A stretch of DNA of 64,000 nucleotides from Pseudobdellovibrionaceae bacterium. Its GTDB lineage: Bacteria; Bdellovibrionota; Bdellovibrionia; Bdellovibrionales; Bdellovibrionaceae. Every line of letters starts with the position of its first letter. Positions within the stretch are counted from its first letter, which is position 1. Shown one piece after another: positions 1 to 64,000 of the stretch. A program made the translations under genes and the position numbers. The notes beneath the pieces were generated by a model, which saw only the letters and a list, made by a program, of their open reading frames with translations, was not told the origin of the DNA and did no database searches. Location: positions 32,001-96,000 of the forward strand of contig JBDHWW010000002.1 in NCBI GenBank assembly GCA_039810425.1. Reading direction: 5' to 3'.

Positions 1-828
1 ATTATGAAGTTGATCCAAGCCCCAGGCCATATTGAAGCCGGCCAAATCATCTACCGGGGCAAGGATCTTTTGAAGACCAGCGACGCTGAAATGCGTAGCA
101 TCCGTGGCAACGAAATTGCGATGATTTTCCAGGAGCCTATGACCTCCCTCAACCCGGTTTACACTTGCGGTAACCAGATTGCGGAAGCAATAGCGCTTCA
201 CTACCCAAAATTGACTAAGGCTGACGTGAAAGCTCGCGCGATTGAAATGCTTCGCAAGGTGGGCATCCCGGCTCCAGAGAAGCGCTACGACGAATATCCG
301 CACCAGCTTTCGGGCGGCATGCGCCAGCGTGTAATGATCGCAATGGCGATCAGCTGCAATCCACAACTCCTCATTGCCGATGAGCCAACGACCGCATTGG
401 ACGTGACGATCCAGGCACAAATATTGGATCTAATGCGCAATCTGCAAAAAGATTTCGGCGCTGGCATGATTCTCATCACCCATGACCTTGGCGTGGTCGC
501 AGAAATGTGCCAGGACGTTGTTGTGATGTATGCTGGTAAAATTGTTGAGTATGGCACTGTTGAAGACATCTTCTATCGTCCAAAGCATCCGTACACCCGG
601 GGTTTGCTTGATTCTATACCGCACTTTGAAACCGGCCACAAACTTGACGAACTCAAAACGATCCAAGGTATGGTTCCAAGCTTGTTAAAGCTCCCACAAG
701 GCTGCCGATTTCAAGATCGCTGCCCGAATGTTCAAGCGGATTGCCGCCAACAAGAGCCTCAGCTTGAAAGCAAAGGCGGAACCCAATTGGCAGCCTGCTA
801 TCATCCGGTTGCGGAGGCGAAAGCATGA
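1..828 (+). CDS. oppD: Oligo/dipeptide ABC transporter ATP-binding subunit (5' truncated by window)
   Basis: LSGGMRQRV signature, [12 protein letters not shown]alker B, C-terminal HPYT and GCRF..RC...C...C; Walker A lies upstream of the window. Confidence 0.92.
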
Positions 829-1793
829 GTCAATATCTTCTCGAAGTAGAAAATCTGTTTAAGACTTTTCCTATCCACGGTGGCTTCCTCAATCGCGAAG
901 TTGCCAACGTCAAGGCCGTTTCCGGCGTGAGCTTCAAACTAAAAAAAGGCGAGACACTGGGTCTCGTGGGCGAATCTGGTTGCGGCAAATCAACGCTCGG
1001 CCGCTGCTTGATCCGGTTGCTAGATCCAACTTCTGGGACGATTAAGTTCAACGGCAAAGACATCACCACCATCGAAGGCGACGAACTTCGTGAAATCCGC
1101 AAAAAAATGCAGATCATTTTCCAAGACCCCTATGCAAGCTTGAACCCTCGCATGACGATTGGTGCAATTCTCGAAGAACCGCTTATTATTCACAACCTCT
1201 TCCCGGAAGAGAACGCTCGTAAGACCCGCGTGCTTGAGCTTGCGAACCTCGTAGGTCTTCGCCCTGAAGCTTTGAATCGTTACCCGCATGAATTCTCAGG
1301 TGGTCAACGTCAACGGGTGGGTATCGCGCGCGCTTTGGCAGTGAACCCTGAAATCATCGTCTGTGACGAGCCGGTGTCGGCACTCGATGTGTCTATTCAA
1401 GCTCAGGTTCTGAACCTTTTGATGGAATTGCAAAAGAAGCTCGGGCTTACTTACGTGTTTATCGCCCATGACTTGAAAGTCGTTGAGCATGTTTCCACCC
1501 AAGTGGCGGTCATGTACTTGGGTAAAATCGTTGAACAGTCCGAGGCGGAAGAGCTCTATAAAAACCCGACCCATCCTTACACTCGCGCGCTTTTATCTGC
1601 GATTCCAATCCCAGATCCCCACCGCAAGGAAGACCGTATCATCTTGACCGGTGATGTTCCGAGTCCGATCAGTCCTCCTGCGGGTTGCCACTTCCATCCT
1701 CGTTGCCCGATGGCCATCGAAGACTGCAAGAAGGTGGTTCCACCTCTCGAGGTGAAGCGTCCGGAGCACGTTGCGGCCTGCATCCGTGTCTAA
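825..1793 (+). CDS. oppF: Oligo/dipeptide ABC transporter ATP-binding subunit
   Basis: GESGCGKST Walker [36 protein letters not shown] overlap with upstream gene. Confidence 0.95.
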
Positions 1794-1840
1794 AAGTTTG
1801 CCAGTATAAATATATTTCCTGAGATCTCTCAACAAGTTGC

Positions 1841-1877
1841 AACCCCAGACCGATAAGTTCCAGGTCAGGGGTTTTTT
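1841..1877 (+). terminator. Intrinsic terminator after oppF
   Basis: AACCCCAGACC / GGTCAGGGGTT stem (one mismatch, 11-nt loop) ending in a T run. Confidence 0.55.
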
Positions 1878-1892
1878 GTATCCGAGGGGACT

Positions 1893-2708
1893 ATGAAATC
1901 AGAAGGCAAAATCTGGGTAATCTTTGATGCTTATAATGGTAAGAAAACAAAACCAATTTCGCTTGTTCAAGCACAAATGATGATTCTTTCATTTAAAGTC
2001 CGTAATCTGCACAACTATCATATTTGGACACCCGGCTGGCCCGAGTGGCAACCCCTCGTTCAGTACCTCTCTAGCGGCCAAAAGTACTTCGTCCAAGCAC
2101 AACCACCAGAGCCTCTTTTGCACAAGGAAAGACTAAAGGCGGCGGCAGCTCGGCCTCCCGAGCACAAGGCCCACCCCACAGAAGAGGAAAAGTCGAACCC
2201 GTTTTATACAAGTGTCGTCGCTCCTGAAGAACTTCGTCAAATCGACTATGGGTACTACTACAATGAGGTGAATGGCGACGACCTCACACTATCGGGTGTT
2301 CCTGAAAAACCGACAGTAGAAATCCTTGTCAGCCGGGCTGGCTTGGGATCTCCGAAAGACCGCCGTGTGGCTCCACGCCACGACTTTAAAATCGAAGCGG
2401 TGTTGATCACAAAAAAGGGTTCCTCTTTCAGGACATACTCTAAAAATATTTCCCTGACGGGCACTCTGCTCGAGGATGAGATTCCGAAAGACTTTACTCA
2501 CCGCCAGTTCGAAATGATTTTGGTGAACAAGTTTGAAAAAGATCCCCATAAGAGCCGCGTGCATCTCACCGGCAGAATCATCGGTGACATTTCAGATCCA
2601 AGGCGTTTGATTTTCCTCGAACAGGATGATGAGACCGCGAAGAAGCTGACCAAGCTCATCGACGACTATACGACACAGCGAACACGTTTGAAAAAGACCG
2701 CCGGCTGA
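1893..2708 (+). CDS. GYF_2-like N-terminal domain + PilZ domain protein (candidate cyclic-di-GMP receptor)
   Basis: IWTPGWPEWQPL (GYF_2-like); PilZ motifs RRVAPR (RxxxR) and NISLTG (D/NxSxxG); RBS GAGGGG. Confidence 0.75.
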   Translation: MKSEGKIWVIFDAYNGKKTKPISLVQAQMMILSFKVRNLHNYHIWTPGWPEWQPLVQYLSSGQKYFVQAQPPEPLLHKERLKAAAARPPEHKAHPTEEEKSNPFYTSVVAPEELRQIDYGYYYNEVNGDDLTLSGVPEKPTVEILVSRAGLGSPKDRRVAPRHDFKIEAVLITKKGSSFRTYSKNISLTGTLLEDEIPKDFTHRQFEMILVNKFEKDPHKSRVHLTGRIIGDISDPRRLIFLEQDDETAKKLTKLIDDYTTQRTRLKKTAG

Positions 2709-2784
2709 GCTTTCGATCAGCCCGGACGGCAACTCATGTTTAAATAAAGTCAGCCCTAGAACAATCCGAGCCTGGCGTAAATAG

Positions 2785-3423
2785 CTACCAACCGTAGCCT
2801 AGATGAATTGCTAGCCCGCTGAGGTCGAAACGACTTTGCCCGGCGAGGCTTGTTGTTTCAACCCGGTAGGTGATTTCACCCGTGAGAACTCTTTTTTTCC
2901 CCGCCGCTTTTGAAACTGTCCATTCGACTCCCGTTCCCGCAGTATAGCCAATCCCCAAGGCTGATTCGCTTCGCTTTAGACTGGTGAGCGTTGAAGAGTC
3001 TAGCGCCAGCCAGTTATAGCTCAGATCCCCACCTGCGGAAATGTAAAGAGCCAGACCGGTGTCGCGCGCAGGAACCGGGAAAAACGCAAGACCCGTCTCG
3101 AACTGCCCTTGATAAAAGGAGTAGTTCAAAACCGACGCCGTCGTCCCATCCAAGAAGGCCTGGCGGCCCGACGCTTGGCCAGCCCGTGCCTTGGTGTAGA
3201 TTCTTCCCCAAGGACGGCCCCAATCACCATAGGCCTCGATTCCAAAACCGAAACCTCCCTCTGCAAACGACTTTTCTTTTTCGCCGGAGTAATTGACTTG
3301 AAATACCTGAAGACGTGTCGACTGAAACGAGACCCCACTACTACTTCCCGCGTGCGCACGGCCCGGGAGTGAAATAACGCTCACGAAAACTAGGCCAGAG
3401 ATAATCCAAATAAGTATTTTCAA
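2785..3423 (-). CDS. Putative outer-membrane beta-barrel protein
   Basis: Signal peptide ending AHA, alternating amphipathic strands, C-terminal LGYGW aromatic beta-signal. Confidence 0.65.
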   Translation of the reverse strand: MKILIWIISGLVFVSVISLPGRAHAGSSSGVSFQSTRLQVFQVNYSGEKEKSFAEGGFGFGIEAYGDWGRPWGRIYTKARAGQASGRQAFLDGTTASVLNYSFYQGQFETGLAFFPVPARDTGLALYISAGGDLSYNWLALDSSTLTSLKRSESALGIGYTAGTGVEWTVSKAAGKKRVLTGEITYRVETTSLAGQSRFDLSGLAIHLGYGW

Positions 3424-3562
3424 ACTTCGATCCCCGGTTGAATTCTTGTTAAGATTTCTTTACCAGTTTCGGAATGTACGTCTCATAGCTTAACAAATGA
3501 AGTCTCATTCTAGATCAAAGTCTGAATTTCTTCTCAATTCGATGCAAATACCGCTCTTCATA

Positions 3563-3589
3563 TAAAGATTTTTTAACGAGCGCCGATCT
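3563..3589 (+). promoter_or_regulatory. Sigma-28 (FliA)-type promoter for the 3614 lipoprotein
   Basis: TAAAGATT-N11-GCCGATCT versus consensus TAAAGTTT-N11-GCCGATAA, 25 bp before the ATG. Confidence 0.6.
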
Positions 3590-3613
3590 ATATATAGTAC
3601 CGGGGAGGCGCCC

Positions 3614-4678
3614 ATGAAGGGGAACATGATCACATTCTTAGTGCTACTCGTAACTCTTATCGGAGCCTTTGGCGTTGGCTGCCAACCTAAAAAGGTCAAC
3701 GACGACTCTTCGGCAACAAATGACCGCTACCTCTATATTCAAAGTGGTGGCTGCTTTGCTCCGACCGGATTAACTGCTTCAACCGCATCAAAGACAGTAT
3801 CGCGTATTAATCTCGCGACAGGCGTGGTGGACAAAACTATCGCGGACTACACCTCCGGCTTGACCGATATTCCGGTGGCCATTGCGCCTTACAATGACGA
3901 CAACCTCTATGTGCTTATCGAAAATACCGGTGGCCGCCGTATCGAGATAGTTAATAAGAAAACCTCTCTCTCATCCAACTTCCTCATCAATACGACTGCA
4001 CTCAATGGTGTGGTGAGAAGTCTGACGCTGGGGTCTGACGGCAGCTTCTTGATCAGCCGATCCGCGGCGGTAGAACGTTTTGCTTCAAACAAAGCCCGTC
4101 TGCCAAACTCGACAACAGCATTTCTCAGCGCACCAACAGGCACTTGTGCAACGACGACGAGCGCGATCACCGCGACGGCGTTCACCGGTGCCGGAGACAT
4201 CCTGTACGCTCACTCATTTACGAGTGCTTCAACGAACAACCGCATCGGCATGACGACAGGCTTAACATCGGCGGCCTCGACATGCTATAACGGTGTGGCG
4301 GCACCAACCACGGCCTCTTTTCCGACGGCAATGGTTTATCTCCCCGATTTGAAACATCTCTTAGTGGCCTACTCGAGCTCAACGCCCGCAAACAACCAGG
4401 TTTGGCAATACACCGTCGATGAATCGGCGCACACCATCACGGCCGCAGGGGCTGCGGCTTATGGCAATACCGCCGTATTGAACGGCCCAACCGCGATGGC
4501 CTATGATAGCACGACGGGATATGTGTATATCGCGAATGGCACGACCGCCTTTGCAAATTCGATTGAGCAGTTCACTTACGATTCAACGGCAAAAACACTG
4601 ACTCGTGTTGGGACCGTGGCTTTCTCTTCGCCGACGATCAATCACAACTGTATCAATTCAATGTTTGTAGGAAAATAA
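3614..4678 (+). CDS. Ser/Thr-rich lipoprotein, probable beta-propeller
   Basis: Lipobox-like GVGC; repeats such as PVAIA, PTAMVY, PTAMAYD...YVYIAN typical of NHL/YVTN-type blades. Confidence 0.6.
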   Translation: MKGNMITFLVLLVTLIGAFGVGCQPKKVNDDSSATNDRYLYIQSGGCFAPTGLTASTASKTVSRINLATGVVDKTIADYTSGLTDIPVAIAPYNDDNLYVLIENTGGRRIEIVNKKTSLSSNFLINTTALNGVVRSLTLGSDGSFLISRSAAVERFASNKARLPNSTTAFLSAPTGTCATTTSAITATAFTGAGDILYAHSFTSASTNNRIGMTTGLTSAASTCYNGVAAPTTASFPTAMVYLPDLKHLLVAYSSSTPANNQVWQYTVDESAHTITAAGAAAYGNTAVLNGPTAMAYDSTTGYVYIANGTTAFANSIEQFTYDSTAKTLTRVGTVAFSSPTINHNCINSMFVGK

Positions 4679-4684
4679 GCCGGA

Positions 4685-5182
4685 CTACTCGTTGAGTTTC
4701 AAAAGAGTCCGTACTGTCTTGCGTAGCTTTTCGACATCGAAAGGCTTGCGGATATAATCATCGGCACCGATTTCAAAAGCTCTTTTCATGTCATCATCAC
4801 TGGCTTTACCAGAGACAAAGACGAGCGGAATGCCTTTCAAGTCTTTGTTTTCTTTAAGAAGCTGGGCCAATTCAAAGCCGTTCACCCAAGGAAGGCCGAC
4901 GTCCATCAAGATCAAGTCGATCGGAGTGTCATCGAGTACTTCTGAAAGTGCTGTGGCATCCGCGGCGAGTTTAGTGACATAGCCCTCAGCCTCAAATATA
5001 CGCTTGAGGGCCATGCGCATTGTTTCATCATCCTCAATAACCAAGATCACACGTGGTTCCTCTTTTTTAGCAGCCTCCCTGAAGTCCGCTAAAGACACCA
5101 CAGGTTGACTCGCAATGCGAGCCTTGGTGACTTTTTCGATTTTATTAACGAGGTCTTTCGTGTTGATCTTTTTGTTTGCCAT
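4685..5182 (-). CDS. Single-domain response regulator (REC) with N-terminal extension
   Basis: VIEDD acidic pocket, LMDVGLP phospho-Asp, FVSG, YIRKPF. Confidence 0.9.
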   Translation of the reverse strand: MANKKINTKDLVNKIEKVTKARIASQPVVSLADFREAAKKEEPRVILVIEDDETMRMALKRIFEAEGYVTKLAADATALSEVLDDTPIDLILMDVGLPWVNGFELAQLLKENKDLKGIPLVFVSGKASDDDMKRAFEIGADDYIRKPFDVEKLRKTVRTLLKLNE

Positions 5183-5191
5183 AATCCCAGT

Positions 5192-6130
5192 CTATCCGTG
5201 AGCTTGTGACTCCAACCATCTTTCACAGTCGATGGCTGCCATACATCCGGTTCCTGCTGCGGTAATAGCTTGGCGATAGACATGATCTTGCACGTCTCCG
5301 GCAGCAAAGACACCTTCAATATTTGTATACGTTGAACCGGGTTTGGTCACCAAGTACCCTGTTTCATTCATATCCAATAGACCTTTGAATAGGCCCGTTG
5401 TCGGTTTGTGTCCGATGGCAATGAAAAGACCCTCTATCGCCAGGTCTTTCGTCGAGCCATTTTCAGTATTTTTCAGACGCACACCCGTTACATTTTTGCC
5501 ATCACCCAAAACTTCGTCGACAGCCGAGTTCCAAAGGACTTCGATTTTTGGATTGTTCAACGTCCGCTCGCTCATGATCTTTGATGCGCGGAAATGATCC
5601 CGGCGATGAATTACGTAAACCTTGCTCGCAAAACGAGTCAGGAATTGTGCTTCTTCCATAGCGGTATCGCCACCACCGACAACGCCAACTTCCATGTTAC
5701 GGAAAAAAGCACCATCACAGGTGGCACACGCGGAAACTCCACGGCTCATATATTGTTTTTCTGAAGGCAGCCCGAGGAGCTGTGCACTCGCGCCCGTAGA
5801 AACGATGATAGATTTTGCCAAGTATAGTTTTTCACCAACCCAAACTTTGAACGGGCGCTGGGAAAAATCCACTTTCGTCACGTTGCGAGTGATGAAGCGA
5901 GTGCCGAAGCGCTCAGCTTGCTTTCTCATGACGGCGATGAGTTCCGGCCCCGTGATTCCATGCTCAAAACCAGGATAGTTTTCTACTTCTGTTGTGATCA
6001 TCAACTGGCCTCCGGCCTCTTCTCCTTCGATCATCAGCGGCTCTAAACGCGCACGCGCACTGTAAATCGCCGAAGTGAGTCCCGCAGGGCCCGATCCGAT
6101 AATAATTAAATTTTCAACTTTTTGATCCAT
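5192..6130 (-). CDS. trxB: Thioredoxin-disulfide reductase
   Basis: IIGSGPAG, CATCDG redox motif, VGGGDTAMEEA, FAAGDV, YRQAITAAG. Confidence 0.97.
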   Translation of the reverse strand: MDQKVENLIIIGSGPAGLTSAIYSARARLEPLMIEGEEAGGQLMITTEVENYPGFEHGITGPELIAVMRKQAERFGTRFITRNVTKVDFSQRPFKVWVGEKLYLAKSIIVSTGASAQLLGLPSEKQYMSRGVSACATCDGAFFRNMEVGVVGGGDTAMEEAQFLTRFASKVYVIHRRDHFRASKIMSERTLNNPKIEVLWNSAVDEVLGDGKNVTGVRLKNTENGSTKDLAIEGLFIAIGHKPTTGLFKGLLDMNETGYLVTKPGSTYTNIEGVFAAGDVQDHVYRQAITAAGTGCMAAIDCERWLESQAHG

Positions 6131-6335
6131 AGACGTACCTCATAAAACTGCGTAAATTCCGACAGAGGCTCGGAGGAGCCTCAAACTAACAATTTCACCA
6201 GACAATGACACTATTATTTCTGCCTGAAACGGTGCTTAAACCACTACAATGCACTGCTTCGTTTGCGGGGTTTAGTTGGCTTTATCTATTTAGCTATAGA
6301 CGGCCCGGATGGCGGGCAGAGCCAGCTTTTTCCCA

Positions 6336-7727
6336 TTAAGCAAAGTAGCTCTTAAATTTTTTACCTTTGATTTTCGAGCTGCGCAATTTATCCAGCGCCC
6401 TATCCGCGGACTGGGTCGTGATGGCCACGAGACTAAAGCGTTCGTGAATTTCAATTTTTCCGATATCAGCCGCCACCAGCGCGCCCGGCTGTGCGGTCAG
6501 CGCGCCCAAGATATCGCCAGGACGCAGCTTATCGAGTTTGCCGCCGGCGATCTGAATGGTCTTCGTCGCCGTCTTTTGAAACTCAGCGCCTAAACCATGT
6601 TGATTCTCAAAGCCCAAGTTCTGGCGGATCATCTTTACGCCGGTGGCTTTTTCAATTTCTACAATCTTCAGAGCTTCAAACGCCGTCGCTATGGAAACTG
6701 CGGTCCCTTCGCGCCCTGCCCGGCCCGTGCGGCCGATGCGATGGATATAAACTTCGGGATTGATCGGCAGGTCGACATTCACCACCAACTCGAGCTTTTC
6801 AATATCCAAGCCACGCGCGGCCACATCGGTAGCCACAAGAATTCGCGTGCTGCCATTGCGGAAAAGCGCTGTGGCGCGATCGCGCTCAGGCTGAGTCAGA
6901 TCTCCATGTAAAACTTGGCTGCTGACTTTCATCTTCTCAAGCCTCTCGCCAATCTCGCCCACGGTGGCTTTCGTGCGGCAAAACACAATCGTACAATTCG
7001 CAGGATGACGTTGCAAAATACGAAGCAGGGTATCGGTCTTCTCCGGATTCTCCGCTTGGTAAACGTATTGCTTGATCTGCGGCGATGCCTGTGTGGACTT
7101 GTCAATCGTTACACGCACAGCGCTTTTCTGATACTTGCGGCTGAGAGCCTCGATCGAATCAGGAAAGGTCGCTGAGAAAAAGACCGTTTGTTTTGTCTCA
7201 GGCAATTCGTCGATGATTGCCGTCATCTCATCAGCAAAACCTTCATCCAACATCCGATCGGCTTCATCCAAAACCAAGATTTTGAGTTGGCTAACTTGCA
7301 GCTGATTTTTTCTGAGATGCTCTAAAGTGCGCCCCGGGGTCCCCGCAATCACATGCACGCCGTTATTTAAAGCTTGAGTTTGCGGTGGATAAGGCTGACC
7401 ACCAATGAGGGCCACCGTTTGTAAACCGGGAAAGGCTTTTGCAAATTTCCGGCACTCTTTTAAGACCTGATCGCACAGCTCCCGTGTAGGACAAAGAATC
7501 AACGCCTGCGGTTCGCGCGCTTCAATCTGAATTTTCTGTAAAATAGGAATGACAAAGGCCGCGGTCTTACCGCTGCCGGTATAGGACTGACCAATCAGGT
7601 CTTTGCCTTGAAGCAAGGCCGGAATGCTGCCCGTTTGAATGGGAGTCATCTCCGTGAAACCCATATCTTCGATCACGCGCAAAAGGGACGGGGCCAAATT
7701 TAAAGAGCGAAAATCATTCGTTGGCAT
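6336..7727 (-). CDS. dbpA: DEAD-box RNA helicase, DbpA type
   Basis: TGSGKT, PTREL, DEAD, SAT, HRIGRTGR and C-terminal DbpA RNA-binding domain (KLRPGDILGAL...IGKIEI). Confidence 0.93.
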   Translation of the reverse strand: MPTNDFRSLNLAPSLLRVIEDMGFTEMTPIQTGSIPALLQGKDLIGQSYTGSGKTAAFVIPILQKIQIEAREPQALILCPTRELCDQVLKECRKFAKAFPGLQTVALIGGQPYPPQTQALNNGVHVIAGTPGRTLEHLRKNQLQVSQLKILVLDEADRMLDEGFADEMTAIIDELPETKQTVFFSATFPDSIEALSRKYQKSAVRVTIDKSTQASPQIKQYVYQAENPEKTDTLLRILQRHPANCTIVFCRTKATVGEIGERLEKMKVSSQVLHGDLTQPERDRATALFRNGSTRILVATDVAARGLDIEKLELVVNVDLPINPEVYIHRIGRTGRAGREGTAVSIATAFEALKIVEIEKATGVKMIRQNLGFENQHGLGAEFQKTATKTIQIAGGKLDKLRPGDILGALTAQPGALVAADIGKIEIHERFSLVAITTQSADRALDKLRSSKIKGKKFKSYFA

Positions 7728-7783
7728 AGACCCGGACTGTATAATTGAACACGGGAAATTTCCAGCTTAAACCGACCGACACT

Positions 7784-8071
7784 CTACCAATAACCGGCAT
7801 CAACGGTGACATCGCCTAATACCAGAGTCTGACAGCTGATTCGAAATCCGGCGCGAATGTTGTTCTTTTCTTTGAGAAAGACTTCTGTGGCATTGGGTTC
7901 TGACAGGTTTTCCATGCCCTCGACAATGCGAATTCCACACTTTGCACAAACTCCATCTGAGTTACACGACGATGCCACCGGCAGACCTGCCTCCAAGAGA
8001 GAGCGCATCAACACGGCTCCTATGGGAACTTCAATCGGCGGTCGGTTTTTTTTGAAACGAATTGTCGGCAT
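7784..8071 (-). CDS. [2Fe-2S] ferredoxin
   Basis: CNSDGVCAKC ... RISCQ plant/adrenodoxin-type ligand pattern. Confidence 0.9.
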   Translation of the reverse strand: MPTIRFKKNRPPIEVPIGAVLMRSLLEAGLPVASSCNSDGVCAKCGIRIVEGMENLSEPNATEVFLKEKNNIRAGFRISCQTLVLGDVTVDAGYW

Positions 8072-8104
8072 ATATTCACTCTACTAGTACAGTGACAGAT
8101 GCTT

Positions 8105-8902
8105 CTAAGCAACTGTTCGTATGACTTGATCCGCCAGAATGAATGAACCAACCACCAGTACGAAAATGCCAAAAGCTCTCTTCAGATGGCTTTCTGAAAA
8201 GCTCCCTTGAAAGCGTTTTCCTAAGAACATACCGGCTATCGCCAAGGCCGTCACTGGGAGGAGGATATCCCAGCGCAAACCCTCAATAGTATCCATCGCC
8301 ACCAAAAAACCAACCAAAGAATTACCGGCGATAATAAGCAAAGAAGTCCCCACCGCCTCTTGCATTTTGAATCCTAAAACAAACACCAGTGCCGGTACAA
8401 TCAGAAAGCCTCCCCCGGCCCCTATAAACCCCGTGACCAATCCAACAAAAAAACCTTGAAACGCTAACCGGGAATAGCTTGATTCCGGCACTCGTTTCAC
8501 TGCAGCTCCAGAGGCTCGAAGCATTTTCAAGGAGGCGGTCAGCATCAAAACCGCGAACACAATCATCAGCAGAATGTCTCTACTCAACACCACGCCATCC
8601 AACAAACGGATTTGTTGGGGTATGAGGGGGAAAAGTATTTTTCGGGCCCCTAAAACCCCCAGAATACTTGGCGCCGCAAAAAACACGCTCTCTTTCAATC
8701 TCACTGTCCCGGTCTTGATGAAGCCAACCGCGCCGGCAAACGCCGTGAAGCCGACAACAAAAAGCGAACTCCCGGTCGCCAGCGTAGGCGTCTGCGCAAA
8801 AAGATACACGAGGATGGGAACCGTTAATATAGAACCGCCTCCGCCAATCAAGCCAAGCACCATACCCATAAGAATGCTGCTAAGAAAACCGAGGAACTCC
8901 AT
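8105..8902 (-). CDS. TauE/SafE-family sulfite exporter
   Basis: GLIGGGGSILTVP and GFIGAGGGFLIVP repeats; true start ATG 8902 with AGGAG RBS (ORF-track extension to 9103 overlaps the upstream gene). Confidence 0.9.
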   Translation of the reverse strand: MEFLGFLSSILMGMVLGLIGGGGSILTVPILVYLFAQTPTLATGSSLFVVGFTAFAGAVGFIKTGTVRLKESVFFAAPSILGVLGARKILFPLIPQQIRLLDGVVLSRDILLMIVFAVLMLTASLKMLRASGAAVKRVPESSYSRLAFQGFFVGLVTGFIGAGGGFLIVPALVFVLGFKMQEAVGTSLLIIAGNSLVGFLVAMDTIEGLRWDILLPVTALAIAGMFLGKRFQGSFSESHLKRAFGIFVLVVGSFILADQVIRTVA

Positions 8903-8910
8903 AAGGACTC

Positions 8911-9336
8911 CTATTTTTGACGAGCGAGAAATTTTTCCGCTAAATGGTAAGCGCCCATTCCAACAAGCATCATGGCCACAAAGACAAAAGCGGTGGTCTG
9001 ACCTGACGCCATTGATACAACCGCAGGGCCTGGACAATATCCACCGATGCCCCAGCCAATACCGAAAATCAAAGACCCTAAAATAAGTTGGAGATTGATA
9101 CACGTGCCTTCAGGAACATGGAACTGACTCTCTAATAAAGGCGTTTTTCTTCGCCGCACCAGCGGGTAAAGGAGGCCATGCACGCCCACCGCTCCGGCCA
9201 TGACAAACAAGAGTGAAGGATCCCAGGCGGTCACATCCAGAAACGACACTATTTTTTGAGGCTGAGTCATACCACCCAAGCCCAAACCCAGGGCGAAAGC
9301 CAAACCGACAATAAACGCAACAATAGCTTGATTCAT
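8911..9336 (-). CDS. YeeE/YedE-family sulfur transporter subunit (PmpB-like)
   Basis: GMTQPQKI..FLD, WDPSL, FGIGWGIGGYCPGP. Confidence 0.9.
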   Translation of the reverse strand: MNQAIVAFIVGLAFALGLGLGGMTQPQKIVSFLDVTAWDPSLLFVMAGAVGVHGLLYPLVRRRKTPLLESQFHVPEGTCINLQLILGSLIFGIGWGIGGYCPGPAVVSMASGQTTAFVFVAMMLVGMGAYHLAEKFLARQK

Positions 9337-9345
9337 AAAAACCTC

Positions 9346-9759
9346 TTAAATAAACCACTTCACTAGAGCAACCGTCACAAGGCCCGCCGCAATAAATGTG
9401 ACGGTCGCTATTATGGAGCGTATAGACAGACGGCTAACCCCACAGACCCCGTGGCCACTTGTGCATCCTTTGCCCATGGCTGTACCAAATCCTACGAGAA
9501 CTCCAGCGATGGCAATCTCAGTCAGACTGCGGCCCGTGGTGTTTGCGAAAAATTCCGCATTGAGCGCAACCAGAACAAACCCGCCGAGAACTAAGCCCGC
9601 GATAAACGACCATCTCCACCCGGAATCCTTTTGCGGTTTCACAATAGCGCTATTGATAATGCCGCTGATACCGGTCACCCGGCCATTAAATAACAGCATC
9701 AACGTCACCGCCAACCCAATGAGCACACCTCCGAAAAGAGGTTTCCAAACTACTTCCAT
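9346..9759 (-). CDS. YeeE/YedE-family sulfur transporter subunit (PmpA-like)
   Basis: NGRVTGISG, GCTSGHGVCG, RLSIRSI motifs. Confidence 0.9.
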   Translation of the reverse strand: MEVVWKPLFGGVLIGLAVTLMLLFNGRVTGISGIINSAIVKPQKDSGWRWSFIAGLVLGGFVLVALNAEFFANTTGRSLTEIAIAGVLVGFGTAMGKGCTSGHGVCGVSRLSIRSIIATVTFIAAGLVTVALVKWFI

Positions 9760-9771
9760 AAAACTCCCTTT

Positions 9772-10821
9772 TTACAATCGCACTGTCGGAAACTTCCGTT
9801 CATTCCAAGCAAGCATTCCGCCCTTCATGTTCATGGTATTTTTGAAGCCCAATTCCTGACTCCGCCGTGTCGCCTCTCCGGAGCGGCCACCACTGCGGCA
9901 CACAAAAACGAGATCTGCGTTTTTATCCACTCTGGCCAAGAAATATTCCAGGTCTTTACCCAGAGTCACGAGCTTCGCACCCTGGATATGCCCCAGTTCG
10001 CCGGTGAACTCATCAGGGTTTCGCACATCGATGACTTCCACCCTTTGGAGATATTCGAGAACCTGTGCTGGTAAAACTTCACGAATGCCGTCAACATTGT
10101 TTGTCTTTATATGCTCCGTGGATTTCAAAATTCCGCAGCTCAGGTTCGCCGGAACCGCTTCTTGAATTTTCTTTGGCTGAGCCAATTTTAGTTCAGACAT
10201 AATTTGCACGAATTCCTCTTTGGATTTTCCGCCGCCAATACGGGGATTGTGCTTCTTCTCCATTTCAATACTTGAAGTGGTCTGTCCCCTGTAGTCATGA
10301 CCAGGATACACCACGGTGTCGTCCGCCAGCGTAAAGAGCTTTTTTGTAATGCTCTCATACAGCTTCGCAGAAGACCCTTGTTGAAAGTCGGTGCGTCCTG
10401 TGCCCCGAATAAGAAGTGCGTCGCCGGTAAATACTTTTCCATCAATATAGTAACTCAGACAGCTGTCTGTATGACCGGGAGTTTCAAAGGCCTTTAAGGT
10501 GTAATGGCCGAACTTCAATTCGTGTCCATCTTTGACTTTGATATCAGCGCAGTCCACCTGCGCTTTTTCTGAAACGGCGGATTGCGCCCCCGTACGTTTT
10601 CGCAGCTCACCTGCTCCCGTAATATGATCCGCGTGGATATGAGTATCTAAGACATACCGCAAACGATAGCCATATTCTTGAATGAGCGCGAGATCCCGTT
10701 CAACTTTTTCCAAAACGGGGTCGATCAGCACCGCCTCTTGGGTTTCCGGATCCGCTAAAAGATAGGTATAAGTGCTCGTTTCATTGTCATAGAGTTGATG
10801 AAAGATCATGGACTTGGACAT
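9772..10821 (-). CDS. Persulfide dioxygenase (ETHE1-like MBL) fused to rhodanese
   Basis: THIHADHITG, TPGHT, GDALLIRGTGRTDF, YPGHDY; C-terminal rhodanese CRSGGRS; start 10821 with GGGG RBS. Confidence 0.92.
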   Translation of the reverse strand: MSKSMIFHQLYDNETSTYTYLLADPETQEAVLIDPVLEKVERDLALIQEYGYRLRYVLDTHIHADHITGAGELRKRTGAQSAVSEKAQVDCADIKVKDGHELKFGHYTLKAFETPGHTDSCLSYYIDGKVFTGDALLIRGTGRTDFQQGSSAKLYESITKKLFTLADDTVVYPGHDYRGQTTSSIEMEKKHNPRIGGGKSKEEFVQIMSELKLAQPKKIQEAVPANLSCGILKSTEHIKTNNVDGIREVLPAQVLEYLQRVEVIDVRNPDEFTGELGHIQGAKLVTLGKDLEYFLARVDKNADLVFVCRSGGRSGEATRRSQELGFKNTMNMKGGMLAWNERKFPTVRL

Positions 10822-10834
10822 AACGACCCCTTTG

Positions 10835-11137
10835 CTATTCACAAAAAATTTTATTTAACGAGTTAATAATTTTCGCCACGCGCTGATCCTCGATTTGGTA
10901 GGTCACAAATTTTCCGTCTTTTCGTGATGAGACCAGCCCCTCCGCTTTCATTTTTGCCAAGACCTGTGAGGTCAGGGATTGTGACATTCCGCAAAGTTCC
11001 TGTAAGTCCCCAACCGTCTTTGGTGAATCGGCAATCCAACACAACAAAATCATGCGTTGCGGATGCGAGAGGTATTTCAACAGGCCAGCCACCTCCTCAC
11101 ATTTTTCTGTCAAAATCTGTTTCTTATCTTTCTTCAT
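10835..11137 (-). CDS. ArsR-family persulfide-sensing repressor (BigR/SqrR-like)
   Basis: LSHPQRMILLC winged HTH, C-terminal IFC cysteine, heads the sulfur operon. Confidence 0.85.
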   Translation of the reverse strand: MKKDKKQILTEKCEEVAGLLKYLSHPQRMILLCWIADSPKTVGDLQELCGMSQSLTSQVLAKMKAEGLVSSRKDGKFVTYQIEDQRVAKIINSLNKIFCE

Positions 11138-11138
11138 A

Positions 11139-11168
11139 TTATTATATTATAATTTATTAATATAATAA
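11139..11168. promoter_or_regulatory. Palindromic operator candidate for the ArsR/BigR-like repressor
   Basis: Perfect 11-bp inverted repeat TTATTATATTA-N8-TAATATAATAA starting 2 bp from the start codon. Confidence 0.6.
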
Positions 11169-11247
11169 GCAAGGCCTATCTTTTGGCCCGGACGTTCCAC
11201 GTCATTTCGATATGTTAGGTGCCAGACCCAACCGACTTTTTTCGGGA

Positions 11248-11952
11248 TTACTCTTTGAGTAAACGGATATAGTTGATTTCAATACCCTGCTGAACAAAGA
11301 TTTTTTCAAAACCTGTCATGAAGTTTTGGACTTTGTACTCCGAGTCCGTCGCATGCAAATTCAGAGTCTCATAGACGACCTGGTACTTGCTCTGTTTGAT
11401 TTCTTCGCGTGCCCAAAGGAAATAGACGCGCGAGTCCGTTTTAAACTCGATGAAAGAACCGGGTCTCTGCATCTGATAGAGCTGATCCAACATACGTGCG
11501 TTCACGACACGGTTTTTTGGCTTCTTCGGGCTGGTCCAAGGATCGGGAAAATGAATGAAGACATTGTTGATTTCGCCTTCAGTAAACAACTCATCAATGT
11601 TGAATGCATGGTACCGGGCAATGGCCGCATTCTTAGCGCCACCACCCACGGCGCGGCGGATGGATTGAATCAACGGCTTGTACTTGAGCTCCAAGCCCAC
11701 GACCAAGCGGTTGGGATTCTTATGACTGTAATTGGCAAAATGGTGACCAGCCCCAGTCCCGATTTCCACGTCCATTGGAAGGCTCTCGTCAGCTTTAAAC
11801 ACGTCACGACGCCATTTGCCTTTATTCAGCGGCGCGCGCTCTTCGTTAAACGCGACATGGGAGTACTCTCCTTCCAAAGCCATTGTATAGGCGTTTGGAA
11901 CCGGCAAGGTGCGAGTCAGATTAATTTTAGGGCGGTGGAAGATTTCGGACAT
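11248..11952 (-). CDS. trmB: tRNA (guanine-N7)-methyltransferase
   Basis: VEIGTGAG, GLEL, IHFPDPW..KK..NR, FKTD. Confidence 0.92.
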   Translation of the reverse strand: MSEIFHRPKINLTRTLPVPNAYTMALEGEYSHVAFNEERAPLNKGKWRRDVFKADESLPMDVEIGTGAGHHFANYSHKNPNRLVVGLELKYKPLIQSIRRAVGGGAKNAAIARYHAFNIDELFTEGEINNVFIHFPDPWTSPKKPKNRVVNARMLDQLYQMQRPGSFIEFKTDSRVYFLWAREEIKQSKYQVVYETLNLHATDSEYKVQNFMTGFEKIFVQQGIEINYIRLLKE

Positions 11953-11964
11953 AATAAACAGGCC

Positions 11965-12963
11965 TTATTTGATATTCGGAGTACCTGTTAATGACATCAC
12001 TGTAAATGGATTTCTGCTCTCAAATGGTGTTTGGCGAATGGGGCAGGCTTCAACCGTGCACATTTTGCAGTAGATTCGTTTGCACGGATCCAGGTGGAAG
12101 GCGATCTCCCCGTCAAAGGCATAATCGCGCACCACTTCTGCTTCAAAATCTTCACAAACACCATGTGCCTGAGAGATATTCCAGTACTCCGGAATCACCA
12201 AATGAGCATCGACGTGATGGAAGCGGCCTGAACGAATCGTGCGCAATTGATGGATATCAATTATTCCAGGGCTGCGGTTTTTCTCGAGCGCATCTGCAAG
12301 ATCCTTCAATACTTCCAGATCCACCTCATCAACGAGGTTACCACCGGATTTACGCGTAATTTTATAACCCTCGTAGGCCAAATTCAAACCGACCACAATC
12401 GCAATTGCGGCATCAAGCCACTGCCAGCCAGTTGCTATCAATAAAGCTAAACCCACCAGAACCCCAACAGTGGTCCACACGTCAGACATGACGTGGGCGC
12501 CACTGGCCTTCAGCGCGTCGGACTGTTCTTTTTCACCGATGCGCTTGAGATAAATTCCCAGCACGAGATTGAAAATCGCCGCAAGACCCATAATGAGAAA
12601 ACCCCATTCAAGGTGACGGGCCTCAGAGCCAAAAAACAAAGTCTGCAAGGATTCGCGAATGATCATCAGCGCCGCGAAGAAAATTAAGCCGCCTTCGAAC
12701 GCCGCTGAGAAATACTCAAGCTTGCCATGGCCATAAGGGTGGTCTTCGTCGGCGGGGCGCGCGGCAATGCGCACCACAATCAGCGCAACCAGTGAGGCAA
12801 CCACATTCACCGTGCTCTCCAGGGCATCTGACAAAACCGCCGCTGAGTTCGTGTAATAGTATGCGCCCACTTTCATTGCGAAAATGAAAACGCTCGCAAT
12901 AAATGAAATCCAGGCCGCATTGTTTCGGGCTTTATCGCTTTGGGAACTGAACGTGAGTGCCAT
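11965..12963 (-). CDS. Cation diffusion facilitator transporter with Cys-rich C-terminus
   Basis: SDALES, PADEDHPYGHGKLEY, HVMSDV, cytoplasmic domain; tail HLDPCKRIYCKMCTVEACP. Confidence 0.92.
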   Translation of the reverse strand: MALTFSSQSDKARNNAAWISFIASVFIFAMKVGAYYYTNSAAVLSDALESTVNVVASLVALIVVRIAARPADEDHPYGHGKLEYFSAAFEGGLIFFAALMIIRESLQTLFFGSEARHLEWGFLIMGLAAIFNLVLGIYLKRIGEKEQSDALKASGAHVMSDVWTTVGVLVGLALLIATGWQWLDAAIAIVVGLNLAYEGYKITRKSGGNLVDEVDLEVLKDLADALEKNRSPGIIDIHQLRTIRSGRFHHVDAHLVIPEYWNISQAHGVCEDFEAEVVRDYAFDGEIAFHLDPCKRIYCKMCTVEACPIRQTPFESRNPFTVMSLTGTPNIK

Positions 12964-13005
12964 AAGAGCTTTGTCTTAAATTCAGAGCTCTCAGTCAACG
13001 AAGAT

Positions 13006-14010
13006 TTATCCGCCCGATGCCTTTTTACGGGGTATTGCCGGCTTCGGACGAAGCTCCCGCACTTTGTCGGTCTCAGGAGTGTAGAAACGGGTTTGGTTAC
13101 GGCCCGCGTGCTTTGCTTCGTAAAGGGCGTGGTCCGCGCGACGAACAAGTTCTCGGGCTGAAATGTTTTCCCCAGGGACGGTAATCGCGAAGCCTAATGA
13201 CAGCGTCAACTGAATTTTATCGTCGCCGTTGGCAAAGGTTCGGCCTTCAACGGCTTTGCGCAAGCGTTCACAGAAAAGCATCGCCCCTCGGTGATCGACT
13301 TCCATCAAAACAACCAAAAACTCGTCGCCACCATAGCGCGCCGGAATATCAATATTTCGAGTGTTAATTTTTATGATCTGTCCCACTTCGGAAAGCACAT
13401 AACTTCCAAACAAGTGATCGTGGCCGTCATTGACGGTTTTGAAGTAATCCATGTCCATCATCACGACGCACACGTCACGGCCGAAACGCTTTCCGCGCTC
13501 CAACTCGAAATCAAGGCGTTGATACAACGAACGCATGTTGTAAAGACCGGTCAAGTCATCGGTATCAACGAGTTCTTTGAGGCGCTCATTGGCAAAAAGC
13601 AATTGCGAATGCAGATCGCGGATGCGGAAGTGCGTGCGAATGCGCGCCAAAAGCTCGAGCGGCACAAACGGTTTGATGATGTAGTCGTCAGAACCCGAAT
13701 CGAGGGCTTCGATGATTGATTCCGTGCTCGAATTTCCAGAGATGAAAATACAAGATACGTGAGGGTGTTGCGACCTCACCGCTTGCAAAATTTGAAGACC
13801 CGACATCCCCGGGATCATCCAATCCAGAATAATAATATTCGGAACCCAAGTTTCCATGAGCTTCAAAGCTTCCTGTCCCGAAGCGGCGCCACGGGCATCG
13901 TAATGCTCCCAACGCAATGGCTCGAGAATGATTTCCCGGCTGTCGGCATCGTCATCGATAACAAGAATTTTTCGTTCTCTAGGATCCTTCGTAGCGCTCT
14001 CACGTACCAT
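13006..14010 (-). CDS. dgcA: REC-GGDEF dinucleotide cyclase, Hypr-type (probable 3',3'-cGAMP synthase; DgcA/Bd0367-like)
   Basis: REC (D63), DDLTGLYN, RYGGDEF, RNID I-site; GHDHLFGSYVL with Ser203 in place of the canonical Asp. Confidence 0.8.
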   Translation of the reverse strand: MVRESATKDPRERKILVIDDDADSREIILEPLRWEHYDARGAASGQEALKLMETWVPNIIILDWMIPGMSGLQILQAVRSQHPHVSCIFISGNSSTESIIEALDSGSDDYIIKPFVPLELLARIRTHFRIRDLHSQLLFANERLKELVDTDDLTGLYNMRSLYQRLDFELERGKRFGRDVCVVMMDMDYFKTVNDGHDHLFGSYVLSEVGQIIKINTRNIDIPARYGGDEFLVVLMEVDHRGAMLFCERLRKAVEGRTFANGDDKIQLTLSLGFAITVPGENISARELVRRADHALYEAKHAGRNQTRFYTPETDKVRELRPKPAIPRKKASGG

Positions 14011-14204
14011 ATACGCCTATTTTAGCGCGCCCCATTGAAGTTTCCGAACAGAAGCTTGTTGTTTGTGACGAATCCCATCCGAAGTCCAGACCAGTCCTAG
14101 GTCGAAAATCCAGGCAAATTTTGCCGCTATTTTGCTTCCCATTTTCGTTGAAAGATCCGATATTCTTAGCTATTCATTTTTGACTATTTTTCAGCGGGGA
14201 ACTC

Positions 14205-16619
14205 ATGGCTTTGAATCACACGGATTACGAGAAAAAGTGGCAGAAAAATTGGGAAGACCAAGGCGCTTTCAAGGCAGCCAATACTTCAAATAAACCAAAA
14301 TACTACGCCCTCGATATGTTTCCTTACCCGTCTGGTTCCGGTCTGCACGTCGGTCACATCGCCTCTTACACGCCTGCAGACATCATTTCCCGTTATAAAC
14401 GTGCAACCGGCTTCAACGTTCTTCACCCGATGGGCTACGATGCTTTCGGTTTGCCGGCGGAGCAATACGCGATCCAAACTGGAATTCATCCAGCCATCAC
14501 GACTGAGAAAGCCATCGCGAGTTTCCGCAATACGATGCGATCTTTTGGCTTCAGCTTTGACTGGAGTCGCGAAATCTCGACGGCGGATCCAAAGTATTAC
14601 AAATGGACTCAGTTCATTTTCTTGAAGCTGATGGAACGTGGCCTGGCTTATCAAAAAGAAGTTCCAGTGAACTGGTGCCCTGCTTTGAAGACGGTTTTGG
14701 CCAACGACGAAATCGTCGACGGCAAATCCGAGCGTGGTGGTCACCCAGTCATTCGCGTTCCTATGAAACAGTGGATGTTAAAAATCACGGACTATGCGGA
14801 GCGCTTGCTGCAAGGTCTCGACACCATCGACTGGCCTGAACGTACAAAAGAAGGCCAGCGCAACTGGATCGGCAAAAGCGAAGGCGCGCGCGTGACTTTC
14901 AAAGTCGACGGTGAGGGCGAAACTTTCGAAGTTTTCACTACTCGTCCCGACACTTTGTTCGGCGTGACTTTCATGGTGCTTGCTCCTGAAAACCCGCTGG
15001 TTCCGAAAATCACAGCCATGGCTCATAAGCCTGCAGTGGACGATTACATTGCGGTCTCTTCCCGCAAGTCTGAAATTGATCGCAAGGCAAACACGGATAA
15101 AACCGGCGTTTTCACCGGAGCCTATGCGCTGAATCCATTGAACGGTCACAAGATTCCGATCTGGATTGCTGACTACGTTTTGATGGATTACGGCACGGGC
15201 GCGATCATGGCAGTTCCTGGTCATGACGCTCGCGATTTTGAGTTCGCGGAAAAATTCAATCTACCGGTCGTACGAGTTTTGGAAGGTGGCGATAAATTGC
15301 CTTTCGAAGGCGAAGGCACTCTTGTTAATTCTGACTTTTTGAATGGCATGACGAAAGCAGCAGCCATTAAGAAAATGACTGAGACTCTTGAAGCGAAAAA
15401 AATCGGCCAAAAAGAAATCCAGTACAAACTCCGCGATTGGTTATTCAGCCGTCAGCGCTATTGGGGTGAACCGTTCCCAGTCGTGCACTTCCCGAAAGCC
15501 GGCATGAAAGGCGTTCCAGTCAACGAATTGCCGGTTTTGTTGCCGGAAGTGGCTGACTACGAACCATCTGATAAGGGCGAGGCTCCGCTTGCTCGAAATA
15601 AAGAGTGGATGCAGTACAAGGGCACGGCGGCGATTGGCGCTGAAGGCGAAATGGGCCAGCGTGTGACCGACACTATGCCGGGCTCTGCGGGTTCTTCTTG
15701 GTATTTCTTGCGCTATATTGATCCACATAACGACAACGCTCCGTTTGATCCGGCAGCTGAAAAGTACTGGATGCCGGTGGACTTGTACGTCGGCGGGCCA
15801 GAGCACACGGTTGGACATTTGCTCTACTCTCGTTTCTGGATGAAGGTTCTTTTCGATGCGGGTCTTGTGACCCACGACGAACCGTTCAAAAAGCTTGCTC
15901 ATCAAGGGATGATCTTGGGTGAAGACAACCAGAAAATGTCCAAATCCCGCGGCAACGTGATCCCAGCTGATGAAATCTGTAAAAAATTCGGCGCTGACGC
16001 CTTGAGAACTTTTGTTTGCTTCATGGGCCCTTTGGAAAGCGAAAAATCCTGGTCACCAACTGGGATTGAGGGCGTGAAGCGCTTCTTGGACCGTGTCAGC
16101 CGTCTTGTGGTGAACGACGATGGCGTGATCGTAGCGACGGACGAGGCAGTCCCAGCTGATCTTGAGAAGCTTTTGCATAAAACCATCAAAAAGGTCACTG
16201 GCGATATCGAAAACATGAGCTTCAACACCGCGATCTCAGCCATGATGATCCTGGTGAACGAGCTCTACAAAGCCAACGTGAAGCCAAAGGCCGTGCTGAA
16301 ACCGCTCGTCCAGCTCTTGATGCCGTTTGCCCCGCACATGGCCGAAGAGCTTTGGGAAAAAATGGGAGGCGAGGGATTTGTTTCTTTGGCTCCATGGCCT
16401 AAATATGATAACAAACTCGTCGCTGACGACACGGTGACTATTGGCGTTCAAGTGAATGGCAAAATGCGCGGAACGATCGAGACTGCAGTAGATGCTTCTG
16501 AGGCAGATGCCTTGGCAGCGGCTTACAAGGTCGAGACCGTGGCGGCGGTTCTGGCTGGTAAAGCTCCTGACAAGGTGATTTACAAGGCCGGCAAAATTTT
16601 GAACTTGATCGTGAAATAA
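14205..16619 (+). CDS. leuS: Leucine--tRNA ligase
   Basis: MFPYPSG.GLHVGH (HIGH), FTTRPDT editing domain, SRQRYWG, KMSKS. Confidence 0.98.
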   Translation: MALNHTDYEKKWQKNWEDQGAFKAANTSNKPKYYALDMFPYPSGSGLHVGHIASYTPADIISRYKRATGFNVLHPMGYDAFGLPAEQYAIQTGIHPAITTEKAIASFRNTMRSFGFSFDWSREISTADPKYYKWTQFIFLKLMERGLAYQKEVPVNWCPALKTVLANDEIVDGKSERGGHPVIRVPMKQWMLKITDYAERLLQGLDTIDWPERTKEGQRNWIGKSEGARVTFKVDGEGETFEVFTTRPDTLFGVTFMVLAPENPLVPKITAMAHKPAVDDYIAVSSRKSEIDRKANTDKTGVFTGAYALNPLNGHKIPIWIADYVLMDYGTGAIMAVPGHDARDFEFAEKFNLPVVRVLEGGDKLPFEGEGTLVNSDFLNGMTKAAAIKKMTETLEAKKIGQKEIQYKLRDWLFSRQRYWGEPFPVVHFPKAGMKGVPVNELPVLLPEVADYEPSDKGEAPLARNKEWMQYKGTAAIGAEGEMGQRVTDTMPGSAGSSWYFLRYIDPHNDNAPFDPAAEKYWMPVDLYVGGPEHTVGHLLYSRFWMKVLFDAGLVTHDEPFKKLAHQGMILGEDNQKMSKSRGNVIPADEICKKFGADALRTFVCFMGPLESEKSWSPTGIEGVKRFLDRVSRLVVNDDGVIVATDEAVPADLEKLLHKTIKKVTGDIENMSFNTAISAMMILVNELYKANVKPKAVLKPLVQLLMPFAPHMAEELWEKMGGEGFVSLAPWPKYDNKLVADDTVTIGVQVNGKMRGTIETAVDASEADALAAAYKVETVAAVLAGKAPDKVIYKAGKILNLIVK

Positions 16620-16639
16620 CCTTAGGAGGAAACGCTTCG

Positions 16640-18559
16640 ATGTCAAATCAGATGTCCAATCAATGGAGCCCCGAAAAGAGTGCGACCCTTTATGGAATCA
16701 ACAACTGGGGCAACGGATATTTCCGCGTAAACCAGGCTGGCAATGTAACGATCACGCCCATGGGCTCAACCGGGCCATCTGTAGATTTGTATGATTTGAC
16801 TCAAGACCTCTTAGATCGCGGTATCCGCGTTCCAATCATGATTCGCTTCCCTGACATCATCAAAGCCCGCGTTCAACAACTGAACACCTGCTTTCAAAAA
16901 GCTTTCGCGGATCACAGTTACAAAGGCAGCTATTGCGGTGTTTATCCTATCAAGGTGAACCAACAGCGCCACCTCGTTCAAGAACTTGTCAAGCACGGTA
17001 AAAATCATGCGATGGGCCTTGAGTGCGGTTCAAAACCTGAACTCCTCGTGGTTCTGGCTTTGATGAGCACTGAGAATGCTTTGATCATTTGTAACGGCTT
17101 CAAAGACGCGGAGTATATCGAAACCGCGATCTTGTCGCAAAAACTCGGCCGCAACACGATTATTGTGGTCGACCGCAAAGAAGAACTGAAAATGATCATC
17201 GACGCCGCTAAAAAGTTTAACACGCGTCCTAAGATCGGTTTCCGCGCAAAACTCAACACCCAAGGCGCCGGCAAATGGGTGGACTCTTCTGGCGCCCGCT
17301 CTAAATTCGGTCTGACCTCCATGGAAATCGTGGAAGGCGTTGAGGTTCTGAAAAAAGAAAACATGCTCGATTGCCTCGAGCTTCTTCACTACCATATAGG
17401 TTCACAAGTTCCGTCAATCCAAAGCATTAAGTCTTCATTGAAAGAAGGCGCGCGTTTCTATACGGAATTGCATGCAATGGGCGCGGGTCTTAAGTTCATC
17501 GACGTGGGCGGCGGCCTGGGCGTCGACTACGATGGCACGGGCTCTTCTGACAGTTCCGTGAATTACAGCGAACAAGAATACGCCAACGACATCGTGTCTG
17601 TGCTTCAAGCACTGTGCGATGAAAAAGGTGTGCCACATCCAAACATCGTAACTGAGTCCGGCCGCTTCTTGGTGGCACATCACTCGGTTTTGATTTTCAA
17701 TGTCTTGGGCGTCAACGATCTTCACCGCATGGAACCACCTCGTCCAGCGGCAAAAAAAGATCCGACGATCATGCAAGACATGCAGTACATCTTCGAAAAA
17801 GTGAACAAAGACAATCTCAATGAGTGCTTCAATGACTTGACTCAAGCAAAACAAGAAACTTTACAATTGTTCACTTACGGCGTTTTGACTCTTGAGCAAC
17901 GCGCCTGGTGCGAAACGATGTACTTCGCCATCGCCACGAAAATGGTGATCATGGCACGCGCCACCCCTGACACTGAAGATATCCAGGCGGCTTTGGGCAA
18001 AGAGCTTTGCGACACTTACTTCGCGAACTTCTCTGTATTCCAATCAATCCCGGATTCTTGGGCCGTAGGACAGCTCTTCCCTATTATGCCAATCCACCGT
18101 TTGGGCGAAGAACCCACCCGCAGTGCGACGTTGGCGGATTTGACTTGCGACTCTGACGGCGTGATCGAAAAATTCATCGACACGGAGTCTGGCGAACCGA
18201 AAGAAACCGTGCGCGTGCATGATTACACTGAAGGTCAGCAGTACTACATGGGGATCTTTCTTACAGGCGCATACCAAGAGATTTTGGGCGACTTGCACAA
18301 CCTGTTCGGTGACACGGACGCGGTCCATATCTCTTTGAGTGAAGTCGGCTACACGATCGACCATTATGTTCCAGGTGATACCGTGACTGAAGTATTGAGC
18401 TATGTCCAGTACGGCCGTTCAGAAATGGTCGATAACGTTCGCCAAGCAACAGAAGAAAGCATCCAGCGCGGAACTATTACCAAACAAGAAGCTAAACTTT
18501 TGATTAAACACTACGAAGAAGGCCTCTCAGGTTACACCTACCTCGAAGAAGCTGAATAG
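16640..18559 (+). CDS. speA: Biosynthetic arginine decarboxylase
   Basis: YPIKVNQ PLP lysine, GSKPEL, HYHIGSQ, DVGGGLGVDYDG, TCDSDG, GAYQEILG. Confidence 0.97.
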   Translation: MSNQMSNQWSPEKSATLYGINNWGNGYFRVNQAGNVTITPMGSTGPSVDLYDLTQDLLDRGIRVPIMIRFPDIIKARVQQLNTCFQKAFADHSYKGSYCGVYPIKVNQQRHLVQELVKHGKNHAMGLECGSKPELLVVLALMSTENALIICNGFKDAEYIETAILSQKLGRNTIIVVDRKEELKMIIDAAKKFNTRPKIGFRAKLNTQGAGKWVDSSGARSKFGLTSMEIVEGVEVLKKENMLDCLELLHYHIGSQVPSIQSIKSSLKEGARFYTELHAMGAGLKFIDVGGGLGVDYDGTGSSDSSVNYSEQEYANDIVSVLQALCDEKGVPHPNIVTESGRFLVAHHSVLIFNVLGVNDLHRMEPPRPAAKKDPTIMQDMQYIFEKVNKDNLNECFNDLTQAKQETLQLFTYGVLTLEQRAWCETMYFAIATKMVIMARATPDTEDIQAALGKELCDTYFANFSVFQSIPDSWAVGQLFPIMPIHRLGEEPTRSATLADLTCDSDGVIEKFIDTESGEPKETVRVHDYTEGQQYYMGIFLTGAYQEILGDLHNLFGDTDAVHISLSEVGYTIDHYVPGDTVTEVLSYVQYGRSEMVDNVRQATEESIQRGTITKQEAKLLIKHYEEGLSGYTYLEEAE

Positions 18560-18583
18560 GTGCCACAAGCCCTGGGTCGTGTT

Positions 18584-18610
18584 GTGCCGGGTCCGAATGG
18601 GACCTGGCAC
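18584..18610. repeat. GC-rich stem-loop between convergent speA and ABC permease (REP-like or bidirectional terminator)
   Basis: GTGCCGGGTCC-GAATG-GGACCTGGCAC, 11-bp stem with one G-U pair; no canonical U tract. Confidence 0.5.
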
Positions 18611-18624
18611 TAAAAAAAGATTCT

Positions 18625-19653
18625 TTAACCTACTGCAGATTTCGCGTCGAAGGCATCTCGGACAGCCAAGTTGATATTGATCAACAAGCTCATCGTCACA
18701 ACCAATGCCAATGTCGGATACCACACCAGCCATTCCGCCGTCGTGAAGTAACTTTGGCCTTGGCTCAGCAACTCACCCCAGCTCGGAGTTGGTGCCGGCA
18801 AACCAAGACCCAAATAATCCATGGTTGAAAGCAAAGAAATATTCCCGGCAATTTCAAACGGAGTCAAAGTCACAATCGGCGTCAACGCATTCGGAAGGAT
18901 GTGCTTAAACACAATGCGCTTATGGGTCGAACCGATGGCCTTTGCCGCCTCGACATATTCACGCTTTCTCAGGCTCAAGAACTGACCGCGCATGTAGTGA
19001 GAAATCCCCGTCCAACTAAAGAAGACGCTGAACACAACCAGCATGAACAAGTTCGGCTTAAAGATCGAAATCAAAGTAATCAAAATCAAAAAGGCCGGAA
19101 TACTCTCGTAAACTTCAATCAGGCGCATCCCCACCAAGTCGACCTTACCTCCCATGTAACCCATCGCCGCGCCCACGGCACAACCGATCAGATAGCACAG
19201 GAACCAAACGCCGACCGCGTACACAAAGGTATAACGGAAGCCGTAAACCAAGCGCGTAAGTACATCACGGCCACGGTCATCAGTTCCCATCAAGTTGTAA
19301 CGAGAAGGAGCTGCCGGATAAGAATCCGCGAACAAGTTGCTCTCATAGGCATCCCATTGAACAAGAGGCCAGATTTCCCAGTCGCCCTCGCCCATTTGCA
19401 ATGAGCGATAGTCCATGACCTGAATATCTTCACGTCCAAACAATGACGGATGATAGTCCTTCACGAGCGGGAAGTAGAGTTCGCCATGATACTTCATCAC
19501 GTGCGGCTTGCTATTGAACCACAATTCCGCCGTAAAGCTCACGAAAATCATGAATAAGAAAATATACACGGAAACGACCGCAGAACGATTGCGTTTAAAG
19601 CGGCGATAGCGTTTCAGGGTCAACTCATTGGTAATCAGCGTGTTCTCGATCAT
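18625..19653 (-). CDS. Peptide ABC transporter permease (YejE/OppC-like)
   Basis: GTDDRGRDV, EYVEAAKAIG EAA loop, HILPN, PSWGELL. Confidence 0.93.
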   Translation of the reverse strand: MIENTLITNELTLKRYRRFKRNRSAVVSVYIFLFMIFVSFTAELWFNSKPHVMKYHGELYFPLVKDYHPSLFGREDIQVMDYRSLQMGEGDWEIWPLVQWDAYESNLFADSYPAAPSRYNLMGTDDRGRDVLTRLVYGFRYTFVYAVGVWFLCYLIGCAVGAAMGYMGGKVDLVGMRLIEVYESIPAFLILITLISIFKPNLFMLVVFSVFFSWTGISHYMRGQFLSLRKREYVEAAKAIGSTHKRIVFKHILPNALTPIVTLTPFEIAGNISLLSTMDYLGLGLPAPTPSWGELLSQGQSYFTTAEWLVWYPTLALVVTMSLLININLAVRDAFDAKSAVG

Positions 19654-20672
19654 TTGAAGTCAATCCTTGGGTCGAGGAGAACATAAACGATATCGCTGAA
19701 GACACGGCCGAAGACCAAGACCAGAGACGAAATGAATGTAATCCCCATGATCACGTTGTAATCGCGCACCAACAACGACTGGTAACTGAGAAGACCCATG
19801 CCATCAAGATTGAAAATACGCTCAATAATCAAAGAGCCTGCCAAGAACACACCAAAGAAGCTCGCAATCCCTGGAACCAAGGCAATCAAAGCGTTTCTCA
19901 GAGCGTGTTTATAGAGAACCACTTTTTCCGAAACGCCTTTTGCTCGCGCGGTACGAACATAGTCGGATTTTACGACTTCGAGCATGGAGTTTCTCATCAA
20001 GTAAGACAACTGAGTAAAGCCGCCGATCATATAACAGATCAAAGGAAGGATGAAATGGTGAACGCGGTCTACGATCTGACCCCACATTGACAACTCGTCG
20101 TAATTGTCAGATTTCAAGCTGCCGATAGGGAACCAATCGAGCTTGCCAGCAAAAATCGTAATCAAGAAAATACCGAGAACCAGCGGGGGCAGAGCATAGG
20201 TGAAATTCAACGCCAGCCCCGTCGTACGATCGAAGGTCGTGCCGGCCTTCATCGCCATTCTCACACCTAAAGGAATACAAACCAGATACGTCAGGAACAG
20301 AGAGGTCAAACCAAACTGCATGGACACAGGGAACTTACTGAAGATCACATCCGTCACAGGCTCTTGGTAAGTAAAGCTCTCACCAAAATCCAGCTTCGTG
20401 AGGTTCTTCAACCAGATCATATAGCGAACATGAATGGGTTTATCAAAACCGTATTGCTTCTTAAGTGCATCAATCACTTCCTGATTCACGCCCGTTTCAT
20501 TGGAGCGACCATTACCGCTGCCACCGCCCATGCTTGAACCGAAGCGAATTGCTTGCAGCTTCTGCTCAATAGGGCTGCCCGGAGCCAAGTTGATCACAAC
20601 GAAGGTCAACAAGGTAATTCCGAAGAACGTCGGGATCATCAACAATAAACGGCGAATCAGATATACCAGCAA
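19650..20672 (-). CDS. Peptide ABC transporter permease (YejB/OppB-like)
   Basis: RRLLLMIPT, DFGESF, DYVRTARAKG, HALRNA, LDPRI; TTG start. Confidence 0.93.
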   Translation of the reverse strand: MLVYLIRRLLLMIPTFFGITLLTFVVINLAPGSPIEQKLQAIRFGSSMGGGSGNGRSNETGVNQEVIDALKKQYGFDKPIHVRYMIWLKNLTKLDFGESFTYQEPVTDVIFSKFPVSMQFGLTSLFLTYLVCIPLGVRMAMKAGTTFDRTTGLALNFTYALPPLVLGIFLITIFAGKLDWFPIGSLKSDNYDELSMWGQIVDRVHHFILPLICYMIGGFTQLSYLMRNSMLEVVKSDYVRTARAKGVSEKVVLYKHALRNALIALVPGIASFFGVFLAGSLIIERIFNLDGMGLLSYQSLLVRDYNVIMGITFISSLVLVFGRVFSDIVYVLLDPRIDFK

Positions 20673-20702
20673 GTTCGCTACTCCCTAACCGACACTCGTC
20701 GA

Positions 20703-22331
20703 TTATTTACCCATCCACCAGTAGTTTACGCCAACGCCATACTTGAAAGTTTCAGCCGGCATTTGGATGCGTGACGCAGTCGCGTACAGGTCATATTTAT
20801 CGTTGAACATGAACACGTAAGGGGCATCCGCCGCAATCTTTTCGTACACTTGTTGCAAGAGTTTCACGCGTTTTTTCTCGTCCAAGGATTGGCGAGCTTC
20901 GTCGATGAGCTTATCCACTTCGGGGTTTTTGTAACCGATGAAGTTAGAGCCGCCTGGAACCGCACTTGATGAGTGCCAGATTTGCTTAGGATCCCAAGTG
21001 ATGTCACCACCACCCCAGCCCAAAGCTACAGCGTCGAAATTACCTTCGTCCATCAACTTCAAGAAGGAGTTCCACTCGAGATACTTGATTTCCATGTCAA
21101 TGCCGGCCTTTTTGAGGTCTTCCTTGTACATAGTCCAATATTTCTCGTTGTCTTTATTAGGATGGATCAAGGTGAACTTGAAAGGCGTCTTCTTACCGTT
21201 TACAACCCTATCAAGGGTTCCATCTTTGTCTGTGTCAGTCCAACCAGCTTTTGCCAACAGCTCCGTAGCGGCTTTCGGGTCAAAGAGGAATGGCTTTACA
21301 GATTTTGGCGCGTAGTCACTCTTTACGTAGGTAGGACCTGTTGCTAAGTCCGCCATGCCGTAACGGAACTTCTTATTCATCTCTTCACGGTTCATCAAGT
21401 GAGCCAAAGCAACGCGCACGTTTTTATCTTGGAAAAGATCGCGGCGAAGGTTCCAGCCTACGAAACCGTAAGATTTCGGAGCCGAGTTCTCAACTTTGTG
21501 CTTGAGGATAGTTTTGCCCCAAGGCGCGCCTTCGGTTTTTTTAACATAAGCTTCCGGGCGAAGATCGATGTAATCCAAGTCGCCTTTTTTAGCGCGCTCA
21601 AGGTACACAGTTTCTTCTTTGTAGAAACGCATGTTGACTGTTGCGAAGTTGTACATGCCTTTCCAGTCTTTATCGTCGTTGCCGTACCACTTGTCGAAAC
21701 GCTTCAAAGTGATGATTTGGCCACGTTCGAACTTTTCCAAAGCGTAAGGGCCGCAACCGATCAAAGTGCGAACCATTTTCTTAGATTTTTCTACGTCACC
21801 GTAGATGTGCTTAGGAATCACCGACATGTCGCCAGCGATGACGTCGAAGTTTTTGAAGTATGTGTCTTTCGCAGTCACTTTTACCGTGAGTGGATCCACA
21901 ACTTCTACTTTGGCAATGCCTTCGTAGTAAGGGCGCAAGTGAGCAGCTTGGTAAGCAGGTTCAAAGATCGCATCGAAAGAGAATTTTACGTCTTCCGCAG
22001 TGACAGGTTTGCCGTCGTGGAAGACAGCGTTCTTACGGAGGTGGAAAGTGAAGATCTTGTTGTCTTTAGAAACTTCCCATTTCTCAGCCACACGTGGTTT
22101 CCACGCGTAAGTTTCTAGATCACGACTCAGCAAGGTGTCCAAAACATAACTTTGTACGCCCTGTGCGTAGGTATCGGTACTGGCGATTGGATGCAAAGTC
22201 GGTGGTTCGCCTTGAAGATTCAAGTTGAAAACACCGCCCTGTGGAGCACTTTCATTCGGTTTCGCGGCAAGAGATGCAGAACTGAGGCCAGCAACTACAA
22301 CAAGGGCCAAGATTTGTCCCATTACTTTCAT
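20703..22331 (-). CDS. Peptide ABC transporter substrate-binding protein (family 5)
   Basis: Signal peptide, FHLRKNAVFHDGKPVTAEDVKFS, GCGPY, VRVAL; ATG 22331 preceded by GGAGG. Confidence 0.93.
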   Translation of the reverse strand: MKVMGQILALVVVAGLSSASLAAKPNESAPQGGVFNLNLQGEPPTLHPIASTDTYAQGVQSYVLDTLLSRDLETYAWKPRVAEKWEVSKDNKIFTFHLRKNAVFHDGKPVTAEDVKFSFDAIFEPAYQAAHLRPYYEGIAKVEVVDPLTVKVTAKDTYFKNFDVIAGDMSVIPKHIYGDVEKSKKMVRTLIGCGPYALEKFERGQIITLKRFDKWYGNDDKDWKGMYNFATVNMRFYKEETVYLERAKKGDLDYIDLRPEAYVKKTEGAPWGKTILKHKVENSAPKSYGFVGWNLRRDLFQDKNVRVALAHLMNREEMNKKFRYGMADLATGPTYVKSDYAPKSVKPFLFDPKAATELLAKAGWTDTDKDGTLDRVVNGKKTPFKFTLIHPNKDNEKYWTMYKEDLKKAGIDMEIKYLEWNSFLKLMDEGNFDAVALGWGGGDITWDPKQIWHSSSAVPGGSNFIGYKNPEVDKLIDEARQSLDEKKRVKLLQQVYEKIAADAPYVFMFNDKYDLYATASRIQMPAETFKYGVGVNYWWMGK

Positions 22332-22512
22332 CGTACATTCCTCCAAAGTATGGTTAGGGGCTATGCGTCCCTAAAGTGGACCTAAAATCAGGGAAAGCGC
22401 TGAAATAATCAAGCCATTGCTCAACTGATGCAACGCAAAATAATCAGCTTGAACTGTTTTCTTTTTGCTAAAATAAGACCATAAAGCTGACTCATTCACT
22501 GAAGGAGTTTCC

Positions 22513-23565
22513 ATGGATAAATCGACACCAAAATTCGACCCGACGACGACCATTTCCTCCGAGTTCGGTATCTTTGGGATCCCCATGACAGAGGCCGAAT
22601 CCCGAGTCACTTTGGTTCCGGTGCCATGGGAGGTGACCACTTCTTACGGCCGTGGTGCCTCAGACGGGCCGCGCATTATCCGCGATGCCAGTGAGCAGAT
22701 CGACCTTTTCGACTTCGAGACCGGCAAGGCCTACGAAGAAGGCTTCTTCATGCGCGAATTCCCAACCGAGCTCAAGGAAATGAATGACAGGTACAAAGCC
22801 CTGGCCCAAGAGCTCATCGAAATGCGTACGAGCCAAAGTGAAGACACCGCGCGCATGGATAAGATCGCCAGCGAAGTCAATGCCGCTTGTGCAAAAATGA
22901 CGGCCTGGGTTTACGACCAATGCAAGTCGGTTTTGAAAAATAAAAAATTACTGGGTTTGGTCGGCGGCGACCACTCGACTCCGTGGGGCGCGATCCAAGC
23001 GGTGGCTGAAGAGCACAAAGGGGACTTCGGTGTTTTGCACATCGACGCGCATGCTGATCTTCGCAAAGCCTACCAGGGTTTCACGCAATCCCATGCTTCG
23101 ATCATGTACAATGTCATGACCGGGGAAAAGCGTCCTTCGAAACTGGTACAGATCGGTATTCGTGATTTCTGCGAAGAGGAATTCGATTTCATCCAGAGCC
23201 GCAAGGACATCCGTACATTCTTTGATATGGAATTAAAACGCCGTATGCTCGGAGGTGAAAGCTGGGCCCAGATTTGCCAAGACATTCTGAAAGAGTTGCC
23301 GAAGAAAGTTTACATCTCTTTTGATATTGATGGTTTGGACCCCGCGTTCTGTCCCAGCACTGGCACTCCGGTTCCAGGTGGCCTCAGCATCGACCAAGTG
23401 TTTTACCTCTTCAATGAGATCCACAAAAGCGGCCGCCAGGTCGTCGCTTTTGATTTGAACGAAGTTTCTACCGGCGGTGAAGAAGAAGCCGAGTGGGATG
23501 GCAATGTCGGCGCGCGCGTTTTGTACAAAATGTGCGGCTGGCTCGTGAAAACCAACCAGGGATAA
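22513..23565 (+). CDS. speB: Agmatinase (ureohydrolase family)
   Basis: GGDHS, DAHADL, SHAS, SFDIDGLDP, TGTPVPGG; near speA. Confidence 0.88.
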   Translation: MDKSTPKFDPTTTISSEFGIFGIPMTEAESRVTLVPVPWEVTTSYGRGASDGPRIIRDASEQIDLFDFETGKAYEEGFFMREFPTELKEMNDRYKALAQELIEMRTSQSEDTARMDKIASEVNAACAKMTAWVYDQCKSVLKNKKLLGLVGGDHSTPWGAIQAVAEEHKGDFGVLHIDAHADLRKAYQGFTQSHASIMYNVMTGEKRPSKLVQIGIRDFCEEEFDFIQSRKDIRTFFDMELKRRMLGGESWAQICQDILKELPKKVYISFDIDGLDPAFCPSTGTPVPGGLSIDQVFYLFNEIHKSGRQVVAFDLNEVSTGGEEEAEWDGNVGARVLYKMCGWLVKTNQG

Positions 23566-24419
23566 TGGCCTTTTCCGCGATTTTCTTATTACTCATTGCG
23601 ATGCTCTCGATTCAATCGGGAGCCGCTATCGCCAAGCAGCTCTTTCCGATGGTGGGTTCCATGGGCGTGACGTTGTTGCGCACCTCTTTAGCCGCCGCTA
23701 TTTTGCTCGGAATTTGGCGGCCTTGGCCTCTTTTAAAATCTCTCCCACGCTTGAAGCGTCTTGCTTTGTATGGTTCTGCGCTGGGGTTGATGAACCTTCT
23801 CTTTTATCTCGCGCTGGAACGCATTCCACTCGGTGTGGCTGTTGCCCTTGAATTCACGGGGCCGCTGGCTGTGGCACTTTTTTCGTCACGCCAGCTTTTA
23901 GATTTTGTTTGGGCCCTTCTTGCGGCGCTTGGGATTGTGATGATTCTGCCGCTGACAGCCGTTTCGACAGAGCTGGATTTACTGGGTGCTTTATTTGCAT
24001 TGGCGGCCGGCGGATTTTGGGCTCTCTATATAGTATTCGGTAAAAAAGCCGGCGAAGGGACCCACGGAGGTCCAACGGCCGCAGTGGGTATGCTCTTTGC
24101 GGCTCTGGTGACTTTTCCATTTGGTGTGGTCGATGCGGGGGCAAAACTTCTGCATTGGCAGGTACTGCCGCTTGGGCTCGCGGTTGCGATTTTTTCAAGT
24201 GCCCTTCCCTACTCGCTGGAAATGGTTTCACTGAAGCGCATCCCCATCAAAACTTTCGGAATTTTAATGAGTCTTGAACCGATGGTCGCCGCTCTTGCCG
24301 GTGCGGTGTTTTTGAAGGAACTGCTGACGACCCTACAGCTTGTGGCTATTGCCAGCATTGTCGTGGCTTCACTTGGCAGCGCCTTAACGGCGCGAACACA
24401 AGCGATTGATATATTTTAG
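23565..24419 (+). CDS. rhtA: EamA/DMT transporter, RhtA-like threonine/homoserine exporter
   Basis: SIQSGAAIAK, RIPLGVAVALEFTGP, PYSLEM, MSLEP; TAATG coupling to speB. Confidence 0.85.
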   Translation: MAFSAIFLLLIAMLSIQSGAAIAKQLFPMVGSMGVTLLRTSLAAAILLGIWRPWPLLKSLPRLKRLALYGSALGLMNLLFYLALERIPLGVAVALEFTGPLAVALFSSRQLLDFVWALLAALGIVMILPLTAVSTELDLLGALFALAAGGFWALYIVFGKKAGEGTHGGPTAAVGMLFAALVTFPFGVVDAGAKLLHWQVLPLGLAVAIFSSALPYSLEMVSLKRIPIKTFGILMSLEPMVAALAGAVFLKELLTTLQLVAIASIVVASLGSALTARTQAIDIF

Positions 24420-24793
24420 CGGGCGTAACGCTTATTCATGGATTCGCGGATTTCAGCACCTTCGATGCTTAAGCGAGTCCAAGGAATGGCGCGAAGTCTT
24501 TCGGGCTCAATGGCCTCTTCTGTTTCTTCACACAAACCGAAACTTCCGTTTTCAATACGACCAAGAGCGCTGTCGATCTCAAAAAGTTGAGAACGAAGTC
24601 TTTCGTGCATATTGAGAAATTCAGCCTCTGCCAGGACGCGGACAGTTTGATCGGCCTCATCGCCACCTTTGTCGTCGTTATCCAGATTCAAGCGGGCTTC
24701 TTTCACGCGGTTCAGGATGTCCGCTTTTGCTTGAACTAATTTTTGTCTGCACTCGCTTACCAAATCTTCCGATATGTGCGATGTATGTGCCAT
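24416..24793 (-). CDS. dksA: DksA/TraR-family transcription factor, one-Cys zinc-independent type
   Basis: Coiled-coil tip DEADQT, ALGRIENGSFGLCEETEEAI.PERL.AIPWTRLSIE; start 24793 with GAGGGGG RBS. Confidence 0.82.
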   Translation of the reverse strand: MAHTSHISEDLVSECRQKLVQAKADILNRVKEARLNLDNDDKGGDEADQTVRVLAEAEFLNMHERLRSQLFEIDSALGRIENGSFGLCEETEEAIEPERLRAIPWTRLSIEGAEIRESMNKRYAR

Positions 24794-25169
24794 CTTTACC
24801 CCCTCGATTATTCCCTCAATTTCGAAGTGCCAATTTGGAACTGACCTATTAATCACTGGCCATGAATTTTTTGCAAGAGAAAATCTTAAATTAACTTAAA
24901 ATTAAATAACTCGCTGATTCCAGAGGTGAAAAACCGACACTTTGAAAATAACGCCGCAACGGCCGTTTTCACTCTTAAATTCTAATGAAGACTTCTTAAA
25001 TTTTAATAGAGTCCAAACCAGAATTCCTTAAAAATTTGCATTGCGTTATAAAGCTGGACTTAAGTGGAACTGGAGTTAAAGAAAGGGCGTAAAAGCCCCT
25101 GAAACTCTCGTTTTGAGACAGGGTGCTTTTACCCAGGAAATCCCCATTGTCAGGATTTTAAGAAGCAGA

Positions 25170-25544
25170 CTACTTCTTGGATCTGATGCACTCGATGGCT
25201 TTTGCGATCACTTGATCTGAAGCCTGATTCAACTTGATATTGAGTTTCTGAGCGTTTTGTCCACGAACACGGAAGGCTTTCGCACTGTCATTCATGTTGT
25301 GTACTGCTTCTTTGGTCACCGGCTGGCCAAGGCTCGCACTGGTATTGAGAGTATCGGAGTACTCTTCAAGGATCGAAGCAAAGCTCTCGTGGTTGCTGAT
25401 TAAACTGCTCGAGATGCTTTGATTCGCCTTCTGCATCGCCTTGAGATCCTCGATGACTTCAGAGCAATTGCCCCCCGCGAAGGCGGTATTCGCGGTCACG
25501 ATCATCCCGGTGATTGCAATTGTGGCCCCAAAAAAATTTGTCAT
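25170..25544 (-). CDS. Secreted helical hypothetical protein
   Basis: Signal peptide (AFA), two Cys near the termini, GGGGAG RBS. Confidence 0.6.
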   Translation of the reverse strand: MTNFFGATIAITGMIVTANTAFAGGNCSEVIEDLKAMQKANQSISSSLISNHESFASILEEYSDTLNTSASLGQPVTKEAVHNMNDSAKAFRVRGQNAQKLNIKLNQASDQVIAKAIECIRSKK

Positions 25545-25591
25545 AACTGATCACTCCCCTAAAGATGCCCCCATGGCACGTAAGGAGTTAA

Positions 25592-25607
25592 AGCAAGGGC
25601 CTTGCCA
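25592..25607 (-). promoter_or_regulatory. Sigma-54 (-24/-12) promoter candidate
   Basis: TGGCAAGGCCCTTGCT (GG-N10-GC) 48 bp upstream of the 25544 start. Confidence 0.5.
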
Positions 25608-25660
25608 CAAAGTAAAAGGGCTCAGATCGATTTTAAGTGGGTTTCTAAGGCCCGTTTCAG

Positions 25661-26269
25661 TTACGCGCGGAGAAATTTTTCAAACTCGTCTTTGGATTCG
25701 CCAGAGGTGTAGGGCAACAAAAGACGCGAAACATGACGTTTACCACGCTCAATACTGCGCTTACCCGGGGTTTTCTCGGCGCTCTCGAAGAACTGCAGGA
25801 ACGTCGTCGACATCGCCAAGAGCGACTCGGAAATGTACTCCATTTCACTCTTGTCTTTTATTTGGGCCATTTTTCCTTCGCGAACCCAACGGCGGTAAAG
25901 CACGTCCATGAGTTTCATCATTTTCTGTAAATGCACACGCCACATTTTTGCCAGATCCGCATCTTTGCGGCGCAGAGAGTACATTTCGCGGTGGAAAAAA
26001 CGGTATTTCCAGTAGAGTTCGAAATTCTCGTCAATGAATTGCAGAGGATTTTTTCCGCCACCGCGGCGGAATCTCCACAATTGGTAGGTCTCTTTGCACA
26101 TGCGCTTAAAGAGCTCGACAATGATTTCTTCTTTATTGTCATAGTGAAAATAAAGATTGCCAGGGCTGATTTCCATGGCTTTTGCGATGTGATTTGTCGT
26201 CACCGCGACCACACCGCTACGATTAAAAAGATCAATGGAAGTGAGTAGAATACGCTCTTTAGTTTTCAT
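25661..26269 (-). CDS. TetR/AcrR-family transcriptional regulator
   Basis: KTKERIL..SIDLF..SG....TTNHIAKAMEISPGNLYFHYDNKEEI HTH. Confidence 0.93.
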   Translation of the reverse strand: MKTKERILLTSIDLFNRSGVVAVTTNHIAKAMEISPGNLYFHYDNKEEIIVELFKRMCKETYQLWRFRRGGGKNPLQFIDENFELYWKYRFFHREMYSLRRKDADLAKMWRVHLQKMMKLMDVLYRRWVREGKMAQIKDKSEMEYISESLLAMSTTFLQFFESAEKTPGKRSIERGKRHVSRLLLPYTSGESKDEFEKFLRA

Positions 26270-26427
26270 CGCTCATCCTGATATTATTTTTTTTCTCGAG
26301 TGTCACTAGCTTTCGAAACCACGCTGGGATGACCTTTTAGGCCCCTGGACCTAGACCTGATGTCATATTAAGGCGGTTTTGGCTCCAGCCCTTGTTTGAA
26401 AGGGAATTCTGGTGTTAGACTGAACAA

Positions 26428-27708
26428 ATGCGAGCAAAAACACAATCTAAGCAGCGGTCTAAGTCCTTAAAATTCTTGCTCATTCCGATAGCATTAACGC
26501 TGCCGGCATTTCTCTTTTTCAGGTCTCCAACAGAAGACACCGTTCGTGAAGACAAAGTTAAACGCCAACTTGAACAACGCACTGAAATCGCAAAAACAAT
26601 TGGTGATAGCATTCGGCACAATAGATTTCCATCGAATCTTGATATGCAGTGGGAAGGAAAGCCTGTTAAGGCTCAAGTACATTTAGGTATTGATCCGGAA
26701 ATGCAAAAAGAAGCTGAAAGACTCTTGAAATCTTACAAGCCAGACTACGCGGCGATCTTTATGATGGATGCTGTCACGGGCCGCGTGCTCGCGATGACCA
26801 GCTTTCAAAAAGATGATCCAAATGCGGAAAATTGGAGTTTAAAATCTAATTTTCCCGCGGCTTCCGTCTTTAAAGTGGTTACAGCCACGGCGGCGGTTGA
26901 TAAAGCCGGCGTTTCTCCTCAACACAAGATCAACTTCAATGGCGGTAATTACACCCTCTACCGTAAAAACGTGATGTCGGACAAAGTTACGAAGTGGACT
27001 CGTGCCATTACTCTAAAAGAGGCCTTCGCACGTTCCATCAACACGGCTTTCGGCCGCTTGAGCCTTGAGACTCTGCACCCTGTTGATATCAATGACTATG
27101 CCACTCGCTTTATGTTCAACCAAGAGATCCCTTCGGATTTCCCGGTTGAGATGGGTGTTGCCTATGTTCCACCAGAAAAAAGCTTCGAGCTCACGGAAGT
27201 GGCTTCGGGCTATAATAAAACCAACCGCATGAGCCCCGTCCAAGGCGCCATGATCGCGGCTGCCGTCGCTAATGACGGTAAAATGGCGATTCCTTACCTC
27301 GTCCAAAACATCACGAATGAACAAGGCCAAGATCTCTACAAAGCAGAAACTTTGGATAACGGCCACATCATGACTCCGGAGTCCGCTCAGAAAGTGCGTG
27401 AGCTCATGGGCGAAACCGTCACCGCGGGCACGTCTCGTAAATCTTTCCGTAAGCTCGTTCGCAACAAGAAATTCAAAACCATCGAGATGGGCGGCAAGAC
27501 CGGCCACTTGACGGCGGAAAATCCAAAAGGCCGCGTCGATTGGTTCGTAGGCTACGCGATGGACGAGACCAACCGAATCGCCATCGCCGCGGTTTCTGTG
27601 AATAAAGAAAAGTGGACAGTGAAGTCCGCGGAGCTGGGCCAGAATATGTTTAAGAAATATTACGGCCCGATCATCCAAGACCGCATGATCTCTTCTTCCG
27701 GTCAGTAA
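26428..27708 (+). CDS. Penicillin-binding protein, transpeptidase domain only
   Basis: N-terminal anchor; SxxK (ASVFK), SxN (RSIN), KTG (GGKTG), WFVGY. Confidence 0.88.
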   Translation: MRAKTQSKQRSKSLKFLLIPIALTLPAFLFFRSPTEDTVREDKVKRQLEQRTEIAKTIGDSIRHNRFPSNLDMQWEGKPVKAQVHLGIDPEMQKEAERLLKSYKPDYAAIFMMDAVTGRVLAMTSFQKDDPNAENWSLKSNFPAASVFKVVTATAAVDKAGVSPQHKINFNGGNYTLYRKNVMSDKVTKWTRAITLKEAFARSINTAFGRLSLETLHPVDINDYATRFMFNQEIPSDFPVEMGVAYVPPEKSFELTEVASGYNKTNRMSPVQGAMIAAAVANDGKMAIPYLVQNITNEQGQDLYKAETLDNGHIMTPESAQKVRELMGETVTAGTSRKSFRKLVRNKKFKTIEMGGKTGHLTAENPKGRVDWFVGYAMDETNRIAIAAVSVNKEKWTVKSAELGQNMFKKYYGPIIQDRMISSSGQ

Positions 27709-27724
27709 AGCTTAAAACCTGACC

Positions 27725-28276
27725 CTATTTTCGTTTATTGGGATCTTCTGAGTTCGAACCGTCATCCGTGATCTTGGTATGCGTAATTTCTAACGGCGTG
27801 ATATCGACAGCGTCGACATCACGTTCTTGCCGAGGCCCCTCTGCAAACGGAAAAGGCCCTTGGTAACGTTGATGGCGCGGACCTTGTTGAAAACCACCGA
27901 ACTGAGCAAACGAAAACGATGAGTTCTTCATGCGTTTAAAAATAAAATTCTTAAAGATATAAACCGAAATATGTCTAAAAATAGGCACAATCAGGAGCAC
28001 CGCCAGTACGCGACTTAAGAATGTCGGAATAATTAGCAGGATACTGCCGAGAAGAAGCGCGCCCTTGTGCAAGACCCGGTCCGCCGGCAGTTGCCCCTGC
28101 ATCATTCCCCCTTGCACAGCCATCATCATACTTCTGCCTGTGAGCGAAAAGAGTACGGCACCGAAAAAGCTTGGCAAAAGATAGGCTAAAAACACATCCC
28201 AAAAATCAAAGAAATGCACAAAAGTTGTGAAAACCAGGATTTCAGTCAGCACAATCGGCAGTGGAATAAAGAACAT
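27725..28276 (-). CDS. fxsA: FxsA-family membrane protein
   Basis: EI in the first TM, G.LLIIP.FLS...A.LL.VP..R, charged C-terminal tail. Confidence 0.7.
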   Translation of the reverse strand: MFFIPLPIVLTEILVFTTFVHFFDFWDVFLAYLLPSFFGAVLFSLTGRSMMMAVQGGMMQGQLPADRVLHKGALLLGSILLIIPTFLSRVLAVLLIVPIFRHISVYIFKNFIFKRMKNSSFSFAQFGGFQQGPRHQRYQGPFPFAEGPRQERDVDAVDITPLEITHTKITDDGSNSEDPNKRK

Positions 28277-28288
28277 AAGAGGCCTCCT

Positions 28289-29056
28289 TTAAAGCGAGAG
28301 CGTCGCTACAACCGGGCAATGATCCGACCCTTCGACAGAATCAAGGATGTCAGCGGACACCACACTGCTTTCAAGACCTTTTGAAACACAGATGTAATCA
28401 ATTCTCCAGCCACGATTTGAAATGCGTGCGAGTTCACGATAGGACCACCAGGTATAGCGGTCTTTTTCTGCCGGATGGAATTTGCGGAAAGTATCAACAA
28501 AGCCAATATCCAAGAACGAATCAAACCACGCGCGCTCTTCCGGCAAGAAACCGCTTTCCGTCGCCAAACGGACGGGATCAAACACGTCGATCTCTTTATG
28601 GGCGACGTTGTAGTCCCCGACCACGATGATCTCGCGGCCTGATTTTATCTTTTCTTTCAAATGCACATTGAGATCTTTAAGGAATTTCTGTTTGAAATTG
28701 TGTCGTTCGTCACCAGAACCACCGTTCGGAAAATAAATATTGTAGAGGTCGAACTTGCCATGATCAGTCATCATGATTCGACCTTCCGACGAGTACTCAG
28801 CCTGTCCCCAGCCGATGTTCATTTGCGTTGGTTCCGTATCTGTGAAGGTCGCAACTCCAGAATAACCTTTGCGAACCGCTGACGACCAATAGAAGTGTTT
28901 ATAACCTAAATGCTTGGCTTCATCCTCCACTTGATCAATGTGTGCTTTGGTTTCTTGAACGCAGAAAATATCTGGCTTTTCTTTCTTCACGAAGTTCATC
29001 AAGCCCTTCTTATGGCAGGCGCGAATTCCATTCAGATTCCAAGAGATGATTTTCAT
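28289..29056 (-). CDS. xth: Exodeoxyribonuclease III / AP endonuclease
   Basis: MKIISWNLNGIRA, QETK, YFPNG, GDYNVAH, GWRIDY, SDHCPV; start 29056. Confidence 0.95.
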   Translation of the reverse strand: MKIISWNLNGIRACHKKGLMNFVKKEKPDIFCVQETKAHIDQVEDEAKHLGYKHFYWSSAVRKGYSGVATFTDTEPTQMNIGWGQAEYSSEGRIMMTDHGKFDLYNIYFPNGGSGDERHNFKQKFLKDLNVHLKEKIKSGREIIVVGDYNVAHKEIDVFDPVRLATESGFLPEERAWFDSFLDIGFVDTFRKFHPAEKDRYTWWSYRELARISNRGWRIDYICVSKGLESSVVSADILDSVEGSDHCPVVATLSL

Positions 29057-29185
29057 ATTGACCCCAAGTCCGCATTGCTGCAAAAAAGTTGAAGCAACAA
29101 TAGAGTTTCGAACAGCAAGAACAAGCGTTAACATCGAGCATTAAGAATTTGAACTGCTGAAGAATCTACTACCAGGAGAACCTTT

Positions 29186-29713
29186 ATGCCAATGATCAAC
29201 CAACCAGCACCCCAGTTTACCGCTCAAGCCGTTTTTGACGGTGGTGAGATCAAAAATATCGCGCTTTCTGACTACAAAGGACAGTGGGTTGTCTTGTTCT
29301 TCTACCCTCTCGATTTCACTTTTGTCTGCCCGACAGAGTTGACGCAATTCCGCGAGCACCTGCCTGATTTTACAAAAAATAAGTCAGTGTTGATCGGCGC
29401 CAGTGTAGACTCCGTTCATTCTCACAAACGTTGGTTACGGGATGACCTTGGCAACTTGGGCTACCCCTTGATTGCCGATCTTACGAAACGCATTTCCCGC
29501 GACTACGGTATTTTGCTTGAAGAGCGCGGGATCGCGACCCGTGCGACCTTCATCATCGATCCAGATCAAAAAATCCAATACATGGGAATTCACAACACGT
29601 CCGTAGGTCGTGATGCGAAAGAGGTCCTTCGTGTCCTCCAAGGTTTACAAACCGGCGAGCTCTGTGGCGCCGGTTGGAAGCAAGGAGAACAGCACGTGGT
29701 GACTTTGAAGTAA
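29186..29713 (+). CDS. ahpC: 2-Cys peroxiredoxin (AhpC/Prx1)
   Basis: FFYPLDFTFVCPTE, resolving GELCGAGW. Confidence 0.93.
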   Translation: MPMINQPAPQFTAQAVFDGGEIKNIALSDYKGQWVVLFFYPLDFTFVCPTELTQFREHLPDFTKNKSVLIGASVDSVHSHKRWLRDDLGNLGYPLIADLTKRISRDYGILLEERGIATRATFIIDPDQKIQYMGIHNTSVGRDAKEVLRVLQGLQTGELCGAGWKQGEQHVVTLK

Positions 29714-30873
29714 TGTCGGCAAAGACCGCTTTTATTCAGCATCTCAGATCCACTTTCAAGGGCTTGGACAATCAGCCTCTTGAAACCTTGGTTTCCGACT
29801 ATCTGATCTCTCCGTTTACGATCCGTCTGCCGAAATCAATTCTGAAAGAGGCCCAAGACGGCATTGCTGAACTCTATAGACTGCGTGAAAATAACAAGTA
29901 CCAGGAATTCTACGCGGATGAAGCCGCAGCTTCGGGTCTCAAGGATCCGGGCAACAAATCCATCTGCATGAGCTATGATTTTCACGTCGATAGCGAAAAT
30001 CATTTAAAACTAATTGAGGTCAATACGAACGCTTCGTTCCTGGCACTGGGCTATGTGATGTACCAAGCAAAACGCGCGCCTTTGCCTGTACCTGACTTTA
30101 CTTTCAATGAATTTAAAAAAGATATTGAAACGGAGCTTGCGCTTTTCGGAAAGAAAGCCGCGCTTCGAAATATCGCAATCATTGATGAAAACCCTGAACA
30201 GCAGAGGCTGTTTGTCGAGTTTCTGGTTTACCGCGAACTTTTCGCGGGGTGGGGCTGGGCTCCGCAAATTTTAGACTATCGCCAAATCGAACCGACGAGT
30301 TTTGATTTCATTTACAATCGCTACACGGATTTCTTGCTAAACAATCCCGGAAGTGCCGCTTTAAAAAATGCCTTTGTGGCAAAGAGCTCCTGCTTTTCCC
30401 CCAATCCCTATGAGTACCTGCTGTTGGCAGATAAGCAGCGTATGGTTGAGTGGTCGATTCCGGGCCATCTCGATAAGTGGGGAGTTCCTCCTGAAGGCCA
30501 GAAGGTGATCACCTCTATAGTTCCGCCGAGCTTAAGCCTCGAGGTAGCGAACAAAGAAGAAGTCTGGAGCCAACGCAAGACCTACTTCTTTAAGCCCAAG
30601 CGCGCCTATGGTTCCAAGCAGTCTTATAAAGGGGCCTCTATCAGCCGTAAGATTTTCGATGAGATCGCAGGTCAGGGGTTTATCGCTCAGACGTATGTCG
30701 CTCCGTCTGAAAAGGTCTTCACGACTCCGGACGGTGACCAAAGTTTTAAATTCGATTTACGATGCTATGCCTATCAAGGGCGACTGCAGCTGATCGTCGC
30801 CAGACTGTACCAGGGACAGGTCACGAACCTGAGAACCCCCCTCGGAGGATTTGGTTGCGTCGAGTTCTATTAG
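29713..30873 (+). CDS. Circularly permuted ATP-grasp ligase (glutathione/glutathionylspermidine-synthetase-like)
   Basis: YDFH...LKLIEVNTN, FFKP...YGSK, FIAQTYV, DLR, ARLY...TN....GG; TAATG coupling to ahpC. Confidence 0.65.
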   Translation: MSAKTAFIQHLRSTFKGLDNQPLETLVSDYLISPFTIRLPKSILKEAQDGIAELYRLRENNKYQEFYADEAAASGLKDPGNKSICMSYDFHVDSENHLKLIEVNTNASFLALGYVMYQAKRAPLPVPDFTFNEFKKDIETELALFGKKAALRNIAIIDENPEQQRLFVEFLVYRELFAGWGWAPQILDYRQIEPTSFDFIYNRYTDFLLNNPGSAALKNAFVAKSSCFSPNPYEYLLLADKQRMVEWSIPGHLDKWGVPPEGQKVITSIVPPSLSLEVANKEEVWSQRKTYFFKPKRAYGSKQSYKGASISRKIFDEIAGQGFIAQTYVAPSEKVFTTPDGDQSFKFDLRCYAYQGRLQLIVARLYQGQVTNLRTPLGGFGCVEFY

Positions 30874-30924
30874 AGTGGTGCCAAGATCGACGTCCGCGTT
30901 TTCGCATTTTGTGGGGTATTTTTA

Positions 30925-31560
30925 TTACAAAGATTTAACCGCGTCGTACTTGATGGAAAGATACTGGGTTGCTCCCCCAGTATCTTTGGAAACAACGACT
31001 TCATATTGGTTATGGCTGAGCTGATAGACACGGTAGTTTCCGCCGAACTTCATCAGCGCTTTTTCGAGGTTCTCTCCATCGTTGAACGCAAGACTACGCT
31101 GATTCCAAACAGAAAGACTTTCTTTATCTGACAATACTTGGAACTGCCACAAGCTCTGACCGACTTTCTGAGTCTTCGTTGTGTCGATTAATGTTGGAGC
31201 AAACAGGGCGTACCGAAGGCTCTCTGTGCTCTTCGTGCTACCGCAGATGATTTTGGAATTTTCTTGTCCTCTGCCCGCCGCGAAAGACTGGTAAGAATGG
31301 GCTTTAAAGTTTGCATCGCTGTTTTTGGTCTCAACATAGTACTCAGCTTCGTGAGCCACGAGAACGAGCTGTGGGAGCTTCTCAAAACCGCCAATGAGCT
31401 CCGGGCGAACTTCGGTTATGAACTCCGGCCGGCCTTCGCAGTTCGGTGTCATCGAGAAATTGAGTTTCACTAACCCTGAAAAACCGTCTTTTCTTTCTGC
31501 TTGGGTGATTGTCGCAAACAAAACCGTAGTACCAAAAATGAGCATCAGAAATGATTTCAC
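30925..31560 (-). CDS. Secreted hypothetical protein
   Basis: GTG start with AGGAG RBS, signal peptide, two Cys. Confidence 0.6.
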   Translation of the reverse strand: MKSFLMLIFGTTVLFATITQAERKDGFSGLVKLNFSMTPNCEGRPEFITEVRPELIGGFEKLPQLVLVAHEAEYYVETKNSDANFKAHSYQSFAAGRGQENSKIICGSTKSTESLRYALFAPTLIDTTKTQKVGQSLWQFQVLSDKESLSVWNQRSLAFNDGENLEKALMKFGGNYRVYQLSHNQYEVVVSKDTGGATQYLSIKYDAVKSL

Positions 31561-31589
31561 GGTGGCTCTCCTTCGACAAATACTTATCG

Positions 31590-31605
31590 TGCAATCCGAA
31601 GGCCG
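31590..31605 (-). promoter_or_regulatory. Sigma-54 promoter candidate
   Basis: CGGCCTTCGGATTGCA (GG-N10-GC) 30 bp upstream of the 31560 start. Confidence 0.4.
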
Positions 31606-31754
31606 ACTAAAGATGAGAAGAACACGAATAGATTGAAAAATAAGTTATAGATTTTTTATTTAATGCGTAAAATGTGAACATGCGGATTATCTGGACGTTA
31701 TTTTCTAAAATTGACTGCTGTTATAGACCCTGGTCTAGATTGTTTCCGTCTCAT

Positions 31755-31781
31755 TTAAGTACATCGCTAATCGTCCGATAT
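31755..31781 (+). promoter_or_regulatory. Sigma-28 (FliA)-type promoter candidate for the SelO-like gene
   Basis: TTAAGTAC-N11-TCCGATAT. Confidence 0.45.
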
Positions 31782-31834
31782 AGGTATCGAACCCGGTTTC
31801 GGCTAAAGGTTCATCACAAAGGATTGATTTAGAG

Positions 31835-33697
31835 ATGCGGTTGAAGACGTCACCTACCAAAAAAAATCAAGAATCTGAGAATTTTTATGCAGCTTTTGGT
31901 AAGTTGAACGGCCAGCATCCCTGGATGGAACAGGTTCCTGAAGGATTCGTCGCCTACCGTGTCCGCCGCCTTAATACAGGCAAGGTCGCTTACTTTAATT
32001 TTGTCCTCGCAAAAGAAATGGGCCTTATCGACGCAGACCACCCGCATGAAATGACTGAGGATCTGGAGCAAAAGCTCGTTGAAACTTTCTCGATCCAAAT
32101 CATCAACGAATACGATGAACTGACTAAAAAAAGAATTCCGCCTGAAAGTATTCTGCCAAACAAATTCATGGCCACTCGCTACTTGCAGCTTCAACACAGC
32201 AACAAGCAAGGTAAGACGTCCGGCGACGGCCGCGGTATTTGGAACGGGACGGTTCAACATCGCGGATTGACTTGGGACGTTTCCAGCCGCGGTACCGGCG
32301 TCACGTGTCTTGCACCCGGAGCGGTTGAGGCAAACCGTCCGCTAAAAACCGGCGGTACTGAATTTGGCTATGGTTGCGGCCTTGCTGAGATTGATGAACT
32401 CCTCGGAGCGGCGATCCTCGCTGAGATCATGCATCTTCAAGGCATTAATACTGAGCGCGTTCTCTGCACCATCGACCTTGGTCGTGGTTATGGTATCGGT
32501 GTGCGTGCCGCCCCGAACTTGATCCGCCCGGCGCATCTGTTTCTATATCTAAAACAAGAACGTCATCCGGAGTTAAAAGCCGCGACAGACTATTTTATTC
32601 AACGTCAGGTTGCCAATAAAAAGTGGACGATGAAGTCAAAGCTGAGCACCCAGGCGGCTTATGATGAAATGACGGAGATCGTTGCGGATTCGTTTGCGAA
32701 ATTCACGGCGAAATTAGATATTGACTACGTTTTTGCATGGCTGGACTGGGACGGAGACAACGTCTTGGCTGATGCCGGCATCATCGACTATGGCAGCGTC
32801 CGTCAGTTTGGTATCCGCCATGACCGCTATCGTTATGATGACGTCGAAAGATTCTCGACAAACTTAAATGAACAGCGCAAGAAAGCCCGATTGATCGTCC
32901 AAGTGTTCTTACAGCTCTCTGATTTCTTGAAAACTCAGAAAAAGAAGTCATTGCGTTCGTTTACCAATCACCCAGTGGCATTGAAGTTTGATAAAATGTT
33001 TATCAAACACCGTGCAGAGCGCTTACTTTTCCGCATGGGCTTCAATCAAATCCAACGCGATAACATCCTAAAGAGCAAAACAGACTCTTTCACGCAGTTT
33101 GAAAAAGTCTTTAGTTTTCTTGAGCGCGCTAAGGTCAGCGGCGCGCAAATCAAAGTGGCCGATGGCGTAAATCATCCCGCTTTGTTTAACATGCGCAATA
33201 TCCTCGGCACCTTGCCGCAGTACTATTTGCAAAGCAAAGACTTCTCGAATGCCCACATGGGCGAAGAAGAGTTCTTTAAATCCATCCTCTCGGTTTTTGG
33301 TAAATCTAAAAATGCGAAGCTGGGCCAGAAGCAACGTTTCCATATTCAAAAATTCCAAGCTCTTTATAAAGACCTTGTTGTTTTGGCTGCCGGTAAAGGC
33401 CGTTCAGAGCACATCCTTCGCGGGATTTCTCGTCGTGCGCAGGTTCTGAACTCAGAACAGCGCATCACCGGCAATGCCTTGATCGAAATCGTTGAGGCTG
33501 TCTTGACCGAAAAGAAACGCGGTCTTTCCCATGACCAGATCCAGAAGGTTGTCGACCGCTTTATTCACGATCATTTAGATCTGCCCGAAGCCCCGATCAG
33601 CCGCCACCACAAGCATAAAACCGGTGTGCCAGCAGTGCGTCCGGATCTTTACTCCAAACTACTGACTTTGGTTGCCGACCATCGCGACGATATCTAA
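31835..33697 (+). CDS. Divergent SelO/YdiU-like kinase-fold protein
   Basis: SGDGRG, SRGTG.T (cf. KGAG.T), GI.TERVL, DN.....IIDYG matching the SelO motif order. Confidence 0.65.
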   Translation: MRLKTSPTKKNQESENFYAAFGKLNGQHPWMEQVPEGFVAYRVRRLNTGKVAYFNFVLAKEMGLIDADHPHEMTEDLEQKLVETFSIQIINEYDELTKKRIPPESILPNKFMATRYLQLQHSNKQGKTSGDGRGIWNGTVQHRGLTWDVSSRGTGVTCLAPGAVEANRPLKTGGTEFGYGCGLAEIDELLGAAILAEIMHLQGINTERVLCTIDLGRGYGIGVRAAPNLIRPAHLFLYLKQERHPELKAATDYFIQRQVANKKWTMKSKLSTQAAYDEMTEIVADSFAKFTAKLDIDYVFAWLDWDGDNVLADAGIIDYGSVRQFGIRHDRYRYDDVERFSTNLNEQRKKARLIVQVFLQLSDFLKTQKKKSLRSFTNHPVALKFDKMFIKHRAERLLFRMGFNQIQRDNILKSKTDSFTQFEKVFSFLERAKVSGAQIKVADGVNHPALFNMRNILGTLPQYYLQSKDFSNAHMGEEEFFKSILSVFGKSKNAKLGQKQRFHIQKFQALYKDLVVLAAGKGRSEHILRGISRRAQVLNSEQRITGNALIEIVEAVLTEKKRGLSHDQIQKVVDRFIHDHLDLPEAPISRHHKHKTGVPAVRPDLYSKLLTLVADHRDDI

Positions 33698-33706
33698 GAT
33701 ACTCTG

Positions 33707-34555
33707 ATGAGGTATCTATTTTGCCTACTCATAGCGCTGCCGGTGTTTTCTTTTGCGGAAGACGTCTCCCCTAATTTCGAAACCGAAGGTCCCGTGGCCG
33801 CGCCCGCAGAGGCTTCTGAAATCCCACAACCCGATTCACAGAAGTTTGTCGTCGGTTTGAAAACCGTCGACTTTAACTATAAAGAGCCGGACCTCATGTC
33901 TGATCGCGGATGGCTCAGTGGCTTGAATTTTCAGTATCATCGCAAGTTGAGCGAGACAAATACGTTGATCATTTCCGCAGACTACATTCAGGGATCTACG
34001 GTTTACAATGGCGCGCTTCAAACCAACACCGGCAATACAACCCCTTATTCATCGACTGAACAATTCCGTGTCATGAGTCTCGAAGCGGCTTTTAGCGCGT
34101 CGATTACGAACTCGCCTACATGGGGCATCCTCGTCGGTGTTGGCTATCGCAATACTTACGACAACAAAACCGGTCAATATGACTATCGCCGCGACATCAC
34201 TTACTACTACACTGTCCTGGGCCTGACCGCTCAACTGTACAACCAAGGACGGATCAAGGCCGTCGGAGTCGGCGAGCTGAACACTCTCTTGGGTGGTGGG
34301 GCGAAGACCTACCTGTCGGATGTGTCTTCGTCTTATAAAGATGTGAACTTCACCTTTAGAAGTGGGAGTGCAATAAAGATCGGCGTTGAGACCTCTATCA
34401 AAGATTTTATCGGCAAGGAAATCCTTGTGGATGTATCTTACAAGCACTGGACGGTGGCAGATTCTAATATCGAATACGTCGGCAATAGCAGCTATGCCCT
34501 GGAACCCCACAATACGACGGACCTCACTAGCCTCTCCATCGGCTACGTTTTCTAA
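33707..34555 (+). CDS. Putative outer-membrane beta-barrel protein
   Basis: Signal peptide, Y.EP..M, amphipathic strands, EP.N.T...SIGYVF terminal Phe. Confidence 0.7.
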   Translation: MRYLFCLLIALPVFSFAEDVSPNFETEGPVAAPAEASEIPQPDSQKFVVGLKTVDFNYKEPDLMSDRGWLSGLNFQYHRKLSETNTLIISADYIQGSTVYNGALQTNTGNTTPYSSTEQFRVMSLEAAFSASITNSPTWGILVGVGYRNTYDNKTGQYDYRRDITYYYTVLGLTAQLYNQGRIKAVGVGELNTLLGGGAKTYLSDVSSSYKDVNFTFRSGSAIKIGVETSIKDFIGKEILVDVSYKHWTVADSNIEYVGNSSYALEPHNTTDLTSLSIGYVF

Positions 34556-34583
34556 AGCTCCCGGGAGGGGTCGTTTTCAGACG

Positions 34584-34599
34584 TGGTCTGCCTCTTGCA
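34584..34599 (+). promoter_or_regulatory. Sigma-54 promoter candidate
   Basis: TGGTCTGCCTCTTGCA (GG-N10-GC) just upstream of ATG 34616. Confidence 0.4.
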
Positions 34600-34615
34600 G
34601 CCCTTCCTCGAAGCT

Positions 34616-36151
34616 ATGAACCACAGATGGGCTTTACCTACATTAGTGACCACTTTCTGCGTACTTACCCTCGGGATGCTCTACATGTCCCGAAAGCCGG
34701 TCTGTATTGATTCCAAAGTCGTTGAAAGAATTGACAGGGCTGGCGAATCCATTTTTCGCTGCAGCCTGAATAAACACGTGCCTTTTAGCACCTACTTTGA
34801 CGAACATTTACCTGCGATCGAAGGCCGAGTTCAGCAAGTGGAAAAGTTCGTGGATAACATCGCGCCTTACAAGAATTCCTACCGTCTGGTGATCTTGAAA
34901 AACAAACCGAACTACTTCTTGGTAACCAACAACATCATCTACATCGGCGAAACCTTGCTCGAAGCCCGTGGCCATATAGAAAAAGCTTTGCTCAAAACTT
35001 GGTACCGCGAAAACGCTCAGCATCTGTTTGCTTATGAGATTCTCTTTGAAGAGGTTTACACCGACTTCATGCTTTACCTCGCAAAAGGCAGCCTGAAAAT
35101 CGAAGATCCCTTCCGTGGCGCCCGCACGCGTATTGGAGGCTCACGTTGGCCTCAGGTTCTAAAATCGACTCAGGCGTATTGCCAATCGCCTTGGAAGAAC
35201 TCTGAGCACTATCGCTTCTGCGCGCAGATGCAGATGCAGGATTCCCCGCTTAAAGACCAAGTTGCCGAGCTGAGTCTCCGCCCATTACTCGTGTCGAGCT
35301 GGATTGAAGCCTACGACAGCCTTAGTTTCAAAGATCAATACCGACTGGTTCGCAACCTGAAGGAGCTTGTCACCGGCGACCACAGTCCGGATCTTCCGCT
35401 TGTGAAAACCGGCGGCTTCATTCCGCAGAGCGCGCCCCTGCTCGAAGCCTCTGAAGCGGTGAAGAACATCAGCAACTTTTTGATGAGTTCAAATTTAACG
35501 AAAACCTCTGAGGTTCAACGGGTGTTTGTGACTTTAGTGGCCAATAACCTCAGCCGTTATGGGTACAACGACGCTTTAGGCGGTATTAATTTCGACTTGT
35601 TGATTGTGAACGATACGAAGATCAATCCTTCATCCGAACAGTTCAAACACTTCCTAACGCTATCCCAGCAGAACCCGCGCACGAAGATCGCGTTGAAAGA
35701 CCCAGAAAACCTCTGGATGTTGCCATCGGCTTATCCAATCCACTGGCGCGCGATTGATTCTTTGCATGCCAACCGCCTGGTTTACAGCAAGTGTGGCAGC
35801 TACGATTTTAATTTTATATGGCAGTTCTCCCTGAACACAGAGAAGTTATTGATCTTGAATGTCTGCAAAGATCAGAAGGTCAACTTAGCCGGTTATATTA
35901 AAGAAGGTCCCGAAGCTTTCGGTGAACAGAATAAAAATATTCCGTTCATCCAATTCCATATCCCTTCTTTGTTGATGCGTAAGAATCAACTTGCGGGCGT
36001 CAACAATGTTTATGAGCTCGTCACCCGCCGTGAGATTGACAATCCGGTCTTCCAAAGCTTGGGCTGGCAAAAGCTCCAATGGAGTGAGCGCGCACAAGCT
36101 TATCAACCTAAGTCCTTCATTGAAGGCATCGAGTGGTTTAAGGTTCAATAA
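34616..36151 (+). CDS. Membrane-anchored hypothetical protein
   Basis: N-terminal TM, several Cys, long ORF with host-like codon use. Confidence 0.65.
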   Translation: MNHRWALPTLVTTFCVLTLGMLYMSRKPVCIDSKVVERIDRAGESIFRCSLNKHVPFSTYFDEHLPAIEGRVQQVEKFVDNIAPYKNSYRLVILKNKPNYFLVTNNIIYIGETLLEARGHIEKALLKTWYRENAQHLFAYEILFEEVYTDFMLYLAKGSLKIEDPFRGARTRIGGSRWPQVLKSTQAYCQSPWKNSEHYRFCAQMQMQDSPLKDQVAELSLRPLLVSSWIEAYDSLSFKDQYRLVRNLKELVTGDHSPDLPLVKTGGFIPQSAPLLEASEAVKNISNFLMSSNLTKTSEVQRVFVTLVANNLSRYGYNDALGGINFDLLIVNDTKINPSSEQFKHFLTLSQQNPRTKIALKDPENLWMLPSAYPIHWRAIDSLHANRLVYSKCGSYDFNFIWQFSLNTEKLLILNVCKDQKVNLAGYIKEGPEAFGEQNKNIPFIQFHIPSLLMRKNQLAGVNNVYELVTRREIDNPVFQSLGWQKLQWSERAQAYQPKSFIEGIEWFKVQ

Positions 36152-36167
36152 CTGCTGAGTTTTATAG

Positions 36168-37088
36168 TTAAACTTTTCCGAGGGGTTTTAAAAAACCTAC
36201 CTTACCCACTTTCGTGGAAAGAGTGTGCTGGATTTTTTCTGTAAGCCAGGGATAGATCGCAACCATCTTGTCTATATCAAGGCCTGTCTTCACTCCCATC
36301 CCATGGAACATATAAGCGACATCTTCCGTCGATACGTTGCCGGCCGCGCCGGGGGCATAAGGGCATCCGCCGAGTCCGCCCACGCTAGCATCAAACACTT
36401 TTACGCCCAACTCATAGGCTTCTAGAATATTCGCGAGTGCGGTCCCACGTGTATCATGGAAGTGCGCTGCGAGCATTTTCACGGGAATCGCTTTTTTGAG
36501 TTTCTTAAAGACGCTTTGGACTTGCGCAGGATTGGCGACACCGATGGTGTCACCGATGGAAATCTCGTAGCAGCCTAACTGATGCAGGCGTTTTGCAAGC
36601 TGCACGACTTTGGCTTCAGAAACTTTTCCTTCAAACGGACAACCAAAACAGGTGCTAAGATACCCACGGACTTTGATTTTATGCTTCTTTGCGAGCACCA
36701 TCACTGGCTTAAAACGCTCAAAGCTCTCATCGATCGTACAGTTGATATTTTTCTTCGAAAACGATTCACTGGCGGCGGCAAAGATCGCGACTTCTTTCAC
36801 GCCAGACTCGATCGCCATCATCATGCCCTTTTCATTCGGCACAAGCACAGAGAACTCGGTTCCCTTGGGCGTTTTCATTTGCATCGCGGCGGCCGTGACT
36901 TCCCTAGAGCCCGCCATTTGCGGAACCCATTGCGGAGAAACAAATGCGCCCACTTCAATTCGGCGGGCGCCGATATCTAAAAGGTGCTTTAGAAGCTCCA
37001 AACGCGCGTCTGTCGACAAAACGATTTTTTCGTTTTGCAATCCATCTCGCAGAGCCATTTCTACTATCGTGACTTTTTTCGCTGCCAT
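36168..37088 (-). CDS. liuE: Hydroxymethylglutaryl-CoA lyase
   Basis: RDGLQNE, FGCPFEG, GDTIG, HFHDTRG, GGLGGCPYAPGAAGN. Confidence 0.95.
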   Translation of the reverse strand: MAAKKVTIVEMALRDGLQNEKIVLSTDARLELLKHLLDIGARRIEVGAFVSPQWVPQMAGSREVTAAAMQMKTPKGTEFSVLVPNEKGMMMAIESGVKEVAIFAAASESFSKKNINCTIDESFERFKPVMVLAKKHKIKVRGYLSTCFGCPFEGKVSEAKVVQLAKRLHQLGCYEISIGDTIGVANPAQVQSVFKKLKKAIPVKMLAAHFHDTRGTALANILEAYELGVKVFDASVGGLGGCPYAPGAAGNVSTEDVAYMFHGMGVKTGLDIDKMVAIYPWLTEKIQHTLSTKVGKVGFLKPLGKV

Positions 37089-37095
37089 TTAAACC

Positions 37096-37473
37096 TTAAG
37101 CCTTTGCCGCTTCAATTTTCACGAGCAATTTACCAAGAACCACTTGGTCCCCGGCCCGGCATTCGATTTGCCCGATTTTACCGGCGATCTCGGCTTTTAA
37201 AGTATACTCCATCTTCATGGCTTCCATCACTAGCACCGCTTGGCCTTTCGTGATTTCCTGACCTGGATTCACCAAGATCTTGGTTACTTTCCCCGGCATT
37301 GGCGCCAAAACCGTTTCAGAAGAAGCACCCCCACCGGCTTTGTGGCGTTTACGTCCCGCGGGTTTCCCTTCGATAGCAAAAGTACGACCATTGAAGTGAA
37401 CCCAAAGAGTGTCTTTGATCAACTGGGCTTCGGCTTTAAGATCCGTGCCATTATGGCGAACTTTAATTTCCAT
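37096..37473 (-). CDS. Biotin carboxyl carrier protein (stand-alone part of methylcrotonyl-CoA carboxylase alpha)
   Basis: APMPG...EAMKME biotinylation motif; TAATG coupling at 37473. Confidence 0.92.
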   Translation of the reverse strand: MEIKVRHNGTDLKAEAQLIKDTLWVHFNGRTFAIEGKPAGRKRHKAGGGASSETVLAPMPGKVTKILVNPGQEITKGQAVLVMEAMKMEYTLKAEIAGKIGQIECRAGDQVVLGKLLVKIEAAKA

Positions 37474-38966
37474 TAGATACCTCTCCAGAAAGTCTGCCAT
37501 GGCGATTCAATAGTCAACGCATGCACATGGTGAGCGGAAGACGCCCCCACGCCGCGAAGCTGTTGCAGAGCTTTTTCAACAATCTTCTTATCGGCCTCAG
37601 AAAGTTGCGGCTGTGCAATGGGATCTTTAAAGTAATTTTCAATAAATCGTGTCGTCATTGTCCCATTAGCGAATTCGGCATGGTTGAGGATCTCAATCAA
37701 GTACGGAATATTCGTGTAAACACCAAAGACAACTGACTCTTTTAAAACACGAATCATTTTTTGGATCGCTCGCGAACGGTTTTCGTCCCAGACAATAACT
37801 TTCGCGATCATTGGGTCATAGAACGGAGTAATCTCATCACCTTCTTCAAAGCCGTATTCATAGCGACGGCCCGGGCCCTCTGGCCACTCGATTATACCAA
37901 GTTTGCCTGTACTGGGAACACCACCAAGATACGGGTTCTCAGCGTAAATACGGCATTCAATGGAGTGACCGTGTGGAACACGGATTTGTTGGGGATTGAA
38001 AACAAACTCGCCTTGAGCCGTCAAGATCTGAGCTTTTACAAGATCCACCCCCATGACCATTTCAGTCACTGGATGCTCTACCTGCAGACGCGTATTCACT
38101 TCCAGGAGATAGAACTTCCCCTCTTGAAGAAGAAACTCAACCGTGCCCGCACCCTTGTATTTACCAAGCTCTGCAATGGCACAAGCCGCCTCGCCCATTT
38201 GGCGGCGCAGCTCGTCCGTCAAGGAAGGTGAAGTGGCTTCTTCAATAATTTTCTGGTGACGACGCTGAACCGAACATTCCCGGTCAAAGTAGTGCATTAC
38301 TTTACCCGTTGAATCGCCAAAGATTTGGAATTCGATGTGTTTTGCGCGGTCCAAATATTTTTCGATGAATACTTTTGCTGAACCAAACGCCGACAAAGCT
38401 TCCCGCTGAGCGGATTCGATCTGTTCGCGGGCCTCTTTCACGTTTGTAATGAGCTTCATGCCACGGCCACCGCCGCCGGCCGCCGCTTTCACAATCACAG
38501 GGAAGCCAATATTTTCCGCTTCCGCCATCAAACGAGAGACCTCTTGTTGTTCACCTTCGTAGCCCGGCACCAAAGGAAGACCGGCTTTTTTTGCAAGCTC
38601 CTTACAATGGACTTTGTCGCCAAGCGCGCGAATGGCTTTTGCCGACGGACCAATAAATACGATGCCGGCTTTATCACAGGCTTCGGCAAAATCAGCGTTC
38701 TCAGATAGGAAACCAAAACCAGGGTGAACCGCTTCAGCACCGCCGGCAAGAACACCTTCGATATTGGCAGGAATATTCAAGTAACTTTTGGCAGTTTCCG
38801 CAGGGCCAATACAAACCGTCTTTGTCGCCATACGGAAAGCACGTGTGCCAATGTCGGCCTCAGAGTGCAAAAGAACCGTTTCGATCCCCATCTCTTCACA
38901 TGCTTTAATAATACGAACAGCCACTTCACCGCGATTGGCGATGGCAATGCGTTTGAACTTTTTCAT
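37473..38966 (-). CDS. liuD: Biotin carboxylase subunit of methylcrotonyl-CoA carboxylase
   Basis: IANRGEVA, HPGFGFLSEN, GGGGRGM, RECSVQRRHQK, EVNTRLQVEH; operon context. Confidence 0.9.
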   Translation of the reverse strand: MKKFKRIAIANRGEVAVRIIKACEEMGIETVLLHSEADIGTRAFRMATKTVCIGPAETAKSYLNIPANIEGVLAGGAEAVHPGFGFLSENADFAEACDKAGIVFIGPSAKAIRALGDKVHCKELAKKAGLPLVPGYEGEQQEVSRLMAEAENIGFPVIVKAAAGGGGRGMKLITNVKEAREQIESAQREALSAFGSAKVFIEKYLDRAKHIEFQIFGDSTGKVMHYFDRECSVQRRHQKIIEEATSPSLTDELRRQMGEAACAIAELGKYKGAGTVEFLLQEGKFYLLEVNTRLQVEHPVTEMVMGVDLVKAQILTAQGEFVFNPQQIRVPHGHSIECRIYAENPYLGGVPSTGKLGIIEWPEGPGRRYEYGFEEGDEITPFYDPMIAKVIVWDENRSRAIQKMIRVLKESVVFGVYTNIPYLIEILNHAEFANGTMTTRFIENYFKDPIAQPQLSEADKKIVEKALQQLRGVGASSAHHVHALTIESPWQTFWRGI

Positions 38967-39746
38967 TTAAGTATTTCTCCAACCAGGACTGCGTTTTTCG
39001 AGGAAGCTCTTAAGACCTTCCTGCCCTTCGCTACTGACACGGCGTTCAGCGATCAACTGGCTCGTACGCTTGCGTTGATCATCCCAAGAAAGGTTTGGAA
39101 TATCATTCAATAATTTTTTAGTCTCGCGAACCGCCTCGGGTCCACATTCTTTGTATGCTTTCAACACGTGCTCTAAACGAACCGCGAAGTCCGTGCTAGA
39201 AGCCACCTCATTCACTAGCCCCGCATCCGCTGCCTGAGAGGAGTTAAACACGGCGCCCGACATCATGAAATGACGAACCTTGCCCGCAGCCACTTTACGA
39301 TTGATGAAAGAGCTGATCACCGCCGGAGCGATTCCCAGCTTCACCTCGCTGAAGCAGAACTGTGATTGCGAATCCGCAATCACGTAGTCACAACAAGCGA
39401 CCAAACCCAAAGCACCGCCGAACGCCGCACCTTGAACCAGACCGATCACCGGCAAACCGCATTTTGCAATCGCTTCAAACATCGCAAACAGTTTTAAACT
39501 GTCTTCTTTGTTTTGCTCCAAGGTGTAGTTCACCATTTCACGCATCCAATTCAAATCCGCGCCGGCGCAGAACACTTTACCTTCGCCTTGTAAAACCACG
39601 GCCCGAAGATCCGCGCGAGTGTTCAAGCTCGCGAAGACTTTGGTGATATCCGCGATCATACTTGGATCAAAGGCATTACGGATATCCGGACGATTCAATT
39701 TAACGTGGGCTACTTGAGCCGTTTCTTTAACTTCAACAAATGACAT
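38967..39746 (-). CDS. liuC: Methylglutaconyl-CoA hydratase (crotonase family)
   Basis: LNRPDIRNAF, FCAGADL, GGALG, FSEVKLG; operon context. Confidence 0.88.
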   Translation of the reverse strand: MSFVEVKETAQVAHVKLNRPDIRNAFDPSMIADITKVFASLNTRADLRAVVLQGEGKVFCAGADLNWMREMVNYTLEQNKEDSLKLFAMFEAIAKCGLPVIGLVQGAAFGGALGLVACCDYVIADSQSQFCFSEVKLGIAPAVISSFINRKVAAGKVRHFMMSGAVFNSSQAADAGLVNEVASSTDFAVRLEHVLKAYKECGPEAVRETKKLLNDIPNLSWDDQRKRTSQLIAERRVSSEGQEGLKSFLEKRSPGWRNT

Positions 39747-39749
39747 GCA

Positions 39750-41357
39750 TTACATCCTGAAGACGCCCTGAACTTGCGGGCCCCATTCTTTGTTTAAGCT
39801 TGCCGCAAGACCGAGGGCCAAAACGCGGCGAGTATCCGCTGGATCGATTATGCCATCATCCCAGAGACGGGCTGAAGAATAGTAAGCAGAACTTTCGTGA
39901 TCGTATTTTTCCAAAGTCGGACGTTTGAATTCAGCTTGCTGTTCTGGAGTCATGGTCTGTCCCTTCGCGGCGATCTGATCCATCTTTACTGTCAGCAAAA
40001 CATTGGAAGCCTGCTCGCCCCCCATCACGCTGATACGGGCGTTCGGCCACATCCACAACTGGCGAGGCTGGAACGCGCGACCACACATTCCGTAGTTACC
40101 GGCGCCATAAGAGCCACCGATCACAACTGTGAACTTCGGAACACGCGCATTCGAGACGGCCATGACCATCTTTGCGCCATGCTTTGCAATCCCTTCGTTT
40201 TCATATTTCTGGCCAACCATGAAGCCCGTGATATTCTGCAAAAAGATCAAAGGCACTTCACGTTGTTCGCACAGCTCGATGAAGTGCGCCGCCTTCAAAG
40301 AACTTTCGCTGAACAACACGCCGTTGTTCGCGATGATTCCCACGGGCATTCCCCAGATGTGAGCCAAACCGGTTACTAAAGTTTTGCCGTACAAAGGTTT
40401 GAACTCATGGAACTTCGAACCATCCACGATCCGTGCAATCACTTCACGCACGTCATATGGTATACGCGAGTCTTTAGGGATCACGCCGTAAATTTCTTTG
40501 GCGTCATACAACGGCTCCACTACTGGCAAGGTTTTCATCGTCACCTCACGGCGATGATTCAGGTGCGCCACGATTGAGCGTGTGATTTCAATCGCGTGCT
40601 GATCGTCTTCCGCAAAGTGATCGGTCACGCCGCTGACTTCACAGTGAACTTTCGCGCCACCCAAAGTTTGCGCATCAACTACTTCACCGGTGGCCGCCTT
40701 CACCAAAGGAGGACCACCTAAGAAGATCGTCCCGTTATCTTTTACGATCACATTCTCATCACTCATCGCGGGAACATACGCCCCGCCCGCCGTGCAAGAA
40801 CCCATCACCACAGAGATCTGCGGAATGTTCTGAGCGCTCATGCGAGCTTGATTATAGAAAATCCTGCCGAAGTGGTCTCGGTCTGGGAAAACTTCCGCTT
40901 GCAGCGGCAAAAACGCGCCCCCAGAGTCAACCAGGTAAATACAAGGCAAACCGTTTTCCATCGCGATTTCTTGCGCGCGAAGGTGCTTCTTCACCGTCAT
41001 AGGGAAGTACGTACCACCCTTTACCGTCGCATCGTTTGCAACGATCACGCACTCCGTCCCGTGAATCACACCAATCCCCGTGATCACACCCGCTGCGGGA
41101 GCCGAATTTTCGTACATCTCCCAAGCTGCCAAAGTCGAGAACTCCAGAAACGCCGACCCAGGATCAAGCAAGGCTTCGATACGCTCGCGCGCTGTCAGCT
41201 TGCCGCGGGATTTGTGTTTTTTCATCGCCTCTTCGCCACCACCCAATTTCACTTGATCGAGGCGAGAACGCCATTGTCCCACAAATCCCATCATTGCTTC
41301 AGTATTCACTTTAAAGTCGGCGGAGTTACTATCAACAAGGCTTTCAATTACTTCCAC
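39750..41357 (-). CDS. liuB: Methylcrotonyl-CoA carboxylase beta (carboxyltransferase) subunit
   Basis: [49 protein letters not shown]. Confidence 0.95.
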
Positions 41358-41366
41358 GAAAACTCC

Positions 41367-41930
41367 TTAGGGTGCTGTCAATCTGGCAATGTGTTTCAAC
41401 TGCAAAGTCATTGTGGCTTCGGCCACGGATTTTTCTTTTTCGTCAAAGAAGTGCAAAGTCACTTCGGTCTCGGCTCTATGGTGAGCGCGAATTTGCGCAA
41501 ATACGGTTTCACGCTGAATCTCAGGCAGCTCCATGCGAACGCGCACATCGCCCGTGTATTCCTGCAAAACTTGAAACTGAGCGCGAGACATATGCACATG
41601 GAATTCACCAAGTGGGGCATGGCGGAGCCACAACAAGCGCGCCGCTTCGAGCGCGCCGGTCAACAACGCGCCTTCGTGAATCCGGCCTTCGTCATCCTGG
41701 TTGCGTTTACGAACCGGCACAACCAGCTCAACATGACGGTCCGACAGGCGTGTGATGCGAAAACCCATCCCGGCAGAGAATGGACGCAAGAAATCCAGAG
41801 CATAGCTCAAAGCCGTCCGCGTAGATTTCGGCGCAACACCTTCAACAAAAGCTGCCAAATCCGTTGGCCGTAAACTAAGCCCCCGGTCTTTGAGATTTTT
41901 CTCGAGATTTTTACGGAGTGTTGAAAGCAT
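41367..41930 (-). CDS. Hotdog-fold thioesterase-like protein (DUF4442/PaaI-like)
   Basis: PF..GMG.RI, RNQDDEGRIHEGAL hotdog motif. Confidence 0.7.
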   Translation of the reverse strand: MLSTLRKNLEKNLKDRGLSLRPTDLAAFVEGVAPKSTRTALSYALDFLRPFSAGMGFRITRLSDRHVELVVPVRKRNQDDEGRIHEGALLTGALEAARLLWLRHAPLGEFHVHMSRAQFQVLQEYTGDVRVRMELPEIQRETVFAQIRAHHRAETEVTLHFFDEKEKSVAEATMTLQLKHIARLTAP

Positions 41931-42016
41931 GGGCTCCCCCTTTCACACGCTATCCTGTTGAAAAATACGGGATATCATGCTCCTATGTGGTTGTCTAAGA
42001 GAGGAACTGGGGATCT

Positions 42017-42484
42017 ATGAAAAAAATTGTGAGTTTGGTTATTTTCACGGCCGCGTTGTTTTGGACTTGGAACGTTATTCATAGCTCAGCCGCAATTGGC
42101 TTCGAGACGCACTCCGGCATTCAAGAGAAATTAGCTATTTTGATCAAGCAAACAGTGATGACTAAAAAGCCAACGGCGAAAAATTTTAAAATCATCCGCC
42201 TCTGGACAGAGCCTATGAGCGAAAACAAAGTTCGTGCGGTGTTTGCTTATTCTTTCAGCGACGCAATGGAAGCTGATAGTACGGAACAGACCGTTGAAGG
42301 CGAGGCGGTTCTTTTCCGGGAGCCTGAAGACGAATCTGGTCAAGACAAATGGACGCTGCAAAGCGTTCGCACAACCAATGACATCGTGACGTTCAGCGAA
42401 GGGTTGACGGTCACTCCTAACTCGGGCCCAGAACCTTCTGACGCGGCACCAACTCCTCCTCCAGCCGCAGAACCTGCACACTAA
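42017..42484 (+). CDS. Membrane-anchored/secreted hypothetical protein
   Basis: N-terminal hydrophobic segment, Pro-rich C-tail. Confidence 0.6.
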   Translation: MKKIVSLVIFTAALFWTWNVIHSSAAIGFETHSGIQEKLAILIKQTVMTKKPTAKNFKIIRLWTEPMSENKVRAVFAYSFSDAMEADSTEQTVEGEAVLFREPEDESGQDKWTLQSVRTTNDIVTFSEGLTVTPNSGPEPSDAAPTPPPAAEPAH

Positions 42485-42489
42485 TCCGT

Positions 42490-43545
42490 ATGTCAGAAAT
42501 TGCCGAGCTTCCCCATCGTTTCATTCAAATCGATGAAGAGGGCTATATCCTCTTAGGGGAACTCCGTACTCAAGACCCTGAAGTCGGCGGCGAAGTCTTG
42601 CTGGAAATGGCTTTTGCGGACAACGGAGCGTTCATCAGCCGCTGCGGCGGCGTTCCGGTGACCGTTGAAGCCTTTGACGAGCCCTATGTGGTTGCGCAAG
42701 TTTCTTATGAAGGAAGCAAATGGGTTCTGTTGCTTCCGTATCATGTCGATTTTGAATTCAAACTGGAATCTCTCAGCCTCGATGAATGGGATCGTTTCCA
42801 CGGCAAAGCCAGCAATGGCATTCCATTTGTGATGTCTCGCAAAGCTCAAGCAACATTCTTTGGATTGCTTGAGGATTACGATGATAACACCATTACTTTT
42901 GACGGCGAAACCTATAACATCCCTTCGTACTTTCCCTCTGACAAAGACGTGAACAAGGCGGATTATTGGACGAATATTTACCACGAAGAGAAAAATCCCG
43001 GCTGGAATTTGGGAGAGCCTGCTGAAGCCCTCAAAGACATGTTGCCACGATTAAAGCTGCCAAAATCCCGCGTTTTGGTTTTGGGCTGTGGCGAAGGGCA
43101 TGATGCTGCCTTATTTGCGCAAGCAGGCCATGTTGTCACGGGAGTGGATTTCTCGGGGGAAGCTGTGGCCCGCGCGCGGAAAAACTACGGTGATATTCCT
43201 GGTTTGAAATTTGTCCAAGCGGACGCTTTCAAACTCGATCCGAGCTTTCAGAAGTCTTTTGATATCGTCTTCGAACACACTTGCTACTGCGCGATAGATC
43301 CGAGCCGTCGCCAAGAACTCGTGAAGGTGTGGAAAAACGTGCTTCATGACCAAGGCCAGCTCATGGGTGTCTTCTTCACAATGTATAAAAAGCAAGGTCC
43401 ACCTTATGGTGGTTCCGAATGGGAACTGCGCCAACGTCTGAAAGATTCTTTCCAGTTTGTTTTCTGGGGACGCTGGCAGAAGTCGCTGCCGAGAAGACAA
43501 GGTAAAGAGCTCTTTGTCTATGCTCAAAAAAAGTCGCTGAAATAA
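42490..43545 (+). CDS. SAM-dependent methyltransferase (TPMT/thiol-halide MT type) with extra N-terminal domain
   Basis: YW..IY.....GWNLG, VLVLGCGEGHDA, DAF, FEHTCYCAIDP.RR, GPPYG. Confidence 0.85.
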   Translation: MSEIAELPHRFIQIDEEGYILLGELRTQDPEVGGEVLLEMAFADNGAFISRCGGVPVTVEAFDEPYVVAQVSYEGSKWVLLLPYHVDFEFKLESLSLDEWDRFHGKASNGIPFVMSRKAQATFFGLLEDYDDNTITFDGETYNIPSYFPSDKDVNKADYWTNIYHEEKNPGWNLGEPAEALKDMLPRLKLPKSRVLVLGCGEGHDAALFAQAGHVVTGVDFSGEAVARARKNYGDIPGLKFVQADAFKLDPSFQKSFDIVFEHTCYCAIDPSRRQELVKVWKNVLHDQGQLMGVFFTMYKKQGPPYGGSEWELRQRLKDSFQFVFWGRWQKSLPRRQGKELFVYAQKKSLK

Positions 43546-43635
43546 TATTATGCGACATGTGTATAATACTATTATTCATATGTATTTTAAATTCTCTATC
43601 AACTCCTTTATGTTGAATACATGAGGAGAACTCAT

Positions 43636-44160
43636 ATGAAATCACTAATCTCAGTTGTCGTATTTGTTTCAACAGTTCTTGGCGGAAATGTTTACGCTGA
43701 TGCCAAGGGCCCCGACGCCGATGCGTTCTACACATTGATCGAAACATACCGCCAAGCTTGTGCTCACGGCTGCACCGACCCGTTCAAAAATGAAGACGCT
43801 TTCAACTCAGAAGCGCCGGGACAATCCCGCCTTGCAAGCGATGTCGAGACAACATTGAAATACGTTGCAACTTCCCAAGCGCAAGTTTGGGCCGATACAA
43901 TTCTTGAAGGCGACTACTATGCCGCAGGCAACACCCGTTTAGACAGCGTCGTTGCTATCTACAAAAACAATGAGTTTATCGGTTACAAAATCACTTACTC
44001 CGAGCGCGCCTGGTTCACAGGTGACTGTGACTTCAACGGTATTGATGAGGCCACATTGACAAATTGCCAAGAAGGCCGCATTCACGAATCCACTTTTGTT
44101 TCACCTGATTTCAAAACATTCTTCCGCGATGAGGATGCACTTGCGGACTTCTCAGGCTAG
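43636..44160 (+). CDS. Secreted hypothetical protein
   Basis: GAGGAG RBS before ATG 43636, signal peptide, four Cys, WADTILEGDY. Confidence 0.65.
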   Translation: MKSLISVVVFVSTVLGGNVYADAKGPDADAFYTLIETYRQACAHGCTDPFKNEDAFNSEAPGQSRLASDVETTLKYVATSQAQVWADTILEGDYYAAGNTRLDSVVAIYKNNEFIGYKITYSERAWFTGDCDFNGIDEATLTNCQEGRIHESTFVSPDFKTFFRDEDALADFSG

Positions 44161-44191
44161 TTAAAAAAGTCTTTAATAATATGTAAATTCT

Positions 44192-44230
44192 GCAAAGGGC
44201 TCGTATTTTTTAGCGGGCCCTTTGTTTTTT
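44192..44230 (+). terminator. Intrinsic terminator
   Basis: CAAAGGGCTCG...CGGGCCCTTTG followed by TTTTTT. Confidence 0.75.
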
Positions 44231-44281
44231 CCCCAAGTCTGGGGCATTTTCCTGCTGTTTTTAACCTAAGGAGAATTTTCT

Positions 44282-45511
44282 ATGACTAAAATGCTTTCCT
44301 CCGTCGTTCTCGGTGCGCTCCTTTTCGGCGCGACGCTTTCTCACGCAGCCGTATGGCAAGAAACCCAAACTTGGACTCCAGAATGGGAACAAAAATACTC
44401 TCAATGGGTTCAAAACGAGTTCAATGAAGATATCTACATGACCGGCAACTACAAAGGCATCCCAACAGATTGTTCTGATGCTGTTTACTTGGGCCGTATC
44501 ATCTTTTCTTACGAAAACAAACTTCCATTCGTTATCAAGGACTCTACGGGTGGTTCTAGCCGTCTTTCAAACCAGATGTCCCGCTTCGACAGCACTGGTG
44601 ATTCTCTTCAACGCGTTCGCAAGTTCATGAACTTTGTTGCCGACGTGACGAGCACAAAGACTATGCCAGACGATACTTACCCTGTCGCGATCAACCGCAC
44701 TTACATCCGCCCAGGCACCGTATGGAGCCGCCCTCGCATCACGAAGGACAACATCTGGCGCAAAATCATCGGCGGCAGCGTGAAAGAGGATCCAGGACAC
44801 GCGGAAGTTGTCAAAGAAGTCACTGAGACTGGCGTCGTGAACTTGATCGGCTCCACCGTTCCTAAAGACCTCCGTATGCTCAACACGACTTCAAGCCTTG
44901 TGTTCATGCCCATCGAGACAAGCACTGGTTTCCGCAACTGGAAACAACCTTCTTTCTACTCTCAAGCGGTAGAAAGCCTTCCGGGCTATTCTTTGGAACA
45001 GTTCAATACTCTCGGTAAACGCGATGATGGACGCCGCAACCTAAAAGACTGGACTTCAGACGTTCAAGATCATTTGGCTTTGCGTGAAGAATCTAAAGAT
45101 GAAGAGGTGATCCGCCAAGTTGCTAACGTATGCAGCCTCGTGAATGCACGTGTGGACATCATCAAGAAGTCTGAAGCTCGCCGGGCAGCTCTCGGCGGCC
45201 AGTGCATGAACGCTGGTGACTATGATTCTTACTCTACACCGTCCCGAGATAAGCGCATTAAGACGACTTTGAAACAGATCATCGACACTGCCGGTGGCTA
45301 CGGCCTGACTTCTGCACAACGCGCGAAGAAGTTGAAGCCCGCTTTAGATAGCTGCCCAGATATCGAAATCACTCCGGGCCAAAAGATCGCTTTATACGAC
45401 TTCTCTATCGCCATGTTGAAGAACGACGTCTCTTCAAATCCAAACGACAGTTTTGCAGCTCGCTGGGGTTTAGAAACTCCTCCTGCAAACAAATGTCCAA
45501 AATATGAGTAA
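44282..45511 (+). CDS. Secreted protein with possible NlpC/P60-like Cys-His dyad
   Basis: Signal peptide (SHA); TDCSD (C64), IRPGTV, PGHAEVV (H173). Confidence 0.55.
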   Translation: MTKMLSSVVLGALLFGATLSHAAVWQETQTWTPEWEQKYSQWVQNEFNEDIYMTGNYKGIPTDCSDAVYLGRIIFSYENKLPFVIKDSTGGSSRLSNQMSRFDSTGDSLQRVRKFMNFVADVTSTKTMPDDTYPVAINRTYIRPGTVWSRPRITKDNIWRKIIGGSVKEDPGHAEVVKEVTETGVVNLIGSTVPKDLRMLNTTSSLVFMPIETSTGFRNWKQPSFYSQAVESLPGYSLEQFNTLGKRDDGRRNLKDWTSDVQDHLALREESKDEEVIRQVANVCSLVNARVDIIKKSEARRAALGGQCMNAGDYDSYSTPSRDKRIKTTLKQIIDTAGGYGLTSAQRAKKLKPALDSCPDIEITPGQKIALYDFSIAMLKNDVSSNPNDSFAARWGLETPPANKCPKYE

Positions 45512-46232
45512 CAAACGAAATCTTTTCGCTATTGTTTTTGGGGGAGCTGCCTTGATAGGGGTGGCTCTTCACTTTTTTGGGGCCCCAAAACAAGCTTCAG
45601 AACCTAAAATCCCGACGGCGGCGGAGGCTGTCCCTGCTGTGGATGTTTCGCCGACTCCGGCCTTTAATGTGGCGGCACCAACTCCGCAACCAACCCCAAG
45701 TCCGGAGGGGCCCATTCCGCTTTTGGGTCCGCAATTACGTAAAATCGGCGACTGCCTGCAAATCCATAATAGTCTAGATGATAAGGCTGATTTGAATTTC
45801 CACTCTCTGCAGGATTCCCTGCGTGGCGAACTCGGCGATCTCTTGGCTACCGATATTGACTGGCAGAATGTGCACTTCACGTTGCCTAATGGTGAAAAGC
45901 GCCGCTTACGTATCGAAATCGAAGGCACCGGCGAAGAAGGCTCTGCTCGCGTGCTAAAGCTCTACGGCGTTGATAAAGAAGATTTGCCAATCCCTATTCC
46001 ACTGACCGAAGCACAGAGCAAAAATCCATCGACTGAATACATTGCGAGTATTGAAAACCAAGGCCAAGTGACTCTGCGCGAAGCCGCTAGCCACGGTGTT
46101 TTTAGCAAAGGCGCTGATTTGTTTTATACCGAACGCAACGGTTTTCTTTCCGATTTAGAAATTTCTTACGAAGGCAAGGGTGTGAAGTGCCAGGATCTTC
46201 AAAGCAGTCACGGAAACTGCAACTGTTTTTGA
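45504..46232 (+). CDS. Membrane-anchored hypothetical protein with Pro-rich linker
   Basis: N-terminal TM, PTPQPTPSP linker, C-terminal Cys cluster; 8-bp overlap with upstream gene. Confidence 0.6.
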   Translation: MSNKRNLFAIVFGGAALIGVALHFFGAPKQASEPKIPTAAEAVPAVDVSPTPAFNVAAPTPQPTPSPEGPIPLLGPQLRKIGDCLQIHNSLDDKADLNFHSLQDSLRGELGDLLATDIDWQNVHFTLPNGEKRRLRIEIEGTGEEGSARVLKLYGVDKEDLPIPIPLTEAQSKNPSTEYIASIENQGQVTLREAASHGVFSKGADLFYTERNGFLSDLEISYEGKGVKCQDLQSSHGNCNCF

Positions 46233-46314
46233 AATTTCAGTCATTTGTTCTCTTACATAAAAACCGCTAGAACCCTTGATATATGATAGTCCTAATATTT
46301 AAGGAGGGTTCTAT

Positions 46315-46488
46315 ATGTTACGCGCAGCTATTGCATTTTTCATCTTGGCGATTGTCGCATTCATCCTAGGAGCCGCAGGTATTGCCGGCGTTTCTATGGA
46401 GATTGGTAAGCTTCTTCTGACCGTCTTCCTCGTTCTCGCCGTCATTAGCTTTATCATCGACCTTGTCAGCCGCCGCGGCAGTCGTTGA
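46315..46488 (+). CDS. Small membrane protein, DUF1328/UPF0391 (YtjA-like), 57 aa; missed by the ORF track
   Basis: MLRAAIAFFILAIVAFILGAAGIAGVSMEIGKLLLTVFLVLAVISFIIDLVSRRGSR with AAGGAGG RBS. Confidence 0.9.
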   Translation: MLRAAIAFFILAIVAFILGAAGIAGVSMEIGKLLLTVFLVLAVISFIIDLVSRRGSR

Positions 46489-46585
46489 CGTCTTCAGACT
46501 TTGACAAAGTAAAGTCTAGATCCATAAATGAATTTACATATTCGCGCCCCCTCTTGTACCTTAACAAAGTAACAAGAGGGGAAAA

Positions 46586-47386
46586 ATGCGTTTATTCATA
46601 TCTTTGTTCATTCTATTGCTGACGGTCGCTGCCCAGGCTCAGACTGTTGAAAAAGTAAGTGGTGATCAAGTCACTGTAACTCTGCAAGGTTCTGAAACCT
46701 TGACCCCTGGTGACAAGGTTTCATTCCTCAATGCCTTACTAAACACCTTCGGCCAAGGTGAGGTGACAGGTGTTTCTGAAGGCGGCCGCAGGGCGACGAT
46801 CAAAATTACCTCGGGTGATGCAAGGCCCGGCATGACTCTGGAAAAAGCGACTCACGCTGCGGCTCCTGAGAAAAAAATAATGGACCACGATGAACAGGTC
46901 GAAATTGTTCCGCGCAATCAACCAAATCCTCCGAACTCCCGTTACCTTACCGACGAGGACCGCCGCATTCTAAGTGTCGGTGAAATTAGCAGCACGGCTT
47001 ATATCGTCGGTGGTTTACTGAGTATTTATCCCGGCTTTGGCATCGGTCATGCGGCTCAGGGCCGTTTCTCTGATAAAGGCTGGATCTTTACCGCCGGCGA
47101 ACTCGGCTCTCTTGCCCTGGTCGTCGCGGGCGCCAGTGATTGCTGGAGTGATACGTCGTCGTCTGCACACTCAGACCATACTTGTAACGGCGGTGACGCT
47201 ATTGTCCTGGGCCTCGTGGGTTACATCGGATTTCACATATGGGAAATCGTCGATGCCTGGGTTGCACCTTCGCAAATTAACAATCACTACCGCAGCCTGC
47301 GTGGCCAGACGAACCAGAGTTCCCTGCAACCGATCTTTGCACCCACCAAAGATGGTGCTGTGGCGGGCTTCCGGGTGACATTTTAA
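46586..47386 (+). CDS. Secreted/outer-membrane protein with P13-like hydrophobic C-terminal domain
   Basis: Signal peptide (AQA); PGFGIGHAAQG motif; terminal Phe. Confidence 0.55.
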   Translation: MRLFISLFILLLTVAAQAQTVEKVSGDQVTVTLQGSETLTPGDKVSFLNALLNTFGQGEVTGVSEGGRRATIKITSGDARPGMTLEKATHAAAPEKKIMDHDEQVEIVPRNQPNPPNSRYLTDEDRRILSVGEISSTAYIVGGLLSIYPGFGIGHAAQGRFSDKGWIFTAGELGSLALVVAGASDCWSDTSSSAHSDHTCNGGDAIVLGLVGYIGFHIWEIVDAWVAPSQINNHYRSLRGQTNQSSLQPIFAPTKDGAVAGFRVTF

Positions 47387-47557
47387 AACGCGTCCCTTAA
47401 TAGTCCTGAAAGCGCCTCGATCGCGCCACGCCAAGTGCCAAGGCAGTTCTTAAATTCTTAAAATGAGACTTTCTTAGAAATTGCAAATCTCTTCCTCACT
47501 TGATTCTCAGAGCGAGAACCTCTCGGGGAAGACTGGAAATGCCCCTATACTAAGTGA

Positions 47558-48079
47558 ATGAAGACGTTTGTTGTGCTGGCGATAGTTTGGTTTTTGTATT
47601 CTTTGACTGCCTGTTCTAGTGGTGACGCCGGCTTAACAAATGGTGAGCTGCAAATGGGCTCGTCAGCCACCTATGAGCTGACGCCTGATTGCCTTGACTA
47701 CGACATGGATGGCCCTTCTTGTGCCGCTTTTAAGGCAACGAACGCCCAACGTATCGTGAATGGCTTGCCTGCTTTTTCTTACTGCAAAACTTGCACAGCT
47801 ATGGCCGAAGAACAGAGCAAGGATATGAATGACCGTGGTTACTTTGACCATACTCGTCCTGATGGCGAAACCTTCGCCCAGCGCGCCGCCCGCTTTGGTA
47901 TCAGCAAAGGTGCTGGCGAAAACATCGCTTGGGGGAAACTCGGTAATGATGTAGTTGTTCTGTGGATGAATAGCCCTGGTCACCGCGCCAATATCCTCAA
48001 CCCTAACTTCAAATCCATGGGTATCGGAACTTATAACCTCTACACCTCTCAAGTGTTCTACATCGGAACTGACAAATAG
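47558..48079 (+). CDS. CAP/SCP-domain lipoprotein
   Basis: LTAC lipobox; YFDH..PDG, GENIA, WMNSPGHRANIL. Confidence 0.92.
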   Translation: MKTFVVLAIVWFLYSLTACSSGDAGLTNGELQMGSSATYELTPDCLDYDMDGPSCAAFKATNAQRIVNGLPAFSYCKTCTAMAEEQSKDMNDRGYFDHTRPDGETFAQRAARFGISKGAGENIAWGKLGNDVVVLWMNSPGHRANILNPNFKSMGIGTYNLYTSQVFYIGTDK

Positions 48080-49036
48080 TTAGAAAATATTGAGCGTTGT
48101 ATTAAGCCCCGCATTCGTGCGCCCAAGGCTTAAATGCTCCGGGGCAAATTGAATATTCGGATACAGATACACGTCTCTGGTGACTGCAATGCCAAACCCC
48201 ACCGACTGTGTGTAAAGCGCGCGGTTATAGGTTCTTGAGTTGTCGTAGCGGTAATGGTCAAAGGTGAGGAAGCGAAAGACCGTTCGGAACGAATAGCGTT
48301 CATTAAACGCATACTCCGCAAAAGGATAAAGACCAATCGTATAATCCGAGCGTCCCGATTCGGGATTTGTCAGTGCATCCGCCGGCTGTTTCTCATCGTT
48401 AAAGAATGTGTAGTTGAAATCAATATTGCCGCCGACTTCCCATTCTGTATCCGTGATTTTGTACAAAGCCGTGTGGTTTAGGTCGAAAGTTCCAACGTAG
48501 TGGGCCTGGGTATAAGCTGACTGCGTGATCTGTGTGTAAGACGTATCGAAAATATTCTGCCAGCGCCCAAGTTTCATCGAGCGGGAATATTCTAAGTAGG
48601 GATTCGAGATATCGGCCTTGCGATTGCCGTTAGAGTTGGTGACTTCTTCCCACGAGTTGTGAAAGGGCGTTAGAACTAAAACCCCCGTTCCTGCCCGTAC
48701 GCTATCATGCGCGGTTAGACGATAGGCCACCGCAATGGTTCCGGCAATGGACGTGCTATTATCTTGCGAAGAAATGCCGGCGTAGTTCGGGCGAATCGGG
48801 CCAAAAGGAGTTTCTAAATTCCCGCCGTTATAGCTTATGTCGGCCTTGATCGACCACTCTGATTTTGATCCGGACTCCGCCCGCAATTTGGCGTTAGTGA
48901 TCTCGGCATCAAGGTCCGGAATGTCCGTGGCCTGAGCCACCGTTGTGGGCTTTGGCTTATTCTCCGGTACGCTGGCATCTTGAGCTCGGGCACTCATGAC
49001 TGAAAATGCCATGAGAGCAACTATGTAAAGTCTCAT
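48080..49036 (-). CDS. Putative outer-membrane beta-barrel protein
   Basis: Signal peptide, aromatic-rich alternating strands, terminal LNIF. Confidence 0.65.
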   Translation of the reverse strand: MRLYIVALMAFSVMSARAQDASVPENKPKPTTVAQATDIPDLDAEITNAKLRAESGSKSEWSIKADISYNGGNLETPFGPIRPNYAGISSQDNSTSIAGTIAVAYRLTAHDSVRAGTGVLVLTPFHNSWEEVTNSNGNRKADISNPYLEYSRSMKLGRWQNIFDTSYTQITQSAYTQAHYVGTFDLNHTALYKITDTEWEVGGNIDFNYTFFNDEKQPADALTNPESGRSDYTIGLYPFAEYAFNERYSFRTVFRFLTFDHYRYDNSRTYNRALYTQSVGFGIAVTRDVYLYPNIQFAPEHLSLGRTNAGLNTTLNIF

Positions 49037-49077
49037 AGAGCCTCATCATAGGACGTTCCACCGCAATGAATGTGAAG

Positions 49078-49899
49078 TTAAGGTCCGCATTTCGTAGCAA
49101 CTTTATGGCCTACAACAGTTTTGCGATGCCCTTGCGGCTCTCCCTTTTCAAAGAGCCACAATGTCCCCGGTTCAAAGGGAACCCAGGCTTCATTATCTGT
49201 CAACGGAGCTGTTGCAATGACCGCCACTTGATCGGTAGACGACGCCACAGAACTAAAGTCCACTTTGACGTCACGATCTTTAAGATGCGCCGTTGGGAAC
49301 GGCGCCTTGCGAATGATATAGGAAAGTTTATCGGCCATCGAGCAATGCGCAAAAAGCTGATCACCATTTGAAAACAAGAAGTTGAACTCACCGTGCTTGC
49401 CAATTTCTTTGGTAAGCGTTGCCAGAGTTTCAAAGAGCGCTTCCATGCCCGGCATTTGCAAACCATGGCGGTTACGGAATTCCTGCATGATCCAGCAAAA
49501 GGCGCGCTCACTGTCGGTACTTCCCACTGGCAAGAAAGAACCATCGAGTGTCGGTTTGAAATCCGGCACGTTTCCATTGTGTGCGAAAATCCAGTAGCGG
49601 CCCCAAAGTTCACGCATGAAGGGATGGGTGTTTTCTAAACTCGCCACCCCTTGCGTGGCTTTGCGAATGTGGGCAATGACACTCTTTGAATGAATCGGAT
49701 AGGCCTTTATGAACTCGGCCACCGGAGAATGAATCGATGCTTTGGAATCTAAAAATTGCCGAACGGCTTTGCCCTCGAAGAATGCAATCCCCCAACCATC
49801 TTTATGATCGCCAGTAAGACCGCCACGCGCTTGAAAACCGGTGAACGAAAAACAAATATCGGTGGGCACATTGCAATTCATTGCAAGAAGTTGGCACAT
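49078..49899 (-). CDS. yafJ: Class II glutamine amidotransferase, YafJ-like
   Basis: N-terminal MCQL nucleophile, DGWG, AHIRKAT, NTHPF, FAHNG, GSTDSE. Confidence 0.92.
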   Translation of the reverse strand: MCQLLAMNCNVPTDICFSFTGFQARGGLTGDHKDGWGIAFFEGKAVRQFLDSKASIHSPVAEFIKAYPIHSKSVIAHIRKATQGVASLENTHPFMRELWGRYWIFAHNGNVPDFKPTLDGSFLPVGSTDSERAFCWIMQEFRNRHGLQMPGMEALFETLATLTKEIGKHGEFNFLFSNGDQLFAHCSMADKLSYIIRKAPFPTAHLKDRDVKVDFSSVASSTDQVAVIATAPLTDNEAWVPFEPGTLWLFEKGEPQGHRKTVVGHKVATKCGP

Positions 49900-50011
49900 A
49901 TCCCTATTCTAGCAAGATTCGGACAAAATGAAAGGATGTCCTGGGCCTTCCACCCGTCATAAGTAGGACCTTGCGGAGGGAGGTCGCCTAGAGAAACAAC
50001 GAGGTGGGAAC

Positions 50012-50391
50012 GTGGTTTTGCTGTAAGCCGGATTCTGTCCCAGTCACCAGGTCCCATAAGTTTCCCGATAACCTTGGATGATCATTCCTCTAGGAGGGTC
50101 CTTACGGACCCCCTCAAGCGATCTTACCCGGAAGCTACCCACGGGTCGTGGTACTATTGCTTCCCTATTTGATCTTGCTCCGCGCAGAGTTTGGCTGTTT
50201 TCACTCCAGCGGCTCCCCCGGACCCTCCCGTTCCCGGAATCCGGCTCAATGCCCTGGACATTCTCTCTGTTCCACTGTTCCTTGCATTACTGCAGAGGGG
50301 CGTTACCCCTTGCGCTACCCTTTGGAGTCCGGACTTTCCTCCCCCCAAGAACCCCGAAAGGCCCTTTGGCGGCGATCATCCGCAAAACCGC
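50012..50391 (-). ncRNA. rnpB: RNase P RNA (type A)
   Basis: Minus strand carries GAGGAAAGUCCGGACUCC near the 5' end and ACAGAAUCCGGCUUA near the 3' end; P1 helix GGUUUUGC/GCAAAACC. Confidence 0.96.
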
Positions 50392-50505
50392 AGTTCTTCT
50401 AACACTCTAGGCCATAAACTGTAAACCCCCAAACGCTGTTTTGAGTTCACAGGGGGCGATTTTTCTATTAATTTGGGGTTCTTCAGCTAAATAAGGATGC
50501 TACAT

Positions 50506-50949
50506 ATGAAAATTTTAGTTTCAGTTCTCGTTTTCGTGACAGCTTTGACCCTTGGCGTGAGTGCCTTGGCCGAAATGAATAAAGAAGGCGCCATCGATAT
50601 GGACGGCCTTTTCCCACCTCCTAAAAATGATATGAGCCAAAGCGAGCGTCCTGAGAAGCCGGAATTGGTGGCTCCCGTGTTTTTCGCTAAAATCGGCGCC
50701 TCTTCGGTCAAGCTGGAATGGAAGGCGTCTCCTCACGCCGAGGCTTACCACGTGCAAGTAGCAACAGACTCAAGCTTCAAATGGTTGGTCAAAGAAGAGG
50801 AGATGTTCAAAGGCACTTCTTTGGAAGTCACTGGTCTTGAGGGTGGAAAGCACTATTTCTGGCGTGTTTCTGCGGAAAGGCCCAGCAATAAAGAAGGCCA
50901 CACACATGGCTCTTTCGTGTCGTCCATGTTTGCGACTTCCGCGAAGTAG
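50506..50949 (+). CDS. Secreted fibronectin type III domain protein
   Basis: Signal peptide; VKLEW, Y.VQVATD..F, VTGL....YFWRV. Confidence 0.8.
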   Translation: MKILVSVLVFVTALTLGVSALAEMNKEGAIDMDGLFPPPKNDMSQSERPEKPELVAPVFFAKIGASSVKLEWKASPHAEAYHVQVATDSSFKWLVKEEEMFKGTSLEVTGLEGGKHYFWRVSAERPSNKEGHTHGSFVSSMFATSAK

Positions 50950-50952
50950 TTT

Positions 50953-51726
50953 CTATTTTGTTTTATACTTAGATTTTGTTTTCGGACGGGGCAAGGTTTT
51001 TACAAAGGACCTTGCCTCTTCTTTTTCCAGCTCAGTAATCGCGCCCCAGTCTTTATTCGTGAGTGCACCAATAATCGCATAGGCAAATAGCGAATGTCTG
51101 CTCTGAGCATCCGCTTTTACGAGCTTCACCATGGTTTTTTTCCACCCGAGCTCTATGAATTGTCGAACGGTTTTAATCCCCGCTTTGCGAAATGCTTCTT
51201 CACTCTTCGGGCCTAGGTTTTTAAGATCCGAAATCTTCTTAGCTTTCTTCAAGGCATCTACGGCCGGCTCATCCGAGAACATTCTCGGCGTGCGTGTGTC
51301 GATGTTGCCGTAGTCTTCTTCTTTTTGGGCGCGCTTCTTTTTCGAAGTCTTCGGCTTCGGAACGCTTCCCCAATAGCTTGTCGGCTTCACCGCCTGAGCT
51401 ATCACCTCAGTGACGAGGTCTTCGAAATTTTCAGTCTCTAGCGGAAGATAGAGCCACTTCGGCAGAATCGGATGCGGCGTTAAAAAGGGAAAGCGCGCTA
51501 ACGCCTTTCCCTGAAACTCGCGATCCACCGGAAACATACAACCATTCCATATTTCAAATGGATATTTTTGGCGCTTATAAGTGCGATTCCCCGTACTCTC
51601 AAAGGTCGCAAGAACCATCTTGTCCTCGATATAATAGGCAAAGCCACCGAACATTGCTTTTCGGCGGTACTCGTCTTCGGGAAGAAGACCTTCAATCCAT
51701 TTAAGTTCTTGGGGTTCTTTAGCCAT
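50953..51726 (-). CDS. TfoX/Sxy-family protein (N- and C-terminal TfoX domains)
   Basis: KAMFGGFAYY (TfoX_N); LKNLGPKSE..F..AGIKT...F.ELG, LF.YA..GA (TfoX_C). Confidence 0.85.
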   Translation of the reverse strand: MAKEPQELKWIEGLLPEDEYRRKAMFGGFAYYIEDKMVLATFESTGNRTYKRQKYPFEIWNGCMFPVDREFQGKALARFPFLTPHPILPKWLYLPLETENFEDLVTEVIAQAVKPTSYWGSVPKPKTSKKKRAQKEEDYGNIDTRTPRMFSDEPAVDALKKAKKISDLKNLGPKSEEAFRKAGIKTVRQFIELGWKKTMVKLVKADAQSRHSLFAYAIIGALTNKDWGAITELEKEEARSFVKTLPRPKTKSKYKTK

Positions 51727-51766
51727 ACATTCTTATAGCGCGGCTCTCTGTGGGCCGTCTAGGGAT

Positions 51767-51782
51767 TGGTAGTTTCATTGCA
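51767..51782 (+). promoter_or_regulatory. Sigma-54 promoter candidate upstream of the MBOAT-like gene
   Basis: TGGTAGTTTCATTGCA (GG-N10-GC). Confidence 0.35.
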
Positions 51783-51869
51783 AAGCCGCCAAAAGTTCTA
51801 TCAGGACCTTAGTGCCCCTCTCGACGGCGGTTTACTTGTGGTCCCATACAAAATGAACAAAAATGGGCC

Positions 51870-53294
51870 ATGGGCTTTAAAATAATTTCTCCCGCGCAGT
51901 TAGAAATTCAGCTGCGGCGGTTTGAAATTCGTCTATCGCAATACTGTGCCGCCAGATTTAAGTGGCTCACTCCTCTGGCGGCAGCGCTTCTGGTTCTCTT
52001 AGCCTTTTGGACTAAATCCCTGATTGAAGTAGACCCGAAGAGTTTGCAAAACTCCGGCATGTTCTTGTTTACCCACCATGCCCGTTATGTCATGCCTTTT
52101 CTTCTGGCGGGTGCGGGAATCTCTATTTTTTTCCATCGCAAAAATCGGGCGTATTATACGACAGCCGTTACCATGATCGCCTGGGCACTGAATTGCTACA
52201 TGCTTTTCCTGGGTAAAGTGCCCGCGGATGTTTTCATCTGCATTCTTTGTTCCTTTCCAACGAATTGTATCTTTACATACTATTTAGGGGTCCATCGCCG
52301 CGAAGGCAGGCCCCGGGTGAGCCTTTCCATCGGCATGATCGCGTACTTTGCATTGACATGGGTTTACATCAGTACGCGACTCTACTCGCAGGATGAATAT
52401 GGGCAGTTACTACTGTTTTGGAATTTCAAGCTGCAGTACATGATTCTTGTCGCCATTCAGCTGGCTTTCGCGTTTTCTCCCCGGCCGGTGGATCCATTTC
52501 TTGCTTATAATCCGGTGACAGCGGCCCACAGTATACTTTGGCCCGTCACGACTTTGTTGGCCCGGCGAAACCGCCCTGCGATTTCGCGACTCTGGTGGAA
52601 TGGGTTTTGGTGCGTAATTTTGGGATATCTGATTATCTCTCTGCGCATTCAATTGGATAAATCAGACTTGGACGTTTCTAAAAATCTCTTTATTCGATCG
52701 ACCTCACGCTATTTTCTGCTGATTCTATCCGACGTTGGTGTTTTCAATCTCGTGACGGGTGTTGCAAGACTTTACGGCTACCGCGCTCGCGATGCCACGA
52801 GCTTTTCTTGGTTGGCTCGAACTCCAGCGGAATATTGGCGCCGTGGCAGCGTTTACCACTACGACTTCATCAATAGATATCTTTATCGTCGGCTATGGAA
52901 ACGCATCCGGATCCGATTTGTAGTAGCTTTCATTTGTTTCTTTTTCTTCTATGTGATGAAAAATGGGGCCCTGGACGTGGGGGCCATGTTCCTAAATTGG
53001 ATGGGCGCTGATATTCATGGCGCGTTTTATCGTAGCCCCGATACCCGTTACTCGGTGATTTTGTTCCTCCTGCACTTTCTATTGCTGTACACGACTCAGA
53101 GGTATTGGTTTTTTGAATGGTCACACCAAAAGAAAGTTTGGCAATCGTGGGCCTCGGTTCTCGCAACCTATGCCCTGCAAATATCGGCCATTGCTCTAGC
53201 CGTTGTATTGAACACTCATGGCCATCAATGGTTGATGCATCTTTGGAAAATTCTTACTTTATTTGGGTCAGGGGGCGATCTAAAGCTTCTGTAA
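51870..53294 (+). CDS. Degenerate MBOAT-family (DltB/AlgI-like) membrane protein
   Basis: About 10 TMs; GVARLYGY....SWLARTPAEYWRR.......INRYLY resembles the MBOAT G.A.LFG..N...P......FWRRWH......RDYVY block; both conserved His residues are absent. Confidence 0.6.
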   Translation: MGFKIISPAQLEIQLRRFEIRLSQYCAARFKWLTPLAAALLVLLAFWTKSLIEVDPKSLQNSGMFLFTHHARYVMPFLLAGAGISIFFHRKNRAYYTTAVTMIAWALNCYMLFLGKVPADVFICILCSFPTNCIFTYYLGVHRREGRPRVSLSIGMIAYFALTWVYISTRLYSQDEYGQLLLFWNFKLQYMILVAIQLAFAFSPRPVDPFLAYNPVTAAHSILWPVTTLLARRNRPAISRLWWNGFWCVILGYLIISLRIQLDKSDLDVSKNLFIRSTSRYFLLILSDVGVFNLVTGVARLYGYRARDATSFSWLARTPAEYWRRGSVYHYDFINRYLYRRLWKRIRIRFVVAFICFFFFYVMKNGALDVGAMFLNWMGADIHGAFYRSPDTRYSVILFLLHFLLLYTTQRYWFFEWSHQKKVWQSWASVLATYALQISAIALAVVLNTHGHQWLMHLWKILTLFGSGGDLKLL

Positions 53295-54066
53295 CTTTCT
53301 TCACTTTAGACATCATGCTTTTGAAATCATCAAAAGTCAGCGCTTGAGGTCCATCTGATAGCGCTTCCGCAGGACAAGGATGTACTTCCACGATAACGCC
53401 GTCAGCACCCGACGCCGCCGATGCAATTGCAAGATCTGGAACTAGGGCGCGGATCCCCACCGCATGTGACGGGTCGACAATGACTGGAAATGACGTATTC
53501 TTCTTTACGTAAACGACCGCATTTAAATCTAGAGTGTTACGAGTCGCCGTTTCAAATGTTCGAATTCCGCGCTCACAAAGAATGACGTTTTCGTTACCAC
53601 CGTTTGTGATGTACTCCGCTGCTTTAATCCACTCATCGATCAGGGCGGCGAACCCACGCTTCAAAAGGACCGGTTTGTTCTGCCTGCCCAGTTCTTTTAA
53701 GAGCGAGTAATTAAACATGTTCCGCGCACCCACTTGAAACATGTCGACGAAATCATGGACCTCTTCGACTTGCTCCGCGTCGGTAATTTCCGAAACGAGA
53801 CCCATGTTCGTTTCTTTTAAAACTTCTCGAACAAAATCAAACGAGCTTTCTCCCAAACCTTGAAAGGTCTTCGAAGACGTGCGCATCTTCCAAATCCCCC
53901 CGCGAAGTAAGCAGGCCCCATTGGATTTCACTGTCTGGGCTGTATCTAGAAACTGTTTTTTACTCTCGATGGAACAAGGGCCCGCAATGACTGAAAAGCT
54001 TTCGCCGCCGACTTCTACATTTCCGTAAGCAGTTCTAATTTTCACAACGCGGGTGAAGGGATTCAT
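53254..54066 (-). CDS. aroF: DAHP synthase type I-beta, no regulatory domain
   Basis: IAGPCSIES, RGG.WKMRTS, QVGARNM, LLKRG, LCERGIRTFE, DPSH, EVHP, SDG. Confidence 0.9.
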   Translation of the reverse strand: MNPFTRVVKIRTAYGNVEVGGESFSVIAGPCSIESKKQFLDTAQTVKSNGACLLRGGIWKMRTSSKTFQGLGESSFDFVREVLKETNMGLVSEITDAEQVEEVHDFVDMFQVGARNMFNYSLLKELGRQNKPVLLKRGFAALIDEWIKAAEYITNGGNENVILCERGIRTFETATRNTLDLNAVVYVKKNTSFPVIVDPSHAVGIRALVPDLAIASAASGADGVIVEVHPCPAEALSDGPQALTFDDFKSMMSKVKKVTEALDRPLTQIK

Positions 54067-54246
54067 ATAATAAGTATCGGTAAATATTAAACTTACCTCA
54101 AGCGCTCTCTCGCTGAAATGAACAGAGTTAACATCGCCGGCTACTTTTAAAATGTGAAGCCCGCACTAGGTCTAGCACCCAATCACTTTTTGCGCTGGTT
54201 TTTCGTACCGAGGAGTATAATAATTACTAAACAGTGAGAGGGAATC

Positions 54247-54543
54247 ATGAGCAAAAACGATACAGCACTGGCCATCTATGAGCTGAGAAATCAGATCGAC
54301 CTGATAGACAATCAAATTGCTGAAGCCCTGAATAAGCGCGCTGCCATCGTCGAAGAAGTTTGGACACTGAAACAGCAAAGCCAGCTCCCTTTTATTGATC
54401 AAGGCAGGGAAAACGCCATCTTCGCCCGGGTTCGCTCGATCGCAAAAGAGCCTCTGACGGCGGACTCCATGCAAAACATCTTTCAATGCATTCTCCACGA
54501 AGTCCGACCAAGAATTAAGAGTGCAAAAGCCAAATCAGGATAA
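54247..54543 (+). CDS. Monofunctional chorismate mutase (AroQ)
   Basis: LRNQIDLID.QI...L..R......V..LK......ID..RE catalytic pattern. Confidence 0.88.
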   Translation: MSKNDTALAIYELRNQIDLIDNQIAEALNKRAAIVEEVWTLKQQSQLPFIDQGRENAIFARVRSIAKEPLTADSMQNIFQCILHEVRPRIKSAKAKSG

Positions 54544-54546
54544 AAA

Positions 54547-56019
54547 GTGGTCGCTAAAAACGTAAAGAAAAAAACACCCTTTGAAGTCGAGCCTGGCTTC
54601 TACCTAGAAGACAACCGCAACCAACGGGCTGTCGTCCCCGTCACCAAAGAAACTCTTGAAACCAAACACGCAGCCATTATGCCTGAATGGGTGGTCGAAG
54701 GAAAAAGCGTACTCGATTTGGGCTGCTGCCTGGCGGCTACGGGACATTGGTGTCTTTCTTATGGCGCAAAAAAGTACACTGGCGTGGAACTCCAGCCCGT
54801 CTATGCCAAAAAAGCCAAAGAGCTTCTTGGCAAGCATTGGTCTAAGGATCAGTTTAAAATTGTCCAATCGGAAATTTCTGATTTTCTCGATGAAGTCAAA
54901 AAAGATGAATACGATATCGTGATGATGGCTGGCGTGCTTTATGTCTTCCTCGACTACTTCTCAGTTCTGGAGAAAATGGCCTATGCTTCGAAGGAATGGG
55001 TTCTGCTGGAATCCATCATGCCACAAAAAAATTTAGATCCAGAAACTCCATATGTCGAATTCGTGAACAAGCAAACCATCACCTTACCGAACGGGCAAGA
55101 ACGCGCACGCGGTATTGGCAGTCGTGTGAGTCCCGGCGGCTTAAAGATGGTTATGGAGCACTTTGGTTTCACAAGCCAAGAGGGTATTATTACCCCGGCT
55201 GCGGTTAAAGACACTCACGATGCTTTCAACGAAGTAATTCCGGGTTGGAAATCTCCGGTGCGTTTTATGATGCGCTTTCAAAAAAGTGGCGCAAAAGTCG
55301 CGGATTTATCCACCGAGCTCAAAACGGGTAGATTCAAACAGCCTAAAGCCGGCTTCGACTCCTACAAGCCCGGAACGAAATTGAAAGCCGGCTCTTGGCA
55401 GTTTAACGACATAGTCGCCGATGAGTTTGAAAATATCGCACTGACTTCGATTCCCCGCTACAAAGAAGTCATCGGCATGTGTGTCGAACTCGCCGCCAAA
55501 GCATATCCGGATAAAAAGTGCCGTGTTCTGGATGTGGGTTCTGCCATTGGCAAAACCATGGACGAATTCCATAGCAACGGATTCAAAGACGTTTGGGGCG
55601 TTGAAAAGTCCGAGGCCATGATCAAGGGGTCTAAATACCGTGATCATGTTATTCACTCCGACACTTTCCCGCCTGGCCAAAAGCCCTTCCACATAGTGTG
55701 CGCGAACTGGACACTTCATTTCGTGAAAGAGCGCCGGGCTTATTTGAAAGATATCTACAATGGCCTGGAGAAAGATGGCTTTTTAATTTTGTCTGATAAA
55801 ACTCAGGGAAATCCATTTCTTCTTGAGCTGTATCATGATTTTAAGCGCCGAAATGGCCTGACAGAGCAGCAGATTGCAGACAAAGCGGAATCTATCAAAG
55901 GGGTTCTGGAACCTTATCCTTTGACTTGGTATTTGGTCGAATTGAAAAACATCGGTTTTAACGAGGTTCACGTGATCAATGCCTACTATCACTTCACAAC
56001 CTTTTTGGCGCGCAAGTAG
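54547..56019 (+). CDS. Two-domain fusion: CmoB-like carboxymethyltransferase + CmoA-like carboxy-SAM synthase
   Basis: N-domain GKSVLDLGC, GVLY, PVR; C-domain WQF...VA..F......SIP.Y, NWTLHF, IYNGL..DG.LILSDK, HDFKRRNG. Confidence 0.8.
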   Translation: MVAKNVKKKTPFEVEPGFYLEDNRNQRAVVPVTKETLETKHAAIMPEWVVEGKSVLDLGCCLAATGHWCLSYGAKKYTGVELQPVYAKKAKELLGKHWSKDQFKIVQSEISDFLDEVKKDEYDIVMMAGVLYVFLDYFSVLEKMAYASKEWVLLESIMPQKNLDPETPYVEFVNKQTITLPNGQERARGIGSRVSPGGLKMVMEHFGFTSQEGIITPAAVKDTHDAFNEVIPGWKSPVRFMMRFQKSGAKVADLSTELKTGRFKQPKAGFDSYKPGTKLKAGSWQFNDIVADEFENIALTSIPRYKEVIGMCVELAAKAYPDKKCRVLDVGSAIGKTMDEFHSNGFKDVWGVEKSEAMIKGSKYRDHVIHSDTFPPGQKPFHIVCANWTLHFVKERRAYLKDIYNGLEKDGFLILSDKTQGNPFLLELYHDFKRRNGLTEQQIADKAESIKGVLEPYPLTWYLVELKNIGFNEVHVINAYYHFTTFLARK

Positions 56020-56063
56020 TTTTATATTGATCGCTAAATTTGTTTTTGAGACAGTTTATATCT

Positions 56064-56762
56064 ATGGAAGCAGCTAAAGTAAGAGCCTCACGCAGAAGTA
56101 TTTGTATTTTGTGGCATTTGAAATCGAAAAGAATTCTCTGCGTGACTCGCTATACTAGTACCGCCCAAGCACTGATGTCTTCCGGAATGGAGATGGGTTT
56201 TAATATTGTGTCTAGGGCCAAACCCATCCTCCACTCCGAAGACCGTGTCGAGCGTTTAAGACGTATCCCGCCGGAAGAACTCCCGAACTATCTTTTCCAT
56301 CGCCAGTCCGGGACCATCGTAAAAATTGAGAATCCAAAGCCCCTCACAGAAAAACAGAAAAATGCCTGCATTCTGCTCGCCGGCCGCGCTCGTTATCTTC
56401 GACGGGTCACTCGGGTGGTGAGTCAGGCTCGTAAACGCGTGGCGCCTTCTGAGCTCTATGGAGCCTTCGTTGACCAGATTCGCCGCGAACAAGCGTTGAA
56501 GTTCCGTGCATCCGGGTATGACGAGGCTTTGATTCAAGAATGCCTTTTCGTATTTCAGTATGCCCAAGTGAAGAAGATCACGGCACGAGCGGCGGCTGAT
56601 GAGATCATCTTCCGCTTTAGCTTGTTTGAAGCTGACCTGTGGAAAACAGAAGAAGTGAAGTTGAAATATTACGACCTCTTTGCCAATGCCGCAAATTTAG
56701 AAGACCTTCATGATATTTTTCAAGATTTTATCAGGGAGTACTATTTAAATGCCCGTGTCTAA
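56064..56762 (+). CDS. Hypothetical protein A (paralog of 58898..59470)
   Basis: In operon, overlaps the next gene; helical C-terminus LFANAANLEDLHDI; start uncertain (TTG 56040 or ATG 56064). Confidence 0.65.
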   Translation: MEAAKVRASRRSICILWHLKSKRILCVTRYTSTAQALMSSGMEMGFNIVSRAKPILHSEDRVERLRRIPPEELPNYLFHRQSGTIVKIENPKPLTEKQKNACILLAGRARYLRRVTRVVSQARKRVAPSELYGAFVDQIRREQALKFRASGYDEALIQECLFVFQYAQVKKITARAAADEIIFRFSLFEADLWKTEEVKLKYYDLFANAANLEDLHDIFQDFIREYYLNARV

Positions 56763-57864
56763 AAATATTTATATTTATAATCCCATGCTCATTACGAAGA
56801 AAAAGCTGCAGGATCTGCCGGGAATCCGGGCTTTTCGGCATGTGTTACATCTTTTCAATGAAAATGTTGTTTTGGTCGATCGCACCAATACCATTCAGGT
56901 GCCTGTGAATGTCACGGTTCACGCTCCAATTCCGGAGTTTCGTATGATTGACAAGTCTTACGAACAAATTTGTGATGAGCGTGCCCAGGAACTGCTTCAC
57001 CGGTCGGATGAACATGATTTACCGATCAATGTGTTCTATTCGGGCGGCATTGATTCCACTCTCGTTCTGGTTTCTCTCTTAAAAAATGCGACGGAAGCGC
57101 AGAAAAATCGCATCTGTGCTTTTATGTCCCAAGAATCTATCAACGAAAATCCCGCTTTCTACCGCGATCACCTCCGCGGCAAAGTCAAACTCGAGGCGGC
57201 CGCAATTTATCCCTACGCGCTGTCTAAGCGAGCCCTATTTGTCGGTGGTGAGCACAATGATCAAATCTTTGGGTCGGCATTATTTAAAGACTTCCTAGAC
57301 CTCCATGGTGAAGATGCCCTCGCGAAGAAATACAGCCGTAGTCAAATGGGGCAAATGTTTGGTCGAAAATGGCACAATGATGTCGTGATCTCTTGGTATA
57401 TGGACCTCTTTGAAAAAGTGCGTGCGGCGGCTCCTTGTCCGGTGGATTCCAATGCGGATTTCCTATGGTGGATTAATTTTTCTTTAAAGTGGCAGTCCGT
57501 TTATTTCCGAATGCTAACTTATGCTTCGGACTTTGTGATTCACAACATTGATCGAGATTTCATTGATAATAACTTCTTTCATTTCTATGGTACTGATGCT
57601 TTCCAGCTCTGGTCCATGGGGAATCCGGATAAGCGTGTCGTGACGAAATGGGAGTCTTACAAGCAAGAAGCAAAAGATGTGATTTATCGCTTTAATAAAG
57701 ATTCAGAGTATCGCGACTATAAAACAAAAAATGGCTCACTCGCATGGGTGATTATGCATCAGATCCAAAAGAACTTTATTGATGATCAAATGCATATGTA
57801 CATGACTTTGCCGCGTAAGGATTGGTTCAATCCCAATAATAGCTTTAGGGACGCTCCATTTTAG
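56749..57864 (+). CDS. PP-loop ATP pyrophosphatase, asparagine-synthetase C-domain-like, no glutaminase domain (B)
   Basis: YSGGIDST, GGEHNDQIFGS, terminal Lys KTK. Confidence 0.78.
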   Translation: MPVSKNIYIYNPMLITKKKLQDLPGIRAFRHVLHLFNENVVLVDRTNTIQVPVNVTVHAPIPEFRMIDKSYEQICDERAQELLHRSDEHDLPINVFYSGGIDSTLVLVSLLKNATEAQKNRICAFMSQESINENPAFYRDHLRGKVKLEAAAIYPYALSKRALFVGGEHNDQIFGSALFKDFLDLHGEDALAKKYSRSQMGQMFGRKWHNDVVISWYMDLFEKVRAAAPCPVDSNADFLWWINFSLKWQSVYFRMLTYASDFVIHNIDRDFIDNNFFHFYGTDAFQLWSMGNPDKRVVTKWESYKQEAKDVIYRFNKDSEYRDYKTKNGSLAWVIMHQIQKNFIDDQMHMYMTLPRKDWFNPNNSFRDAPF

Positions 57865-57867
57865 AAT

Positions 57868-58908
57868 ATGGAAAAACTCCTAAATCTGAGCTTTAAATCT
57901 AGCCAAAGCCTTAAGAAGGTTATCTTTCAGGAAGATCTTTTATTTGATCCCTTCGATAAGGCTGTTAGCCGTCTCAACTACAAGCCGGATCTTTTCAACT
58001 ACGATCTTCAATCGGAAACAGTTATTAGCATTCAAAAGCTCCACAAAGCAAAGACATGGGAAGAGTGCTGTGCGGAAAGGGCGTTAAGCTTACTGAAACT
58101 CGAATATGAAAATTATTGGTTTGCCTACAGTGGTGGCATCGATAGCACGGCGATGCTCACTTCGATCCTGAAGTTTTGGCCCGTCAAAGACCTAGCTCGT
58201 GTTTCCGTTGTGCTCACCCATCACTCTGTCGAGGAGAATCCATTTTTTTTTGATAAGTATATCGTGAAGTTTAATCTTATTAACACTCTTCGCCCGCTCT
58301 CAAAAATGTTGTTGAAGGAACGCACGCTCTTGGTGACCGGTGAACTTGGCGATCAACTTTTTGGCTCCGATATACTAGGGGCTGGTAGCCGCCATTATGG
58401 CGATGAGGTCCTTTTTAAAAACTATAAAGACGTGGCTCCAAAGATTATTGAAGCTTACCTTGGCACAAAAGGGCCTGGAAAAAGTATTTTTGAGCACTTT
58501 TATCCGATTGTTGAAGAAGCTCCTTTCCCGATTAAGACAGCCTATGACTTTTTTTGGTGGTTGAACTTCTCGCAAAAATGGCAACACGTGAAATTTCGTT
58601 TTACCGAAAGCAAAAGTTGGCATTTGGCGGCCAAATATGGCAGTCATATCCAGCACTTCTACGACAGCCCGGACTTCCAAAGCTGGAGCTTACAGAATCA
58701 TGATTTAAAAGTTCGCAGTACTTGGCAGTCTTACAAGTTCACTGCAAAGGACTACATTGCGGATTTTACCAAGGATCCAGGGCAGCTGGATCTGATGAAG
58801 ATTCAAAGCCTGGAAAAAACCTATGTCCTCGATGAAAAACGTATTGGCGTAGACTCGAACTACAAACCGATCCGAGCCTTTGAGGAGCTCAGGCACTATG
58901 CCAGATAG
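57868..58908 (+). CDS. PP-loop ATP pyrophosphatase, asparagine-synthetase C-domain-like, no glutaminase domain (B')
   Basis: YSGGIDST, TGELGDQLFGS; shares DF.WW.NFS.KWQ, HFY....FQ.WS, W.SYK..AKD with B. Confidence 0.78.
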   Translation: MEKLLNLSFKSSQSLKKVIFQEDLLFDPFDKAVSRLNYKPDLFNYDLQSETVISIQKLHKAKTWEECCAERALSLLKLEYENYWFAYSGGIDSTAMLTSILKFWPVKDLARVSVVLTHHSVEENPFFFDKYIVKFNLINTLRPLSKMLLKERTLLVTGELGDQLFGSDILGAGSRHYGDEVLFKNYKDVAPKIIEAYLGTKGPGKSIFEHFYPIVEEAPFPIKTAYDFFWWLNFSQKWQHVKFRFTESKSWHLAAKYGSHIQHFYDSPDFQSWSLQNHDLKVRSTWQSYKFTAKDYIADFTKDPGQLDLMKIQSLEKTYVLDEKRIGVDSNYKPIRAFEELRHYAR

Positions 58909-59470
58909 AGTAAAGCTCTTCATTTATACCGACGCTAAAACTCACCGTGTACTTTTAACAAAGCGAAGTACGAGGTTCAATTTTCTGGTAACTGTTCAAG
59001 GTGTTCATGTGCACATTCTCAGTTCGCGCCTTGAACTTCCGGAAATCAAGCCTATGGCTCAAACTTACACACCTAAAGTGGGACTGAAGAAGGCTGGATC
59101 AAAACTTGGCAAGCCGGCGCAAGAGCGCCTGGGCATTTTGCGTCGAAAGGTCGAGATCGTCATTCTGGTGCTGACGAGCCTCTATATTATGCGCGATGAG
59201 ATGAAGGCCACCTTCGCAAAGCGTGTTCTTGAAAACACCCCGATAAGTTCAGATAACTTCAAAAAATACTGGCTTTTTTCCGCCGAAGAAAAGAATCTCC
59301 TATCTGTGCGTCTTCAAAAATTCGAGAAAAAGTTCACTATGGCGGTCAATGCCGCAGAAACCCTGGATCAAGTGGATGCTCTTTACGAGCATCTGCATTT
59401 TAATGTGAATCTTGGGGTCTACTCAGTGATGAATAGAGAGAGAAAGGGGCTCCATGGCACAAAAAGTTAG
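58898..59470 (+). CDS. Hypothetical protein A' (paralog of 56064..56762)
   Basis: ATG 58898 overlapping the B' stop; C-terminal AVNAAETLDQVDAL. Confidence 0.6.
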   Translation: MPDRVKLFIYTDAKTHRVLLTKRSTRFNFLVTVQGVHVHILSSRLELPEIKPMAQTYTPKVGLKKAGSKLGKPAQERLGILRRKVEIVILVLTSLYIMRDEMKATFAKRVLENTPISSDNFKKYWLFSAEEKNLLSVRLQKFEKKFTMAVNAAETLDQVDALYEHLHFNVNLGVYSVMNRERKGLHGTKS

Positions 59471-59798
59471 TATTGATATCTTAAAGAAGGCCCTTCTGGA
59501 GGTTAATCCTCGTGTGCGTAAGATAAACTTCACGGCACAAACAGATCTCTTTGAAGAGGGAATTCTGGATTCATACTCCGTGATTCAGCTTGTGAATACT
59601 TTTGAAAAGCGCTTTGGTATTGTCTTTGATTATGCCGATTTGAAGGCGGCGTATTTTAGGAACCTCATAAGTCTTATCGGTATCCTCACGATGAAGTATA
59701 AGCTCAAGGAGGGCAAGAATCCTCCGCCAAATAAGAAGAAAAAGAAAAGAAAGGCCAAAAAAGCCGGGGTCGTCAAAAAGGCTAAAAAGAAGAATTAA
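59454..59798 (+). CDS. Acyl/aminoacyl carrier protein (DltC-like) with Lys-rich tail
   Basis: DLFEEGILDS(40)YSVIQLV...E..FGI phosphopantetheine site; tail PPPNKKKKKRKAKKAGVVKKAKKKN. Confidence 0.85.
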   Translation: MAQKVSIDILKKALLEVNPRVRKINFTAQTDLFEEGILDSYSVIQLVNTFEKRFGIVFDYADLKAAYFRNLISLIGILTMKYKLKEGKNPPPNKKKKKRKAKKAGVVKKAKKKN

Positions 59799-60451
59799 AA
59801 CTTCGTAAATGTTCGATTTAACATCGGATGAGAATCATCTGTCGGCCCGGTATCCGAATCCGGATGAAAGGCGATAATTTTCAATTTTTCGCCGAAAGAA
59901 TTGAATGAGTGAACTAAACCCTCCGGTAAATAGAAGGCCATGCCCGGTTTCAAAGGGAGTTTCTGATTCGGCATCACACACTCCCCTTCACCTTCAAACA
60001 CGACACCAAGACGAACCGTCGGATGAATATGCGGCGTTTGAACCACTTTGGGCGGAAATACTAAAAGGTTGAAAACGGGATCCCCCATACGGGGCGGCGG
60101 AATGATAATTGTTGTGTTGGAATTATCGATGTAACAGAGACGACCACTGTCTTCTACGGGGCCACCTACATGGAGAAGCCCCCGGTATCCGACGCGTTCG
60201 ATGACGATGATTTCGCCATCCCCTTTGATATGAAACGGGCCGGGCGCAGAGAAGTACATGCCACCCTGAAGTGTGACATAGTGTTGCCCCTGGCGCTGCA
60301 ATTCATATTTGCCATTGAGAACGAATCCAAAGTAAGTACTTGTCGGGAGCGCAAAACTCTCATCACAGCGTCCGAAGCCTTTTAAGACACTCGGATACAT
60401 CGTGGCAGACGCATCTAAAACACATCCTTCTTTAACCTGCTTATAAATCAT
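59795..60451 (-). CDS. Cupin-fold protein (tandem cupin-like)
   Basis: QTPHIHPTVR.GVV.EGEG, LKPG..FYLP.G.VHSF metal-binding His set; FHPDSD.GP. Confidence 0.8.
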   Translation of the reverse strand: MIYKQVKEGCVLDASATMYPSVLKGFGRCDESFALPTSTYFGFVLNGKYELQRQGQHYVTLQGGMYFSAPGPFHIKGDGEIIVIERVGYRGLLHVGGPVEDSGRLCYIDNSNTTIIIPPPRMGDPVFNLLVFPPKVVQTPHIHPTVRLGVVFEGEGECVMPNQKLPLKPGMAFYLPEGLVHSFNSFGEKLKIIAFHPDSDTGPTDDSHPMLNRTFTKF

Positions 60452-60540
60452 AGTTGCTCCCCCACTCCTCTACTTTAAAGACTATCTCCCTATTTCCATT
60501 CGCTGTCATGGTCCAATGCATATGGATCCAGACCTAAGTT

Positions 60541-61509
60541 TTAAATCGTCGCCTTCGCTTTCTGCTTCTTATGCATTGTTTTTGGCTTCTTTGTTTCCGC
60601 CTTCATCTTTTCTGCATTTTCTTTTCTATTTTTTTCCATGGCTAAATAGCTTGAGATCATCGGCTTGATTATTTGAAAGCTCTTATTGACGCCATTCGAA
60701 TTTAGCTGCGTCCTCGAACCACCCATAAGATTTTCTGAGCGGAAAAGTTGATAGAACTCCCGCGTAAGTAATTGAAAATTGAAGCCAGAATAAGCCAAAT
60801 ATTCTTTTATCTCTTTTTTATCTACGTTAGCGCCGCTGAAAAATATTTGAGCTACAGAGGAACTCATTTGATTGTCAGGAAATATTTCACGGTTATATCG
60901 TATTCTTTCTGGAGATATAAGAAAGACGACTCGGGCTTTATCTTTCAATAAGAACTGGATAGACCGGAGTGGCACGAAACTTACATCGAGAAAAAATTCC
61001 CTTTTGTCGGTAGCCGAGCCTTCGACATTCCAGCTCGTCTCCAATCTATCCTGTATGAAAATGGCCTTCTTAACGGGCAACAGATAATCTAATCTAGGCA
61101 ACAACACTCGCGACCACGTGGGTTGATTCGTAAAAATTTCATCTTTAGAAAAGACTTCTGCAGTGAGAGGCGTGTCAGGTAAGTTCCTGCTAAAAAGCAC
61201 TTCTTCAAAATCCCTTGCAAACATTCTGGACGGCTGGACATAGAAAATGTAGTCAGGCTGTGACGTCTTTAGACGCTCTTGGAGAAAGAAGTACTGGCTA
61301 AGAGCGAATCCCGGAGATGTCTTTAGCTCCACTTGAACCGGCCTTCCCAAAGACTGTAACAAATAGGATTCCAGGTTGTGCAGGCTCGTTTTGAGTTCTG
61401 GCGTATCAGCACTCCAAATCTCCGGCGCAACAAGCCACACGATCAGTGGCCCGTCATCTGCTTTAGCCTGTAGACATAATAGTACAAGAAAGCTTAAAAC
61501 GTACTTCAA
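60541..61509 (-). CDS. Secreted protein, degenerate SGNH/GDSL-like (DltD/AlgX-like) fold
   Basis: Signal peptide; LGRPVQV....SPG....Q......QPDYIF (block II/III-like); TQLNSNG in the DxxH.N..G position; Lys-rich tail. Confidence 0.45.
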   Translation of the reverse strand: MKYVLSFLVLLCLQAKADDGPLIVWLVAPEIWSADTPELKTSLHNLESYLLQSLGRPVQVELKTSPGFALSQYFFLQERLKTSQPDYIFYVQPSRMFARDFEEVLFSRNLPDTPLTAEVFSKDEIFTNQPTWSRVLLPRLDYLLPVKKAIFIQDRLETSWNVEGSATDKREFFLDVSFVPLRSIQFLLKDKARVVFLISPERIRYNREIFPDNQMSSSVAQIFFSGANVDKKEIKEYLAYSGFNFQLLTREFYQLFRSENLMGGSRTQLNSNGVNKSFQIIKPMISSYLAMEKNRKENAEKMKAETKKPKTMHKKQKAKATI

Positions 61510-62840
61510 TAGAGTTCTCCAGTTTTGACTGCGTGGTTTAATTTATACTGATTTGGATAAAAAAGAACCTTTTGAGCCCAATCTTTCATCCCGTTACGAT
61601 ACCAATAAATGCTCTTATATCCTTTGGATTTTAAGTAAATAGCGGCTTTATACGCACGCCAATCATACTCGTTCTCACCAATGAGAACGATCGTCTTATT
61701 TTTTGGTATGTTGATACTATTCTTATAGCCTTCCTTGTGTCTCCTCAATCCTTTCGCATTCATCCTGCCACGAAAGACCGGCATGGAAAGTGCGTTTCTT
61801 TTTTCGGGGAAAGACATCGCTAATGTTCCCGGCAAAGAGAATTTTTTTTCCAAGCGAACGTCGACTATTGTATTTTTCTTTTTATCCCGCATAAACTCTC
61901 GAACTTGATTTGCCTCGACGACTATTGCCGCATCAGACTTATCCGGCGTTAGACACGGCTTTGCTTTGTCTCCATACTCCGCCATTCCACCGGGAAACCA
62001 ACCTACGTTTCTATACCCCATAGAGACTAGCAGTGTGACCGTGTTATAAGCAGAGTACTCTGCGGGACACCCAGAAATGATATTTACAGGCTCGCCTTTA
62101 TTTGCGGGAAGAGGGTTTTTACTAAACATGATCTTATGTTTTTTCATTTCCTCCGGTGACAAAATCTCAGAGGAAATTCGCATATAGTCAACATACTCAA
62201 GAGCCTTTGCATACTCCAGGGGAACCTTCTTTTTTAAGGTCGCGGGCCGGATATCATATACGTGACTGTTTTTTAAACTCTCCATGAACTCCTTTTTTTT
62301 AAGACTCTTAGCCTCAGGATGCACGCGAGGACTTCCATAAGATTTCAAAGTGTCGGACAAATGATCCGCTATGACAGTTACGGCAATAAGAGGAGCCATA
62401 TCAAGATCGGGACCTTTTCTCCCGGTAAAGTCAGCAATCTTATTTTTAAAATAATTTAACTCTTTTTCAGTCGCCTGGTGTGATTCACGTTTTTTGTACT
62501 CAGCATAGTTAATTTTTTCTACTTTCAGGATTTTAACAGTCCCTCTGTTTGCCCGCCAAAATACCAGGCTTTCTGAATTTTTCGTCTCTACCAACTCAAT
62601 TTTTTGATTAGGCATAAAACATTTATCGGTGTTCACAAAATAGAGCGTTTCTGGCTGGTTCTTAATCACCTTCCAAAATTTGGCACTATTCATGTGTATA
62701 TTTTTTTCCGCTGTTTTCTCTGAGCATGCTACGGCCGTGACGCCCTCCACGGCTGTCTTTTCGGCCGCCACCACAGGCCAGGCCAGTAGTGATAAGGCTA
62801 AAATGAAACAAGCAATATAACCGTTATAATTCACTTCCAT
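61506..62840 (-). CDS. Secreted tandem rhodanese-like domain protein
   Basis: Signal peptide; two repeats: YDIR...SAYN....LVSMGYRNVGWFPGGMAEY and VDVR...RAYKAA.YL.SKGYKSIYWYRNGMKDW. Confidence 0.75.
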   Translation of the reverse strand: MEVNYNGYIACFILALSLLAWPVVAAEKTAVEGVTAVACSEKTAEKNIHMNSAKFWKVIKNQPETLYFVNTDKCFMPNQKIELVETKNSESLVFWRANRGTVKILKVEKINYAEYKKRESHQATEKELNYFKNKIADFTGRKGPDLDMAPLIAVTVIADHLSDTLKSYGSPRVHPEAKSLKKKEFMESLKNSHVYDIRPATLKKKVPLEYAKALEYVDYMRISSEILSPEEMKKHKIMFSKNPLPANKGEPVNIISGCPAEYSAYNTVTLLVSMGYRNVGWFPGGMAEYGDKAKPCLTPDKSDAAIVVEANQVREFMRDKKKNTIVDVRLEKKFSLPGTLAMSFPEKRNALSMPVFRGRMNAKGLRRHKEGYKNSINIPKNKTIVLIGENEYDWRAYKAAIYLKSKGYKSIYWYRNGMKDWAQKVLFYPNQYKLNHAVKTGELY

Positions 62841-64000
62841 CGAACAAGCCCCCCAGACGTATCGAGTGAAAAAATAATTTCGCCATTGTTAATCCAAGGA
62901 ACAGAACTCAAACGGTCTCCGAGATTAATCCGCCTTTTAATGGTCCCTTTTAAAGAATTAAAAATACATAGTTCTCTTTCAAAACAATTTGCCAGAAGCT
63001 CCTCCTGCTGATTTTTCCCTTTTTTTTCTACAAGCAATACCGGGCTTGAGAAAAAAACTCCGCTTCCTTGATGCCGCCACAGTTCTTTTCCGTTCGAGAA
63101 GTCAAGGGCTATGGTTCTTCCAGAAGACGTGCTAATGTAGACAGCATTCGCTTTTTTTGACCATGTCGGCGAGCTTTGACAAGCGCCTTCTAAAGGCGAA
63201 TTCCAAAGGAGCTCACCCGTAGCTGCCTTCACCTTATAGATATTCTTGTCCCAAGAGCAGAAGACCACCGAACCATCAGCGACCATGGGTGTGCCCTTAA
63301 TCGCCAGTCCAATGGGGTACCGCCATGCAAACTTCCCGGTCACCACATCTAACGCGTTTAAATAGCCATTGTTCGAGCCCACAAAGACCAGCCTGCCGTC
63401 TTCTGAAAGTGCGGGCGACGAATGCGCCTGATCTCCAAAGAAGGGACTCTTCCACTGAAGCTCTCCTGTGGCGGCGTCAATTTTGGCAATAAAGCCGTCC
63501 GGTGGTGAAAAGGTCTCTACAGCAACGTAGATTGAACCTCGATCATATAAAGGCGAAGATCCAATAGTCTGGCCCAGAGGTAATAGCCAATTGAGTTCAC
63601 CTGACTCTTTATTAGCTGAATAAAGCATGCCGTCGTAGTCACCCCAATAAACTGAGTTTCCCGCTATAAGCCCGCTGCCGTGGATTCCTTTGTCCGCTGA
63701 TGTCGTCCACCGCCAAATTTCCCTTCCTGACATATCTATCGCAGAGAAATAGCCCTGATCAGAACCAGCAAAGATCTTAGTGCCGTCTGATATCGGAGAA
63801 CTTTTACTCGCTGTATGCCGTGAATCATTCCAATTTGGTTTGCGCCATATAGGTCGGCTCATCGGATGAATTAGCTCCTTAGTCTGGACAACTCCAGTAC
63901 GTTGAGCATCTTCACGATACATCACCGTCCTCTGCGAAGAATCCAATTTCGCACTTTGATAGCGCCATGGAGTGATTTCAGCCGAGCCATTCTTATTTGT
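62831..64000 (-). CDS. PQQ/BamB-type beta-propeller protein (5' end beyond window)
   Basis: Repeated SSP...G.DG.L.A.D..TG...W blades; frame open to position 64000. Confidence 0.85.
   Translation of the reverse strand, partial: TNKNGSAEITPWRYQSAKLDSSQRTVMYREDAQRTGVVQTKELIHPMSRPIWRKPNWNDSRHTASKSSPISDGTKIFAGSDQGYFSAIDMSGREIWRWTTSADKGIHGSGLIAGNSVYWGDYDGMLYSANKESGELNWLLPLGQTIGSSPLYDRGSIYVAVETFSPPDGFIAKIDAATGELQWKSPFFGDQAHSSPALSEDGRLVFVGSNNGYLNALDVVTGKFAWRYPIGLAIKGTPMVADGSVVFCSWDKNIYKVKAATGELLWNSPLEGACQSSPTWSKKANAVYISTSSGRTIALDFSNGKELWRHQGSGVFFSSPVLLVEKKGKNQQEELLANCFERELCIFNSLKGTIKRRINLGDRLSSVPWINNGEIIFSLDTSGGLVRWK

Follow-up and report, generated by a model that had tools for sequence, protein, structure and literature searches.

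Few uses of carboxy-SAM (Cx-SAM) are known, comprising tRNA, phage DNA, 3-thiaglutamate and microcin C. In CmoA of the tRNA cmo5U pathway, Arg199, which forms a salt bridge to the carboxylate, is called the key Cx-SAM residue (PMC3663124), and Lys91 of CmoB is given as the sole residue essential in vivo (PMC4482062). A validated phage enzyme, SpCmoA, lacks Arg199, has Glu at this position and is the faster Cx-SAM synthase (PMC12783734). Elsewhere, AsnB homologues have been proposed to amidate acids bound to an acyl carrier protein (ACP; bioRxiv 10.64898/2026.04.24.720606), and the invariant catalytic His of MBOAT proteins corresponds to His336 of DltB (PMC11035591).

The window analysed here is a stretch of 64,000 nucleotides from contig C2 (JBDHWW010000002.1) of a Pseudobdellovibrionaceae genome (G000), and it contains a gene cluster that hints at a further branch of Cx-SAM use. 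The preferred explanation, to which a probability of about 40% is assigned, is a conserved two-module cluster in which CmoA/CmoX/CmoY-like chemistry is predicted to be redirected to a surface fibre. The cluster's own prephenate supply would feed carboxy-SAM formation by a fused enzyme, and the carboxymethyl group would be placed onto a non-tRNA acceptor. Two ligases, B and B', would then use ATP to convert the new carboxylate into an amide, and the ACP and a weakly MBOAT-like membrane protein would hand the product to a surface protein that is exported. The likely acceptor is the pilus-linked secreted protein of a neighbouring gene. The observed basis of this explanation is the gene content, its co-conservation, the AsnB fold of B, two ancestries, a lone chorismate mutase with no Phe/Tyr outlet found, and a unique Gly/Asp tract. 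Literature searches, which covered largely non-subscription papers, listed nothing on the cluster or the A–B family.

Gene content of the locus

The locus (window positions 51870..64000) comprises 13 ORFs with tight or overlapping junctions, all present on the strands assigned by an earlier sequence-only reading, which had counted at least 13 such genes. Curated cut-offs were exceeded for the DAHP synthase, the cupin, the rhodanese, the ACP, the PQQ-type propeller and the chorismate mutase, which is of type II. Overall, the observations of that reading were partly confirmed and its interpretation partly supported.

The right-hand part of the locus is a minus-strand run. It includes a cupin (59795..60451, -), which is the commonest neighbour of B after A, a family-less protein (60541..61509, -) and a rhodanese-domain protein (61506..62840, -), the latter two with signal-peptide-like N-termini. 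The family-less protein had been labelled SGNH-like; this SGNH/DltD label is unsupported, given that no Pfam, NCBIfam or PDB match was found and neither a GDS nucleophile nor a catalytic His was found in three orthologues. The PQQ propeller (62831..64000, -) is confirmed as a domain, but its gene extends beyond the window and encodes a 798-aa fusion (G000:C2:94831-97227) of an HTTM-like membrane domain and an ACSF4/PQQ-type beta-propeller. Extension of the contig past position 64000, which had been suggested as a check, revealed a candidate acceptor that had been missed: upstream in the minus-strand run lie a gene for a secreted protein of 520 aa that has a Gly/Asp tract (C2:97190-98752) and, at C2:98754-103045, three pilin-like genes. 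The operon starts just past the window, with minor pilins and the secreted protein.

Prephenate supply

A class I-beta DAHP synthase (53254..54066, -) is the third PF00793 match in G000. It is also part of the cluster in G005 and at locus L247, and is absent from the cluster of G002. PF01817 is matched in G000 by the type II chorismate mutase (54247..54543, +) alone; G001, a closed genome of the same genus that lacks B, has no match. Prephenate dehydratase, prephenate dehydrogenase and U32/TrhP were sought in G000 (99.9% complete) and none was found. The proposal that the cluster boosts prephenate is strengthened by this lone chorismate mutase and by the lack of a detected Phe/Tyr or TrhP outlet, and a prephenate supply that appears dedicated to the cluster is supported. 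Counting against the preferred explanation, a chorismate mutase adjoins the fusion at just one of 160 outside loci.

The fused synthase and transferase

The next gene (54547..56019, +) encodes a CmoB-like class I transferase core (residues ~1-250) fused to a CmoA-like domain (~280-490), and belongs to an unnamed family with 77 relatives. The top PDB matches of the CmoA-like domain are 1im8, 4gek and 4iwn (YecO and CmoA). The SAM-binding equivalents of CmoA Tyr39 and Asn132, Y305 and N387, are invariant in 75/75 fusions, as are three lid lysines (K418, K433 and K446) in 73/73. The domain scores 96.7 bits against TIGR00740, below the 193.3-bit cut-off. The Arg199 position is occupied by Ala447 and holds Arg in only 6/75 fusions, against 8/8 canonical CmoA proteins of the phylum, and an invariant NWTLHF replaces the N-F/Y-TLQF of CmoA. 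The absence of Arg199 was considered as grounds to exclude Cx-SAM synthesis and then dropped, because the Glu of SpCmoA makes this residue non-decisive. Cx-SAM formation by the CmoA-like domain, as first proposed, is thus plausible from the PDB matches and the precedent of SpCmoA, and the fusion probably makes Cx-SAM from SAM and prephenate.

The low family score, the variable Arg199 site and the altered motif would also fit a domain that has lost Cx-SAM chemistry, with both halves acting as plain methyltransferases, perhaps on a prephenate-derived aromatic acid that is then activated by B or B'. This is improbable: SpCmoA is active with Glu at that site, the lid lysines are invariant, and the partner domain keeps invariant arginines.

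The fusion of a CmoB-like core to a CmoA-like domain was correctly recognised, but the N-terminal half is not a member of CmoB. It scores 16-20 bits, where the cut-offs are 209-275, and its alignment begins at about CmoB residue 75, so that the tRNA-specific N-terminal domain of CmoB (~100 residues) is missing. CmoB Lys91 has no family-wide equivalent. Regarding the CmoB residues that contact the carboxylate, Tyr200 and Arg315, Tyr132 (52/73) aligns locally with the former, and Arg239 (69 Arg and 4 Lys of 73) pairs with the latter only in a forced global alignment. D22, R24 and R27 are retained in 72/73 fusions. It is somewhat likely, judging from these alignments, that the fusion transfers a carboxymethyl group. 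The idea of a non-tRNA acceptor gains from the presence of an alkyltransferase that is not CmoB; at the same time TrhO is present in G000, and a tRNA acceptor could therefore exist.

That last point, together with the failure to find canonical cmoA or cmoB in G000, favours a role in ordinary cmo5U formation on tRNA by a divergent CmoB–CmoA, with the rest of the cluster unrelated. Such a role is very improbable, since a sample of 401 genomes of the phylum yielded the fusion in just 2, most of its occurrences are on phage-like contigs where tailoring enzymes are its neighbours, and G001 has TrhO without the fusion. In favour of the preferred explanation, B lies near methyltransferase–CmoA genes in 31/152 loci (20/69 among loci of at least 14 kb); against it, 121/152 loci show no B.

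The ligase family

Downstream of the fusion are A (56040..56762, +; alternative ATG start at 56067), B (56749..57864, +), B' (57868..58908, +) and A' (58880..59470, +). B is a 371-aa protein with the PP-loop motif SGGIDS, and the P-loop is retained in 99-100% of 174 sequences. A structure search with B returned TsnB9 (Z 13.4, rmsd 4.6, 261 aligned), beta-lactam synthetase (12.2) and human ASNS (12.2), and the five best matches all belong to the AsnB family; a sequence search of the PDB gave nothing better than E 0.13. B aligns from approximately residue 142-147 of AsnB-family chains, and the N-terminal Ntn glutaminase domain is absent. B' is a paralogue of B (31% identity, E 2e-35), and the pair fits the AsnB-type PP-loop enzymes originally suggested. 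Assignment of B to CmoY was rejected, given that the profile match to SpCmoY covers 14 aligned columns at 17% probability and involves the P-loop only. From fold and motif, B and B' may with good confidence be expected to form amides.

A consists of a beta N-domain and a helical bundle. It is similar to uncharacterised phage proteins and weakly to DUF4376 and tail-fibre assembly proteins. A and A' are related as had been supposed, but only distantly (no BLAST match; profile comparison E 3e-4, probability 39%). Prediction of an A–B complex gave a median of 0.24 against a mark of 0.32, which counts neither way.

B represents an unnamed family of stand-alone AsnB-synthetase-fold proteins. It was found in 20 of the 384 genomes of the order that were surveyed, in CPR bacteria and on hundreds of phage contigs, usually preceded by A. 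Among uncultivated phages, where the family is common, at least 543 occurrences were confirmed and ~880 stretches are estimated; a search among cultured phages gave no match. The wide distribution of the A–B pair among CPR bacteria and phages had not been noticed in the sequence-only reading.

Carrier protein and membrane protein

The ACP (59454..59798, +) matches PF00550 PP-binding at 25.1 bits (cut-off 20.8). It carries the phosphopantetheine-site Ser40 in a GILDS motif and has a Lys-rich tail; its best NCBIfam match is DltC, below the cut-off. The multi-pass membrane protein that opens the locus (51870..53294, +) co-occurs with B', A' and the ACP. Its MBOAT/DltB-like character is weak: a profile comparison matches 63 columns of a 2-sequence alignment (probability 85%, E 6e-6), and no Pfam match was found for it or three further homologues, nor any PDB match. 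At the position equivalent to DltB His336, located by eye, seven homologues have K, K, R, H, K, K and R; His is present in 1/7, and the site is not conserved. The proposed association of B', ACP and membrane protein holds, as these genes recur together in Bdellovibrionales genomes. Acylation of the ACP and export of its cargo are possible at odds a little short of even.

Conservation and two ancestries

The array recurs in G002 (without the DAHP synthase) and G005, with 60-90% protein identity across the three genomes. The suggested synteny check therefore rules out a chance mosaic. The genes are co-conserved, as originally read, and derive from two modules of different ancestry, which had been overlooked. 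The first, of CPR/phage type, consists of methyltransferase–CmoA, A, B and HTTM-like–propeller, and B groups in the tree with sequences from CPR bacteria (24) and phages (2) at support 0.975. The second is a Bdellovibrionales core of the MBOAT-like protein, B', A' and ACP; B' falls in a 10-member clade found only in Bdellovibrionales (support 0.969). The cluster is thus a mosaic of two modules. Of 20 B-positive genomes, 8 carry the whole set of MBOAT-like gene, B', a gene at the A' position and ACP gene. In 5 of these 8 no methyltransferase–CmoA lies within the fetched stretch; the modules are thus also found separately, which counts against the preferred explanation.

These ancestries could also mean that two functionally separate modules are co-located, with a CPR/phage-derived peptide-tailoring set inside a native envelope-acylation unit and a carboxymethyl group that never reaches the ACP. 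Apart from the two clades, this is favoured by G476, in which A–B lies inside the core and the methyltransferase is absent, and by G472, G477, G034 and G574, which have the core without A–B. Nevertheless, the interleaving of the genes, their overlapping junctions and their retention in three genomes at the identities given above speak against this, and separate functions are quite unlikely.

The candidate acceptor

For the surface-fibre explanation the secreted protein is a tentative candidate acceptor, with the odds against it. It carries the only Gly/Asp tract in G000, embedded within the protein, and full-length orthologues were found only in the three cluster genomes. The tract resembles CPR precursor peptides: in 10 of 22 CPR-type loci, HTTM-like, propeller, CmoA, A and B genes lie beside signal-peptide-bearing Gly/Asp/Cys precursors, and L268, L295 and L319 show the same arrangement. 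CPR precursors with Gly/Asp/Cys track YcaO, which was sought in G000 and not found. With its tract embedded in a 520-aa protein, the locus does not match a YcaO azole-peptide cluster, which combines YcaO and SagB with a stand-alone precursor. A tract scan of 49 non-CPR cellular loci gave 2 hits, neither precursor-like. The tract as an obligatory substrate is weakened by its absence from the orthologue of G002, which has the cluster (present in 2/3), and by the failure to find one near B in 18 further Bdellovibrionales stretches.

The missing tract in G002 is also in keeping with a diffusible or lipid-linked small molecule, made by Cx-SAM chemistry and ACP-bound amidation in the manner of glutarimide or gladiolin starter units, with the pilin operon merely a neighbour. 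The proposed role of AsnB homologues on ACP-bound acids agrees with such a product. Furthermore, B islands elsewhere in Bdellovibrionales and phages hold desaturases, oxygenase-like genes, SDRs, AMP-ligases, TRAP-like binding proteins and symporters, with several of these labels given by resemblance. However, the cluster has no PKS, NRPS or exporter, B lacks the glutaminase domain, and in each of the three genomes the cupin, rhodanese and propeller genes belong to a tightly packed run that also takes in the secreted protein and the pilins. A small molecule is, on this evidence, rather unlikely.

A broader extension of the surface-fibre explanation, itself unlikely, is that A–B might be an unrecognised mobile protein-amidating machine for Gly/Asp/Cys-rich segments of surface appendages in phages (at tail-fibre regions), CPR epibionts (on exported precursor peptides) and Bdellovibrio-like predators (on a pilus-linked secreted protein), fed here by carboxy-SAM and an ACP/MBOAT relay. 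If true, this would be the first carboxymethyl-amide of a surface protein, and a chemistry common to organisms that attach to bacteria. The Bdellovibrionales copy is compact and has its own prephenate supply and a candidate acceptor; the function of this large unannotated family is therefore testable in E. coli with few soluble proteins.

Comparison with known systems

Like Dlt, the cluster places an ACP with DltC as its closest, sub-threshold family beside a membrane protein with an MBOAT signature stretch, whereas it lacks a DltA-type AMP-ligase, a conserved His336 site and a supported DltD/SGNH protein (PMC11035591). GbnC/GbnA and MgsD/MgsC likewise pair an AsnB homologue with a stand-alone ACP, but these use glutamine and feed a PKS, in contrast to B and B' without a glutaminase domain in a cluster without a PKS (bioRxiv 10.64898/2026.04.24.720606). 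In TglE/TglF (3-thiaglutamate) and MccS/MccB (microcin C), Cx-SAM serves to carboxymethylate not tRNA but a peptide or a peptide-nucleotide. Their descriptions set them apart, in that no PEARL or MccB homologue is annotated in the cluster and TglF is reported to keep Lys91 (PMC10491745).

With the CmoA/CmoB pathway of tRNA cmo5U, the cluster shares the CmoA fold and lid, the CmoB-like Rossmann core, and equivalents of Tyr200 and probably Arg315. It differs in being fused, in lacking Arg199, a conserved Lys91 and the CmoB N-terminal domain, and in scoring below all family cut-offs (PMC3663124, PMC4482062). The combination had been considered unrecognised from any described pathway, which overstates its novelty: CmoA, a carboxymethyltransferase and an AsnB-like amide ligase have already been published for phage DNA (PMC12783734). 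In Synechococcus phage S-B43, the CmoA–CmoX–CmoY cluster for DNA hypermodification similarly brings a stand-alone, ATP-dependent amide ligase of AsnB-like type together with an alkyltransferase and a homologue of Cx-SAM synthase, and its SpCmoA is without Arg199, as is the fusion. By comparison with S-B43, the present cluster has no C5-cytosine methyltransferase and its B falls outside the CmoY family; in addition it has partner A, a chorismate mutase of its own, an ACP, and proteins of the membrane and secreted type (PMC12783734).

Gene content and setting of the cluster

All 13 genes that the sequence-only reading assigned to the cluster (51870..64000) were found in the window, which covers positions 32001-96000 of contig C2 in the source genome (G000). 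Family scans confirmed the DAHP synthase, chorismate mutase, ACP, cupin, rhodanese and propeller labels. Nothing scored above cut-off for six proteins: the product of the first gene, A, B, B', A' and the 322-aa protein (60541..61509, minus strand). The SGNH label proposed for the 322-aa protein fails. Over the region, GC drops from roughly 0.49 to 0.44. Reading beyond base 64000, a check proposed at the outset, revealed that the minus-strand run goes on without gaps. The propeller gene is the C-terminal half of a 798-aa protein extending beyond the window, and 5' of its gene the run encodes a 520-aa secreted protein, along with three pilin-like genes of which two have sub-cut-off N_methyl matches. 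The membrane half of the 798-aa protein is labelled HTTM-like for the sole reason that its homologue in comparison genome G034 matches HTTM (E 0.004, below cut-off).

The flanking housekeeping genes encode a TfoX-domain protein (50953-51726, minus strand) and a class II glutamine amidotransferase of the YafJ type (GATase_4; 49078-49899, minus strand), and the stretch at 50078-50424 (~50.0-50.4 kb) may, by resemblance, be an RNase P RNA gene. The amidotransferase, a stand-alone glutaminase lying 2 kb from the cluster, might be an ammonia source for B or B'.

Probable carboxy-SAM synthesis and prephenate supply

The C-terminal half of the fusion (54547..56019, plus strand) is CmoA-like, with Ala at the site of Arg199, a residue described as diagnostic (PMC3663124). 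Among 75 aligned fusions this site holds Glu (29), Ala (20), Lys (11), Arg (6), Gln (4) or other residues (5); in a different family of the phylum, 8 of 8 canonical CmoA have Arg. The missing Arg199 was rejected as disproof of carboxy-SAM (Cx-SAM) function, given that the CmoA of Synechococcus phage S-B43 (sequence picked by homology and gene order, not by the paper's accession) carries Glu there and is reported to outpace the E. coli enzyme tenfold in Cx-SAM synthesis (PMC12783734). By this comparison of sequences the fusion likely makes Cx-SAM although it fails the CmoA family test, and plain methylation, which the altered site might suggest, is regarded as quite unlikely and ranked behind decoration of a surface protein. 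CmoA homologues are also found in cultured phages: that of Erwinia phage Y3 (L408:2965-4633) keeps Arg199 and adjoins asparagine synthase, and that of a Staphylococcus SPbeta-like phage (L409:2962-4661) has Ser and adjoins a C5-methyltransferase.

The N-terminal half of the fusion aligns with canonical CmoB across 106 columns (probability 94%) but is without CmoB's N-terminal domain. Since the C-terminal half scores about as well against CmoB, this match partly reflects generic fold likeness. Tyr132 aligns with CmoB Tyr200, and Arg239 pairs with CmoB Arg315 only under forced global alignment. CmoB Lys91, described as essential in vivo (PMC4482062), has no conserved equivalent in the fusion family; the invariant Arg24 and Arg27 might stand in for it.

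No chorismate mutase other than the cluster's was found in the source genome, and none at all in comparison genome G001; DAHP-family matches number three and two, respectively. Chorismate synthase is present in the source genome, where no prephenate dehydratase, prephenate dehydrogenase or U32 protein was found, whereas cluster-bearing G002 does carry the dehydratase and dehydrogenase. A lone chorismate mutase, with none of these prephenate outlets found, is the best support for the fusion using prephenate. Canonical cmoA and cmoB gave no hit above cut-off in the source genome; TrhO is present, so tRNA is kept among the candidate acceptors, and a tRNA product is placed behind surface-protein decoration as highly improbable.

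The A–B pair, the carrier and the membrane protein

The model of B (56749..57864, plus strand; pLDDT 92) most closely matches AsnB-family synthetase domains: TsnB9 (Z 13.4, rmsd 4.6, 261 aligned), beta-lactam synthetase (Z 12.2), human ASNS (12.2), carbapenam synthetase (10.9) and E. coli AsnB (9.3). The structure comparison indicated that B has no glutaminase domain. By analogy with the known chemistry of AsnB enzymes, B would be expected to adenylate a carboxylate and join it, as an amide, to an amine that is not glutamine-derived ammonia. In the Atlas, B was matched by unnamed clusters only, mostly viral, at 0.98. A (56040..56762, plus strand; pLDDT 93) resembles uncharacterised phage proteins (E 1e-9), with weaker matches to DUF4376 (E 5e-3) and tail-fibre assembly proteins (E 0.1-0.3), and A' is its remote paralogue. 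A may serve as a partner that presents the substrate, a guess prompted by its constant place ahead of B.

The claimed ACP is genuine. The membrane protein (51870..53294, plus strand) shares the MBOAT signature stretch, but it has no Pfam or PDB match, and His is kept at the expected site (reference DltB His336; PMC11035591) in one of seven homologues. In G228 and G508, B is flanked by sets of genuine MBOAT, AMP-ligase and ACP genes, and AsnB homologues are proposed to act on ACP-bound acids in the gladiolin and glutarimide pathways (bioRxiv 10.64898/2026.04.24.720606). A small-molecule product is somewhat unlikely and is ranked next after decoration of a surface protein.

Conservation and ancestry

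The closest relative of B (92%) is labelled a Bdellovibrionales protein by its source. B was found in two of six other same-genus genomes; across the order, 20 of 384 genomes have it. The proposed co-conservation largely held: G005 has the whole array, and G002 also keeps it but without DAHP synthase. The MBOAT-like gene, B', an A'-position gene (163-196 aa) and ACP co-occur in 8 of the 20 B-positive genomes (G000, the source, G002, G005, G476, G472, G477, G034 and G574); three of the other twelve have B on contigs below 8 kb. In G034 (L167-L168; C1:225800-241000) an MBOAT-like–B'–ACP–cupin core is joined to genes for SagB, YcaO and a membrane protein of the sulfatase family, and to an 80-aa precursor that has a GG leader and a Cys-rich core.

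Outside the order, genome_contigs yielded 76 B loci (from the best 80 of 82 confirmed matches) in CPR, Bacteroidota, Alphaproteobacteria and others, and viral contigs 78 (from the best 80 of at least 543). Neighbours of 159 B loci (nine duplicate or short loci omitted) were the cupin family (64), A (59), the related A* (43), propeller (21), symporter-like protein (16), YcaO (11) and methyltransferase or CmoA genes (10), counts to be read as coming from redundant, non-independent loci. Bacteroidota, Acidobacteriota, Planctomycetota and others (L025-L065) have a minimal B and cupin pair without A, whose place is often occupied by a conserved 128- or 168-aa gene. Bdellovibrionales B islands (L363, L364, L366, L368, L371-L375) and freshwater phage islands (L193, L197-L199, L258, L291) have in common desaturase, SDR, AMP-ligase, keto-acid cleavage-like, GNAT, oxygenase-like and TRAP/TctC-like genes, labelled mostly by resemblance.

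In a search starting from the fusion, 31 of the 152 viral and metagenome loci contained B (among the long loci, 20 of 69), and chorismate mutase adjoins the fusion in 1 of 160. CPR-type loci L295, L319 and L304 share the order HTTM-like, propeller, methyltransferase, CmoA, A, B, symporter-like gene; L268 resembles them but has CmoA alone, and the YcaO/SagB-like genes of all four are labelled by position and resemblance.

In a midpoint-rooted FastTree tree of 174 de-duplicated B sequences (four duplicate loci omitted), B groups with 24 CPR and two phage sequences (support 0.975) and B' falls in a 10-member Bdellovibrionales clade (support 0.969). The tree shows the cluster as a mosaic of two ancestries; it is silent on transfer direction. 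Uncoupled modules, which would suit such a mosaic, are considered unlikely and are placed behind surface-protein decoration and a small-molecule product.

Candidate acceptor

Small signal-peptide-bearing ORFs with terminal Gly/Asp/Cys tracts occur in 10 of 22 CPR or CPR-type B loci. Seven CPR precursor-like peptides (minus strand: L006:2114-2518, L007:4515-4814, L020:2770-3138, L021:8401-8802, L023:1097-1339, L047:4081-4488; plus strand: L013:1768-2040) have a signal-peptide-type leader up to an AHA/AYA site, then a Gly/Asp/Cys/Ser-rich core, and adjoin YcaO, SagB, a PRTase-propeller fusion, A and B. A Gly/Cys-rich protein directly follows B in phage loci L001 and L078, and five more phage loci have Cys-rich tail-region proteins near B. 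Phage tail-fibre regions and a Polynucleobacter prophage-like locus (L087:6735-7145, L088, L109, L129, L153, L075) carry genes for a Cys-rich protein and a radical SAM enzyme together with A–B–cupin in a single run, possibly encoding a modified tail-tip system.

Scanned in six frames over its entire 3.5 Mb, the source genome showed a single such tract, in the secreted 520-aa protein heading the cluster's minus-strand run; this protein is the candidate acceptor. However, the tract is absent from G002 and from all 18 further Bdellovibrionales stretches, and the CPR precursors accompany YcaO, yet no YcaO was found in the source genome. Decoration of a surface protein is ranked first, with a probability of roughly 0.4.

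Comparison with known systems

Literature searches found no description of the cluster; the Cx-SAM, ACP and Bdellovibrionales links of the A–B pair are additions of this analysis. The cluster would produce Cx-SAM, carboxymethylate an acceptor and, last, amidate the new carboxylate. This working order is like that of the CmoA–CmoX–CmoY DNA hypermodification system of S-B43, yet the cluster is not a member of that system, nor of the tRNA cmo5U pathway or Dlt.
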